DNA of 64,000 nucleotides from Moniliella sp. 'wahieum' (lineage: Eukaryota): positions 124,001 to 188,000 of the forward strand of contig RSEE01000047.1 in the NCBI GenBank assembly GCA_003971905.1, given 5' to 3'. Under the pieces are notes generated by a model. That model was not told the DNA's origin and did no database searches. It saw only the letters and a list, made by a program, of their open reading frames with translations. Shown here one piece after another: positions 1-64,000 of this stretch. The first letter of the stretch is position 1; every line of letters begins with the position of its first letter. A program made the position numbers and the translations under genes.

Positions 1-327
1 CGGGGGCAGGCTGGGCAGGCTGAGGGGGATGGTGGGTGGCGGGATGGAGGAGAGGCTGGGATGCGGCGGCCGAGGCGATGCAGGGGGGGCGGTGGGGCGC
101 GGATCCCGGGGGTGGGCAAGGGCGCTAGGCACTAGCCCAGTCCTCGAGCTGCCGCTTCCTATGTTAAAGCACGACTGCCTCGCTTGGCTCCACTCGCAAA
201 TGAAAGTTGCAATCCCCACCCCGCAGCACCACAGGGCACAGGCCGATGATCGCTGACCTGTCCAGTCCCTCCTTCCCGCGGAGGCCGCCCGCCAGTCTAC
301 GCTGCGACAGACCACCACCTGCCCCGC

Positions 328-2105
328 ATGCCCATCGACCCGCAGTTCTTCAACCAGGCCATCAGCATCGCTGGCGGTCTCTTCAAGGAGTACGAGCAGC
401 AGCACCAAGGCTCCGGCGCCTCCACCGGCAATAGCTCCGGCCATGGCAACGGCAATGGCAATGGCAACGGCAATGGACAGAACGCTGCTCAGGGGCAAGG
501 CGACAACCCGCTCGGGGGCCTGCTCAACTCGTTTCTCGGCGGGCAGCAACAACATGGCAACTCTCAACCTGGCGGGAATGGGGGTGCCCTAGATGGGGGG
601 AACCCCCTCGGTGCGTTGGTTGGTGCTTTCCTGGGCGGCCAGAGCCAGGGTCCGAACCAAGGCGGGGGCGGAGGCCAGAACCAGGACCAGTACCAGAGCC
701 AGCACCAGAACCAGGGCCAGTACCAGAACCAGAACCAGAACCAGGGCCAAAACCAAAACCATAACCAGGGCCAAAACCAACAGAGCGGGGGGCCTCAGCG
801 GCCCCAATATGGTCACAGTCAGGGACAGGGCCAACAGGACGGTGGCTACTCAGCTCATCAATCCCGCCCACAAGGATTCCAAGGTCAAGAGAACGAGAGC
901 TACTCGGGTGGGGGCTATGGTCAGAGCCAAGGTGGCTATGGAGGTAACTCAAACCACTATGGAAGCAACGCAGATAACTACGGAGGCAACCCAGGCAACT
1001 ATGGGGGAAACCAGGACAACTATGGGGGAAACCAAGGCAACTATGGGGGCAACCAAGATGAGTTCGCGGGCAATCACAGTCACGAACACGAGAAGGAGCA
1101 CCACCACAAGAAGCATCACAAAGACAAGAGCAAGAGCAAGAGCAAGGCACGAGAGTGGGTACAGCTCCGAGGGGAAGAAGCATGAAAGGACCACGGGGGT
1201 GAGCATTCCAAGAAGCATCACAAGGACGAGAGCGGTACTCGAACCAAGGGTACCAAGGTGGCCAAAGTGCGTACCAGGAATCCGAGGGTACCTACGGTGC
1301 TCACGCTGCACCCTCGGGCGAGTCGCGCCCCGCAAAGCATGGGAAGCACACGGAGGAAGAACCGTCGTCGTTTGGTCAAGCACAGAGCACGGGAGTAGGG
1401 TACGCCGCGGCCTCCTACGGCGCATCGTCCCACGTTGTGTCTGGGGCAGGTGCGCTGGGTTCGGGTTCGGACACGTGGCCCGACGCACCACCTTCCTGGC
1501 ACGCCGCGGCGCAGGGCAAGATTGTGGAGCCCAAGGCGGATTACGGCGACAATCAAAAGAACAGTTCTGATCCGCAGTACCGTTCGTGGCGGGACGAGGC
1601 GCGGCGCGAAGGGGACTTGATGGCCCAGGCGTTTGACCAGTCCAAGAGGCGTATTCCTCGGGAGATGGTGCTCGGGCCAAGGACCTGTCCAACCAAGGTC
1701 ATGCCCACCAGACTCGACGGGACCAACTCAATCAGCAAGCTGCTCGTTGGATTTTCCAGGCCAACAACCAAGATTCCGGGTCGAACGAAGTGGACCTGCA
1801 TGGTCTGTTTGTCAAGGAGGCACTGGAAGTGACGCAGCAGGCGATTGCCGAGGCACGTCGCCGGAAGCTGGATGTGCTGCGCGTAATTGTAGGCCAGGGG
1901 GAGCACTCCCAAGGTCATGTGGCTAAGATCCAACCGGCGGGTGGAACAGTTGATGTCGGACGAGCACCTTAGTGCCTCGCTGGATGAGCATAATCGCGGA
2001 GTTGTCCTTGTCCATCTGCAGGGCGGGCAGGGAGAGTACTCCTCGGCCTCGAGCCGTGAGCTGTCGCGCTCGTTGGAGAACAACAATGCCTGCACCATCA
2101 TGTAG
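328..2105 (+). CDS. Smr-domain (DUF1771+Smr) protein with G/Q/N-rich N-terminus and C-terminal CaaX; frameshifted
   Basis: Joined frames read R.EARREGDLMAQAFDQS..., then DLHGLFVKEAL...LRVIVGQGEHS.GHVAKIQPA, ending ENNNACTIM* (TAG 2103-2105). Confidence 0.8.
970..1060 (+). repeat. 21-nt coding tandem repeat (NYGGNxx)n
   Basis: DNYGGNPGNYGGNQDNYGGNQGNYGGNQD in ORF 328..1185. Confidence 0.85.
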
Positions 2106-2807
2106 GCTCTTTCGACCCCCTTACCCCTATTGCATCTTTCCGCGTCCTCTCACCTGAGCGAGGGCCTTTAGTAGCATCCATAGTCCATTCCTGAATGTGA
2201 TCCATCAGGAGCGATTTGCAGCCGATCTTGGCACCTGGGGCTACAGAAAGATCATTCGATATTGATCTGGGTCAGCGGCAGGGTATCCTCTTCCGGCTCG
2301 GGCGCGTGAGTGGGGTACGGAAGGTAAGAACACTGATGAGTACCTTCCAAAACAAAGAGACGAGGTAAATAGACACCAAACGATTGGGCGGCGGCGCAAT
2401 TATCAACTATGAAGCCCATCTGTTGATGACGTTGATGGAACGGGGATCTATAGATCGACCAGACTGCACGCGTCACGAGTGGGCGAGGATGGGCCGGGAT
2501 GATCGGCCTTGACTTGGGCGTGGGCTGCCGTAGTAGTAGTGCGTGCCTGCAGCGCTGTCGAGGTCCAACTGTTCAATGAACTCTAAGCCAATCTCCGACC
2601 AACAGGTGGGGCCAAAGCCTAGTGCAACACACTCACAGTATACTGATCTGCCCAACCCAAGTGGGCGCGTGTCTGAGGTTCCTAATGGGAGGTTCCTAAT
2701 GGGAGGTGCTATTACCGTGGTATAAAATGACTCCCTGCACCCGATACCACGCTATGCTATGCTCCCAGCCCATCAGCCTTTCAATGTGGTACATATACAA
2801 TCCCCTG

Positions 2808-5800
2808 TCAGGCCTCACCTGCCGATCCTTCCCCAGCCGGGGGGCAGCAGGCACAGCGGTCGGCACAGCGACCGGCACTGAGGCCGTGGCTGGGGGGGCA
2901 CGCAGAACCAGCAGAACCAGCAAGCGTCCCGGCCTCCGCCATGGCCGGGGCGCCACCGCCTTGGGCGCTGGCTTGACCTCCATTTTCGTCGTGGAGCTGG
3001 GCCGCCTGGGCATGCTGTTCGGCGATCAGCTGATCTTGCCGCGGCGGCACAGGGTGCTCCGGGACGACCAACCGGCCAATCTTCCAGCGCGAGCCACACG
3101 CATTGCACAGCGTGCTCAGCCCGTGCGGCCCACGCCGCCACATGGGCGTGTGCAGCGTCCCACACGCATAACACGATTTGCGTGTCCCGTCGGGATTGTG
3201 GGTAGGGACGTGACGCGTTCGTCGTTTTTGGGCAAATGCTCCCCCGCCGGCGCGGTGCGCGGCACAGCGCGCGTCGGGGATTTGGTCCGCCGCCGCCCTA
3301 CCGCCGGAGGCGAATAGGTGACTTTGCGCGGTGCATACCGGTCTCGCTGGTTGTGGAGATGGTGTTCGAGTCCGTCGGGAAGACCTAGGTCGGAGGCCAA
3401 AGGCAGAGTACCCAATGGATCCAGTTGTGCCCCGGTGGGACCTGCTGAACGAGCCCGCTTAAGCTGAGCAACGAAATTCCGCGACACGCACTCCACCAAT
3501 GTTTGGGACAGTGAGGGCTCTCTTTCTTGCCCTGCGGGCAAGCTGTCCACCACCACACATCCAGGCAGGACCTCAGGCTCATCGGCTCGGGAGTTGAGAA
3601 GTTCTACCAGCTTGGGAGAGCGATAGGTGGGTGCAGCAAACGCATCGAAAAACTTCCAGAGCTCCGAGCGGGCCCCCTCACCCGTCGACGATCCTTCTCC
3701 TTGTCGCCGACAGCGGGTCGGATTTTCCAACTGACAGGGAAAAGGTCGTGTTGGTTCAGCTTGTCCCCCTTGGGGCGCGGCGAATCGGATGCTGCACCGT
3801 GGGAGGAGTCAACAGAGGATGACGTTGGTTCTTTGGCCACCTGTTCCCCCGCCACACCAAAAAGCGCATCAACCTTGTCCACGACGGGGGCCGAGTCAGA
3901 GCCCATGGATGGCGCCAAAAAGGACAGGGTCAACTCTTCTTGTGGCTTACCCTCTCCGCGAGCCCGCTCACATACCGCTCGCCACAGTGGCAAAACATAC
4001 CGGACTGTGGGGTTTTCGCGGAACTCAAAGAGCAGAACTGGGGTACCAGGATGGGGAGAGGGGAGGGCTTGGACGGCGGGGGTGCGCGCGGTACCTGTCG
4101 GTGCCCCAGGCGCTACCGCCTCAGGGGACATAGCCTGAGTGGGGCCCGCCGAACCGTGAGCAGTAGACCCTTCTACCCTGCTTGTTGTGGTGGATCCCGC
4201 AGTCTGAGTTGACGGCGCAGGCCCGGTGGCCAACGCTGAAGGAGGTAACACCACTGCGCTGGGGGGAGACACAGGAACAGGCGAGGGGCGAGCTGGGGGG
4301 GGCAGGGCCGTAGGAGACACTGGTCGAGCAGGGACGGGACATCGTCCAGAGCCGGGCGACTCTAGAAGGTCGAGAAACTCGTCCGACAAGTGACTACTGT
4401 CTTCCTGCGCAGGCGCATTGGCAGCAACAGTAGCACCGGGTGCAGAAGTCGACGGGATGCTGAGTCCGTCGGCGTAGACACAGGAGCGGGCGCTGGTATC
4501 GGTTGAGGGGGAGGCGCGGATGTTGCAGCGGGCAGTGGCAGGGATGCCGTCGTCGGGCACTTGAGGAGCCACTACGGGCGGTCGGGGGAGATGGACCGTC
4601 GGCGTGGGAGGTGGCGCGGGAGCTGGAGCAGGAGCTAACGCAGGAGCTGATGCGGGAGCTGATGCGGGAGCTGATGCGGGAACTGGTGCGGAAGCTGATG
4701 CGGGTGCTGGTGCGGGAACTGGTGCGGAAGCTGATGCGGGAGCTGGTGCGGGAGCTGGTGCGGGAGCTGGTGGGGAGTGGTGCGGAAGCTGGAGGCAAAG
4801 GCCCCGAGGGCCCCTGAGCAGAACGGGGAGGGGAGGACGGGGGAGGGCGCCGGGCGGCAGGGCTGGAGTCGGATGAGAGCCTGGTGGAGCTGGAGTCGGT
4901 GCCAGCGACGCGGCAGGCAGACGTTGTTCCTGCTTCAGTTCTTCGGTGATAGACTGGATATGTTGGCCCAGCACTCTGAGTTCCTGGGCAGAAGCTTTCC
5001 AGCAGCAGCAGCATGCAACAGAGCCTGCAGGCCAGGGTTGGTTGCTGCGCGCAGGTTGATTCTTGTAACCAAGTTGGGATCAAAATTGGGTGCTGCTACG
5101 GCCGGCGCCGAGGAGCGGAGCGAGGCAGTGGCGGAAGGACGCGGCGCTGGGGGACGGGAAGGATAGGTGGCTCGTGCGGATGGGAGGGGAGTGCCCGCAC
5201 CAAAGCCGAGCCGGGGCGGAGGAGGGGGCTTGGGTTTCTTGGGCTTCGGGACACGTGCCTTGCGCTCCCCTCCGGCCTCGGCCGGGGTTGATTGCGCTTA
5301 CGTGGTTTTGCGCGGGCCCGTCGCGCGGTAGTGGAGGTGGTCGCAGGCCGGGTAGGTGGGGATCCCGCTCGAGGCGCCAGGTGCGAGCCGGCTTCGCGGA
5401 CAGGAACACCAAATCCGGGCGCCGGTGGACCGCAGCGCCAAAAGCGTGTATGAACAAAGATATGGGGACCAATCTCCACGTCCGCCACACCCAGCGAGGT
5501 GAGGATCCATCCCGTGTCCATAAGACGCGCAATGTCTACGTGTTTTGAGGCGGGGGGTAAGCCAGCAACGCTGGCGGAAGGTTGGGGTTGAACACGTTGA
5601 CAGTGGCCGGGCGCGGCGAGTCCAGGGAGTGTAAAAGGAGTGGAGATGGGCCAGCGCGGATTGGCGCAGAGCCTGGAAAACCACCATCCTATACGAAACA
5701 ATGTGAGTACACGGACTAAGGGAACTGGGGGAGACGGCGGGGGGGGGGACGCGTACCGATCAGCCTCGCTCAACGACTGGGGTCGGGTGCTGTGCTCCGC

Positions 5801-6424
5801 TCCGTGTCCTCCAGACTGCTCAAGTCCGAGTCGTCCGATTCGGCAATAGCAGAGGAGAGGCCGGGTGCTCCCTCCCCATCGGATGAGGAACCGAGGTCGC
5901 CCGAGTCGCTCTCGCTTCCACGGTACACACCTGCGTGCCGGCTTGGATGCGGGCGACCTGGGGGTAGCATGGCGGGCAGCCGCCATGGCCGCTGGCCGGT
6001 CAGGCACAGACGATTCGGCCATAGGCGCATCGTCGTCCGAGGCAGACGGGGTGGCGGGCGGCGGTGGGCGAGGTGGCCGCTCCGCCAGGCGAAAGGGGAC
6101 GACAAGCTCTGGGTTGGGGGCACGTCGGCCACCGCGGCCGTAAGCGTGGGCGGGAGCTGGCCGGCGATGTTGCGACCACGCGCATGGGACACAATGCGGT
6201 CCGACACCCCAATCGTTCCCGACGCAACGGACGAGCGGGAGGGCCAGCGGAGATGGGCGTTGGGGCCGTCGGGGGCGCCATTCGGGCCGGACGGGCGGCG
6301 CTTACTGCTGACGGTTGCCCTGGGAGCCTTCTTGCCCGCGTCGGGCGCGCGCGGAGCGGGAGCGCCGTCGGCCACGGGGACGGATGCGGCCGCGCCGGCG
6401 CGGGGAGGGCTGGCGGACACTCAT
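2808..6424 (-). CDS. GATA zinc-finger protein with Swc3-like motifs; intron ~5673-5756; frameshifted; start approximate
   Basis: [26 protein letters not shown] (C-x2-C-x18-C-x2-C) near 3098-3175. Upstream minus-strand ORFs 3116-3730, 3604-4974, 5096-6022 and 5770-6420 chain together. Confidence 0.7.
4619..4772. repeat. 12-bp tandem repeat GGAGCTGRTGCG encoding Pro/Ala linker (PAPA/PASA) on the minus strand
   Basis: Directly visible repeat inside ORF 3604..4974. Confidence 0.9.
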
Positions 6425-6676
6425 GGCCGGCTCGCACGCTCCAGTGGCTGCGGCGGGTCGCAGCCCACCAATAAATAAGCGTGCTGCCCAACTAGCGACT
6501 TCGCTCCCGCCCCCCGGTTAACATTTCACATCGCCGCCCCGCCGGGCGGAATCGGCACCTCCCATTCCGCGCGCTGCATCTTCTTGCTGGGCCAAGGGCA
6601 CTCTGCGGGGCTTGGACGCCCACATCAACGACACCGCCGACGACGACTCTGCCGCGGCCGAGATCGCTGAGCGTCA

Positions 6677-7520
6677 ATGCTGCTGCCAACGACAACACGC
6701 CGCTGTGCGGCGCGGCACATGTGTGCCGTGTGTGCCGTCCGGAGTGCGGCACATCAGCATCAAGCCATCCAGGGCGTCTGCCCCCCAAAGCGCGGCCGCC
6801 GCATCAGCCCCAAACAAATCAGACGCCGCGCAAGTCGTGGCGGCACGAAAAGGTGCCGCGGCACATGTCTGAACCCATCGCATTTGAGGACCTGGTGGCC
6901 GAGGAGATTGTGGATGCCCCCGCTGGCAGGGCAAGGCCCAGAGTGCGGCCATTGCGCCGAAAAAGGAGTTGCCCTATGGCGTCCACCGTTCCCGTCAGTT
7001 GGACCTCCACCCCTGCTACCCAGCGGTTCGCGCGAGCTTCCGGTGTACGTCAAGTACCAGAAGATTCGCTCGCGTGTTCAGACGGAGATCAAGCACATAT
7101 GGGGCGATGTCGAGGTACGTTGGGTTATCTCTGCTGGCCCACTGGGTACCTCCTAACTTGAATTCACTTTGTCTCGTGCGTGTCCTGGCAGGCCATGGAA
7201 CGTGACCTGAGGGCCACCCTGCCCAGCTTGAAGGAAGAAATTGCCGCAGGTCCAACCCCAGGCCAACTGTTGCGCGCCAAGCACTTTGGCATCCCCGTGC
7301 CGCCCCTGACAACGGCCGTGTACGGCTACCTGGGTCTGGGATTGCAAAACCGCGGCAATGCTGGCAAAAATCATATGGGAGCAAGCCACACCTGGATGTG
7401 CCCAAATGGATTGCGAGCCAAGTGCACCCCGACGTGCTCAAGGAGCGCTCGGGCCGCATCTTGATTCGGGGCAACCGGGTGAGCGAAGTCAAGCGCTGGC
7501 TCCGCAAACGCGGGTTCTAG
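6677..7520 (+). CDS. IMG2: Mitochondrial ribosomal protein mL49/Img2-like; intron ~7115-7191
   Basis: LPVYVKYQKIRSRVQTEIKHIWGDVE|AMERDL... and C-terminal RGNRVSEVKRWLRKRGF*; Arg-rich N-terminus. Confidence 0.7.
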
Positions 7521-7751
7521 GCTGTCTCTCTCTATTGCATCCTTCTCCCCCGAGCTTGCTTTCCCAGACGGACGCGATATAGTCGTCGGCCATGATTTAT
7601 AGGACACTGTAGGGTATGCATCGGTGACTTGTGGTCATGAGCGTGAGCGAGGGACATGGGTGGGTGGGAGCACAGGTTAACAAACAATGCGCATGGGCAA
7701 CAGGATAAACATTAGGACAGCAGAAAGAAACTACGACATTCACACGGAGCA

Positions 7752-9616
7752 CTAGGCCCGCAAAGCAGGCAATTCAAAAGCCAAAAGCAGCAGCGGAGCG
7801 AACTCGACCCACCTGCTTACTGTGGGGATTCCTGTCCCGGCAGAGACGGGACAGAGGAGATGCGGAGTGAGGGCTAGACGTGGCCTCGGGTGGGAGGACC
7901 CGTGGCATGGGCATGCGCCCACGCTCGTTCTTGCGCATCGGACCGGTTGGCTTCGGCCACCGGGCACGGATGGCGGCGCGCAAGGAAGAACGTTTGCTGT
8001 CGCCGTGCCTGCGCACCTTGTTCTGCCCCCCGAGCGAAGCAATGGCGGGGATTGTGTCCCACGCGTTGGTATACTTCATCTTGCTGGGTATTCCCGAGGA
8101 TTGCGGAGGCGCAGGTGCCGATGGTGCAGTGGGGGCAGAGATGGGTTGTTTCGGTTTCGGATCCAGGTTCGGCGAAGAAGCGATCTTCCGGGAAAAATCG
8201 GGTTGCCTTGGGTGGCTGAGCACCATTCCTACCGACGGTGGGGGCACTTGCCCCTTATGCTGGGGGGGCTCCTTGTCGTCCGGAGGAGGAAGATAGGCCC
8301 CCCATTGGTCACCTTGAGTGGCGGCTAGGTGTTCCAGCATGTTCAATGACGTAGACGGTGTTGAATTTCCAATTCGGCCCGGTGCCGTGCTTGCGCCTCG
8401 GCCTGGTCTCGGTCGCGCTTGAAGTTATCCCAAGCATTATGGAGCTTGTGCTGGGCCAAGTCGGGCGGTGCTTGGACCCCGCGAGAAGGTGGGGAGGGGT
8501 CGGAGCATGCCACGCTACTGTGGGGGCTTCAAAAGAAGGTTTGGGCGTCTTCGCCTCCAAGGGAGGCGCCTCCGGCTGGGTAACGCTTGCGGCAAGAGCG
8601 TCTGTTTGCCCGGGAGAGAAGAGGAAGATATTGTTCAGCACAGCCTTGTCTGTTTGCTCTTCTACGCTCCATGGGGCTGGGGCAGAGATAGAAGCTTGAC
8701 CCAAGGCCAATGGATCAGGGTCGGGACGCGCAGCAACGTAAGTCTGCCACCAGGTGTAAGCCAGCGTGGAAAAGTCGCTTGCTAGCGGGGCCGAAGTGGG
8801 GAGGGACGGCTTGCTTCCCTGTGCAGCCCGGATGGGAGGCAGATCAAACCAGGGTTTGCGTGAGCCGATAAAATGAACCGCATATACCTCCTGACTGAAT
8901 CGATTCCAGGCAGGCGAATACGTATAGCCGGAGGTGGGGGTCACATTGTAAAGGAAACTCAGTCGTTCCCATTTGCCCTCGGCCTCGAAAAAATCGTTGA
9001 GCAATCCTTGGTCGGCACCGTCCCACGAAGGGGGTGCTGAACGCATACGCCGCGATCGCTGCAAATGTCTTTCCGACGGTTGCAATACCATCAGGCCCGA
9101 GTTGAACGAATCAGGCCAGCCAGCATCAGGCGCAGCGGCAACGGTAGTCGGGGCCAAAGGCAGGGAAAGGAGATGGTCAAGGGAACGAAGCGGTAAGATA
9201 TCGGCATCAATGTAAACGATTTGCTTGTACATGGTCAAGCGCCAGGCATGGACTTTGGTCATGGGTGCGCCTGCGTCACCGAGGTCAGGCCGATCAAGGG
9301 CGGCGAGGTTGCGCGCCTCTTCGGCTGCCAAGTGCGTTGCACGGCTGGAATGGGTGACGGCCAGGGCCGACAGGGAACGCAAGCTGAGGGGCTCGACGCC
9401 TACCACAAGGTCGAATGCCGCTCGGAGCGCGTGCTGAGTTGCGGGCTGCAGCGTTGCAGGTGTGGCGAGGACAGCAATGTCGAAGCGAGAGTGGCCACGG
9501 GAGCGGAGGGCGTGGGCGAGGGCAAGAGCGCCGGCAGCATAGGCGTCGGAGGTGACGAGCGTTACAAACGCCACGTCGGCTGTGGGGGGCGCAGCCAGCG
9601 GCGTGTCTGCGGGCAT
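7752..9616 (-). CDS. GLG: Glycogenin (GT8 family)
   Basis: AFVTLVTSDAYAAGA, TKVHAWRL..Y.QIVYIDAD, APDAGWPDSFNSG, SWDGADQGLLN, YNVTP, HFIGSRKPW; the tail is frameshifted. Confidence 0.9.
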
Positions 9617-9928
9617 GGTAGGGAGCGGGGAGGTGGTGGTGGGGCGGGTGGTGGCATGTGGGGGGAGTTGGCCCATCGCTCCATCGTTATCACCTGCGTG
9701 ATGGATGAGCTCATGAGAGAGGATGTGTGATGCCCGCCACAGCCGCCACTGCCCCCATGCGACACCCCACACGGCGGGTGCGGGCCACAGCGGAGGGTCA
9801 CGTGCGCCGTCACGTGGCTCGCTGGACGCGTGGGCTGTGTGGATGAGGAACGACACAACAGCGCACCCGAGCGCGGCGGGACGTCTGCTGCTGCCACCAC
9901 GCCTCGTCCCCTCGGCTGGCATACAAGC

Positions 9929-11513
9929 ATGCCCGCTGTGCGCTCCGCCGCGTGTCGCTGCGCCCGCCCGACTCGAGCTCCAGCCCACGCTCGGTGCCCC
10001 GCTCCCGCAAAAGCCAGCCCACCGCCGCCCCCAGCAGCAACGACGCCGAGGCGCTGGCGCTCGCCACCACCACCGCCCTTCACGCCCTGCCCACAGCCCC
10101 GCCCGGCCTGCCCCGGCCCTCTGCGCCGCCCACTGGCCGCTCCAAGGGCCGCGCGGCCACCGAATCGCTCGTGGCCGAGACCAAGCGTGTGCTCGCGGCT
10201 CTCGACCCGCTTGCCTCGCAGCACCACCCGCGCCACCGCCCGCGTCGCTCGTCCTTGGCCGGCTCGGAGGAGGTGGCGGATACGCTGCCGGCACCGAGCC
10301 TGGCTGCCTTCAAGGCGCAGCTGCTGGCTCGCTCTGCGCCGCCCACCCGCCGCTCTTCTCTCCCTGGCGCGGCGGCAGCCAGTGCAACCGAAGACGATGC
10401 CGCGTCGGCGGCGCATGTCGACTGGCCTATGTACCGCGACTGGCCCGAGGGGCTGCTGCTGGAAGAGGAAGCGATCCACGCCTATTTTCAACGGCTCAAG
10501 TTTATCTTTTTGGAACAGGCCACCAAACTGACCTTTTTGAACGATTGCCATGAAGACCCCGACACGGGCAAAGAAGGCGTCGTGCACAATCCCGCTTCTG
10601 TTCGCGAGCTGGAAGAACGCGCGGCTCAAGCCAAGGAGGAGCTCGCCCAGGCCAAGGCCCAAGTGCGAAACTTACGCAAGGAGATTGATCAGCAAGTTGC
10701 CGCCCTCGCCCGACCTTGGGCTCAGCTCGAAGCCGAGGCAAGCGAAGCACGCACCCTCGTTGCCGAGTTGGCCGATATGGAGTTGGAGCTGGCCAAGATT
10801 CGCGCCACCTCGGGCCGGGCACGCCGGCGCAGTTCGGGCGCCGGTCGGGCCAGTGGCATTTCCCTCTTTCATCCGACGCATCTCAACCCAAGGAAGAAGA
10901 AGATCCAGACGAAGAGGATGCCCTTCCTGGTACAGCAGATGTCGACGCGACCGTTCCACCTCCCGTCGGGACCTTGACCGTTGCTGAGGCCGAGGCATTC
11001 TGCGAAGCCCAATTGGAGCGGATGCAAGTCCTTTCTTCCGAGACGGAGCGACTCCAGAGCCAGACCAAGGAGGCCGAGACCGCGCTCAAGGCGGCGCTTC
11101 GTCGGGCCGAACGTAAGGCAGCAGCCGAGCGCAAGCAGCATGAAGCCAATCTGGAGGAAATGCGGGCCGGAGCGCGGGACTTGCGGATCGAGGAGCTGTG
11201 CACCTCCCGTCCCCCTCTCGCTTTGCTCCGCTCAGCCATGGGCGTGGAGGAGGTGGAGGTACCTGCGCCCAATGAACTCCACGTGACATACTCAATTCCT
11301 CAAGAGACGAGAAAAGTCAAACTTGTCCTCACGTATGGACCGGGGGGAGCAGCTCTCGATCATTATTGCGTCGTCGATCCCACGGACGATTCCGATACGC
11401 CTCTCGACCCAGAGCAAGTCGCTTTGCTCGATGCTGCCTCCGAGGCCAATCAGACGGCTGCCTTGGTGCACAACCTCTGGGCGGCTTGCCTCTCGAATTC
11501 GGTCAAGGCCTAG
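9929..11513 (+). CDS. Kinetochore protein Sos7/Kre28-like coiled-coil protein
   Basis: YFQRLKFIFLEQATKLTFL followed by long coiled coils (ELEERAAQAKEELAQAK; ELADMELELAKIRA); frameshift near 10850. Confidence 0.55.
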
Positions 11514-11687
11514 CTAGCACTGCTAAGATTCTGTTGTGAATGGTTACGTTCAGTTATGCTATTAAACTAAGATTGAATCCGTTGGCGTCGCTCTTGTTTG
11601 CATTAGAAAGGGACCACACGGGCAAGTGCACATGCTACTATCCAAAGGAGAATGTCAATCCATAGACATGGTTGATGGTGGCAGAGA

Positions 11688-12370
11688 TCAAGTGCTCGTT
11701 TCAGTTGTTAGACGTCTCGCATCAACCTCAGCCTGTTCGCGTCGAAGCTCGTTTTGAACCGCCTTGTGTTCCTCCGAGGCCTTGGCCACCGACTCTTCGA
11801 TTTCCTCTTGCACCAATTCGGGGTGGGTGACGGCGTGCTTGTGTTGGATCTTGCGCTCCAGCTCGTAAAAGCTCTTCATGACGGGGTCCATGATCATGTC
11901 CACCGGGTACATCCGATCGATGGCCTGGTCCAGCTCCTGTTTCTTGCGCTGCGCAGGTGTCAAGCGCGCCGCTTCGGCCTTGGCAGCCGCTTGCTTTGCC
12001 TCTTCGTCCGCAGGGAAAAGCCCCAATCGGTCGGTGTTCCATTCGTCCCGCGTTACCGCCGGCCTCAAGGCGGCAATCTTCTTTTGGCGAGCTGGAGGCG
12101 TTCCCGATATTCTTCCAGCGCATCCCCATACAGATCATACACACACACGGAACATCCCGACATGCAGCAGTCGCCCGGGCCAGGCGGGTTGGGTGGCGTG
12201 GGCAACTTGATGTTCCGCACCCACACCGGTGGCGCATTCGTTGCCCCACACCGGGTTGTACCCGCCGCTGGAAATCTTTTCCTCCTTGTCGGCTTCGGCG
12301 GCAGGCGGTTTGGCCTCGGCGCGCAAGCGAGGCCACCGGTCAGAAAGATTGAGCCGGCGCAAGCGCAGAG
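11688..12370 (-). CDS. Oxidoreductase-like (OXLD1/UPF0651/DPC25-type) domain exon; apparently the 3' exon of the COQ8 gene
   Basis: A frame absent from the ORF track reads IKLPTPPNPPGPGDCCMSGCSVCVYDLYGDALEEY (~12210-12110). C-terminal DPVMKSFYELERKI. It is preceded by a splice acceptor (TATAG ending 12371), not by a start codon. Confidence 0.8.
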
Positions 12371-12445
12371 CTATAGAGTTGTGTCACAACAGAACAAAAC
12401 CACAAAAAAAAACAAAATCACATGCCCGTTAGTCATCTTTATTGC

Positions 12446-14342
12446 TTAAACAGGGAGGGGACCAATGCGCACTTTGGTCCTGGGGTAAGGTGTGGAACTT
12501 GCGCATCTGCCCGGAACCAGCAAACGTGTGGAGCCCTCGGGTTGCCGCGACCGAACCAGGCCGGGGGCAGAGAAGCTGCGCGCTGCCTCGCCTTGTGGGT
12601 TAAACTTGTAGCCCCGTGTCACATCGCGCCAAATGTCACCGCAAGGCACTTGGGCTTCGAGCCGCGCGCAGAGCAGGAAGGCACCACTGAGCTTCCGGTT
12701 CAGCGAGTAGGTTTCCGGGGGCGGAGGGGTTTTGCGTTCCCGCAGCATGAGAGGGATGTTGCCACGGACTTTGTCGGTGATATCCTGGCCGGCAAAGTTG
12801 TAGGTTGCGCCGGCAGCGGTGCGGAAGGGGGTGCCGAGCAAGACCATCGAGTCCACGTGTGCTTCCACCATGGCTGGCGACTCTTCACCGGTAAGATAGC
12901 CAATCTTGCGAGACCAATAAGCGCACGCTTCCCGCTCGCCGCTGATGGCAGCCTGGAGCAATCGCAGCCACAAATCAATAAACCGTTGGCTGTACTCGCG
13001 CGTCGCACCAAAGTCAATCAGGCCGACCCGCTCCTGCACCGGGTCCCAGAGAAAGTTGGCATAGTTTGGGTCCGTCTGCATCGTTCGCCATTCAAAGAGC
13101 TCGAGCAAAGCGAGACGCATAATGGCTGAAGCTAAAAGGTTGCGTTGTTCTTGGTCAAGGTGGGCGGAACCTCCTGCGGCAGCAGCACGAGCCAAAGGAA
13201 GGCAGGGACAAACTCGGCGGTCAACACATCCTTTGTGCTCAGTCCGGGCACCACACGCGGTACCGAGAAGATTTTTCCGGCTCCCTTTGGGTCGGATTCG
13301 ACCAGGTGGCGCACCCGCTCCCCCATTCGCGCTTCTCGCACATAGTCACATTCGTCCACCAATTCTTCGGCCATCACCTTGAGCGACGATTCGAGAAACA
13401 GGCCCGGAGGCAAGAGAGACGAGGCGGTCAGGAGCCATTTGAGGTACCCCAAGTCCGAATCGATGCTTTTCCGAACGCCGGGGAATTGGACTTTGACAGC
13501 AACTTTGCGGCCACGAAGCCGAGCAGCGTCCTGCTCGGTCGCCACACCCAGTTCCTCTTTGGTCGCATGATGACTCAGCACAGCACGATGCACTTGCCCA
13601 ATGCTGGCCGCCGCAAAGGGCTGGAGATCAAACTCGGCAAAACGATGTTGCCAGTCATCGCCCAGCTCACGAGTGAGCACGGCGCGAAGCTGAGCTTCAG
13701 GCATAGCGTGTGCGCTGGCCTGCACGCGGGCCAGCACCTGTTCGAGCGGCCCGGGCATGTCGGGACGCACTTGGATGGAGAGAAACTGGCCCACCTTGGC
13801 GCCGCACCCCGCATCGTTGACAGCCGGTCGACCAAGCGGCGCATGTTGCTTTCGCTCATCCACCCGGCCCCGCCCGTGCTTCCAGACACAGCGGCGCCCA
13901 TGGCGCCCCAGGCGAGGCCGGCGCCGAGAGAGCCGTAGTGGAGCAGACGGCCAAAGCGGGAGGCAGGCATGCGCGCCGTCTTGTGTGGCGTGGCACCAGC
14001 ATGATCGGAACAGGCGTGGACGGGGCAGGCGTAGCCGCAGGCGAGGGCGACGCGGCCGCAGAGAAGCTGGTGGACGTCGCTGGTGGGGGGGGTGGCGGTG
14101 GGCGGCCAGCAGCGGGGGCCGAGGGATGGGGCGGGAGCGGTGCAGATGAGGGTGGCAATGGAGCGGGAGGAGACGGAGAGGGAGGAGACGGAGGCGGAGA
14201 CGGAGCCGAGGGAACCGAGGGAGCCGAGGGGGCAGAGGGGCAGCCGAAAGAGACGACGGAGGCAGCTGGAAGCGGAGGCTGCGCTGTGCGATCTGAGCCA
14301 GCGCGCGCCCACCACCACCGCTTCGGCTGTGCTGGGAGGCAT
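12446..14342 (-). CDS. COQ8: COQ8/ABC1 atypical kinase (coenzyme Q biosynthesis)
   Basis: MPASRFGRLLHYGSL, PFAAASIGQVH, VAVKVQFPGV, ECDY.REA, MQTDPNYANF, LIDFGATREY, PPPETYSLNRKLSGAFLLC. Confidence 0.93.
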
Positions 14343-14564
14343 GGCAGTCGACCAGGCAAGAGAGTGTGGAGTGTTTCCCGGTGGTGGTTTTCCCCGTCCG
14401 TCGTATTCATCAGCACCCCGAAGAAGACACCGCCCCTCCCCAGCCGTGACGTCAGCCCACGTGAGCGGCCGACGCTTACGCAAGCGGGCGCGCAGCCCCT
14501 TGTGGCGCTGCCACCACGGCCGGGGTTATCGACCCAGCTCCCACCCACCCCACCACACACCACC

Positions 14565-16752
14565 ATGGACGTCGGGCGGGCGGTGCATGCCTACATCGAG
14601 CGCGTGCTCGGCGGCGTGGCCGGGATGAAGGTGCTGCTGCTCGACCAGCACACCACTCCCATCATCAGCACCGTCCTCACCCAGTCCGCCCTGCTCGCCG
14701 AGCAGGTCTACCTCACCGACCGCGTCGACCACACCGCGCGCGAACGCATGCCCCACCTCGCCTGCATTGCCCTCCTCCGCCCCACCCCCGCCAGCATCAG
14801 TGCGCTGGTGACCGAGTTGCGCGAGCCCAAGTATGCGTCCTACCACCTCTTCTTCACCAACGTCGTCCCCCGCGCCTCGATTGAGGCCCTGGCTGAGGCC
14901 GACATTCATGCCGTCGTGCATGACGTGCAGGAATACTTTGCCGACTATGTCCCGCTCACCCCCTCCCACTTCACCCTCGATGCCCCGTACCCCCCACCGC
15001 CTCTGGCGCGCGACCCCTCTCGCGCCGAGTCCACCGCCAAGCGCGCGGCCGGCCACGATTTTCTCGATGCGTGGGACCCCGACGATTTGCAGCGGCATGT
15101 CTCGGGGCTGGTCGCTGCGCTGCTAAGCGTACGACGTCGCCCCGTTATCCGCTACGAGCGCATGAGTGGAATGGCACGCACGCTGGCTGCCGAGCTGCAA
15201 CGCCATGTCGGCGGCCCACCCGCCCCGGCCTCGGCGTCTGCCCCACCGGCTCCCGAGACAGCCAGTGCGCGCAGCCTGTTTGACACCCTTCCCATGCCCC
15301 AGGATGGTGGCACACTGCTCCTAATCCTGGACCGAAGAAACGATCCTGTTACGCCTCTTCTTACCCAATGGACGTACCAAGCGATGGTGCATGAACAACT
15401 CGGCATCCAACATGGTCGGGTCACGCTGTCCCGCGACCCAAACGGGGGAACCGAGGCAAACGAGGCCGCGCCGAAAGAAGTGGTTCTTTCTGCCGAAGCT
15501 GATCCGTTCTTTGGGGCGCACATGTACGCAACTTTGGGGACTTGGGTGCGCTGATCAAGCGATACGTGGAAGAATACCAATCGCGCACAGCCCACAATGC
15601 GCGCATCGAGACTGTGGCCGACATGAAGAAGTTTATTGAGGATTACCCTCAGTTCCGCAAACTGGGCGGCAACGTTTCCAAACACGTTGCTATTCTTGCT
15701 GAGCTGTCACGGCAAGTAGAGTCGCGCCGACTACTCCAAGTGTCCGAGCTGGAGCAATCCCTCGCGTCCGTTGAGAGTCATGGGGCGGACCTGCAAGCTG
15801 TCAAAGAGATGATTGATTCGACCATCGAGCCTGAAGCCAAGCTACGGCTGGCCATCCTCTATGCTCTCCGCTACCAACGTCATGGTGGGAACCAAATCAA
15901 AGCGGTGGCCAGCAGCTTAAAGACAATGGCTCTCTGAGCAACAAGTCTCCGTACGTCTCCTCGTTGTCCCCTGCCCCTCGGTACTGACTGACGTTCTCGT
16001 TTCCTAGCTGATTTGGGTTACATTGGCTATTGCCGGTGCGTCCCAGCGTCAAGATGATCTTTTCTCCAACGAGGTCTCTTTTCCCGAGGGAAGTCGGCGC
16101 TGAAAGGGCTGAAAGGGGTGGAGAACGTGTACACCCAGCACACACCCCATCTCCTCCGTACCATTGAGAGTCTCGACCGAGCCCGATTGAAGGAGATGTC
16201 CTACCCTCGTGCTGGGACCGACCCCTACACGCCCTACCAAGGCGCATCTACCCCTAATGCCACTGCCCCCGAACTGGGTACCGTTCCACGGCCTAGGGAA
16301 CTGATCCTGTTCATTGTCGGCGGCTCCACCTACGAAGAAGCACGCACCGTCGCTTTACTCAATACCCACCTGGCTCAGGGCGGTGTTGGCTTGGGTACCC
16401 AGCCCTCGGGATCGGGCACCAACACTCCCACCACCAGCGCCTCCGGGGCCCAACCCGGTCGCATCCTCCTCGGAGGCACGTCCGTCCTCAACTCGACTGC
16501 CTTTCTGTCCCTCTTGTCCGACGCGGCCTATAGTCCTGCCCCGGCGTTCCCAGCTAGCATCCTTCGCCCCTCGGGGGCCTCCTTGGGACCTGGGCCCCCA
16601 AGGCCCCCGGCGCCGCCAATGTCTTGACGGACGATCCACGCGCCCTCATCGCTCCGGACCGTCTCGTGGACGCTGCCGATGGGGCCAAGAACATTGCCCG
16701 AGGGTTGTTTGAAAATCTGCGCAAAGGCGTTGAAGGCTTCTCCCAACTATGA
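14565..16752 (+). CDS. VPS45: Vps45 (Sec1/Munc18 family); intron near 15950-16007
   Basis: MKVLLLDQHTTPIIS, LLLILDRRNDPVTPLLTQWTYQAMVHE, FRKLGGNVSKHV, ENVYTQHTP, FIVGGSTYEE. Confidence 0.93.
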
Positions 16753-17358
16753 GCATACGTCTCAGTGGGAACGAAGAGCTTCTCACCTCTTCCTCCTCCG
16801 TCTCTTGCCTGGCTTGACCCTCCAATCCATCCTCGTGCTCATCGGTCGTTGGATCGCTTCTGCCTGCCTGGATGCGGGCGCTCCGTAGACGCTGGTATGT
16901 AGCGGTGAATGAGGCCTACTGGTAGCGTGCAGCGCCACCCAAATTCCCCGCAAGAGCGTATCCGCAACGTGAGAGGACACCGATGTTACAGCGTGATAAT
17001 TGGCAGATGTCGATGGCCGCAAGTGGAGGCTACTAGCCCACAGGCCACAGGCCGCCTCGTTGAACTGTTCAAACGCGGAGTGGCAGCATGTCAGCATGAG
17101 TGCTGAGAGACACCCTCGGCGCTCCGCTCCGCCCGCGCGCCTGCGCCGTCCACACTACCCCTGGGCGGCCACCCCCTTTGCCCCACACGACACTGCCCGT
17201 GCGCCTGCTGCGCTGCCGCCTTCACGCCGGCGCCACGGACGGGCCCTGTGGCTGCCCGTCTTTCCTCTGCCTCCCGCACCGCCTGCCTCGACTTGCTTCA
17301 TCTCTCTTACCTCCACCTCTCCATCACTCTTACGACCACACACGCAACGCCCTTCACG

Positions 17359-18077
17359 ATGGCCTCCTTTATCGACAAGCTTCCTCCCCAGGTCCAAGGA
17401 CTCAAGAACGTCAACGTCCCTGCTCCCGTCAAGGCGGCGCACACCAAAGTACAGTACCATGTGGACTTGATCGACAAGGAGGTAAGCACACATCTTTCCC
17501 TACTCCACCCCTTCCGGATACATCTTCTGTTGCATCCACTAATGGCTCACTGCCTGCCATTTCAGCTCGAGAAATACCCTGTGCTTGTCAACCTCGAAAA
17601 GACGGTGAAGGTGAACAAGGCCTGGGGCACTATCGGCCTCTTCTGTCTGGTCACCATGGCCATCTTCTTCAACCTGGCCGCTAGCTTCCTTACCAACATC
17701 CTGGGCTTTGGACTGCCCGCCTACCTCTCCCTTGCTTCCCTTCAGACATTGGACACGAAGGATGACCAGCAGTGGTACGTAATCTCTCCGTGCCCTTTGA
17801 TTGCGCGTCATCCTATTCAGATATGAATACAAGCTTACCATCCCAACCTCTCATTTTTTCTCTTCACAGGCTGACCTACTGGGTCGTGTTTGGCTGTCTC
17901 TCCCTTATCGAGTCGTTTTCCAACGTCGTTGTCTACTACTTCCCCTTCTACTTCACGTTCAAGGCGATTGTCTTGGTGTGGCTGATGCTGCCCCAGACCA
18001 AGGGCGCTAAGCTGGTTTACGTCAAAGTCCTTCGCCCGGTGTTCTTTAAGGAGAAGCCTGCGGCCGACAAGGAATAA
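17359..18077 (+). CDS. YOP1: Yop1/REEP (TB2/DP1/HVA22) ER-shaping protein; introns ~17482-17565 and ~17775-17869
   Basis: LEKYPVLVNLEK, FGLPAYLS, DDQQW|LTYWVVFG, WLMLPQTKGA; canonical GT-AG introns. Confidence 0.92.
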
Positions 18078-19515
18078 ACCCGTTCAACTTGGAAACAAAA
18101 ACCATGCTGTTCATCTCCGCTGATCCGGTCCTAACCTCGATACCTTCTCAGCTGTATACGCACAGTGGGCATCACGGTCTCCAGCTATCACTGTGATATG
18201 GAGACCTACAACCGCGAATGTCCGTGCTGGGTACCCCCACGATGGCCAAATTACCGGTCCTCCGCGTATCCCTACATTTTCCTTTGCCTTTTCCTTTCAC
18301 CATCAGCTCACCCCTCTTGAAAAAGGCTGGCGATGTTACGGCCCATATCCTCTCTGTCCACTTCTGATTCTCCCTTGCGCGTTCTTGATTCTTCTGTCCC
18401 CCCTCCCCCCCTCCCTGATCCCTGAATGACGCAGTTTGCTGCGTGGGTACCTGATAGTATCCCCGTACAGTGCAGATAGCATTTTTCATGCTTTGATATG
18501 ATGGGCATCCCCCTTTTCTCTTTCCCCGCGAAACTATAGGGTAGTAGCCAGTGATAGCATGCCATGAGAAGTGGCAAAAGCTCTTCGAGTTCAAATGGAG
18601 TCTACTGGGCGGCGAAGAGGTCTGGTTCTCTTCATGCGATCTGGCCAGTCGGATCTCAGTGCTACTGACCCGGTCAGAGGCCTCTATATGCTAGAGACGG
18701 ACATCATGATGGCCCGACATGTATGGGTGGTAGGATATACCATTCATTGGTCCATCAGGGGTGCAAAAGACAACTATTATACCGTAGTCTCGTCTACCAT
18801 GTGGGCCAAGCTGACTATACTGCAACGGAGAAAAGAACGGAGCGAGTAGGTCTTCCTGTGCCGGACGCCCTCTTCCGACAGGGCACCCTTCTCGTTCTCA
18901 TCTGGAGCAACCCAAAGCTCTGGGTAGGGTACCGTCGATCCAGCAGCCCAAAGAAAAAAATGTGAGGCGCAGCGGTGAAGCGCGGTGGCGAGGGGGCGAG
19001 GGGGCGGCGGCGCTCAGTGTTGAAAGCGTTGTGAAATTTCTAGCACGGCAACATGTTGAACTCGCCTATAGCTCCGAGTCCGCACCATTGCTCCACACCA
19101 TTATAGGCGATGCATCCCCCACTGTATAACAGTTGCCTTTGTAAACCCATTCAGGACTACATCACGGTTGCAGTAACGCCTATGCTCATAGGACCACGTT
19201 GAACTGATAGCCTCTCATATCTGCTGAGCTGCAATGCTCATCTGCTCACGGCTCCTCGCCACTCTCATACGGCGAAGGTGGGGTAGGGGAGTGGTAGAAG
19301 CCAGCATCCAGGTCCGTTCGGCGAGAGCAGTCTATTTCGCGTAAGTACCCCAAAGAATTTATGAAATTGAAAATTGGTGGGCGCGATAACCCTATCATAA
19401 ATGCTGCGGCACATATTTCACTGCAAACCCTACCTTCGGTTTCCGTCTCGTCGTCGGCAGCTTCCACTCCCAGGTCCGCTCTCTCCAGCAACCAGCTCGC
19501 CAAGCACACATCAAG

Positions 19516-19642
19516 GTGAGTACCAACCTCTGCCACTCCGCCCGTCAGAGGGTGTGGCGCAGATTGACGGCGTCCCCAGATCCCACCCCTCCCGCGACCA
19601 CTGTGCGTCCTGAACAGAGCTAACCAGGCCCTCTGGAAGCAG
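19516..19642 (+). other. 5'-UTR intron of RPL34
   Basis: AAG|GTGAGT donor, GCTAAC branch at 19619-19624, CAG acceptor one base before the ATG at 19644. Confidence 0.7.
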
Positions 19643-19643
19643 A

Positions 19644-19981
19644 ATGGTCCAGCGTGTCACTCTCCGCAAGCAGAACCCCTACAACACCAAGTCGAACCGC
19701 CGCACGGTGGTCAAGACCCCTGGTGGCAAGGTGGTGACCAAGCACCTCAAGAAGCTCGCTGCCAGCCCCAAGTGCGGTGACTGCCACGCCCCCTGTCTGG
19801 CATCAAGTCGCTCCGCCCCCGCGAGTTTGCGACCGTGTCCAAGCGCCAGAAGACGGTGTCGCGTGCGTACGGTGGCTCGCGCTGCGGCGCGTGCGTGCGC
19901 ACCCGCATTGTGCGTGCCTTCCTGGTGGAGGAGGCCAAGATTGTCAAGCAGGTGGTCAAGAACGCTGCCAAGGCCAAGTAA
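19644..19981 (+). CDS. RPL34: 60S ribosomal protein eL34
   Basis: [18 protein letters not shown]...VKTPGG...PKCGDC, then (frameshift near 19790) [30 protein letters not shown]. Confidence 0.95.
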
Positions 19982-21031
19982 TGGACGGGTAGCCTGCTTT
20001 TTACCTTTCCATCCTACTTTCCCTTTCGCATCCCGTTATGGAATCGCGCTGGGTGCCAGGCTGCAGCGCAGGGACACATTGCTGGGATGATAGGTCGTCC
20101 TCTTGCACCTTCGCTTGCTCTCCTGGTTGCTTCTGCACATATCTCTATGGCTTATTCCTTCTTCCCCGGACTCTCATGCAGCTCCCCGGTGCGTTTCTGG
20201 GGGGCCTGGACGAGCTTCCCTCTCAAAATGCCATTCCTAGGCGCGCCTCCCACTGCGGGTGATGGTTACCATAGGGCCGACAAATTTAACTCCTAACCTT
20301 TCCCCGAGCCGTAGGCATGAGTTTTGATGTGGCTAAATACGTGTTGATGGCAGTATCGTGAGTCTCGCACCGTCGCTACTAATTGCATCGAGAAACAAGA
20401 AACGAGATCGTGGTAAGAGGCAAAGAGAAGCCGGGTTACGTCGATAATCGATCATTGGTAAGGCAGGATCAACAACTAGGCAGAGTCGAGACGTTACAAG
20501 CAGGCCCATCGGGTCCAGGGGGACAACGAAAACCCCAGATATGTGCACTGAAAAATTACAGAGGGCATCGATCAGGGAATCGGAGCAAATGGGGAGAATC
20601 TGGCGCTCTTGCCATATGGGGGCAGGGATGGATCACAGCATGTAGGAAACTGGAAACTGGGCTTTCGTTAGAATAAAAAGATACCGAAAGTGGACCATCA
20701 CAGAAGGGAAGGGTGTCGGTATTCAAAAACGGTACAAGTACAGAAAGACTGTGGCGAGACCAGAAAACGATATGGGCGCGAGTATACGAAGCACCAAAAG
20801 GCGGCAAAAGGCGAATCGTGTAGGTCATATCAGTCTCCCATGACGGACAAAGAAGAGGAAGAAGGAGCGCCCCAGTTATTAACAAGACGGGTTGTCATAT
20901 GCTTAGCATGCCTACTAAAACATAGCGTAAAAAGAGGGTTTGCGGTTGGCCGTTCCAACAACTTCTTGAGCCAAAGAGGAAGAGGGAGACAGACTTACTG
21001 CCACAACATCAGCGGAAGCAACCACAGAATC

Positions 21032-23212
21032 TCATGGCGCATGCTTGATGTGTTTCGCCCAGCGCAAGCCACATGCGTTGCACAAAGTTTTAGGACCGAG
21101 GGGCCCTTTGCGCCACTCCGGCGAATCGACACGGCCGCAATCAGCACAAACGTGATCCACAGCGTCTTGCTTGTTCTTCTCATTCTGCAACTTGGCTTCC
21201 GTCGACATCGTAGCCAAACCCATGGCGCACGCGTTCTCTACTACCCCAAGCACCAAGGATGGGTTCAAGGGAAAGCCGCCTCTTCTCTCGGTCGTCCATC
21301 GGCATGTTTACAGACCTGGTGGTGGCATTATGGGGCTGGGCAGTAGCTTCCGCCTCCGATGCTTGACGCAACACGGCCCGCAACCTCTCATTCTCCATTT
21401 TGAGTTGGAGAACGGAATCAACATTTTGCTGTGTGTAGGGCAGATGCGGCACGAGCAGAAAAAATTGCCGTTGTTGGTCTCGAACGCGATGAGCATTTTC
21501 CACAGCGTCTGCATCGTGCCTACTGTCATCTTCCCCCGTCGAAAATGCTGAAAGCCTAGCAGCCAGCACAGCATGAAGGGGATGTTGGGAACTGATGACA
21601 GAGATGCTGTCCAAATCGAGTTCTGGAACTTGGTGCGCTGTGCCGTTCACTGGCTTTCCTTCATTGGGCACATTCATGTTGGCCCTGGTGATGTTGGTCA
21701 CTTGGGACCAGGTCCTAGAGCCCTTTGCCATTTTCTCGTCCTCCCCAGACTCTCGAATCTGTGAGGGGTAACGGCAACTGGCATTGCATCCGTCATCATC
21801 AGGAGCAAAGTAAGGGTAGCAAGAAAATTGGCAGACGACGTAATGATTGTGCCAGCATGATGATGACCTGGGTTTGCACAGTAAACGAACACACAAGGCT
21901 CCAGCAGCGTCTGGGTGCTGCCGAGATGGATGCAACATTTCTTCCACCAACGCTACGTCATCGGGATGGATAAACTGAGACCGAAAGGTTAGATGAAGTA
22001 CTGCGAGGCAAAACAGAATAAAGGGTGAATAAATGAGATCGAGCTTACTTACCTCGACCAGCCTTTTGTTCTGCAACTCGGTCGTTGACCAGCCTGTTAA
22101 GGCAAAAATCCCAGGAGAGGTGATCAATATCCTTCCCGATGGTCCAGGACATGAACCACACTCGTGTCCTGGCCCATCCCTCGCCCGCCCTCGGCCTTGG
22201 GATTGGAAAAGTATCTTCGCCAATAGTCATCTGCTGATGGGATTGAGCGTCTGCAGTCATCCTCATAATTGTTCCATCGAGGTGCTGGACCGTGAAGATT
22301 TGTAGGCGCGTCTTCCATCCTCGTTTTTAAGCTCCACTTCAGCTCGTCGTCGTTCCTATTCATAATAGGCGGGATGATGTTTGTAGGCCAGAAGGAAGCA
22401 TCCTGTTCCAACCTTGTCAAAGGTTCATGCGGAAAAGCCTGGGCGGCTCTACTGGACTCTCCACCGCCAAGGTTGGAGAAAACGGGAAAAAAATCTTCCC
22501 TAAAAGTTGTTGAGACTGGCTGTTCCATGGGAATACCTGCACCCCAGGCTGGTAAGGGACTGCCCTTGCCGGGGGGATCAGGTGCTTCAGGGGAGCAACA
22601 GTCACAGGAAGTGGATGGTTGGCGGTCCAGGAAATATGGTTCTTGTAGCTGTGGGGCGAGAAGTTGAGGTGATGACACAGCAGGTACTACCGGTAAGGCA
22701 AAGGGAAAGCAGCCCGGAGCTCGCACGCCGTCCATTGAGGAAAGTTTGGCGGTGGTTGCAACAACATCTGGTTCATGGAATGGGCTCGCCAAAGCGGTAG
22801 GCGGCGGCATACTGTTTTCCTCTCCCAAACAAGAAAAAGTGTCGGGAAAGTGGTACTCATCGGCCATAGGAAGGAATGGGGACGGGAACGTGGGGGCAGC
22901 TGACGTGCCGTGGGCCAATAATGGACTGGTTAAAATGGAGGGGTCGGGGAGACCGGTAGTAGCCCAATACGGGGCCTCCATTTCGGATCCTCTATTGGGA
23001 TTCCAGGGGACGAAGAGCGGAGAGGCGGGAGAAGGCGTGCTGATATTGGGTGGGAGTAGCTGTAAAGAGATAGATGGCATTCGATGGGGTCCTTCAGTAG
23101 CATCCCTTGTTTCCAATAGTGAGGAAGATGCACCCGTCTCGTTGATCCCTGCGTTGGTCGGAAGAGGTAGAGCAGCCGCAGGGTAGGAAGAGGTAGGGTT
23201 GGTGGTGTTCAT
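21032..23212 (-). CDS. wc-2: White collar-2-like PAS + GATA zinc-finger factor
   Basis: PAS-like FIHPDDV..V; coiled coil [45 protein letters not shown]; intron near 21975-22050. Confidence 0.8.
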
Positions 23213-24600
23213 GCTTATAGTGGCGTTGGTGTGAGCACGACGAGGCTTGTGATTCTCCGCTCTCCACAGACACACGGCCCAAAACGCTGTGGACATGAAC
23301 CTTTGGACTTTTGGAGGACCAGCAGCGGTCTCGCCCGAACGAGAAGCAGGAGGCCACGAGCCAACAAAAGCTGCTGTGCTTCTTCCACTTTTCCGTGGAA
23401 AAAGATGAGGAGAAAGGGGCAGGAAGGTCCAGGAAATAGTCTGTATCTGCGTATCTGCTTGGGGGGGTAGATGGTGGTCTTGTTGGGATTGCGGGCACAG
23501 TTGTGGGGGCGGCTATCAGATGTGGCGACCGCGTAAGAGACAATCAGGGAGCGTAGGGTGTGTTTGTTGCGCCTGCCTATATATGCATTCCGGGGTGCGT
23601 TTGTTCTCTGGTGAGGACCACCGCGCTGTGACTCTTGCTGGCTTAAGAGTACCCAACCAAACGTGGGCGTACATCTGCTGCCGACACAGGGGCATAGAGA
23701 GGCTCAGAGCTTGACGTCTCGTCTGTCGCTTAGACAGCGACGTATTGGGTCAGTAGCTGGTCAGTACTGACTTTTCTGGCCCAGGCAATAGAACGCACTC
23801 CCAGGTTGTTAGTTCGTAAAGACTTCGTACTTTTGTGATAGAGGTGCATCTGTTAATCCCACTACTAGTGCCTTGTGTATTAATACAGCCCTCCGTGGAG
23901 AGTTGCAGCCGTGTGCCGCACACGAGATGGGTGTGCGGCCTAATACACAATCCCCCTCCAGCACTGCCTCTTTGCCTGCATGGATGTGCTGTATGGTACT
24001 GAACAAACGCTTTCCTGACTGTCTGCCAGGTGCGCGTCCTCAGACTCAAAGCCCCGCACCTATATAAGCCCTAAGGCCTAAGGGTCTATATATAACACGC
24101 TACTATGCGTCCAAAAGCCGAAGAACCCTGTATGAGGGCCTGAGGCCCTGACGCGCTGACGCCTGTACCCGATCATCGATCGATCATCTAGCCCTGCTCG
24201 TGACGTTGGCCAGTAATCGTGACCGGTGCTCTTTCCAGTGCTTTGGCCGGCCATCTCTCACAGCTGAATATTACCGCTGAGGCTCAGCGGCCAGGGAACA
24301 TGACTAGTGGCATATATAGATTGACCTTAATGGAGACAAAAGGGTGATTACAGGTACCTTGGAGTCTATATCATACGTACGGAGTCGGAGGTTTCCCAAC
24401 GTAACATGTAGTCACTTGTCTGGGAATATACACCCCACATGTTGCTCAGTACCACCGTAACAACAGCGGCGATGCCATCTATATATCTTTGTGAACAACG
24501 TGAAATGATGACATGTGGGAACGGACGCAGCTATGACCTTTTGGGTTTGGGGGCTGGGAGGGGTGAAACGAAAGTACAACACTGAGATCGGGAAGCCCAT

Positions 24601-26336
24601 CTACTCGTCATCCTTGGCAGCAACCGCCGTCGCACGCTTGCTAGTACTGGTGCCCTTCTTAGCCTTGAGAGCAGACGTAGTAGCGGTGGAGGTAACCTCG
24701 GTCGACTTGCTGGGCGTCTTGCCCTTAATGGGGGCTGATTTCTTGGATGAGCCGCCCAGCAATGAGCCAACCAGAGCCAACATTGAAAGAAGGCCAAACA
24801 CGGTCGAAGCCAGAGTGGCAGCGACCATAGGCTCAGTCTTGATCGCATCTACAGGGCTGACCTTGGCAATTTCGACAAAGGCAAACAATTGCGAACGGAA
24901 AGTGTCCAGGAGCCCCTCGCCCTTTGTGGGCTCCACCTTGGTCTCCTTCTCCTCCACTTTGACCTCCAGTGGTGCCTTGATGTAGTAATTTGGTGGGCAA
25001 ACTCCTTGGCATCCTCCTCGAAGGTACCAATGTAAATGTTGTCGAACAGAATGTCCTCGTCCATGGTCCACAGCTCAAAGCCAATCCCACCAATCGAGCT
25101 TAGCTTGGAAGGCTCCTTGTCTTCAAAGAAGGCCGGGTTGGCAATCTTACGCGGGGCCCAGACACCCTTGTAAGCAGGGTTGTCGATGTAAGGTGCGGTC
25201 CACTTGCCCTTGTATGCTGGGTTGGCAACCAGAGGTGGCACCCATTCACCGCAGCCGTCGGCCTCCTCACACTTGGGGTTGGGTACCGTGGGTGCTGTCC
25301 ACTCACCATCCTCCTCCTCGTCCCATTCCTCGGGCTTCTCCGCTTCAGGGTCAGGAATGAGCAAGGGCTCGTCCACAAGCCATCCCTCGGGCATGGTCGC
25401 CTCTGGGTCTTGGATCTCCTGAGGAGCGTCCTCATCCCAGTCATCAGGCTTCGAGGCCTTAGGATCAGGGATGCGCGCTTCGTCAACCCAGTCGGCAGGC
25501 TTCTTGTCCTCAGGATCTTCAATCTCCGCAGGAGGGTTGACAGGTGGGTCAAAGTCCTCAAGCAACGAGCCAGAGCGCTTGCTCTCGCCGTTGATTTGGA
25601 GATCAAACGTATTGTCCGGTCGGATGATTAGTGTGTAGAGAGCCGTCGTCTTGCCCAGTTTCGGAGGAGGCGTGTCAGTTAGGTGCTTCTCCTCAATCTC
25701 GCCCGTGACGGGGTTCTTGTGGCGGAAGATGAAATGAACTTTGCTGTTGCTACCGCATTTGTCGGGACCGAACATGATCGTGTACGGTGTCTTGTCGCTA
25801 AACTCTTTGTGTTTAATCCCCTCGGGCCCATCAGTGAGCAGTTTGACGTACGCACCACCACATGTCAAGCCATTCTGCAGCTTCACCTCGTACTGCACCA
25901 CCAGCGGCTTACCGTCCTCCATGATCTTGGACACGTTTAGAGGTTCATCAAATGGGCTGAGATGGCGTGCTGAGCGGCCTTAGACTTGGCCACCAAACCT
26001 TCGTCGCCAGGAATGCCAGGGAACACCGTGGGCTCTTCGACCTGCCACTTGCCAATATAAGCAAACGTCTCTCCGTCCGCTTGCTCCTTAGTGGCAGCCG
26101 AGGGGGCCCAGCGAGTGGACCAGCCCTCGGTGAACTGTTCGACGAACGCGCCCTGGATTTCGGAGGGCTAGATGAGAGCGAGGGGGCAGTGGTCAGTATT
26201 CAGTTGCCCTGTTCTCTCCCGCACAGAGTACAAACCCGGGAGCACATACCTTGAACTCAGGCACAGCATCTGCCGCAGCACCCGCGATGGACGCAGCCAC
26301 GGCAGAGGCGAGCGCAACCTTGGACACGGTCTTCAT
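24601..26336 (-). CDS. CNE1: Calnexin
   Basis: Signal peptide [69 protein letters not shown] repeats, GFELWTM, TM helix and basic tail. Confidence 0.95.
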
Positions 26337-26961
26337 GATGGTGGGGTGAGAGGTGAGACGGGGATGGGGCAGTAGTACACGGCAGGGGCGAGGCAGGATG
26401 CTTTAAAAAGGCGGGCCCTGGGATGGGCGACCCCCTGCCCCCCGTCGGAAAGTGCTAGAACCAAATATAGCCCAGCACGGCGCCACTGTGGTTCCCCATG
26501 CCCCGATGCAGATCCTGTTCCACGTCAGCGCTCTAGTCGGCATGGGAGCAGTGCCACGTGGTCCGCCCTGTCACAAGGTAACCCCGGAAATCCAACGCCC
26601 TCCGTGTTGCCCGAATGGATCAGCATCAGGTACTACTGGCTACCCCAGGTACCCCTAGTTTGCATGGTATCCCCGGAGATCCAGCGCACATATTATAGCC
26701 GCGTTGAATTGACGTCCTGGGCGCCCTCTGCTCTGTTGCTTACAGAGATTGCAGACCACACCCCAGTACAACACCCTCACCACTTCCACCCTCGCTATTC
26801 CGTCGGTAGCTAAAGAGAAGGCCTCCGCGCTCCCTTCGTCCATTCCGCCAGGTCTCCTTCTGGGCATGGCAGTGGCATGGCTCTGCCGCTCCTCTGCTGC
26901 AGGTATTGGACGGGATATCGTGACAGGAAGCGTGGGGTAACGACTGTGTTCTTCTGGCTTT

Positions 26962-27300
26962 TTAGGCCTTAGGGTTAGGTGAAGCTTGAAGCTTGAAGCT
27001 GAACAGACCAGCGGTTGAACATTCCAAGTTCCTGGAGGCAGCTGGAGGCACTCCCTCCTGTGACAGTCACACACGTGACAGTCCACATCATGCAACTAAC
27101 CCTGAGGGCCTGAGCCTGACTATGACTCCCACGGTCGAAGCGTCCAATGGAGATCAACCCTACCGATGAGTCGCTGACGCCATCCACGTGAACGCGGCTG
27201 TAAGCTGTAAGAAGCTCTAGTGACTCCGATCAAGTCGATTAAGCTAGCTGATCAAGTGACTGCCTTGAAGCATGACGCGTGATGCGTGATCCATGATGAT
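26962..27300. repeat. Intergenic heptamer/palindrome array
   Basis: (AAGCTTG)n from 26982, plus ACACGTG, ACGCGTG and AGCTAGCT. Confidence 0.65.
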
Positions 27301-27538
27301 TTCTTTTTTTCAATTACCAACCCAAACATGTGTCGTGCAGCAGCCGAGACCTGAGGCCGGAGGTCTGATAACAGGTTGCATCGAGAACATGTTACACGGG
27401 TAACAGCCGTGGGCTGGACTCGACGCAAGCCGCAGGCTTTCGACGCGCCAACCACCTCCATCCTCTCCAGCTGGTCCGACTTCGCCTCGGATCCCGCAGC
27501 CTCCCCACCTCTCCACAGTATCCCTCTGCGTCCCCACC

Positions 27539-28570
27539 ATGCCGATTCCCACCATTACGTTCAAGTCCAACCCGGACCGACCTGCCCCCGTCCTCGCGTT
27601 TGGCACTGGGAGTGTGCACAAGGCGACCGACTCGGTGGCCTCGACGCTCGAGGCGCTCAAGCATTTTAACTTTCTTGATACGGCCCAAGTGTACCAGACT
27701 GAAATCCATACGGGCAAGGCCATCAAGCAGAGTGGCATCCCTCGTGAGAAACTTTGGATTCTGAGCAAGAGCTTTGAGATCAAAAAGGGGGAGACGTATC
27801 CGGCGGTACAGACCACGTTGGATGAACTTGGGATCGATTTCCTGGATGCCTTTTTGATTCATGTCCCGCCCCGCGGGCTGAACGGAGGGCTCACCAACAT
27901 GGAGGCATGGAAATTGATGGAGGCCGTCCGTAATAACGGCCATGCTCGGTACGTTTGAGTCTCCTGCACCACAAAGAAACCCCATCACGACGCCAAAAAC
28001 TAATTTTGTCTCTCAGCGTCTTGGGTGTGAGCAACTTTTTGGCACAGGACTTGCTTGACATCCTGGATGATCCCACCCAGGAACATCCCATCGAAATCAA
28101 TCAGATCGAATATGTGAGTGTCCCCTCCTGAACCCTGTTCTCTTTGTTGTTGGGAGTCCTGACAAGAGCTCCCGACGGTAGCATCCGCTCATTTGGAACG
28201 ATCCCAAGATGGTCGAGTCGCTCAAGGTGATGAAGCAGCATGGAATCACAGCGCTGGTGTATGTGCGCTGTCTCCTTTGGTATATAAGGATCAGATCAAG
28301 GAAGACCATCTCTCCCCAGTGGTTGAGGCAGTGGCCAAAGCTCATGGCTGGACCGAGGCCGAGACACTGATCCTCTGGGCCCGACAAAAGACCCAAGGCA
28401 TCGTCATCACCACCTCGACGTTTTCCACTCCGGCCCACACGGATCGGATGAACCGGATTGTGGAACTATTCAGCTCGGGTGCATCCTTGTCAGAGCAAGA
28501 GCTTGCTCAGATTGATGAGGCGGGGGCAAAATCGGGTCCGTTGAAGACTCGTTGCCTCAAATGGTGGTAG
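27539..28570 (+). CDS. Aldo-keto reductase; two introns
   Basis: LAFGTGS, LDTAQVYQTE, SGIPREKLWI.SK, LDAFLIH.P, LGVSNF, NQIEY. Confidence 0.85.
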
Positions 28571-28622
28571 ATGGCACTGGGGCGGAAGCTTATGTATCTA
28601 ATTCCTGGGCATTGTTGGCTCA

Positions 28623-30287
<1,665 letters not shown>

Positions 30288-30289
30288 TC

Positions 30290-30510
30290 AATACTCAAGC
30301 TTCAAGCTTCAAGCTTCAAGTGTACCCAACGTTCAACTTGAACTAGCAGCCCGTTTGTACCGCACCACTGCCACTAGGGTTGGCTTGCCTGGCGCGCCCG
30401 ATCATCGATGCTGCATTATGTCGATCACGCATCATGCATCGACCAGCCATCCAGCGATCGATCAAGGATGCCTTGGGACGTACTAACTAAAAACACAGCT
30501 TTCAGCTTCA
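30290..30510. repeat. Intergenic heptamer/palindrome array
   Basis: (AAGCTTC)3 at 30297-30317, plus AACGTTC, ATCGATG and ATCGATC. Confidence 0.65.
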
Positions 30511-31027
30511 ACGCCGCGGGCTCCCCAACTCCATCACAATAACGCATCTCGGGAATTGTGGCCAACGATCCCCCGCTCCATGCGACGGACCGAGGCAACT
30601 TGGTCCACATAACTATGGCACCGCTGCTATGCCTGCCTGCATTTGGGAGATGAATGGAATCCGAATCCAGCGGGAGTCCATTGTTTTGTCCGCCAGTGGC
30701 TTGGTCCAGGTCTTTGAAGTCTGCTGAAGATAGGGCCAAGAAGCGCCACGATGAGCGGGTTCCTTGCGGGAGACGAAGAAGGGGGCGTGGGAATGATCGC
30801 ATTCTATCGTACATCAAGACGGAACCAATTTATTACTCGATCCGCTTGATGGGGTGCAGGAACATGGGCGTCCGGCACACCTCTGCAGCTCCAACGCGGG
30901 CTGAATTGCGCCACCCCATGTAAATCTCACGAGAGTGGGCGCCATCGTAACTGGGCAAGAGAAAGGGAGGGGAGAGGGTCAGTTTGGGGGGTTGAACAAA
31001 GGGGCAATGAAAAGGATCAAGAACGCA

Positions 31028-32965
31028 CTAGTGGCTCGTGTCGCGCAACAATCGTTCCTCGGCCTTGTTATAGATGGTCTTCCTGTTGATCTTGGAGGCC
31101 AGAACGTGTGGTTCCCAAAAGTGCCGGAAAAAGATAGGCACAGGCGCAAACACGCCCTTGAAAGGGATGGGCAAGTTGTACGTGTACCCCGAGTTGGGGC
31201 CAAAGCTGTGCGTGTCGCTGATGGGCAGTTGCGAGTGCAGCGTGAGAGTGGTGGGCCATGCCTCACAGTGGGCACTCTTCTTGGCCTCGGCATTGACCAC
31301 GTTCATGGCTTCCATCAGCGCGCGCGACATGCGCATATTGGTCCCGATCGAAGCGCGCCGAGGCGTCGCTTCGCCATTGGGGTAATTTTGAATGTCATAC
31401 TCCCAGAACCAGCCCGAGCCAATTGGGTCAAAAATGGGGGCTAGCGTCAAGAGATCCGCCTCTTCGCCACGACCTTCTTGCAGCGATGGGTCGTCCGCCC
31501 AATTTTCTTCGCTCTCCGTCACGTTGCGCACGAACCAGGTCTTGTATTTCTCCATACCTTTGTGGAGCGGCTCGCGTCGGCCAAAGGCCTCGACACCCTC
31601 CATAAAGTCAAGGTAGTTACCAATGTAACGCACGTCCATTTCCCAGTTCCACACAAAGTCGTACTCTTGGTGGTCGAGCCACAATTTTTGCACGGCCATA
31701 AGACAAGACCTGTAGGATGCCTGGGCAATCATCCTGTTCTTGAACCGACCCGGTAGGCCAGGGTAAAGCGCGCACAACTCGGTCTCCGTCCATAGTTCAA
31801 CCAACCCCCAAAATTCACGCGGAACCGAGCTGCTCAAGACTTGATGGCGATCCCATTCGGACGTACGTAAAGGAGCCAAGTGCGGGCTTTTGACTTCAAC
31901 CAAAATGCGTACATCATAAGGAGTGTTGGGATTGTTGAGCCCTAGTTCCGTAATGATGGCACGCATGTTAAGAATGTCGTCTTCTCGCCAAACGTACCCT
32001 TCATAGGCACGAAGAACGATGACGGAGCGCTTGGTTTCCACGGTGGTGCGGTACTTGGATTTGAGGTCGTCATCGGCCATGCTGCCTGGGACGAAAGGGT
32101 CGGTCTCGCCCCCCCGCTCCTCTTGACGCCGAGCGTGGCACCCGTCCAGCAACGCACGCCAGTCCGGGAAGGAAGCGGGACCCAAAAGGTCAGCCGCCTG
32201 GTTGGCCTGCCACACATCGCTCCGCAGCTTGTTCTCCCATTCCCACTCGGGTATGCCTTTTGGCTTGGTGCGACCGAGCAGCGGATCAATGTAGTCCGGG
32301 TCCGACGAGTCCAGCTGAGGTGGCAGTTCCTCCTCGTCCTGCACCGCCGTCATGGCCGGACCAGCGTTGTCGTCCTTGGCGCCAAAGGCGGGCACACCTG
32401 TAGCGGTAGGAATCGGGACCGAGGTAGAGGAGGCACTCGCGCTGGCACGGGCTGCCTGCGCTTTGGCGCGGTCGCGCATGCGCTGCAGCTCGCCGTCGAT
32501 GATGGCACGGCGATACGTGATGCCAAGGGCATCGTCCGTGTACATGGCATAGCGAGCGCGGTAGGTAAGGCAGTGGGATGAGTCGATGCCAATGGCTTCA
32601 CCATCGCCAACGATGGCGATTGGGTGGGTATGGGGGTGACAGGAGAGAGAGAGGGGCAGTGGGATGTGGCGGCCATGGGGGGGGGCAGGTGGGCCCAGAC
32701 TTGGAGGGGGGCGGACGGGGGATGAGCCGGGGAGGCCATGGGGAGGCGAGGCGGCGTCGGAGTGTGTGTGCTGAGACGGTGCGGAAGGACGGGGAAGGGG
32801 TCGACGCGGTTAGTAGGCGATCTCGCGCCACTCGCTGTAGTGGGCGCCACGGAGAGCGATGGTGGTGATGGCGACGCAGAAGGTGACGAGGAGCACGGAG
32901 CGCCAGCGGCGCACAAAGAGGGTGGCCGCCCACTGGGCAAGCAGCTGAGCCGCTCCAAGCGCCAT
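31028..32965 (-). CDS. DUF3405-family protein (putative type II membrane glycosyltransferase-like)
   Basis: RSVIVLRAY, NMRAIITEL, VPREFWGLVELW, YDFVWNWEMDVRY.G, EADLLTLAPIFDP; N-terminal hydrophobic anchor SVLLVTFCVAITTIAL. Confidence 0.7.
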
Positions 32966-33302
32966 GTTGGGCGGATGGCGGCAGCAGGGGTGGGGGGGGG
33001 AGGTGTGGCGCTGCGGGTGGTTGCGGGTTGCGGGTTGCGCGTTGCGGCGCTGGGCGAAGGCTGTGTGGATTCGGATTGGCGGCCACGCAGGGCCACTGCG
33101 GTGCCACGCTGGACGCTCGCCTGCTCGCTCGCTCGCGCGGCCCAGCGCGGCTTATGTCAGCTGGCGCGGTGCCATTTTTCTGGGCGCCTGTCTCTGTCGC
33201 ATCCGCTCACGGGGCCCCTGGCTTGCACCGATCCGAGACTGGCCGCAGACACCAATAAGGCCCCCCCCCCTGGCCCCACCGCGTCCCTCCTCCACCACGC
33301 CC

Positions 33303-34421
33303 ATGCTCCCACCCGAGCTCGCCGACTGGGGCAGCATCCTCACTCTTGTGTTGGCGGGTGCATGTCCAATGCCGTCGCCCTCGAGCAGTGCACTGTGCTT
33401 CTGCCCCACGCCGGCTCGCTTCTCACCCTCAGTGCGTTTGTGGGCGTAACCATCTGCTTTCTGCCCTCTCAGCTGGTTGTAGGCAAGCATGGCGTGTGGC
33501 TCCGGCCACCGCAGGTTCCCCTCTCCCGCTGGGCCGTGCTGGTGGCCATGTTTTTTACCACCAACTGGATGAACAACCTCGCGTTTGCCTTTCGCGTACC
33601 CATGCCGATCCACATCATTTTTCGCTCGGGGGGCTTGGTGGTCAATATGCTCATCGGCTATACGATAGCCGGCAAAACGTACGCCCAGCAGCCTCTTTAC
33701 CGGACTGATGATACTAACCGATCGTTCTGGTTGGCAGGTACAATATCGCGCAAGTCCTGTCTGTCCTTCTCGTATCGGGCGGCATCACCATCTCCACCCT
33801 CTCGGCCGGGCACAAGAGCCAAGGCGGCCCCGTTTCTCCCGAGGCAACCACCAAGTATTTGGTAGGCATTGGATTGTTGGCCCTGAGTTTACTGCTGAGT
33901 GGGTTTATGGGTCTGTGGCAGGAGCGCACCTTCCTCACTTATGGGCGTGGAAGATGGAAGGAATCGCTCTTCTATACTCACTTTCTCGCACTGCCCTCTT
34001 TTTTCTCCTCGCTCCCTCGCTGCAGAACGAGGTGCGCTCGGCGTGGGCTGCCCAGGGTTTTTCTTCCCCTTTTTGCCAGTGCGGTAACCCAAATCGTCTG
34101 TATCGGGGTGTCAATCGCCTGACGACCAAGGTCAGTTCCGTCAGCGTGGTCATGATTCTTGCCGTCCGCAAAGCAGCTTCACTCGTTTTGTCGGTTGCCT
34201 GGGCTTATGCTCGGGGAGCAGCCGTGCCTGATCCTTTACGACTCTGGCTGGGTACAGCAATGGTTCTTGTTGGTACCGTTACCTATGCTCGGGCCAGCTC
34301 GCCCGCTCGCCCTCACAAGCAGATCAAAGCCGAGCGTCAAATCGAGCAGCCCGACAACGCCGGTGAGGCTGTGAGCAGTGGGGTAGCACCGTTGCTCCAG
34401 CATGCTTCCCCAAAGGGGTGA
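33303..34421 (+). CDS. YEA4: UAA-family nucleotide-sugar transporter (Yea4/SLC35B4-like); intron ~33679-33738
   Basis: SNAVALE, GSLLTL..FV, NNLAFAFRVPMPIHIIFRSGGL, GLWQE, WKESLFYTHFL, GVNRL, RKAASL.LS. Confidence 0.85.
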
Positions 34422-34654
34422 GAAGCAGCACATCATATCAAAACACGGATACCCAGTCGATTGCATGTATATGTATTTGAAGAACACGAGTAGAGCAGGA
34501 TGAAGTGCACCTCCCAAGGCATGGACGTATATTGATCCGTGGAAAGATTGGGGCAGAGTCAGATATAGACTAAATAATTGGGAAAAGTCACCACCTTAAA
34601 CAGTTTATGCGCGGTGCTTAACCACATTGGTTGTGTTTGATGTCTCCATCTCCT

Positions 34655-35125
34655 TTCTCATGCACCACCTTCCGGTACGCAAGCCTGAACTCCTTTATAT
34701 CGGAGCCCCTCAGGGTGAGGTCCACACCTCAGCCATTCTTGATCCTCCAAACGCTCCTGTAGTCCCATCATTCGGTATTGTCGTACATCCAGGGGTCTTC
34801 CTTCACGACTGTGGTTCATTGAGAACTGATATGAGGGCCTCAGATGGAATGCACAAAGCTTGTGGATCGGCCTCCACAGGGCTCGTGCAACGCCCCAAAT
34901 TTGGATGCTGTGCGAATGCAGGAGGCCAAGACGGGCGCCAGACACCAGTCCACACTTGCACTGGCTGCGAGAGAAAAATGGCATGACGGGGGACCGGGCG
35001 CTGGAAACCAATCTGGACCTGCTTCGATTGCGGTGAGCTCAAGACATCTGACAGCAGGCACAGAGGAGATACGCGTGCACTTGAAGGCGCAGCTGTGCTC
35101 AATCACATTGCACCCAGCGGCCCTG
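34655..35125 (-). mobile_element. Degenerate 3' fragment of CRE-like non-LTR retrotransposon (copy 2)
   Basis: Collinear similarity to 50860-51300, e.g. CTCGTGCAACGCCCCAAATTTGGA vs CTCGTGCAATGCACCGAACTTGGA; both encode SKFGALHE. Confidence 0.7.
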
Positions 35126-35198
35126 TTTTTGCATAGAGCCGAGATGAACGTTTTTCGTTAGCACGCATTTCCACCCTGGGCAAAAAGAAATAGATGGT

Positions 35199-35270
35199 TG
35201 GACGAACAGGGAATTGAACCCCGGACCTCATGCATGCTAAGCAAGCGCTCTACCCCTGAGCTATCCGCCC
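35199..35270 (-). tRNA. tRNA-Ala(AGC)
   Basis: GGGCGGATAGCTCAGGGGTAGAGCGCTTGCTTAGCATGCATGAGGTCCGGGGTTCAATTCCCTGTTCGTCCA; G3:U70 pair; T-run terminator downstream. Confidence 0.95.
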
Positions 35271-36223
35271 GTATGGAAGCCAACGGGCATGTCGTGGGAG
35301 GGGGCATGCCTGGATTTGATGCGGAGCATACGGCGTACGGCAGACGGGTGACAGCGGTGACGCTGTTGAAAGGACGGGATGGCTTGTCGAGTCATACTCG
35401 GTCATGGTGCGCAACGCAGGGGGGCAGCGTTGCGGAGGCAGAAGGCGGGGGAGGCGAGGCGGGAGGCGGGAGGACGCCGGCGGGCTGCGGCGGTGTTAGG
35501 GAGAATCGCCGTGAGATGCGGGGATGTCGGAGCAACCAAAGGAGCCGCCAGGGTCTGCCAGATACCAGCGGACTACGCGCTGGTGCGCCCAGATCTCAGA
35601 TCTCATACCAGCCCGCCCATTCCACTCCGCGATGGAGGCGTGTCGGGATAGGTGGGTGGGTGGAAATGCGCCATGCTTACCTCCGAGTCGCCTCGGACCG
35701 CAGCCGAACGAAGAAAGCCGGACAATGCGGCCGTGCGTCTTCGGCACCCATGTCCGCATCAACCGCCTGCGCCCCAGTGCTGTTGTGCCGTGCCTCTCAT
35801 TATGGCTGGCAGCACACAGAGACGCGTAGTCTAGCGCTGCTAAACGACATCCGTTTGCTGAGGCCCAAGGCCTGGCGCGGTGGAATGGGAGTGGACCGGC
35901 GCCGTAAGCGGGCATAGCCAAACCCTAGCGCGGCCAGGGCGGAGGGAAGGAGGGGAGCAGGGGCGGAAGGACGTACCTAGGTACCACTACGTATATAGGA
36001 TCCTCACGCTAAAGTACTAGGCCCAAGTGCCAACAGTCCAAGTCCCAAATCCTGCTTTCGTGGAGTCACAGATACTCGCACCCAAGACAGTCCGTTCCAC
36101 TTTCCACGTATCTCCATTTCCATCTCCATTTCCATTCCATCCCATCCCCATCTTCCTTCATCACACAACCACCACCGCCATTATCTCCATCGCCATCGCC
36201 ATTTCCATCTTCTTTCCTCTGCC

Positions 36224-39148
36224 ATGCCCCCGCCCCCTCCCACATCCCGACGTCCTGGGAAGCGGAGCAGGCGCCAGCTCAGCTGTGACGCATGCCGGGC
36301 AAGCAAGCTCAAGTGCGTTGCAACATCCTGCAGTGTCTCCCACCTTTCTGTAGCTTTCGATCCGTCGCTGACGCTGCTTTCTGCTGCCAACAGATGCGAC
36401 CGGGCCACCCCCATCTGCTCCACCTGTCAAGCACATGGCCGCAGCCCAAACCAGTGCATGCGCAATGGCGTCCCAGTTGCCTATGCCCCCCAAGTCCCCC
36501 TCCAGCGCTCGGCCACCCTGGCTGGCAGCACCACCGCTTCCAGCCAATCCCCGCCTGCCCGCCTCGCCCACTGTACACCAAGTCCAAACACACCCCTAGA
36601 TCCACCCCTTCCCCAGGCTTCATTGCATTCGTCCTCGTATATGTCCCCCGGCACTGGTTTCCCCAGCACCGATCACCACCCTTCCATGGCCGCTCCCTCC
36701 TCATCCTACGACGATCTTGCTTCTGCATCCGGCGCATTGAACTCACCCAATCCGCTCGAACCTGTGCTCGAGAGTAAGGCGTCATCTTCCATCTCGGAAG
36801 ATAAGGGCACCTTGGCCCAGCCCACCCTGGAGCTCGCCGCCCTAGCACGAAGTGCCCTCCCAGCCCGCTTGGTACAAACGGAGGCTATGCTTGATCTGTA
36901 TTGGACCAAAATTGCGGTGTTTCGCCCTCGTATGATCCAGGCTTGATGCTTCAACGGACCCGAGAGATTTACTCGCTTCCTTGGGCGGGCAGGTCGATTC
37001 CAATCAGCAGCTTTACCGGCTTGACACTTCCGCTGCTTGCCTGGCTCTGTGCCATCTGTTCGGCTGTCCTGCGCTTGGCCCAGCCCACACGTCTCCTCAT
37101 ATGGGGCATTGTGGATGATGCCGCCGCGGTGGCATGCAAGGCCGGTGCACTAAACAAGATAGCCCGGGAGTGCCTGCACTTGGCTTATGCCCAGGGGGAG
37201 AAGGCATTGTGCCCCATGCGTGGCTGCCCCGCCGCACTGTTGCGCATCCAAGCAGCAATAGCAATCGCCTCCTCCGCTTCGTGCGGCGCTCCCCACCTGG
37301 CTGCAGCGAGGTATTGGACATGGCGATTCGGTGTGCGCGTCAGGCGGGTCTGGACCGGATGGGAAAAGTGAGCCAGCTGCCTCGCAATTTGCACGAGTAC
37401 GAACGAGCGGCCTGTTGGCTTTCCCTTGTGGTGCCGACTGGCGTGGCGCCCCCTATCTTGGGTGTTACACTGTCTACCCTGGCACCTTCTCCACCGAATG
37501 GGACTTGTCGATGGAAGCGCTCATCGACATACATACCCAACTCGTGTCCCTCCCGGATGGACAAAGCGCGGATGAGTGGCCTGAGCAGCAACAAGAAGGG
37601 CACGCGCCACGACAAGCCAGGTCGGAACCAAGTGATGCACCAGGTGGGTCGGATATGGACGAGGAAGAGCATGGCGAGGCACCCCCTGAAAGGACGCCCC
37701 CTGTGGGCTGCGTTGATCATTATGCCGCAATGTGGGTGTGGGTATGGCAAATCCGGATCGCGGATGAGGCGCGTAACTCTGCGATTTGGGGGTTCATGAT
37801 GCTGCGCAACGTGTGAATGTGGGATACGACAAGGTGGAAGCGCGGGATCGCTCGCTGCAAGAACTCTTGCGCCTTCGCCCCCCCGAACTCAGAGTCGATT
37901 GCAACAAGGAAACTGTCGACCCGAGATTCAAGCCAAAATCAAGCGGTTCCCGTGGCTGTTGATGCAAGCCGTGGCGGTTTCGACCCCACTACGCACGATC
38001 CTCTTGTCACTACACATGCCTTATGTACTGAATGGGTACCAAGACGCCCTGTCAGAACCTGGTTTGGGTCATGCTTTGTCCATTCAATCGGCATTGGAGC
38101 AGAGCGTGTGGATTGTGCGAGCGGCACAACGCGCTTCCATGAAGGGCATCATTCTTCATCGTCAGTGGCCGTTACGACATGGTCTTTTTAACGCGGGTCT
38201 TGTTCTCATCTTCGACCTTCTGTTGCGTAACTCGTCGCTCTTACCTCCCGTCTACCCTGGGGGTGCGTTCGGACAACATTCTCTTGATGAAGAGGTTGCT
38301 TTGGCGATCGAGTGTCTAGATGACTCTCGTGGCGCCGGGGACGGGGCGACGTGACGGATGTGCCATGGGTTAATAATTCGGATTTTCCCTCTCAATGTTG
38401 GCTGCCTCCGAATCCGATCGGACCCAATGGGGCAGTGTCCCACCAATCCAGTATTGGAGTTCAACACTTTACGGGGGAGAGGCTTGAGAGGCTTCTAGTT
38501 CTGGCTCTACAGCGCAACGGACAACAGGGCGATGGCGCCATGGCCGTCGACTCGTACATGCAAGCGTATGCGACCGACATGATCGGGCATCGCCGTTCTT
38601 TGGGCCGTGCAGCAAGCCAGAAAATAATGGGCAATGACCTCCTTCCGTCCTCGCTTGGATCGCAAGGGGTTGAACACGTGGAACCCTCGTTACCGCCCCA
38701 TTCGGTACCCACTTCTTTGACCCTATCCGAGCTTTTCACCCCACCGGCTGTGCCCCTCGACGTCGACATGCCTACCGAGCCCTCTGTGACGACCCCGTTG
38801 CCTCTTGTCCCGCCTACTGCTCAACCCGCATCGGGATCTGAGCTCATGGCCGGCCTCCCTGGCAACGCGGATATCCCAAACACATTTCTGGGCATCGATG
38901 GGCTCCCCTCCCACCTAGGACAGGCCGCCTACATGCCATTCACCCCTTCGGCTCCCTCGCTAGGATCGTTGCCCTTGTTTGATGCTCATCTTGAGGGCCT
39001 CCTGCAACTGGCCGACTCGTCCACCGGACTGCCTGTCGACGCTATCTTGGCGGACCCCTTCTGCTCAACACAACCACTGCCCCGTTCCCACATCCTTGAT
39101 GGTCTGGGTACCCTCTCCCCCTTATTTTTTCTTTCTGTTAAAGTATGA
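36224..39148 (+). CDS. Zn(II)2Cys6 fungal transcription factor; intron 36313-36393; frameshifted
   Basis: The spliced sequence reads SCDACRASKLKCDRATPICSTC......QC. Confidence 0.8.
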
Positions 39149-39710
39149 TCCGTAACCCCCTCTGGGTATTGCAGCACACACGTTCCCACGCCTTCATATA
39201 GTCCCCCTGGACTCTCTCCGACGACACCAACAACGAAGAGAGGAGAAATCATTTTACACAGAAATTAAGGGGGCACTGCACCCTTGAGCGGGGATAGTGG
39301 CTAGCAAGGAAAGGTGGAGAGCTGCACACCCGCCCTCCCAGTTATATTCATCGCCTCCACGCGTGCGCCTCTTCGGACGACTTAAGTGCCGGCCCAGGTT
39401 GTGACGGCCTAAAGTATAGTGCACGTCGCGCACACGTACGACGCGAGCGGGCTTTGAATTTCCAAGGTTACAGTCGGTCACCAGGTCACCGGTGATGGTC
39501 ATCGGTCAGGCCCTCAATTTCGAATGTTCAGCCGCCCCGGGCACGTGACGTCGCGGCCCGTGTTGCGCCTGGGCGGCCGCGGGCGGGCACGGGGGCAGCG
39601 TGGGGAGGGTAGAAGTTGAATGTGGGCGATCGCGGCTGCCAGCACCGCCCGCAGGCGGCGGGCGCAGGGCTCATCGCCTGGCAAGCTCGACGATCCCAAC
39701 GACCATCCCC

Positions 39711-42489
39711 ATGGCGACGACGATGCCCCCCGACACGCCCGATGCGGCGCTCTCTGGCGTCGGCCCCTCCTGGCCGCGTGCGTCGCTGCTCGACCATCGC
39801 ACCAGCCAGCCGCTGGACCTCTCCTTCTCGACGACCCATTGCCGACACGTCGAGCAAGACCCCCCGCCCGCGCTCCTGCGTCGGACGGATTCGCGGCCGG
39901 GTTTGGGTCGCAAGCGCTGCCGGACACCTACTCTCCCTCTCAGTCGCCGTTGGATTCCCCCGACCGGTCCTCAGCCCGCACGCCCACGCCTCCACCGCCG
40001 GTTATCTCCTCGGCGCTCGACGATGGATCGGACTCTGCCTTTCGCCTGAGCCGGTTCGAGGGTTCTTCGGGCCTACCCTGGCCCGCGGCAACGGCTCAAG
40101 TTTCCGCATGCAATCCCCTCCGCTTGGCACCACCTCTGATCTGGCGCGGGACGATCTGGGTTACATTGCTCCTGTAGCCACCAGCGTGGCCCGCTCGCGC
40201 CAGATGCGCCTTCCCACTCTCGCCTATCCTTCCTCACCAAGTTTGCATGGAGAGAAACCCAGTGGATCGCCCCTGCAGGCTATGGCAAAGAACGCTATTC
40301 GCATTTCCTCCGGCGCTCCTCGGACGAGCGTATGGCGCCGCTGCCGGGAGAGCGGGAGACGCACGATCGTAGGGTGCCCACTGGGTTCACCCATCGTCTC
40401 TCGTCTGGGTCCGAGGTAAGTGGCGAAGCTCACCCTCACACCCACCGGCCCTCGCCCTTGCCACACTCTCGATTTGCCTATGAAACGCCGCGGCTGGCCA
40501 GTGACAAGCGGGTGCTCCGTTCTGCTGCCGCAGCTGCGTCGGTGGCCCGGCCTCGGCCTACACCTTGGTCGACCACCAAGACTCCCTTCCGGGCACAACG
40601 TGTCCCAGTCTATGTCGACCCCGAGGAAGGTGGGAGAGAAAGAGGATGACGCCTCGCTGTCCTTGAGCGACAAGGAAAACAAATCTCCCCCCTCTGGTGA
40701 GGCATCCTCATCCACCCCCCCCGCTCGCTTCCCACAATTTCCACCCCACATCTGTCCCGTCCCTGTCCTCCCAAACCCCACCAGATCCAGCACCCTTTCC
40801 AAAGGGACCAGCAGGGCGAATTGGCCATGGTGCAAGGCATCTCCCATCCGGTGACGAGCCTCGACCCGGGTCCCATTTGCCCGGGTACGAGCTCGGAGCC
40901 GGGCAGAAGAAGATGAGGCGGACAACGAAGAGCAAGGTCTCCCCTTGGCCCCCGCCAACCAAGTGGTGGGCCGGGACTGTCTACTTTGTTGGATAAAGGT
41001 TTGCGCGTCAGTAGCGCCGGAGTTGCGGAGATGGTTTCCAATTCGTCTCAGGTACCTGCAGAACGGGGATGGCAGCCCGCGCAGTGTCCCAGCCACCGAT
41101 GATGCACCAGCCTCTGTTCATGGCTCCTCCCGCTGCCACCTCCTCGAGGCTCGAGTCTCTCCCGATTGAGGAACGACCGCGGTGTTGGCACGAACGCCGG
41201 AGCAGGATAAGTTTGGGCTGTATGAGCGCGAAGTACTGGCTGAGGCAGCGCGGCAGGCGTCATACGAGCCCGAAAGGATTTCCCAATGGTTGGGGAAGAG
41301 TGCGGGCAAGGACTGGAAGGATTTCAAGCCGACAACGGTCAATGGCCTGCGCTATCGCAAAATCCGCAAGGCGGGCGAAGGCGGCTTTTCCACCGTCTGG
41401 TCGTCCGCGGACCCTTTGAACGGGTGGATACCAAGCAAGAGTATCCCGAACGCCAACAAGCTTTCTTTGCCATGAAGCAAGTCAACCTGAAGAAGCTCGA
41501 GCCCCAAAGCCGGGCAGATGTGCTGAAGGAAGCTGAGCATCTTGAAGCGCTCGCCTGCCGCCCAGGATACGACAAGTACATGCTTCGTTACTTTGCTCAT
41601 AAGGCCAACGACAGTCATCTCAAGATTGTACGTCTCTCTTTTCCCAGTTTTGCGTTTGCTGTCTTTTCTGACCGTCTCCCCCCCCCCCTCCTCAGCTAAT
41701 TGAGCTTGGCGATTGTGACTTTTCCGACATTTTGCGGCACCAGCAGCTAAGCCGGTGGCAGATCCCCAAGACCTTTGGGCAAATGTGCGAGGCCGTTCAT
41801 TTTCTTCATACTGCTGGAATTGTTCACACTGATCTCAAGCCGGCCAATTTTCTTCGTGCTGGGGACAGCATCAAGATTATCGACTTGGGCATTGCCCAAA
41901 AGATTCCCAAAGGCACCATCCACATCTCACGCGAAGCCTTGGTGGGTACCCCGAACTACATGGCACCTGAAACCGTCAAGCTTTCCCGTGCTGCGGCGGG
42001 GGGCGGCGGTGCGCGACCGCCGGCCTTGTTCAAGGCTGGGATCGCATCGGACGTATGGGCAATGGGGTGCATCCTCTACCAACTGGTCTACGGCCGCCCG
42101 CCGTTCGACAGGCTTACGGGGAGGCCAAGCTGCGAGCGATTGTATCGGAAAAGACGGTGATTGAATACCCAGCCAATCGGCCAGCGGCCTACCCAGCTCA
42201 GCCGGGCGAGGAGGGAGAATTGGTCGATGAAGTGTTGCTGGACGCGATGAAGTCGGCATTGCAGTACCAGGTGGCGAACCGAGCGACGCTGCCTTCGCTT
42301 CTTGCCCACCCCTTCATGGCTCCCTACTCTCGTGCCTCGGAGCAGGTGCTTGTGACCAGGGACACAATGTACCTCTTCCTGACCCGCGTCCGCGACCTCG
42401 AGCGCGCTGGCCGGATTGTCCCAGGAACCGAGGCCAGCATGGTCGAGAACTTTTTCTATAAGATGCTCTCGGCATCTCAGGAGTCCTAG
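39711..42489 (+). CDS. Mps1/TTK-like protein kinase; intron 41628-41695; start approximate
   Basis: GEGGFSTV, FAMKQVNL, QMCEAVH, IVHTDLKPANFL, KIIDLGIA.KIP..T.HISRE..VGTPNYMAPE, SDVWAMGCILYQ.VYGRPPF. Confidence 0.8.
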
Positions 42490-43499
42490 CAAGGCCATTC
42501 GGTCATCCTCCTCCGTTTCGGGCGCTTGGCCGTACACCTACCTCGTCGACGACGCAGCTTGATTTTGGTCGCCACCCCCCTTTCACAATGTTTCTCTCTT
42601 TCGCTTTCTATAAGAGCATTCTTCTCTTCTCGGCAAGGTACTGGCACGCCGTACTCTCATCACTTCCTTCCCCCTGCATTGTATTCTTGAGACTTATGCT
42701 CTTTCTATATATCCTCCTCCCGCCGAGCCTGCGGGCGGTGCAGAGATGAGAGGTGCACGGGGGTATGTGAGATATATGGGCACAGATCACTCTCAAGCAG
42801 CCGAGTTCCTTTGATGGAAGCGAGCCTTGGCCAGGGTGAAGTAGCTGCAGGCCAGAGCAGCCTTCATATATCAGGGGGCTCCCATTCCTATTACTCCGCA
42901 TATTCATACCTCCCTCGGTATAACGAACAAACCACTATAGTAAAGTCCTTGTTTCCTCAGTATACACGCGGGCGAGTGCGTTCCCAACCCAAACCAAGTT
43001 GGTACCGCAGGTTTCCAGACGTTGCGCCCTCCGGCCTCCAGCCTCAGAAACGCCAACTCAGGCACCACGCGAAATATTCGAGCTCAGGCGCTCAGCCTGA
43101 GTCTCAGTGTCACTGGCATGTTAGCGCCACAAGTCAGAGAAGTGTTGGTATTTGGTCGTGTGACACATGTGATGGCTTGACGGTTTGAAACGATGCAAGT
43201 GGTTGCTGGGTAGCCGGAATGCCTGCTTGTATTTTGTAACACACTGGACCCACGCCATCCCTTCTTTTGTGGGGCCAGGCACAAAACCAGAGGAGGGGGG
43301 GCGCGGCGTCCACGGCAGCCTCAGAGAGCGCTGGATAAATTTGTGTCCTCCGCCATCTCATACACCCCCCTCCATCCCATACCTGCCATACCTTGCCACA
43401 CCTCGCAAGCCACTGACTCGCGGTACTCTCGGCGTTCCCGTTCCCGGCGGAGTGGTCCTGGCTCAGCGCTCTGGTTTCAGGCGCTCACACTCAGGACCA

Positions 43500-43750
43500 G
43501 ACCGAGCGTTGAGCGCTGAGCGCGCGTTGAATCTTGAGAGCTTGAGCGTTGAGCTTGAGCGCGTTGAATGTTGAGTGTTGAGAAGGCCGTTGAGAGGCAC
43601 ACAGCCTGAGCGCTGAACCATTGAGACTCAACGGTTCAACGTTGAGCTTGAGCGCTCAACGTTGAGCGTTGAGCACGTTGGATGCAGAAGACACACACAA
43701 GGCCACGCGATGAAGCTTTAAGCTTGAAGTTCAAGCCTGAAGTTCAAGTC
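43500..43750. repeat. Intergenic heptamer/palindrome array
   Basis: Many AGCGTTG/AGCGCTG/AACGTTG/AAGCTTG units. Confidence 0.75.
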
Positions 43751-44276
43751 TCTTCTTCTGAGGTGCATATGCCCGCGCTACCTCCCCTCAAAGGTACTAG
43801 TATCTGGCGTTTCTGTATCTCGCTTTTATGATACACTCTTTTGACACTCAGTAAGTAATAGTGGCTGGGGTCAGGACTCACAGTGGCCGACGGTAAGGAT
43901 ACGGCCAAGTAGAGAGTTGGTTCTGTACTCGCTGTCCGAATAGAGGCTTATTTCTTTTGGAGTAGGGCACTTAGCACGCAACACATGTACTGTGGGAAAA
44001 GGATCAGTGGTGGTCAAATTGTTGTTAACATATAGTCTACCCAGACGAGGTATTCACGCGTCACCACGTTTATCCTCCCTTGTCCTGGTGGTCGTTGATG
44101 TGTGGACAGGAATGCTATAGAGGCAAGGGAAAAGTAGCAATGCAAAAAGATAAATGTTGAAATGGAGGAGTTAAAATGAGCAGTTGAAGCTGTAAAGACA
44201 AGGGCACGGTGTATAACGCAAAATGGGGAGCAACGGAGAAAAGGTGGGATGAAAGAGAGTGCGTGCTCCGGACCGA

Positions 44277-45349
44277 TTAGCGGGTGTAAGGAAAGGCAAT
44301 GAAACGCAGAAGAAGTACAAGTACAGCAAAAAGTGAGGCGGATAGGGGGCAAACGAGCGAGGAAACAATTTGAGGAGAGAATAGAAAACGGTGTGGATAG
44401 TGGGAAATGAGGAGGGGAGGAGCCAATGTGTGGGCTTTCCTCCCCAAGGGAGACTTATAGAGTCGCAACCCCCAAATTTGAGGCGAAGTGGTGTGCTCGA
44501 AACCCAGAGAAGCGCGGCGAAGGAGGTTACCAATTGGGATACCCCCATTGGGTGTATGTCCGGCTGGGTCGGCGTCGGTCACGGCTCCAGCAGCATAGGC
44601 CGTATGAGGCGTGAGAACTGGAAGAGCACGGGCCTTGGTGGAGCGGATGCCTAACTTGGAGGAGCCGCGCGGTGAGGTAGATACCTTCCAGGGCACGGAC
44701 GAGGACCAGGAGGAAGCGCTGGATGACACGCGCGCGCTTGTGCTCGTGCCACGAGAGTGAGCCGGGGTGGATCCAAGCAGTGGCGATGGCAGATCCGGAA
44801 TGCAGGGCGCGGGGGTGGGTACCGTTTCGTCTGGTGGAGACAGGGCTCGCGAGGACGTGAGCAACGGAAGGCCGGACACCGATGTGGACGAAGCAGAGGG
44901 ACTGGATGCGTCGGTTAGGTGAGTGGCATGCGGCCGGTAGTGGCACTGGGTGAGGCGTAGTGGGTGAATGCAGATGCGAAGGACTTGGTGTCACTAGGGC
45001 TGGTGCGCAGGCCGTGCGATTGGAACGAGGGGGGGAGAAGGTAGGGATGATTGGTGCTGGCGCTGGCGCTGGCGCACGTGCTCGCGTAGCTACGCGGGCG
45101 GGCAGTTGATGGGGCGTGGCCTGCCCTATGACGACGGGAGGGGCGCACGCGGACGAAGTAGCCCAGGTTGGGTGCTGACCGCATGCGGCTGATGCCCAAC
45201 GCTGCCGAGCGCGAACGGAGGGGCAGCGGGGCAACACAGGTGTCGCGCACGCAAGAAAGGCGGGCCTGGTGTTGTGCCGGGAGGGTGGCCAGCTCACCTG
45301 ACAGAGCGACATGCGTGCCAAAGCGCAGAGGCATGGGGTTGCGGTCCAT
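44277..45349 (-). CDS. Hypothetical Ser/Pro-rich protein (fragmented ORFs)
   Basis: Successive GC-rich minus ORFs 44915-45349 and 44277-44879; contains an RRAS PKA-type site; no recognised domain. Confidence 0.35.
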
Positions 45350-45684
45350 GACGCGGACAGGGAGAGGCCGGGGGTGAAGCCGGTGAGGCTGGTGAGGCTA
45401 GAAGAAGGTGGTGGAGATGATCGATGAAGCTTGCAGCGCCGAAATCCACAGTTGTGATGGTAAAAAGGACAGCAAGCCGTGCCCCACACAGGCGAGATGC
45501 GTTGTCATTTTGCACTGTCCCCGTGCGTCCGAGCTGATTTTTGAGTGGCGCCCCCTCATGCATCGATCTATTGCATCATGCATCATGTTCACACATGCTC
45601 TTCGTCCCGTCGAGTCTGAGGGAGGCAGAACGGCGCCAGTGTTCGCGGCCCAGTTGCGTCAGTTCACTGGTCGCAACTCGCCGA

Positions 45685-45960
45685 AGTCACTAGTCATTAG
45701 TCACTGATCGCCGGTCACCGGTCACCGGTCACCCCGCTTCAGGCACAGTCTTGTCCACACGGGCAGGTCTGGGGGGGCGCGAGGCTGAGATGATCGATCG
45801 ATGAACGATGATCGATGACTAGTGACTTCGATGACTAGATGACTCCGTCGACCACCAGTACACAGTACTCGGCGTACTCAGTGCAACCCATCGTACTCAG
45901 TACACTCAGACTCAGTACTAGTCACTGTAATCATTCATTGGTCGTCGCGCTCAAGCTCAA
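45685..45960. repeat. Intergenic heptamer/palindrome array
   Basis: (ACCGGTC)n, ATCGATG, ACTAGTG and AGTACTC units. Confidence 0.75.
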
Positions 45961-48257
45961 CCCCCTCTCTGGCCGCTACCGTTTGCTAAGGCACTGGCCA
46001 TCCACTTCTCTCTAAAACACAGTGGCGCTGCGTATTACTTCTATTCCGAACTGTTGCACGTTTCTGGCACTCAGTAAGGCGTACTGTCACGCACATGTCA
46101 CCGCGATGGGGAGGGAGGCATCGCATTTGGGGCGCATGCCTCGATGTCACATGTCACACAATGTCACAGTGGGTCCGTGTGCTGAGCCAAAGGAGGTGCA
46201 GGGCTATATTTCACCACTTGCAGAGATGTGTTCTGTTTCAAGCTTCACCCCCCCACAGCCGAACAAAAACAAGCGTAAAATGGCATCCATTCAGGTCTTC
46301 TCTCTTCTCCACAGCATGCCATTTTGGCAACCGCTTTTGACAGTAGCGGATGTGGATAATGCTGAACCACGACGAGGTGACACGTATATAATTTTGCTTT
46401 TGGCAGAGTCTCCCCTCAGTCTTTGGTCCCTCTTCAACTCTTCAACTGCAAATGCCGTTGGTCTTGTTGGATGCACAAGTCCCGATCAGCAGAAGGTAAG
46501 CGTTGAGGCATCTCTTTCTTTTTCAGTTCAGTTTCGGGCCAATTTGTTTGTGGGCGAACGCGTCCACAGATTGGCACATCCTTCTGTGTGTTTTCCACCA
46601 ATCAAAGAAAACATATGGCTCTGCATATGATACGATGTGGCGGATTCAGGCGCGGGGACATGAAACCAGGGGGCCCTGTGGAGTAGTCTGTGGAACTATC
46701 TCATGCCCCCCCCCCTTACCCGCTCCGAGACGAGGGTCTTGGTTTTCTGTGTCTGATCTCGATTTGTTGTTGTTGGTCAAAGCTCTCGGTTCGCATGTTG
46801 TGGGTGCCGCTGCTGTGCCATGGTTAAATCATTCTACGCGAAATCCATACCGTAACATCCATCATGTGCAAGGACGGATCCTCTTTAGGACCCCTACAAA
46901 GCGCAGTGAAGAAAAGCTCATGGATCGTCTGATTTCTTCTGCTGCTTCGGCTGCCCCAGTAATAGCGCTTGACTGTATATAGTGTAGACACCCCATCCGT
47001 CAAGTCGAGTTTCTCGTGAGATCACACAACTGCAACTATATATGTTTTCTTGTCAACGGGGGCAAAAGTACATTGATATGTATAGTGGGAAATGGCAGGA
47101 TACCAAAAAGGGGGGGGGGGCAGCTGACTGATGTCCAATGTAAGTACCGCGACCATGTATTCGCACCGTTGCAACATATGTCGGGGGGGGGGGGGAAATA
47201 ACGGCAAGGATTAGCTTTAGCCTGTACGGCGACAAGAGAATTGACCGCGCACAGAGGGGCACAGGACGCTTAGTATTATATTGAATGTCGGTACGGAGTC
47301 CGCTGTGCATCATGAGACTTAACCGTTTTGTTCGCAGGCCTCACGACATGATATACACAACAGAGATTATTGTTTTGAGCCATTCTGTTTTCTGAAGGAT
47401 GGTCTTTTCCCACTGGGTGTGGACGCAAGGCAAATGGTACCGGTCTGCACCTTGGACCCCATTATTATCATGAGCGTAAGTATAGAAAACGCCAAATACA
47501 GGAAGGACGGTAGGCCAGAACCGCAGGCAAGGAACACTTGCACGGGAGAGGAGTATCTTTTGACGGCAGTGAGCATGAGACTTTGTTGTCTGCCTAGTCC
47601 TGGAAGGACTCTAGGAAAGCACAGGGGACTGAAGAGGAGCAAATGATGAAATGAAGCTTGAGAGTTAGGTCTGTGAGAGTGCACAGCAGTGTCCATGAAG
47701 TGTAAATATAAGAGATAGATCCCCGCAGCGGACGCTCTGTGGAAGAACTGTGATACTGGGGGCACTGTGTCCCGACGCGTAGAAGATATTTGGCTAAGGC
47801 CTGACAAACGGAAAAATGACTGACCATGTGGGGTTTCCGGGTGGTGACGCCGGTGACAACGTAGGACCCAGTGGCCAACACCTGCTCTACGGCGATCGAT
47901 GACTTTGTACGGGCCTAGAGAGAGAGATTCGAAAGGCGAGAGGTAAAAGGCCCCAGTCAACCAGCAATTAAATTGAAATGTGCAAACGACCCACCGCCCT
48001 GCCTTCCTGGTCTACGCCACCGCAGCGCCGGCTCTCGGGCATGTCTCGATCTAAACATACACATCCCACCATCACTAGTCACTGAGTGCCCTGGCCTCTT
48101 CCGAGACGACGAAACAGCAACACACGTCGCGCTTCAAAGGTACCAATGGATTGAGCCAGCGTGAGGAAATGATTGCTAGTACCAGCGGACATATATATGA
48201 GTGAGGCGATATTCAAAGGGACACACCCGACGCCAGCAACACCGCCACCTCATTTTC

Positions 48258-49113
48258 TCAGGGTTGCATGGCCATAACACGAGCTTGCGCCCGCACCCGC
48301 TTTCTGCGAAGCAAGAAGGGTAAGTAAACAATGTACAGTAAACAGAGGGAAGACAACGACGTACTCGTACTCGGCCTTGTTCTCGAGGTACACCTCATAG
48401 GCTTCAGCTTGGGCTGGGTCCGAGTTGTTGGGCTCCAGGAGAAGCGTTTGGATGCCCATCACAATCTGAAATGCAAAAATGTCAGCTAAGGAAGACCAAT
48501 ACTGCATGGTCCACAATATCAACGCTGTGGGTGCCAGTACACACCTGCTTAATCGTGATCGAAGGCTTCCACGCCTTGTCCTCATTCAGGATCGAAAGGC
48601 AGACAGTGCCAGAGGGGAAAACGTTGGGGTGGAAGAGTGGAGGGTCAAACTTGACCTTCGGTGGCTTCGCCGGGTATTCATCGGGAAAGTTCTGCCATGC
48701 AAAGGAACACGTTAGAATTACATATCCATCCAACACCATCACCATCGCAGGATAGGGCTGGGCCCCGCACACGCACCATGACCAGCTTGTACATGCCTCC
48801 CGCCCATGGAGTACCCTCTTTGCCGGGGATCCCAACCTCCCAATTTTTCATGTCCATCGTACCATCCGGGAGCTTCTTGGGCCGCGCGTAAAACCCCTGC
48901 CAAGAGAAAAAGTAAGTTTTAGTATGTCCGAAGATGCATGCTAACCGGCAAGCTGATAGCGAGACGGGTCGGCCACGTACGAATGGGTGATCCTTGCGCC
49001 ACGCCTTGCGCTCTTGGGTCAATCTGAATATGAACAAGGAGGTGAGGATGCAGTCCAAGTAACCTAGAAAGGGGAGAAGAACTCGAGACGCACCGAGTCA
49101 AGCAAAGGGACAT
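48258..49113 (-). CDS. UBC9: SUMO-conjugating enzyme Ubc9; multi-intron
   Basis: [27 protein letters not shown]...[49 protein letters not shown]...W.P.ITIKQ|...PAQAEAY. Confidence 0.95.
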
Positions 49114-49865
49114 TGTACAAGTTGTTGGCTGCGCAGTTGATGGGAGGTGCAAACCACTACAACGGTGTTTGTTTGACGCGGTTTCTGGAGATTGGGCTGT
49201 GGCGGAATGCAACGGCCCATTTCCGCCCAGCACAACCCTAGTAGGCGCGTTCCAGCAGCTTGCCCGGATTTTCAATTTCAACGTTGCACAGCATCCGCTG
49301 GAGGCCGACGGGGCAGCGGCTTGGTGTTGTATTGGAGGTTGTTCATTACATTCATGTCCCTGCTAACCCTCTGTAGGTGGCGTGGACTTAGTATAAAGGC
49401 AGCTGTCGAGGAGGGGGGGGGAGTGATGCTCTTGAGATTGTGCCCGGATAAGGCTAACTATAGGGTGCAGCAATATGCAGCATGGCTTAGAGGGAGGACT
49501 CTGCCACAACGAGGTACACCACAAGGATTATTCGTGTCCATCCAATCCTCCTCGTTTTCCTCATCAAAATATCTTCTTGGGCTAAAACGTTGCCGGGAGT
49601 TGATAAGATGTTCTTCCGCCACTGTGCCCTCGATCTTTCCAAGTCCTCCACAGGCCCCGTCGTACTGTTCGAAAAGAAGAGCTTGCGTCTGTGGGGTCTT
49701 TGGCCTTTTTGACGGCCGAGGTGGAGGCAACAAAGAAATTTCTACTCTGACTAAAGGATGGAAGAGTAACCGAATCTCCCCGGTCGGTCTCCAAAAGGGG
49801 AATTGCTTGAAAGAGGGGTTGCTTTGGATGCCGATGATGTTCCGCGGTAAACAAAACGCGTGATA

Positions 49866-49888
49866 ACACACACACACACACACACACA
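49866..49888. repeat. (AC)n microsatellite
   Basis: About 11 AC units. Confidence 0.9.
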
Positions 49889-50599
49889 AAGGGGCTAAGG
49901 AAGATGTAGAGAAGTAGGGTCATATGCACAGCTGGTGTGAGCATTATGCGTGTGTGGCACGTCAAATCTTCACGGTGTGTTAATTGGATGGACCGTCTGG
50001 CGTACGGTGTGGTGTAGTACGCCAACAAAGGTTTCATCGCAGTCGACGTGGATAATAACGTCACGACTCTTGGCACATGATGAGACCCATATTTGATGCA
50101 TTCTGAGCTTCTCTTGGGCGTGTTGCTGACTGGCATCCATGAGATTGACATGAATGTTGCCCCTTTGCCCTCATGGTCTTTTAGTACTGATGGGAAGCAG
50201 AGGGGGGGGTATAATATTATGGTGATATAGACAACACAGCAGAGGACAAAACAGAGGACGCCAAGAGCAATGTATAAGAAGATCAGCGATAAAGAGAGTT
50301 ACAATCCTTGGCTTCGTTAACGCAAAACGTACCATCATTTTGGCCTGATCAGGCAAGGTTATGTATCTTCTTTTGTAAACATGTGGTTTACAGAGAACGC
50401 CGGGACAAAGAAGCGTGCTAAACCTAAACCGACCTGCTCATCCGATGTGTGTTGCTTGTTGGTGACAAAAACCCATTTAGGAAACGAGACAAACCTACCA
50501 GCATATCAAGACTTCTGCCGTCAGCCATCCGTCCCCATACCCGACTCGTGTGAATAGATGAATGAATCAAGAAGTAGACACCCGAACGGTGAACTATCT

Positions 50600-52350
50600 C
50601 CATTGAGACTCAGTAGTCAATAATTCTTTCCGTGGCGCCCAAACATCGATTCTTGCTCTCGCTATATTTTGGTGCCATGGTAACCTCGCGTCGTCAGAAC
50701 CGAAGGGAAGAAGAAGGGTTGTTGGGGGTGTCCCTGATACTTGTGGTTTTCTTTTGCCATCGCTGCATTCTACGTGTTTTCCTGCATCCGAGCAGCAGCT
50801 CCCTCTCCCGGCGTTCTAAAGACGCCGCGGTATTCTCGTATAACACTCTGTTATGGTACGCAACAGTCTTCATCGCCTCCTGCTTTCCCGAACCCCCCGC
50901 AACGTGTGTGGTACACCTCCATTCCTGATCCTCCGTATGCTCTACAAGTCCCATCACACTCTGTAGTCAGCACGCTTCGCCTTCTTCCCACGCCTCGTCC
51001 CATGCTCTTCCTGCCCAGTCAACTCGTTGGGATGTAGGTGTTGGGATGAAGTGCACGAGCTGGAGAATGAGCACCCGCACCACCTCGTGCAATGCACCGA
51101 ACTTGGACCAGGTGCGAGTGCAAGACATGTGCCCAACCGAGAACATCATACCCCACACTTCTATATACGCTGCGTGGAACGGCACAAGATGTGGAGCACC
51201 AACCTGACCCTGCTTGTCGGTGAGCCGGAGGCAAGCAGCTGATGGGATATGGAGGAGAGCCAAGTGTGGTTGAGTGCGTCGCTGTGTTCGACCACGTTAC
51301 GGCCCTGGGTATCGTCATCTTCTTTTGAGCATTCATGTTGACTTTTCTCCCATCTCCCCCGGCAGCGCTTGCATGGCGTCGTAAAAATGCGTTTGTCGTG
51401 CGTTCTTCCAAGGGGGCAACATAAGTGGTAATAAGATCATTGACCTCATTGGCCGCAGCGCGTGCGTGGGGCGCAATATATATGAGTCTATAGGGGGCTA
51501 AAGCATCTTCTCCCGTCCGGGGAGGCAGAGGTTCATGAGCATGTCAAAGTGATCGTCTTTCTGCGTGCTTGAGAGAGGTCCTTATCGCCCCCGATACGTC
51601 TGAACTCCATGTAGATGGAGGCATCAATCTAGGCCAGCACATCATCCAGTTCGCCCACGCCATCATAATAGCACGAGGCGTCCGTGACGGGTGATGCCAT
51701 CAACCTTGGGTGTGTCCTACCCCAGGCTGGCCAGTTGGTGTCGGAGCCACGATCAGTGACAGTCCTCCCCTCTCACGTAAGTACCCGGGCCTTGAGTCCA
51801 TCCTCCCGAATCTGGTTTTGGTCCCGTTCGACACATTTGCTGTACACAGGTTGAGGGCGAGGCTGGACTTGTCTTCTTCCAAAATCTCCGCAGCTCGGGC
51901 GGTAATGCCTGTCTCTTGTCCGAAAATGATGATAATGTCGTCCATCAGGTAAGCCATCACGAGGTGCCTCCCCCCCAGTTTGTCTTGCAACTTTTCTAAA
52001 GTGGGCCACACTGCAACATGGAGAAGAAGAACGAGGCCAGGGGATCGCCCTGTCCGACGCCTCCTTTGCCAGCATGACACACATCTCATTTCCGCCTGAC
52101 GCAACCCAAAGCTGGGTGGGGGTGCCATGGATCCACCGGCTCAAGTAAAGGAGAGCGGGGGCATAACGGTGGAGGGCGTTGGCGAGTGTGTGACGGTTTA
52201 AAACATGGTGTTTGGAAAGCGTTTTTAGTAAAATGGAGCTTGGCGAGACGACTTAATGGGGTTGAAAACATCCACAACAGTTCCGCTTCGTCCTCCCTGC
52301 CACCGCTGTCATATCCTCGGCCATCCGCACGATAGGCTCCACTCTGACTA
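50600..52350 (-). mobile_element. Fossil CRE/Cnl1/MoTeR-like non-LTR retrotransposon (RT + RLE region), 5'-truncated (copy 1)
   Basis: Broken frames read in order: VEPIVR, FTKNAF, YAPALL..W.HG.P, GVGQGDPL..FFFS, PTLEKL, AYL(M)DD, LN..KC...IREDGLK, APHARAAA, LRLTD, GH..C...LHE.V, RADY. Confidence 0.8.
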
Positions 52351-52519
52351 CTGTATGATCTATCATATATCATCTCTCTTCGGCGCACCTTACAGCGGAC
52401 GCGTGGATGGGTATACGACAGCATATGTGTCTGTTCTATAAAGGGCCGGTGGCTTACTTCAAGCTTCTCTCAGATCTTCTAACCCCCGCACAAGACGAGT
52501 TGTGAACAGAACATCATTC

Positions 52520-54560
52520 AGTTCAGACGGTTGAACGTGTTGAACGTTATTGGGCGTTGAGCCTCAGCGTTCAGGCTGAGCGTTCAGCTCAGCTGGCAAA
52601 TGCTAATGGCGATTGGATGGTACGAGCCGGCTTGGGATGAGACTGTGGGGTGGCACGGATACTCCCCAAAGGGACACCAGTCATCGAGTACACGTTGAGT
52701 TGCCCAGAATGCACCGTGTTCCCATGCACGTTGGTACGGGCCGCAGTCACTGGTGACGCACCCTGAGGCCTGACGCGTGACACGTGACGTGTGACTGATC
52801 ACCGGTCGCAGGACAGGCCAAAACTTGATGATCGATGATCGATATCTGTGACATGTGACACGTGATCGATAATCTCATCGGTCACCCGATCAGAGTATTT
52901 GTAACATTGATTGTTGACATGTTGACACGTTGAATGGCTGGCATATTTACGCCTCGGCGTCATGCATCAGCTAGCTGAGCCTCAGCAGGGCTGAGCTGGA
53001 CGAGCATAGCAGCTATCGCCAGCCCACCGCCATGGAACCCAGGGTACAATATCGTTCGTTAATCGGGCTCTCCAATCTCTTACTGGTAGTGAGAGGCTAA
53101 AAGGCAGCCTAGGCTAGGCGAGTATGGTAGGTTACAGTGTAGTATCGGGTGTCGGATTGTCAGATCTCAAATGCTTGTCAGAGTTCGAGAATGTGTGGGC
53201 GACGCACGTGGGAGCCCCAGGTTGTGATTGTTCGATGATCGATGATCGATGAATTGGTAAACGAGCACGTACTTTAAGATCTAAGATCTAAGAGCACGGA
53301 GTACTGCGTACTGAGTACCTGAGAATACAAATGTACTAGCTTGTACTAGCTAGAGTACAGCTAGTATATTGTGGTGGCCAATGTGAGACGCACATACACT
53401 CCGTGTTTCACTTCTTCATCGGGACGAGGTGTGTCGTTCCCGCGGTTTCGTGCTTTGCACAGTCCTGGCTACTCTGACGCTCTCAGATATCAATATATGA
53501 ATGCGCAGTGCCCGCGGGGATCATAACACACTCTCCTTGTCCGAGGCCCATGGGAGGCGCACTGCCGCGCCGTCCGCCACGTCCAACCAGGGGTGGATGG
53601 AGCCACCCTCCAATGAATATTGAATAACCACTATATGTCAGCGCGAACACCGTGAACCCTATGTCGACGCACCCTGCCTGGGAAGAAACAGGGCGCCTGT
53701 ACTGACATGCATGATGCATGACATGTACGAGTATACTCAGAGTCAGAGTACTCAGACTGAGTAACTGAGTACTGACTGACATTACTGACATTGAACGTAT
53801 TGAACATGCGACAATGTCAGAGAGAGGTTATGGACATGCAACAGGACAGTGCCCCCAAAAGGCTGTAGCTATGCCAGTGCTGTGCCTGTGCTGTGTAGGC
53901 TGTGCCTGGACAACGTACACGTGTTGCTGCTAATAAAGTGCACACTGCCCCACCGATGCGGGTGCCCACAGAACCCGTAACTTGGGCGAGCGTGGAATCG
54001 GGGACGGAGGTTTGTGGCAGGGGTGGTTGCTTGACTTGGTTGTGGCACAATGTTACTGATGCAGATTGAGTAGTGAATGGCTGGTGGCGGCAGTGGTTAT
54101 CGATTGTCGGTTCCCGGTTAATCTTAAATGCGGCAATGACATGCCGAGACGCCACAGTTTGTGCTGTTTGTCCCCACACCCGCCACAGCAGACCAGCGGA
54201 TGGGACACATGTCATTGTCACACATCAGGACGTCAGGGTGTCAGCACTCAGCATGCCAGCGCCGAGCTGCTGAGGCTCAGGCTGAGCTCCCTACAGCACC
54301 CTTGCGGTGACCTAGTCCCGGTTCCGCGGCACCGCCCATTGCACGCAGATGTGGGACACTAGTGGCTAGTTGCTAGTTACTAGTTACTAGTTAAGCTAGT
54401 TACTAGTTACCGGTGACGCGGTTACGGCCGGTTACCGTTATCCCGTTACGCGTTTTACCGCGTTACAGGCCGGCGCAGTTACTGGTAAGCTTACCCTATA
54501 GGTACCGGTTAAACACTAACCTTCAAACGATAACAAACGTCAGCTGCTTGTTTCGTTCAG
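52520..54560. repeat. Cluster of intergenic heptamer/palindrome arrays upstream of SRE1
   Basis: ACGCGTG-ACACGTG (~52773), (ATCGATG)n (~52830, ~53240), (AGATCTA)2 (~53277), AGTACTC/G (~53300, ~53750), (ACTAGTT)n-ACCGGTG (~54375-54415). Confidence 0.75.
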
Positions 54561-54813
54561 CTAGATCGGAGGCGGGGAGGGGGACATTGACGTGTGACGC
54601 GACCGAGTACCTGGTACTTAGTCTAGAAGTGGCGACTAGTGTGATGCGTGATCATGCGCCATACATGTTCGTTCGCCCGGTATCCCCTCGCTCTGCCTCA
54701 GCCGCCAGCCCCGGCGGATTGTTGCTATCGATACCTTTCGCGCTTCTCCTCCGCGGCCCGCCGGGGCTTCTCCACACCTCTCCACCACCACCACCGTGGC
54801 TCTTCTCGCCCCC

Positions 54814-57800
54814 ATGGCCGCCCCTGTCCAGCAGCAGCCGGCGTACGATGGGTCGCTGGCCATGTATCTCAACAGCGTCGCTCTCAACGGTGGTACTCTG
54901 AGCCCGCCAGGCCAGGCGTCTGGCGCAGAGGGCGCACCGTTTCAGGCCTTGCTCTTGCCCGCTCCGTCGCAGCCCTCGCCACCCGACTGTGACTCCGCTG
55001 GACAAGCCCCCGTCAATCCCTGCATGATGCCTCCCACGCAGCTCCAGACGCCCGGCAGAGTATCCGTCAACACCCCGCCCGGCAACCCCGGCAACCTGCA
55101 CGAGTTTGGCACTCCTGCGTTTTCTTCTCACTCAGCGTCGGAGCCATCATATGGAATGTCGCTCTCCCCGGGCCCGTCTCCCTCCGATGCTTCAGGCGGC
55201 TCCTACCCTTTCCAGCAAACCACAGGAACCGATCGCTTTGGGCCGGGCGGTAAGCAAGTCCATGAGGGCCAGTACCCTCAGCTCGGTTTAGACGTTACCA
55301 CACTGCTCAGCACATACGGCCCATCTGGGGGAGAGGACCAACAGCAGCATGTGATGGGTTCTTTCCCTTATTCCGATGCTCCGCAGCCGCAGTCTGAGTT
55401 CGGGTCCCAACCTCAGTATTCTCAGAGCATGAGCGGGCTTCAACCAGGTTCTGCTGCTCATTGGTCACAGCCAGCGACTGATGCGTCTTCCGGCGATTCA
55501 ACTCCTTCCCAGCCTTTTTCATTTACCTCGGCCGGTCCGTTCGGTTATGATCGTGCTTCCAACTCGGGGGTGGATGCACAAGGCACCGCGGCTGGCGCAG
55601 TGCCATCCAGCATCAGCATTCCCCAGATGATTCCTTATGGTACTAAGCAGTTTCCATCGGTTACAGAGTCCATGCCATTTCCCCTCGACCCTTCCCCACT
55701 TCGCTCGCAACGCCCCCTTTCTCTCTCCCTTTCGAATGTCCAAGATGAACCGACAGTCTCCAACTCATTTTGGCAGAGTTCCCTTCCAGGGCAGCCGGCC
55801 GTCAAGTCACCACTTTCGGCCACCTTTGCTCCTGATTTGTCTGTCTTGCAATCATATACAGCCAAAAAGGAACAGGCATCACCGCATTCTCCTTCTTCCT
55901 CGAGCCCCGCCCCTCGTGGAAACTTGGCGTTTTCGGAAGCCTCTTCGGGCCATGCCCCTCTTCGTGGAAATGTTGGTCCGATCCGCCGTGGTCGTGGCCG
56001 GGCCGCGACCCTTGACGGTACGCCTAAGGACTTGGCCTTAAAACATCATCTCTCCAAACAGACACTGCAAGACGTCGAGGCGAGTAAACGTATCAAGTCC
56101 GACACTTCATTGGCCCATAAACTTACTATTCGCGCCAAGAACATGGTCAAGATCGAAGAACAGAACGACAAGATGAAGTGGGGCATCCTGCCGCCGGGAG
56201 GTACGTTTGTTTCTCGCTTTCGACTATGATTATCATGGATCATGTGGGTTTCAAGTATATTAAGGCTTGCCATACTGACCCTCCATTTCCGGCAGCGTTT
56301 GATAACATCAACGCAATCATGATGCAGTTGCACTATCGGCAGCAAACTCGCCTCATGCAGCAAGCCAACCATCCAACACTCTTTCAAGTGCAAGAAGAGG
56401 CTGATGAATCTGAACAAACGACGCGACGTCGCAACCGGCGCAAGGGCTCGGACCCCGACGAGGCAGCGAGGAACAAGGTACCGCACAACGCGATCGAGCG
56501 CCGATACCGTAACAACATCAATGACCGCATTGCAAGCCTTCGCAATGCAGTTCCAGCCCTGCGCTACCTCAACCCTAAGAACAATGGGGGCTCTACCCCT
56601 CTGCTCCCGCGTAAACCGCGGAAAAAGGGGGAGCCGGAGGACCTAGTGGACGGCATCAGTGTAGCTACCAAACTCAACAAAGCAACCATTTTGGGCAAAG
56701 CGACCGAGTACATTCATCACCTCAAGAAGCGCGAGCTTCATCTGTCGTCCGAGGTGGAGGGATTGAAGGAGCTCATCCGCTCGTTCCGGGGAGGGGACGA
56801 TGTGCTAATTGTGTGGCTGCACGAGATGGAGCAGACGCGACGGGAACGGGATGCTGAGGAGGCCCGGCTCGCCGCTCTGCGGCCCATCAAAGAGGAGGAC
56901 AAGTCAGACGATCCCATGGATGACTTGCTACTTGATTCAGAAGATGATTTAGATGATGTTTCGCCCACCGCCTCTGCCTCTGTTGAAGGCTCGTTTGGGG
57001 CAGCTCAGTCCACTGGGTCGTATGTGATGGCAGCATTCCTCGGTTTCACTCTTATGGGGACCAACCCCGACCTGCACCGTCCTGGTTTAACCGCCCACCC
57101 TGGAGGGCGCGCTTTGGGGGCTTCTAAGCAACTTTGGAAGCGTTCCTCTCCCTTCACTTCGACCGGGGTGCACGACTATGACCACATTTCAACTTGGACC
57201 CTCGTCTTCGAGGTGGTCCGCTTCCTCACGTTCATAACGTGTGCCCTCTTGACGCTTTACCCAATGTTCCGCACGATATTCCAGCAATCTTCCACTCTAC
57301 ACAAGACCTCTACTGATCGAGGAAAGCGTAATACGCTTCGCAATCGCCGTATCGCGTTGGACGCGGCCTTGGCCCTTCCCACATTGACTCCGGTTGCGGT
57401 GGATCAGGCCCTTCGGTCCTTTGTTTCAGCACCTCAATCAGTGCTGGGCGTTCTAACTCGTTTAACCGGTGACTTATATCGGTTGGCGATGGAGCAGATT
57501 CGTTCCTACACGATGGGCCCTTCAACCTCTATTGGCGGCCTCCAACCACCACGTCTTCTTTCCACGTTGGCAGCACGAGCGGAGGCGGATGTGTGGACTC
57601 GTTTGCTGGGACTCGAGACAGCCTGGGGCGCCTTTGTTCAACGTTCCCTGTTCCACAAGGTGCACACTCTCCTTCAAGTAGTTCTGATTGCTCGCGCTGT
57701 GGACGAGAAGGAGGAACAACTCAGCAACGGGCCTGACGCGATGGAGACCGAGGATGAAGAGGAGACATATATAGTCTCCAGCGACTCAATGGCTGCCCGT

Positions 57801-59111
57801 TTGCATGGTCTCTTGGCTCTCGCCCTTGGCCGCTTGGGCTCGCCTGCGCATGCCGTAGGTTACCTGATCCGGAAGTACGCCTGTGCCCATTGGAACCGAG
57901 CGCAAGCGGGACCGTTTCAGGCCGACTGGCTTACGGGTGTACTTTCCTTGCCGTTGGAGGACGCGCTGGATCTACTTCCCTCGGAGGCCGAAACATCGAG
58001 AGCAGCAGCGTTGGTTGGGGGCGACAAGGATTCGCTGCTGTTCTTAGGGTCGCCCCTTCTTTTGGTTGCTAACACCTTAAACATGGCCGATCTCTATGCC
58101 ATTTGGTCGACCCTCTTTCCCTACCTTATCACTTCGGCCAGCCCAACCACGTTCAGCGCCCGAGTTCGGCGCGAGAAGGAGTACGCTTTCTCTCCTTCCG
58201 GGGGTGCCAGACCAGTGCAGAGGGGCAAATCACAGCTACCCGCCGTCGAGCAGGCGAGCGTCCCTGGTGGGGGAGCAGACGTGAATGCCTTCTTGCGCGA
58301 ATTTTTTATTCGGATGCGCCGTGGCCTCGTCAAGGTTGATCTCATTACTTCCTCTTCCTCGCGGACTGCCGAAATCCGAGCAGTACTGGAAGCCCTTCTG
58401 GACCAGCTGGAAGCGAAGGCTGTTCAACCCACCCCTGCCTATTACCTTATTCAGATCACCCTCGCCACCTGGTCATTCCTCCATGCCGACGCGGGCACAG
58501 CGGAGGCCTATGCTCGCCCCCTCCTCAACGAGCTCCAGTCTGGCTCGCCTATGCTGGGAGCGCGGGCAACTGCGACTGCGTGTGTCGACCTCGTCTTCGG
58601 TCCCAGCGCCTTGGCTGGCTCCATCTCCCCCTCCAACACGGCCGCCACTACCGCGAGCCTTGCTGATGACCGCACCATCTTTTCGCTAGCTCAAGCGGGC
58701 CTGCAGTGGCTCTCCTTTCTGCGCCATTTGGGGCTCAATCGCTCCATCTTCCAAGGCGGCCCTTGTGACCCCGTGGTAACCACCACTCTGCTCGAGCGCG
58801 CGCTTGCTCTTCGCCGGACCCTCACCCGGACCGTTCCACCCCAGTTGCGTGTCAGGGTGCCTAGCCTAGGGCACGGTGAAGAAGAGCGAGATGTATGGTC
58901 CAATGCCGGCCTTGGACTTGCGGAAGCCCAGGAGGCTGCCACGGACGTGCTGGGCGATTTTTGTCGCTTTCTCAGCCGACGTGCGGCCGAGGTCCAGCCG
59001 ATTCCCGGGTGGGAATTGAATGGACGCCCTTTGCCCTCTTCCTCGGGTGGATTGAGCGACCTGGTCTGGATCCCCGAGGTGTCGGACAGCGGGCTCATCG
59101 ACTTGGACTGA
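54814..59111 (+). CDS. SRE1: SREBP-like membrane-anchored bHLH transcription factor; intron 56201-56295
   Basis: HNAIERRYRNNINDRI (Tyr-substituted basic region), KLNKATILGKATEYI, followed by two hydrophobic segments. Intron phase joins the two long ORFs exactly. Confidence 0.85.
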
Positions 59112-59832
59112 TACTAAAAAAAGGCCTATCAGTCTCCCTCCCCACCATTTTTTCCCCATTGTTTCATCGTTCCTCTGTGTGTACCTTGTATCCCCCCAGC
59201 AGGGGTCAGCCTGGTGTTGGTTAACAGGGATAACCATCTCTGCGCTATTCTGCTTCATTTGTTTTTTGCTCTTACGATCCCACACCCACCCCCTGCCCGC
59301 CCGCCATATATGGGATCCTTTTGTTCCCTATGATTTTCGCACCAAAACCCGGCTCTGATTCTCCCTCCGGTCATCTTCAATACTTCGCTAATTCTCCTTT
59401 CACAACTACTGTACCCACGTTTGCAACCTATTAACTTCTCGTTTTATTCTTCCACTGCGCCTCAAAAAACATTGCTTGGGTCTGCTATAACTCCCTTTAT
59501 AGCCCGGAATGAGCATATTTATAGTCCGGTATAAGGAGGTGAACAACAACGACTCGTATATTAGTTTTGTCATGGATGAAGAGATGTGGGTGCTATTATG
59601 ATGCGTAATACTAGAACTGCATTATAGTGATGTACTACGGCAGACAGACAGCGCAGAGGTCTGAGCTACCAGATGCTGATGAGCGAGAGCGGAGAGAAGT
59701 AACGAGTTGAGCGAAGAGGTGGGGGTGGTAAAGAAGGATAGAGTGGAAAGCGTCAGCGGTGCCTACAAATACTAGTACAAGTATGGCTTGCAATTACAAA
59801 GTCAAGGCTACAAAACGAGTTAACACTATGAC

Positions 59833-59919
59833 TCCTCAATGGTCCAACGGCTATGATGTCACGCTTTCAAGCCATAAGGCAGAACCGTGAAGACCCGGGT
59901 TCGACTCCCGGTTGGGGAA
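59833..59919 (+). tRNA. tRNA-Glu(TTC) with 15-nt intron (59870-59884)
   Basis: TCCTCAA/TTGGGGA acceptor stem, TCACG-CT-TTC-A[intron]C-CGTGA anticodon arm, GGGTTCGACTCCC T-arm, T6 terminator. Confidence 0.92.
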
Positions 59920-60384
59920 CATTTTTTGCCGGTTATTTGCGACAAGGAGGCACTGGGCTCCGCAAGTGACATAATGTCTACTATCGCAAGAAGTGCTTCG
60001 CCTTTTACAGTGGCTCCTCAATATAACGGTGGCAAAGGTGGCAAAGGTACTAATCACTCGCATCAAAAGTAAGAAACGGGCCCGGGAGATGTTGTTGTCA
60101 CAATCGGGGCTATATAGAAATGAGACCAGAGTCGAGACCAATACGCCAAGGGATGTAGCAATGGTTCGGGGAGGAAGCAAGAGCAGAGGACATGGTGCGA
60201 AGCGGAAGAAAAAGAGAAGGAGGGAGATGCTCGGGACGAAGAAATTGGAAATGAGGGCGAGATCAGCCAAACTATGACAGTGGTTTTCCCGGGAGGGTGC
60301 GACACCGGCGCACAAGAACGTAACGTTTTGTAATAGGCGTCTCTCGCCCAAGTGAGAATATCAAACACGTTTTGAACACATTAC

Positions 60385-60545
60385 ACCAACGACTTCTATT
60401 ACTCCTTTTCTTCCGGCGTTCTACACGAAGGCGTGTGTTGCCGTCTGCTCGTGTACCACCTTCCGGTACGCAGTCTTGGCCACATTTGTATCAGAGAGCC
60501 TCAGACCGTGCGCGGTACACTTCCATCTCTGTTCCTCCTAACTCA
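60385..60545 (-). mobile_element. Short degenerate fragment of the same CRE-like element (copy 3)
   Basis: Matches 50800-50935 (CCGGCGTTCTA; GGTACACTTCCATCTCTGTTCCTCC vs GGTACACCTCCATTCCTGATCCTCC). Shares the exact 18-mer ACCACCTTCCGGTACGCA (60455-60472) with 34664-34681. Confidence 0.6.
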
Positions 60546-60827
60546 CTTCACTGTTGTAAGTGCTCCTTGCATGACGGAGGACTGATTACAGCGTATGTGA
60601 CAGCTACGGGGCACTTCAAGTATAATTGTTGAATTCATATATCGATGGTTGAGCATCGGTGCGAAGACGGTCGACGAATATCAGGATAAAGGGGGGGAGC
60701 AGTTGGTTGGCACTACCAGTGGAAATGGCAAAGGAGCAAAGGGAAAGAGAGCCACAAAAGCCCAAAGGAACAACGGCATAGAGCATGGGATCAAAACATG
60801 TGGGATGGAGGTCATGCTTGTGTGCAC

Positions 60828-62854
60828 TTAACCCACCCCGTCGCAGCCAACCCAGCCGCGCTGCGGACGAACCTTCATGTTGCCCAACGCGCACGGCTGC
60901 ATTTGGATGCCTCCACCACGAGCCAGGCCCAATCCGACCATCGTGTGGTACTGGCGCACCTGACCCTTCGAGACGAGACGGTCAAAGCTCTGGTGGGAGT
61001 TGGTGAGCATACCGCGCTGGGCTTCTTCGATGCCCGGGTTCTTTTCATCCTTTTCCTGGACAATCTTGGCCACCTCGCGGTCAAGAATGATGCGCTGCTC
61101 ATGGGCGCGCTCGCCCGCTTGGCGGACGTCGTCCACCAGTTGCTTTGCCAGCTCAGCCTGGCCGGCCTCAACGAGACGGGGGTGGGTCAAAAGAGCTTGG
61201 TCGTCCGCCGGCGACCAGGTCGCGTAGACCTCATCCAGCACTTTCAGAACAGTGGCCAGGTTGTTCGGCAGGTAGCGCAAAATGTTACTGCCGCCCGTCG
61301 CAAGCGAAAAGTCGGAGTTGTTGATGATGTACTTGCGAGTAAACTGCCAGTGGCGGTGACGGAACTCACGGACCTGGTCCGTCAGCAAAATGTACAAAGC
61401 CTTTAGAAGGGCCGAGCTGCCCCTATCGGTGCAGAAAGCACGGACCCAACTGCGAAGCACGCGCCTCCAGGTGGGCTAGGTACTCGCGCTGGTCTAGGTT
61501 AAGAGAAAATGTTGTCAGTCTCCGCAAGAGCCAAGTAGCTGATGATGAAAGATAACTTACTCTTAGGGCGGTAGCGACGGAAGTCACGCAGGGTGCGAGT
61601 AAACTCGTTGTTTGGCATTTCAGCAGTGAGCTCAGGAGGTTGTCCGCCAACGGAATAATCGAATCATTGGCTCCACTTTCCCCACGGAAGTTGGACATGG
61701 GGACATCCTCTCCGTTGGGGCCAGCTCCCTGGTACGTAACGCCATTGGGGAACATGGCGTTGGCCTTCTGAGTAGGGGCCCCCTTGGTACCGTAAATGTA
61801 GGTACGGAAGTCCAGGTAAGCTTGCGGCAAAGAACGGTTCCACATCGACGACATGGATTCCTGCACCTCGGAAAGCAGCCAGGAGTGACATAAATGCTCG
61901 CTCAGCTTCCTCAACCTTACCAGCCTCGGTGGCTAGAAGCATGTCCTCGGCCGCAGAAAGGAGACGCGCAGAAAACGCCAGCATTTCAACATGGACCAAA
62001 ATGAAGCCCCCCTCTGAACCAGCGGGGTTCTGGAAGGCGCGGATCAACTTGAGATTGTCAAATGCGTAGCGCCCCGGACCTGTCTTGACGGACAACTCGT
62101 GACCAAACTGGCCATCCGCCTGGGCCGACTGCTTAGAAGCAAGCTGGGGGCTGGGGATGTCCTTGTTCTTGAACTCATAGTTTTGCAACGCGTACGAAGA
62201 AGAGTACTCCATGAAAGGGAAATGACCCAGCTCGGTAGCCAATGCAACCAGAGGCTGCGCAATCGCGGCCGGCAACAGGTCGCGACCCGGTGCATACAGC
62301 CCCGTCGCACGGAAAGCCTGATCGGTGGGCTCGAGCAAGTACGCCGAAGTCAGGAAGCACAGATCGCGGAACAGAGCCGAGAGAAGGTGGGTACGATCCA
62401 CCCCCGGCACGATGAGCTTGCCGGCAATGACGTCCTGCACCGCCTGCAGTAAAGCAGCGCCATTGGCCGTGCCCTCCGGCCCATCAATCAAGGCCTTGTG
62501 CACGGCCGGGCCAAACTCCCCCTTGGCCAGCAGTCCCGATGCGGTCGCATCAGTCTCCCCGGGCTGAACGATGGTCATGCGGTCCAGGAGCGTGCTGAGC
62601 ACGTCGAACTCTTTGGGAAGCTGGGCAGCGGGCAGCGGATCCGAACGCGGAAGGAAGCCATGAGCGCGACCAAGAGTGAATTGGGGGAGCTTGGACTGCT
62701 CTGAGGCGGGCAGCTCCTCAACGAAGAAAGTGCTGCCCTTGATGGTGTCGCCATTGGCAGCAGCGGCAGTGGCGAGGTGGCGGAGAGCCACCCGGTGGGA
62801 ACGCGGGACCCGAAGAAGGGCAGCCCAGCGAGTAGCGTGCGCGATGGTAGACAT
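60828..62854 (-). CDS. Indoleamine 2,3-dioxygenase, fungal IDO-gamma type; intron ~61495-61560
   Basis: HGFLP..DP, LFRDLCFL.SAYLLEP, FMEY..SYAL.N, E.GFILVHV.M, FRT.I.G, FRGESGANDSIIP..D, FR.RHW.F.R.YII, ATGGS. Confidence 0.88.
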
Positions 62855-64000
62855 GGTTGTAGAAGTGGCGATGGCGATGAGAGAGAGCAAGTAAGGAGGA
62901 GGGGGTGGGGTGGGGGTGTCGTCGAGCGGCAGTCCGGGCAGCATATTTATACCACTTCTTCCATTCCATATCGCTCACCTGTCTGGTCACACTCCACTGG
63001 GACGATAAGAAGAACTAGCACTGGGGCAGTGTCATGGGCTGTATCTCTATCGCTGTGGTGGTCGATCATTGATCGATCAACGCAATTAGTAACCCCAGCC
63101 GGCCATCCACCCCGCTTTCACAGCGCTGCTGCCGCCAAGAACTATAACCGGTAACCCACCTCGCCAGCCCGTGAGCGCAGCGTCGACTACGGTTGAGGCG
63201 CTGCGCCCCGCAACGACGCCGCCACCATCCAGGTCCTCAACGTCCCTACCACCTCCCCAACGCCCATCGCATCCTGCCCATCGGTCCCCGGATATGCGCT
63301 CTGACACGGCCCTTGCTGGCTTGGCCCGCGGAAACGGTGAGAAATTAAACATGCATGGCCGGCGCCGGCCTGCGGCGCCGGCCTCAAGTTAGTTTCATCT
63401 GCGTATATTGAACCTTTTGAATCAAGGGGTTTGATGTAGGTGGCGGGCAACTTCAACTCATTGTCGTCTCTACGCAACATGATATACGACTGAGAGCGCG
63501 GGACCGGCAGTGATGCTGATGCGCGAGAACGAAGTAACGAGTTCAGCGAGATAGCCAGCGCGGGAGCTCGCGCATATAGGCACGTTGTGACGCGTATGCT
63601 GCTGTGTTTGCAGACTAGTAATTGGAACTGTGACTCTCATCGACGATGGGAAGAGAAGAGACGTTGGCGGTGACGATCCGATCAAATAGTACTGACAAAA
63701 CGGTCTGCATAGTAGTATCACGAACGTTGCAGACCCCGCCTTCTACACTGCTGTGACGTTCATGAACACATATCTCCACGAAGCTGGAAGTATAGGGGTG
63801 GTATAAGCTTAGTCCCCACACAGTGGAAATGAGAAGATATATTGATTGGGCTTTCATGGAATCTGTGGGAGAACCCACTGACTACGTGAAAGAGGCCGAA
63901 ACCATAACGGGTGGATTTGTTTGGACAAAACAGAAATGAGAAAGGGCGCGGGAGAGAACCTGATGGTAGGTATATATACCGGCCATAGAAAGTCAAACAT

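What the first reader, a model, noticed from the sequence alone, without database searches (positions are those of the whole stretch)
11688..14342. COQ8 appears spliced in frame to an OXLD1/DPC25-like Cys-motif protein: candidate tandem mitochondrial polyprotein
Seen: the COQ8 frame runs past its usual end (…VTRGYKF) into a 102-nt intron on the minus strand (donor GTGCGC at 12472, branch TGACTAAC 12435-12428, T-rich tract, first AG ending 12371). Splicing it puts the as-sequenced COQ8 frame directly in frame with PPNPPGPGDCCMSGCSVCVYDLY. That exon has no room for its own promoter. One further indel near 12085 joins it to the ORF ending at 11688. The linker carries mitochondrial-processing-like motifs: ARSFS in frame, and RGLHT and RKFHT in the adjacent frame. 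Established: CCxSGCxxC marks the Oxidored-like family (human OXLD1, yeast YPL107W/DPC25; function poorly defined), and tandem precursors such as Arg5,6 and S. pombe Rsm22-Cox11 are cleaved after import. Inference: this is a COQ8-OXLD1 precursor, a gene-fusion hint linking this possible metal/Fe-S binder to coenzyme Q synthesis. I do not know whether it has been described.
Basis: partly seen in the sequence, partly recalled or inferred. Interest (0 to 1): 0.85.

Follow-up and report, generated by a model that had tools for sequence, protein, structure and literature searches.

The report
COQ8 fused to OXLD1-like gene
This fungal locus joins the coenzyme-Q factor COQ8 and an OXLD1-family mitochondrial protein into one two-exon gene, an arrangement shared by a whole group of smut-related fungi; it probably makes a precursor that is cut in two after import, but cleavage is untested and this copy carries sequencing errors.

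Summary
On the minus strand, a COQ8 (ABC1) gene is followed by a 102-nt intron-like stretch (12472-12371) and an Oxidored-like (PF09791) exon ending at 11688. The fusion is not peculiar to this window. ABC1+Oxidored-like proteins are annotated in 18 named Ustilaginomycotina species, including U. maydis UMAG_02464. None appeared among Pucciniomycotina, Agaricomycotina or Ascomycota hits.

Homology shows the linker is read in the adjacent frame, which carries RGLHT, RKFHT and NLSDRWPR. The gene has at least five frame breaks, and neighbouring genes have the same kind, so the assembly is unpolished.

The basic linker motif R-x-[LFI]-H-[ST] occupies the position of the presequence of stand-alone family members. 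This supports an internally processed tandem precursor, but cleavage is untested.

New context: the Oxidored-like family includes Ct-NDUFV3, a complex I accessory subunit of Chaetomium thermophilum. Known composite precursors often join unrelated proteins. Both points weaken the inferred link to CoQ synthesis.

I found no paper describing the fusion. Interest is moderate.

The parts
12473..14342 (-). Exon 1. It holds the putative start ATG (14342-14340), a Pro/Ser-rich N-terminal region, the COQ8 conserved region and the first part of the basic linker. It is interrupted by frame breaks.
   Evidence: Frame map from tblastn of 7 homologues. Frameshift-aware alignment to P0001, 77% identical. Sequence read.
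12602..13991 (-). COQ8 (UbiB/ABC1 atypical kinase-like) conserved region. It contains KVGQ, AAASIGQVH, VAVKVQFPG, MQTDPNYANFLW and LIDFGATRE, all intact.
   Evidence: Pfam ABC1 in two ORFs. tblastn HSPs 13991-12602. COQ8A/COQ8B are the best PDB hits, E 1.8e-48 to 2e-47. Motifs read; the motif names are recalled.
12473..12601 (-). Basic, presequence-like part of the linker. Its conserved reading frame is the one holding RPGSVAATRGLHT (RGLHT 12539-12525) and MRKFHT (RKFHT 12503-12489; ATG at 12506).
   Evidence: P0001 reads ...SPGSVAATRGLHT in one frame with its COQ8. An R-x-[LFI]-H-[ST]-type motif is found in 24 of 26 fused homologues.
12563..12567 (-). Run of five C where the COQ8 frame and the RGLHT frame meet. 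A single missing base is the simplest explanation.
   Evidence: plus my own reading of the three frames.
12371..12472 (-). Putative 102-nt intron, phase 1. It has donor GTGCGC, branch ACTAAC at 12433-12428, a T-rich tract and the first AG at 12372-12371. It is AT-rich within a GC-rich locus.
   Evidence: All three frames are closed inside it. The window's UAA-transporter gene has an intron with a similar GTACGC...ACTAAC...AG (33679-33737). There is no transcript evidence.
11688..12370 (-). Exon 2: the OXLD1/Ct-NDUFV3-family protein. It comprises the NLSDRWPR motif, a variable acidic stretch, the Oxidored-like domain and a helical tail. The stop TGA is at 11690-11688.
12327..12350 (-). NLSDRWPR motif, the conserved N-terminal motif of mature family members. 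After splicing it is in the same frame as MRKFHT.
   Evidence: An NL-x-x-R-[WF]-type motif occurs in 23 of 26 fused homologues and in 44 of 92 full-length stand-alone representatives.
12220..12254 (-). Two copies of CCGGTGTGGG (12254-12245 and 12229-12220), 25 nt apart. Each reads P-V-W in its own frame. This is the likely site of the frame switch back to the Oxidored-like frame.
   Evidence: Read. The frame switch is bracketed between 12340 and 12226.
12083..12208 (-). Oxidored-like domain (PF09791). The motif CCMSGCSVC lies at 12169-12143.
   Evidence: Pfam E 6.1e-17. The C-C-M-S-G-C-x-x-C columns are invariant in 50 family members. It aligns to residues 234-275 of 7zm7 chain o.
11691..12094 (-). 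C-terminal tail with TRDEWN and MKSFYELERK motifs. It is joined to the domain through a frame break near 12082-12094, in an A-rich run.
   Evidence: tblastn HSPs 12086-11838. Alignments. The tail is confidently helical in the model of homologue P0138.
13782..13809 (-). Frame break in MRGAA-KVGQ, with a missing base near 13799.
13195..13207 (-). Frame break in TAEFVP-LPLAR, with a missing base near 13203.

Best explanation
One two-exon gene (14342 to 11688, minus strand) encodes a composite mitochondrial precursor. In order, it contains COQ8, a basic presequence-like linker, and a complete OXLD1/Ct-NDUFV3-family protein.

Shown:
- Both domains are present in this order.
- The same fusion occurs across the three classes of Ustilaginomycotina sampled.
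- The downstream part has no start codon of its own that would include its conserved N-terminal motif, so it can only be reached by splicing.
- The frame breaks are of a kind that also affects neighbouring genes.

Inferred:
- The intron is spliced.
- After import through the N-terminal signal of COQ8, the mitochondrial processing peptidase cuts at or near the conserved R-x-[LFI]-H-[ST] motifs in the linker.
- Cleavage releases COQ8 and a separate OXLD1-like protein. By homology with Ct-NDUFV3, that protein may sit on the NADH-oxidising tip of complex I.
- The fusion would then serve co-expression and co-import. It need not imply a shared pathway.
For: - Domains.
- Fusion in relatives:
  - 6 of the 120 listed COQ8 hits of 233-742 aa carry both Pfam domains.
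  - 21 of the 120 listed hits of 743-2120 aa carry both, all within the best 30 rows.
  - These cover 18 named species of Ustilaginomycetes, Exobasidiomycetes and Malasseziomycetes (taxonomy).
  - 6 of the 150 best representatives for the Oxidored-like ORF are fusions.
- Linker:
  - The motif is present in 24 of 26 fused proteins.
  - 16 of the 21 proteins with both motifs have no Met between the COQ8 end and the NL motif.
  - The motif-bearing segment is net basic (+0.13 per residue) and the rest is acidic (-0.06 per residue), in 20 of 21.
- Stand-alone relatives begin with a leader such as ...RRFRHS..., followed by RGGQNLSxRY. The linker motif therefore sits where their presequence ends.
- Human OXLD1 is imported and processed in a membrane-potential-dependent way (PMC8664129, passage read).
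- MPP cleaves Arg5,6 and Atp25 internally at presequence-like junctions (PMC8734313, passages read).
- The closest relative, P0001, has no Met at the position of the window's ATG 12506.
- Frame breaks without room for an intron also occur in the Sec1 gene (about 15527-15533) and the UAA-transporter gene (about 34104).
- All COQ8 motifs are intact.
Against: - I have no transcript data and no cleavage data.
- The donor GTGCGC is not the common GTRAGT form.
- The branch-to-AG distance (57 nt) is longer than at the other RCTAAC sites that look like introns in this window (3-38 nt).
- The window copy needs at least five corrections to be read through.
- Two annotated Malassezia COQ8 models (P0006, P0008) stop just after the motif.
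- Some unnamed stand-alone ORFs start near the motif (P0138).
- 5 of 21 fused proteins have a Met that could start a separate product.
- The residue after the hydrophobic position is His, which is not the Ser/Ala of the textbook R-3 motif (recalled). No presequence or MPP-site predictor was available.
Confidence: 0.6

Rival explanations
1. The gene is fused, but the protein stays in one piece. COQ8 would carry the OXLD1-like module on a long disordered tether, and the conserved basic motif would act as an internal targeting or binding element rather than a cleavage site.
For: - Linkers of 93-245 residues with poorly conserved middle parts are present in all 26 fused proteins.
- Nothing I ran shows cleavage.
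- Ct-NDUFV3 itself has a long low-complexity N-terminal part, so an N-terminal extension is tolerated in this family.
Against: - The conserved motif sits exactly where stand-alone relatives end their presequence.
- Human OXLD1 is processed on import (PMC8664129).
- The mitochondrial fusions examined in PMC8734313 carry presequence-like segments and MPP motifs at their junctions.
Confidence: 0.22
2. COQ8 and the OXLD1-like gene are two adjacent genes that gene callers merge. The downstream gene would start at ATG 12506 (MRKFHT...), use the same intron, and have its promoter inside the COQ8 coding region.
For: - ATG 12506 is in the conserved linker frame.
- Unnamed stand-alone ORFs begin near the motif (P0138).
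- P0006 and P0008 end after the motif.
Against: - 16 of 21 fused homologues have no Met upstream of the NL motif.
- The closest relative, P0001, has none at this position.
- There is no non-coding room for a promoter.
- Several unnamed stand-alone ORFs start with pyrimidine-tract-like translations (P0125, FLFLPAP...). This suggests ORF callers starting inside an intron rather than true N-termini (inference).
Confidence: 0.12
3. The locus is a decaying pseudogene, and the frame breaks are real.
For: There are at least five frame breaks in about 2.6 kb.
Against: - Unrelated neighbouring genes show the same kind of break.
- There are no in-frame stops in the homology-supported frames.
- All COQ8 motifs and the Cys motif are intact.
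- Identity to P0001 is 77%.
- COQ8 is normally indispensable for respiration (established knowledge).
Confidence: 0.04

Closest known systems
ABC1+Oxidored-like gene models of Ustilaginomycotina (for example Mycosarcoma/Ustilago maydis UMAG_02464, P0282, 956 aa; Tilletiaria anomala P0270, 1081 aa)
   Same: They share the domain order, the R-x-[LFI]-H-[ST] linker motif, the NL-x-DRWPRS motif, the CCMSGC domain and the ...AFLEMERK tail. T. anomala is the best named hit, 56% identical over the COQ8 part.
   Different: The window's copy has an intron at the junction. Frame breaks interrupt its reading frame. At about 850 codons it is also shorter. Whether the other species have this intron could not be checked, because no eukaryotic DNA was available.
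Composite mitochondrial precursors cleaved by MPP: Arg5,6, Atp25, S. pombe Rsm22-Cox11 and Etp1 (PMC8734313, PMC5063612)
   Same: Two proteins that are separate in other organisms are encoded in one ORF, with a presequence-like segment at the junction.
   Different: Cleavage is shown for those precursors and only inferred here. COQ8-OXLD1 is not in the list of such proteins given in the PMC8734313 passages I read.
Ct-NDUFV3, accessory subunit of Chaetomium thermophilum complex I (PDB 7ZM7 chain o; PMC9699679)
   Same: It belongs to the same family. The Oxidored-like ORF matches at E 7.4e-6. The family profile matches at E 6e-13 over chain residues 170-377, which include the C-terminal motif. 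The sequence in supplementary table S5 carries CCMSGC.
   Different: It is a stand-alone protein with its own N-terminal leader. Whether the Ustilaginomycotina protein binds complex I is unknown.
Human OXLD1 (C17orf90)
   Same: It carries the same named domain. It is imported into mitochondria and processed (PMC8664129). Knock-down lowers complex I and V activity in H9c2 cells (PMC12413873, abstract and one results section read).
   Different: It is not fused to COQ8A or COQ8B. I did not align it here, because no stored sequence was available.
Human COQ8A/ADCK3 and COQ8B (PDB 4PED, 5I35, 9TVK)
   Same: They are the best solved relatives of the upstream part (E 1.8e-48 to 2e-47). The alignment ends at the window's ...VTRG.
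   Different: They have no C-terminal Oxidored-like extension.

Membership tests
UbiB/ABC1 atypical kinase family, COQ8 subgroup | Pfam ABC1 domain above the gathering score | tested here: met
   135.6 and 41.5 bits against a cut-off of 22.9, in two abutting frames covering profile positions 2-151 and 165-241.
UbiB/ABC1 atypical kinase family, COQ8 subgroup | Signature motifs: KxGQ, the Ala-rich loop, the catalytic Lys, the QTDPNxxN loop and DFG (motif list recalled, not taken from a call) | tested here: met
   KVGQ, AAASIGQVH, VAVKVQFPG, MQTDPNYANFLW and LIDFGATRE were read in the translations.
UbiB/ABC1 atypical kinase family, COQ8 subgroup | Closest characterised relatives are COQ8 rather than another ABC1 paralogue | tested here: met
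   All 4 PDB hits are COQ8A or COQ8B. Named hits include 'protein kinase COQ8' and 'related to ABC1'. The bacterial UbiB equivalog models score far below their cut-offs (84 against 487 bits), as expected for a eukaryotic member.
Oxidored-like (PF09791; OXLD1 / Ct-NDUFV3 family) | Pfam domain above the gathering score, with the C-C-x-S-G-C-x-x-C motif | tested here: met
   61.5 bits against a cut-off of 24. CCMSGCSVC lies at 12169-12143. These columns are invariant in 50 relatives.
Oxidored-like (PF09791; OXLD1 / Ct-NDUFV3 family) | Full-length likeness: the N-terminal NL-x-x-R-[WFY] motif and the C-terminal A-F-x-x-x-E motif | tested here: met
   NLSDRWPR (12350-12327) and MKSFYELERK are present. 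The NL motif occurs in 44 of 92 stand-alone representatives. F213 and E217 are invariant and A212 nearly invariant.
Composite (tandem) mitochondrial precursor | One ORF encodes two proteins that are separate elsewhere | tested here: met
   This holds at family level: 26 fused proteins were aligned, and stand-alone COQ8 and stand-alone Oxidored-like proteins exist in other fungi. In the window itself it holds only after splicing and after reading through the frame breaks.
Composite (tandem) mitochondrial precursor | Presequence-like segment with an MPP site at the junction | tested here: inconclusive
   A conserved basic segment with R-x-[LFI]-H-[ST] is present and is positionally equivalent to the leaders of stand-alone relatives. 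No iMTS or MPP predictor was available, and the motif is not a textbook R-2/R-3 site.
Composite (tandem) mitochondrial precursor | Cleavage into two mature polypeptides inside mitochondria | not testable with these tools
   This needs import or MPP assays, or tagged protein.
Composite (tandem) mitochondrial precursor | N-terminal matrix-targeting signal | not tested
   The N-terminal 350 nt are Pro/Ser-rich and also frame-broken. I did not analyse them.
Complex I accessory subunit at the NDUFV3 site | Sequence homology to Ct-NDUFV3 | tested here: met
Complex I accessory subunit at the NDUFV3 site | Physical presence in complex I of this organism | not testable with these tools
   This needs complexome profiling or a structure.

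The most novel reading that the evidence does not exclude
The fusion is a true Rosetta stone. On this reading the OXLD1/Ct-NDUFV3-family protein, with its invariant four-Cys motif, works with COQ8. It might be a redox or metal partner of the CoQ-synthesis complex. Alternatively it might be a physical bridge between CoQ synthesis and the NADH-oxidising tip of complex I. Making both from one precursor would fix their ratio. This would give the orphan human protein OXLD1 a testable role at the CoQ-complex I interface.
Probability: 0.15. Interest if true: 0.8.

Novelty: new member of a known kind. Interest (0 to 1): 0.5.

Why it matters
COQ8 and OXLD1 are both incompletely understood mitochondrial proteins. 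A fusion kept across an entire fungal subphylum gives a cheap, testable lead in a tractable model, U. maydis UMAG_02464.

- If the precursor is cleaved, it adds a clade-wide example to the short list of MPP-processed tandem precursors.
- If the two parts also work together, it would tie an orphan human protein to CoQ or complex I biology.
- Ct-NDUFV3 belongs to the OXLD1 family. This matches the report that OXLD1 knock-down lowers complex I activity. I found no paper connecting the two.

For this window, the practical message is that the assembly needs polishing before gene calling.

Tried and rejected
- Complex prediction: COQ8 domain (P0270 residues 332-800) against the Oxidored-like domain plus tail (950-1081). 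No verdict, score 0.00 in two runs. The tool did not use the alignment. This is not evidence either way.
- Foldseek of the P0138 model against the PDB: 0 matches at E<=0.001, and 7zm7_o is not in the part of the match list the tool showed. I cannot say which part of Ct-NDUFV3 is ordered on complex I.
- The search for homologous proteins with the C-terminal region of P0029: it found only itself, so it gave no census.
The sources and names of the unnamed hits therefore stayed unknown.
- NCBIfam: only bacterial UbiB models, far below their cut-offs. Nothing matched the Oxidored-like part.
- Plus-strand ORFs across the locus: 0 Pfam families in 7 plus-strand ORFs. The two short alternative minus-strand frames also gave none.
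- Frameshift-aware alignment in the poorly conserved linker: it proposed many shifts that differ between guide proteins. I trust it only in conserved blocks.
- My first reading of the AA_kinase+NAT ORF at 28623-30287 as ARG5,6: dropped, because no ArgC domain lies downstream.
- Literature: no paper on a COQ8-OXLD1 fusion, on UMAG_02464, or on PF09791 function. The searches cover open-access PMC and bioRxiv only.
Full report
WHAT IS THERE

On the minus strand, Pfam finds an ABC1/COQ8 domain split over two abutting frames:
- ORF 13132-14406: E 2e-39, profile positions 2-151 of 244.
- ORF 12446-13345: E 1.1e-10, profile positions 165-241.

An Oxidored-like domain (PF09791) lies in ORF 12065-12370 (E 6.1e-17). 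The best solved relatives of the upstream part are human COQ8A and COQ8B (E 1.8e-48 to 2e-47). The 7 plus-strand ORFs across the locus match no Pfam family.

THE INTRON

- Donor GTGCGC lies at 12472.
- ACTAAC lies at 12433-12428, followed by a T-rich tract.
- The first AG lies at 12372-12371. The stretch is 102 nt.
- RCTAAC is rarer in the window than in shuffles: 16 sites against 32.2 ± 5.8 expected.
- Several of the 16 sites sit in obvious introns. One is a 59-nt intron in the UAA-transporter gene with the similar donor GTACGC (33679-33737).
- All three frames are closed inside 12472-12371.
- After the AG there is no ATG upstream of the conserved NLSDRWPR motif. The downstream exon can therefore be expressed only by splicing to the upstream exon.
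- Weak points: the donor is not the common form. The branch-to-AG distance of 57 nt exceeds the 3-38 nt seen at the other intron-like sites. There is no transcript evidence.

FRAMES

tblastn with seven homologues shows that the gene changes frame repeatedly:

| Stretch | Frame |
|---|---|
| up to about 13782 | -2 |
| 13809-13207 | -1 |
| 13207 to about 12565 | -3 |
| 12587-12519 (PGSVAATRGLHT) | -2 |
| 12220-12074 (Oxidored-like) | -3 |
| 12086-11838 (tail) | -2 |

The intron length is a multiple of three.

However, the closest relative P0001 (77% identical) reads its COQ8 straight into ...SPGSVAATRGLHT. In the window, frame -2 spliced at the same intron gives MRKFHTLPQDQ-T-LRLRRLNLSDRWPRL. 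The NL-x-DRWPR motif is conserved throughout the family. The linker is therefore really read in frame -2, and the as-sequenced continuity of frame -3 results from two offsetting breaks:
- One break lies at a run of five C (12567-12563).
- The other lies between 12340 and 12226. Two copies of CCGGTGTGGG sit 25 nt apart there (12254-12245 and 12229-12220), and each reads P-V-W in its own frame.

Frameshift-aware alignment places the other breaks near 13799, 13203 and 12082-12094.

These breaks are not signs of decay, for three reasons:
- Neighbouring genes show breaks with no room for an intron. Sec1 profile position 269 ends at about 15533 in one frame, and position 268 starts at about 15527 in another. 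UAA-transporter profile positions 251/252 abut at about 34104 in two frames.
- All COQ8 motifs and the Cys motif are intact.
- No stop lies in the homology-supported frames.

The window is an unpolished assembly.

THE FUSION IN RELATIVES

- Of the 120 best COQ8 hits of 233-742 aa, 6 carry both Pfam domains.
- Of the 120 best hits of 743-2120 aa, 21 do, all among the first 30 rows.
- The other 9 of those 30 rows fall into three groups:
  - Three are Microbotryum proteins and one is from Cyphobasidiales.
  - P0271 (unnamed) and Malassezia psittaci P0277 break off within the CCM motif. The unnamed P0283 ends in the linker. These look like truncated fusions.
  - Tilletia walkeri P0292 is a partial model, and the unnamed P0285 was not inspected.
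- None of the remaining 90 rows has the second domain. They are mostly Ascomycota and Mucoromycota, with one chytrid and one Agaricomycotina yeast.
- The named carriers are 18 species. They span Ustilaginomycetes (Ustilago, Sporisorium, Pseudozyma, Melanopsichium, Testicularia, Violaceomyces), Exobasidiomycetes (Tilletia, Tilletiaria, Parajaminaea) and Malasseziomycetes (four lineages checked).
- Searching from the other side, the Oxidored-like ORF found 757 representatives at E<=0.001. Of the best 150, six are fusions: P0124, P0153, P0173 and P0181 by Pfam (4 of the 19 longer ones scanned), P0039, and the 5'-truncated P0156.
- The rest are stand-alone proteins, mostly of 50-390 aa.

The fusion is therefore old, probably dating to the ancestor of Ustilaginomycotina, and the window belongs to that clade. 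Its best named hit is Tilletiaria anomala at 56%.

THE LINKER

In 26 aligned fused proteins the linker is 93-245 residues long. One search gives these counts:
- 24 of 26 have an [RK]-x-[FLIMY]-[HY]-x motif soon after the COQ8 domain, often twice. The two misses have ALFHT and RHFST.
- 23 of 26 have the NL-x-x-R-[WF]-type motif 15-66 residues later.
- In the 21 with both motifs, the motif-bearing segment is net basic (+0.13 per residue) and the rest is net acidic (-0.06 per residue). This holds in 20 of 21.
- 16 of those 21 have no Met between the COQ8 end and the NL motif.

Stand-alone relatives start with a leader rich in Arg, Ser and Thr. It often ends in a motif such as RRFRHS, RPNFHTS or RRNFHLS, and is followed by RGGQNLSxRYxRLEKS. 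The NL motif is present in 44 of 92 full-length stand-alone representatives.

The fused linker therefore keeps what was the presequence of the downstream protein. Keeping it across the subphylum argues that it still works. The simplest such role is as an internal MPP site:
- MPP cleaves Arg5,6 and Atp25 in this way, at presequence-like junctions (PMC8734313 and PMC5063612; abstracts and passages read).
- Human OXLD1 is imported and processed in a potential-dependent manner (PMC8664129, passage read).

This step is inference.

WHAT THE DOWNSTREAM PROTEIN IS

The only PDB match of the Oxidored-like ORF is chain o of 7ZM7, 7ZMB and 7ZMG, which are structures of Chaetomium thermophilum complex I (E 7.4e-6). 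A profile of 50 family members matches its residues 170-377 at E 6e-13.

Supplementary table S5 of PMC9699679 lists Ct-NDUFV3 as 380 aa, with the same CCMSGC stretch, 47% coverage and 39 PSMs. The paper places this subunit on top of the peripheral arm, at the NDUFV3 site (passage read). The family therefore includes a bona fide complex I accessory subunit.

A 2025 paper reports that OXLD1 knock-down lowers complex I and V activity (PMC12413873; abstract and one section read). I found no paper connecting OXLD1 with NDUFV3.

An AlphaFold model of the stand-alone relative P0138 is confident (pLDDT above 85) from residue about 100 to the end. It shows two short strands, the Cys loop and three long helices. 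It has no significant PDB fold match.

WEIGHING

- The fused gene is well supported.
- Cleavage is the most economical reading but is untested.
- The inference of a CoQ function is weak. PMC8734313 states that, for the few similar fusions known in baker's yeast, the separate proteins do not function in the same pathway. The family's one structurally placed member also belongs to complex I.
- Against a simple fusion story: two annotated Malassezia COQ8 models end right after the motif (P0006, P0008), and some unnamed ORFs begin there (P0138). Several of those ORFs start with pyrimidine-tract-like translations (P0125). P0001 and P0283 end in such sequence just before the NL motif. I read this as an intron at this junction in several lineages. 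That is an inference from ORF ends only.

NOVELTY

The gene models are public but unremarked. Searches for OXLD1 with coenzyme Q, YPL107W/DPC25, OXLD1 alone, COQ8 with gene fusion, UMAG_02464 and PF09791/Oxidored-like found nothing on the fusion. These searches cover open-access PMC and bioRxiv only.

UNCHECKED

- DNA of eukaryotic relatives.
- Transcripts.
- Presequence prediction.

Noticed in passing
window 15503-15551 (+) and about 34104 (+): The Sec1/VPS45-like gene and the UAA sugar-nucleotide transporter gene each continue the same Pfam profile in a different, abutting frame with no room for an intron. The whole window appears to carry frequent single-base errors, so any ORF-based reading of it needs care.
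   Followed up: partly
PDB 7ZM7 chain o / Ct-NDUFV3 (related sequence, not in the window): The complex I subunit called Ct-NDUFV3 in C. thermophilum is a member of the Oxidored-like/OXLD1 family. No paper in the searched library links OXLD1 to NDUFV3.
   Followed up: yes
window 12254-12245 and 12229-12220 (-): A 10-nt direct repeat, CCGGTGTGGG, occurs twice 25 nt apart. Each copy is read as Pro-Val-Trp in a different frame. A 25-nt duplication, real or from assembly, would explain the frame switch in the linker.
   Followed up: partly
window 28623-30287 (-): A 555-aa ORF carries AA_kinase and NAT (N-acetylglutamate synthase type) domains. None of the 9 minus-strand ORFs of 53-206 aa between 27255 and 28668 matched any Pfam family, so no ArgC domain follows. 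It looks like an ARG2-type synthase rather than the ARG5,6 tandem precursor. An aldo-keto reductase fragment lies on the other strand at 27404-27955.
   Followed up: partly
window 35199-35270 (-): A tRNA-Ala (anticodon AGC) gene.
   Followed up: no
window 14342-14567: The COQ8 fusion gene and the Sec1/VPS45-like gene are divergent, with only about 225 nt between their likely start codons. This suggests a shared promoter region.
   Followed up: no
window 19510-19630 (+): The ribosomal protein L34e gene has an intron with GTGAGT ... GCTAAC ... CAG. It is a useful reference for this genome's splice signals.
   Followed up: no
P0001, P0283, P0125, P0123, P0141 (unnamed relatives): Plain ORF translations of relatives end or begin in pyrimidine-tract-like sequence just upstream of the NL-x-DRWPR motif. 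This hints that the junction intron is conserved in position in some lineages.
   Followed up: partly
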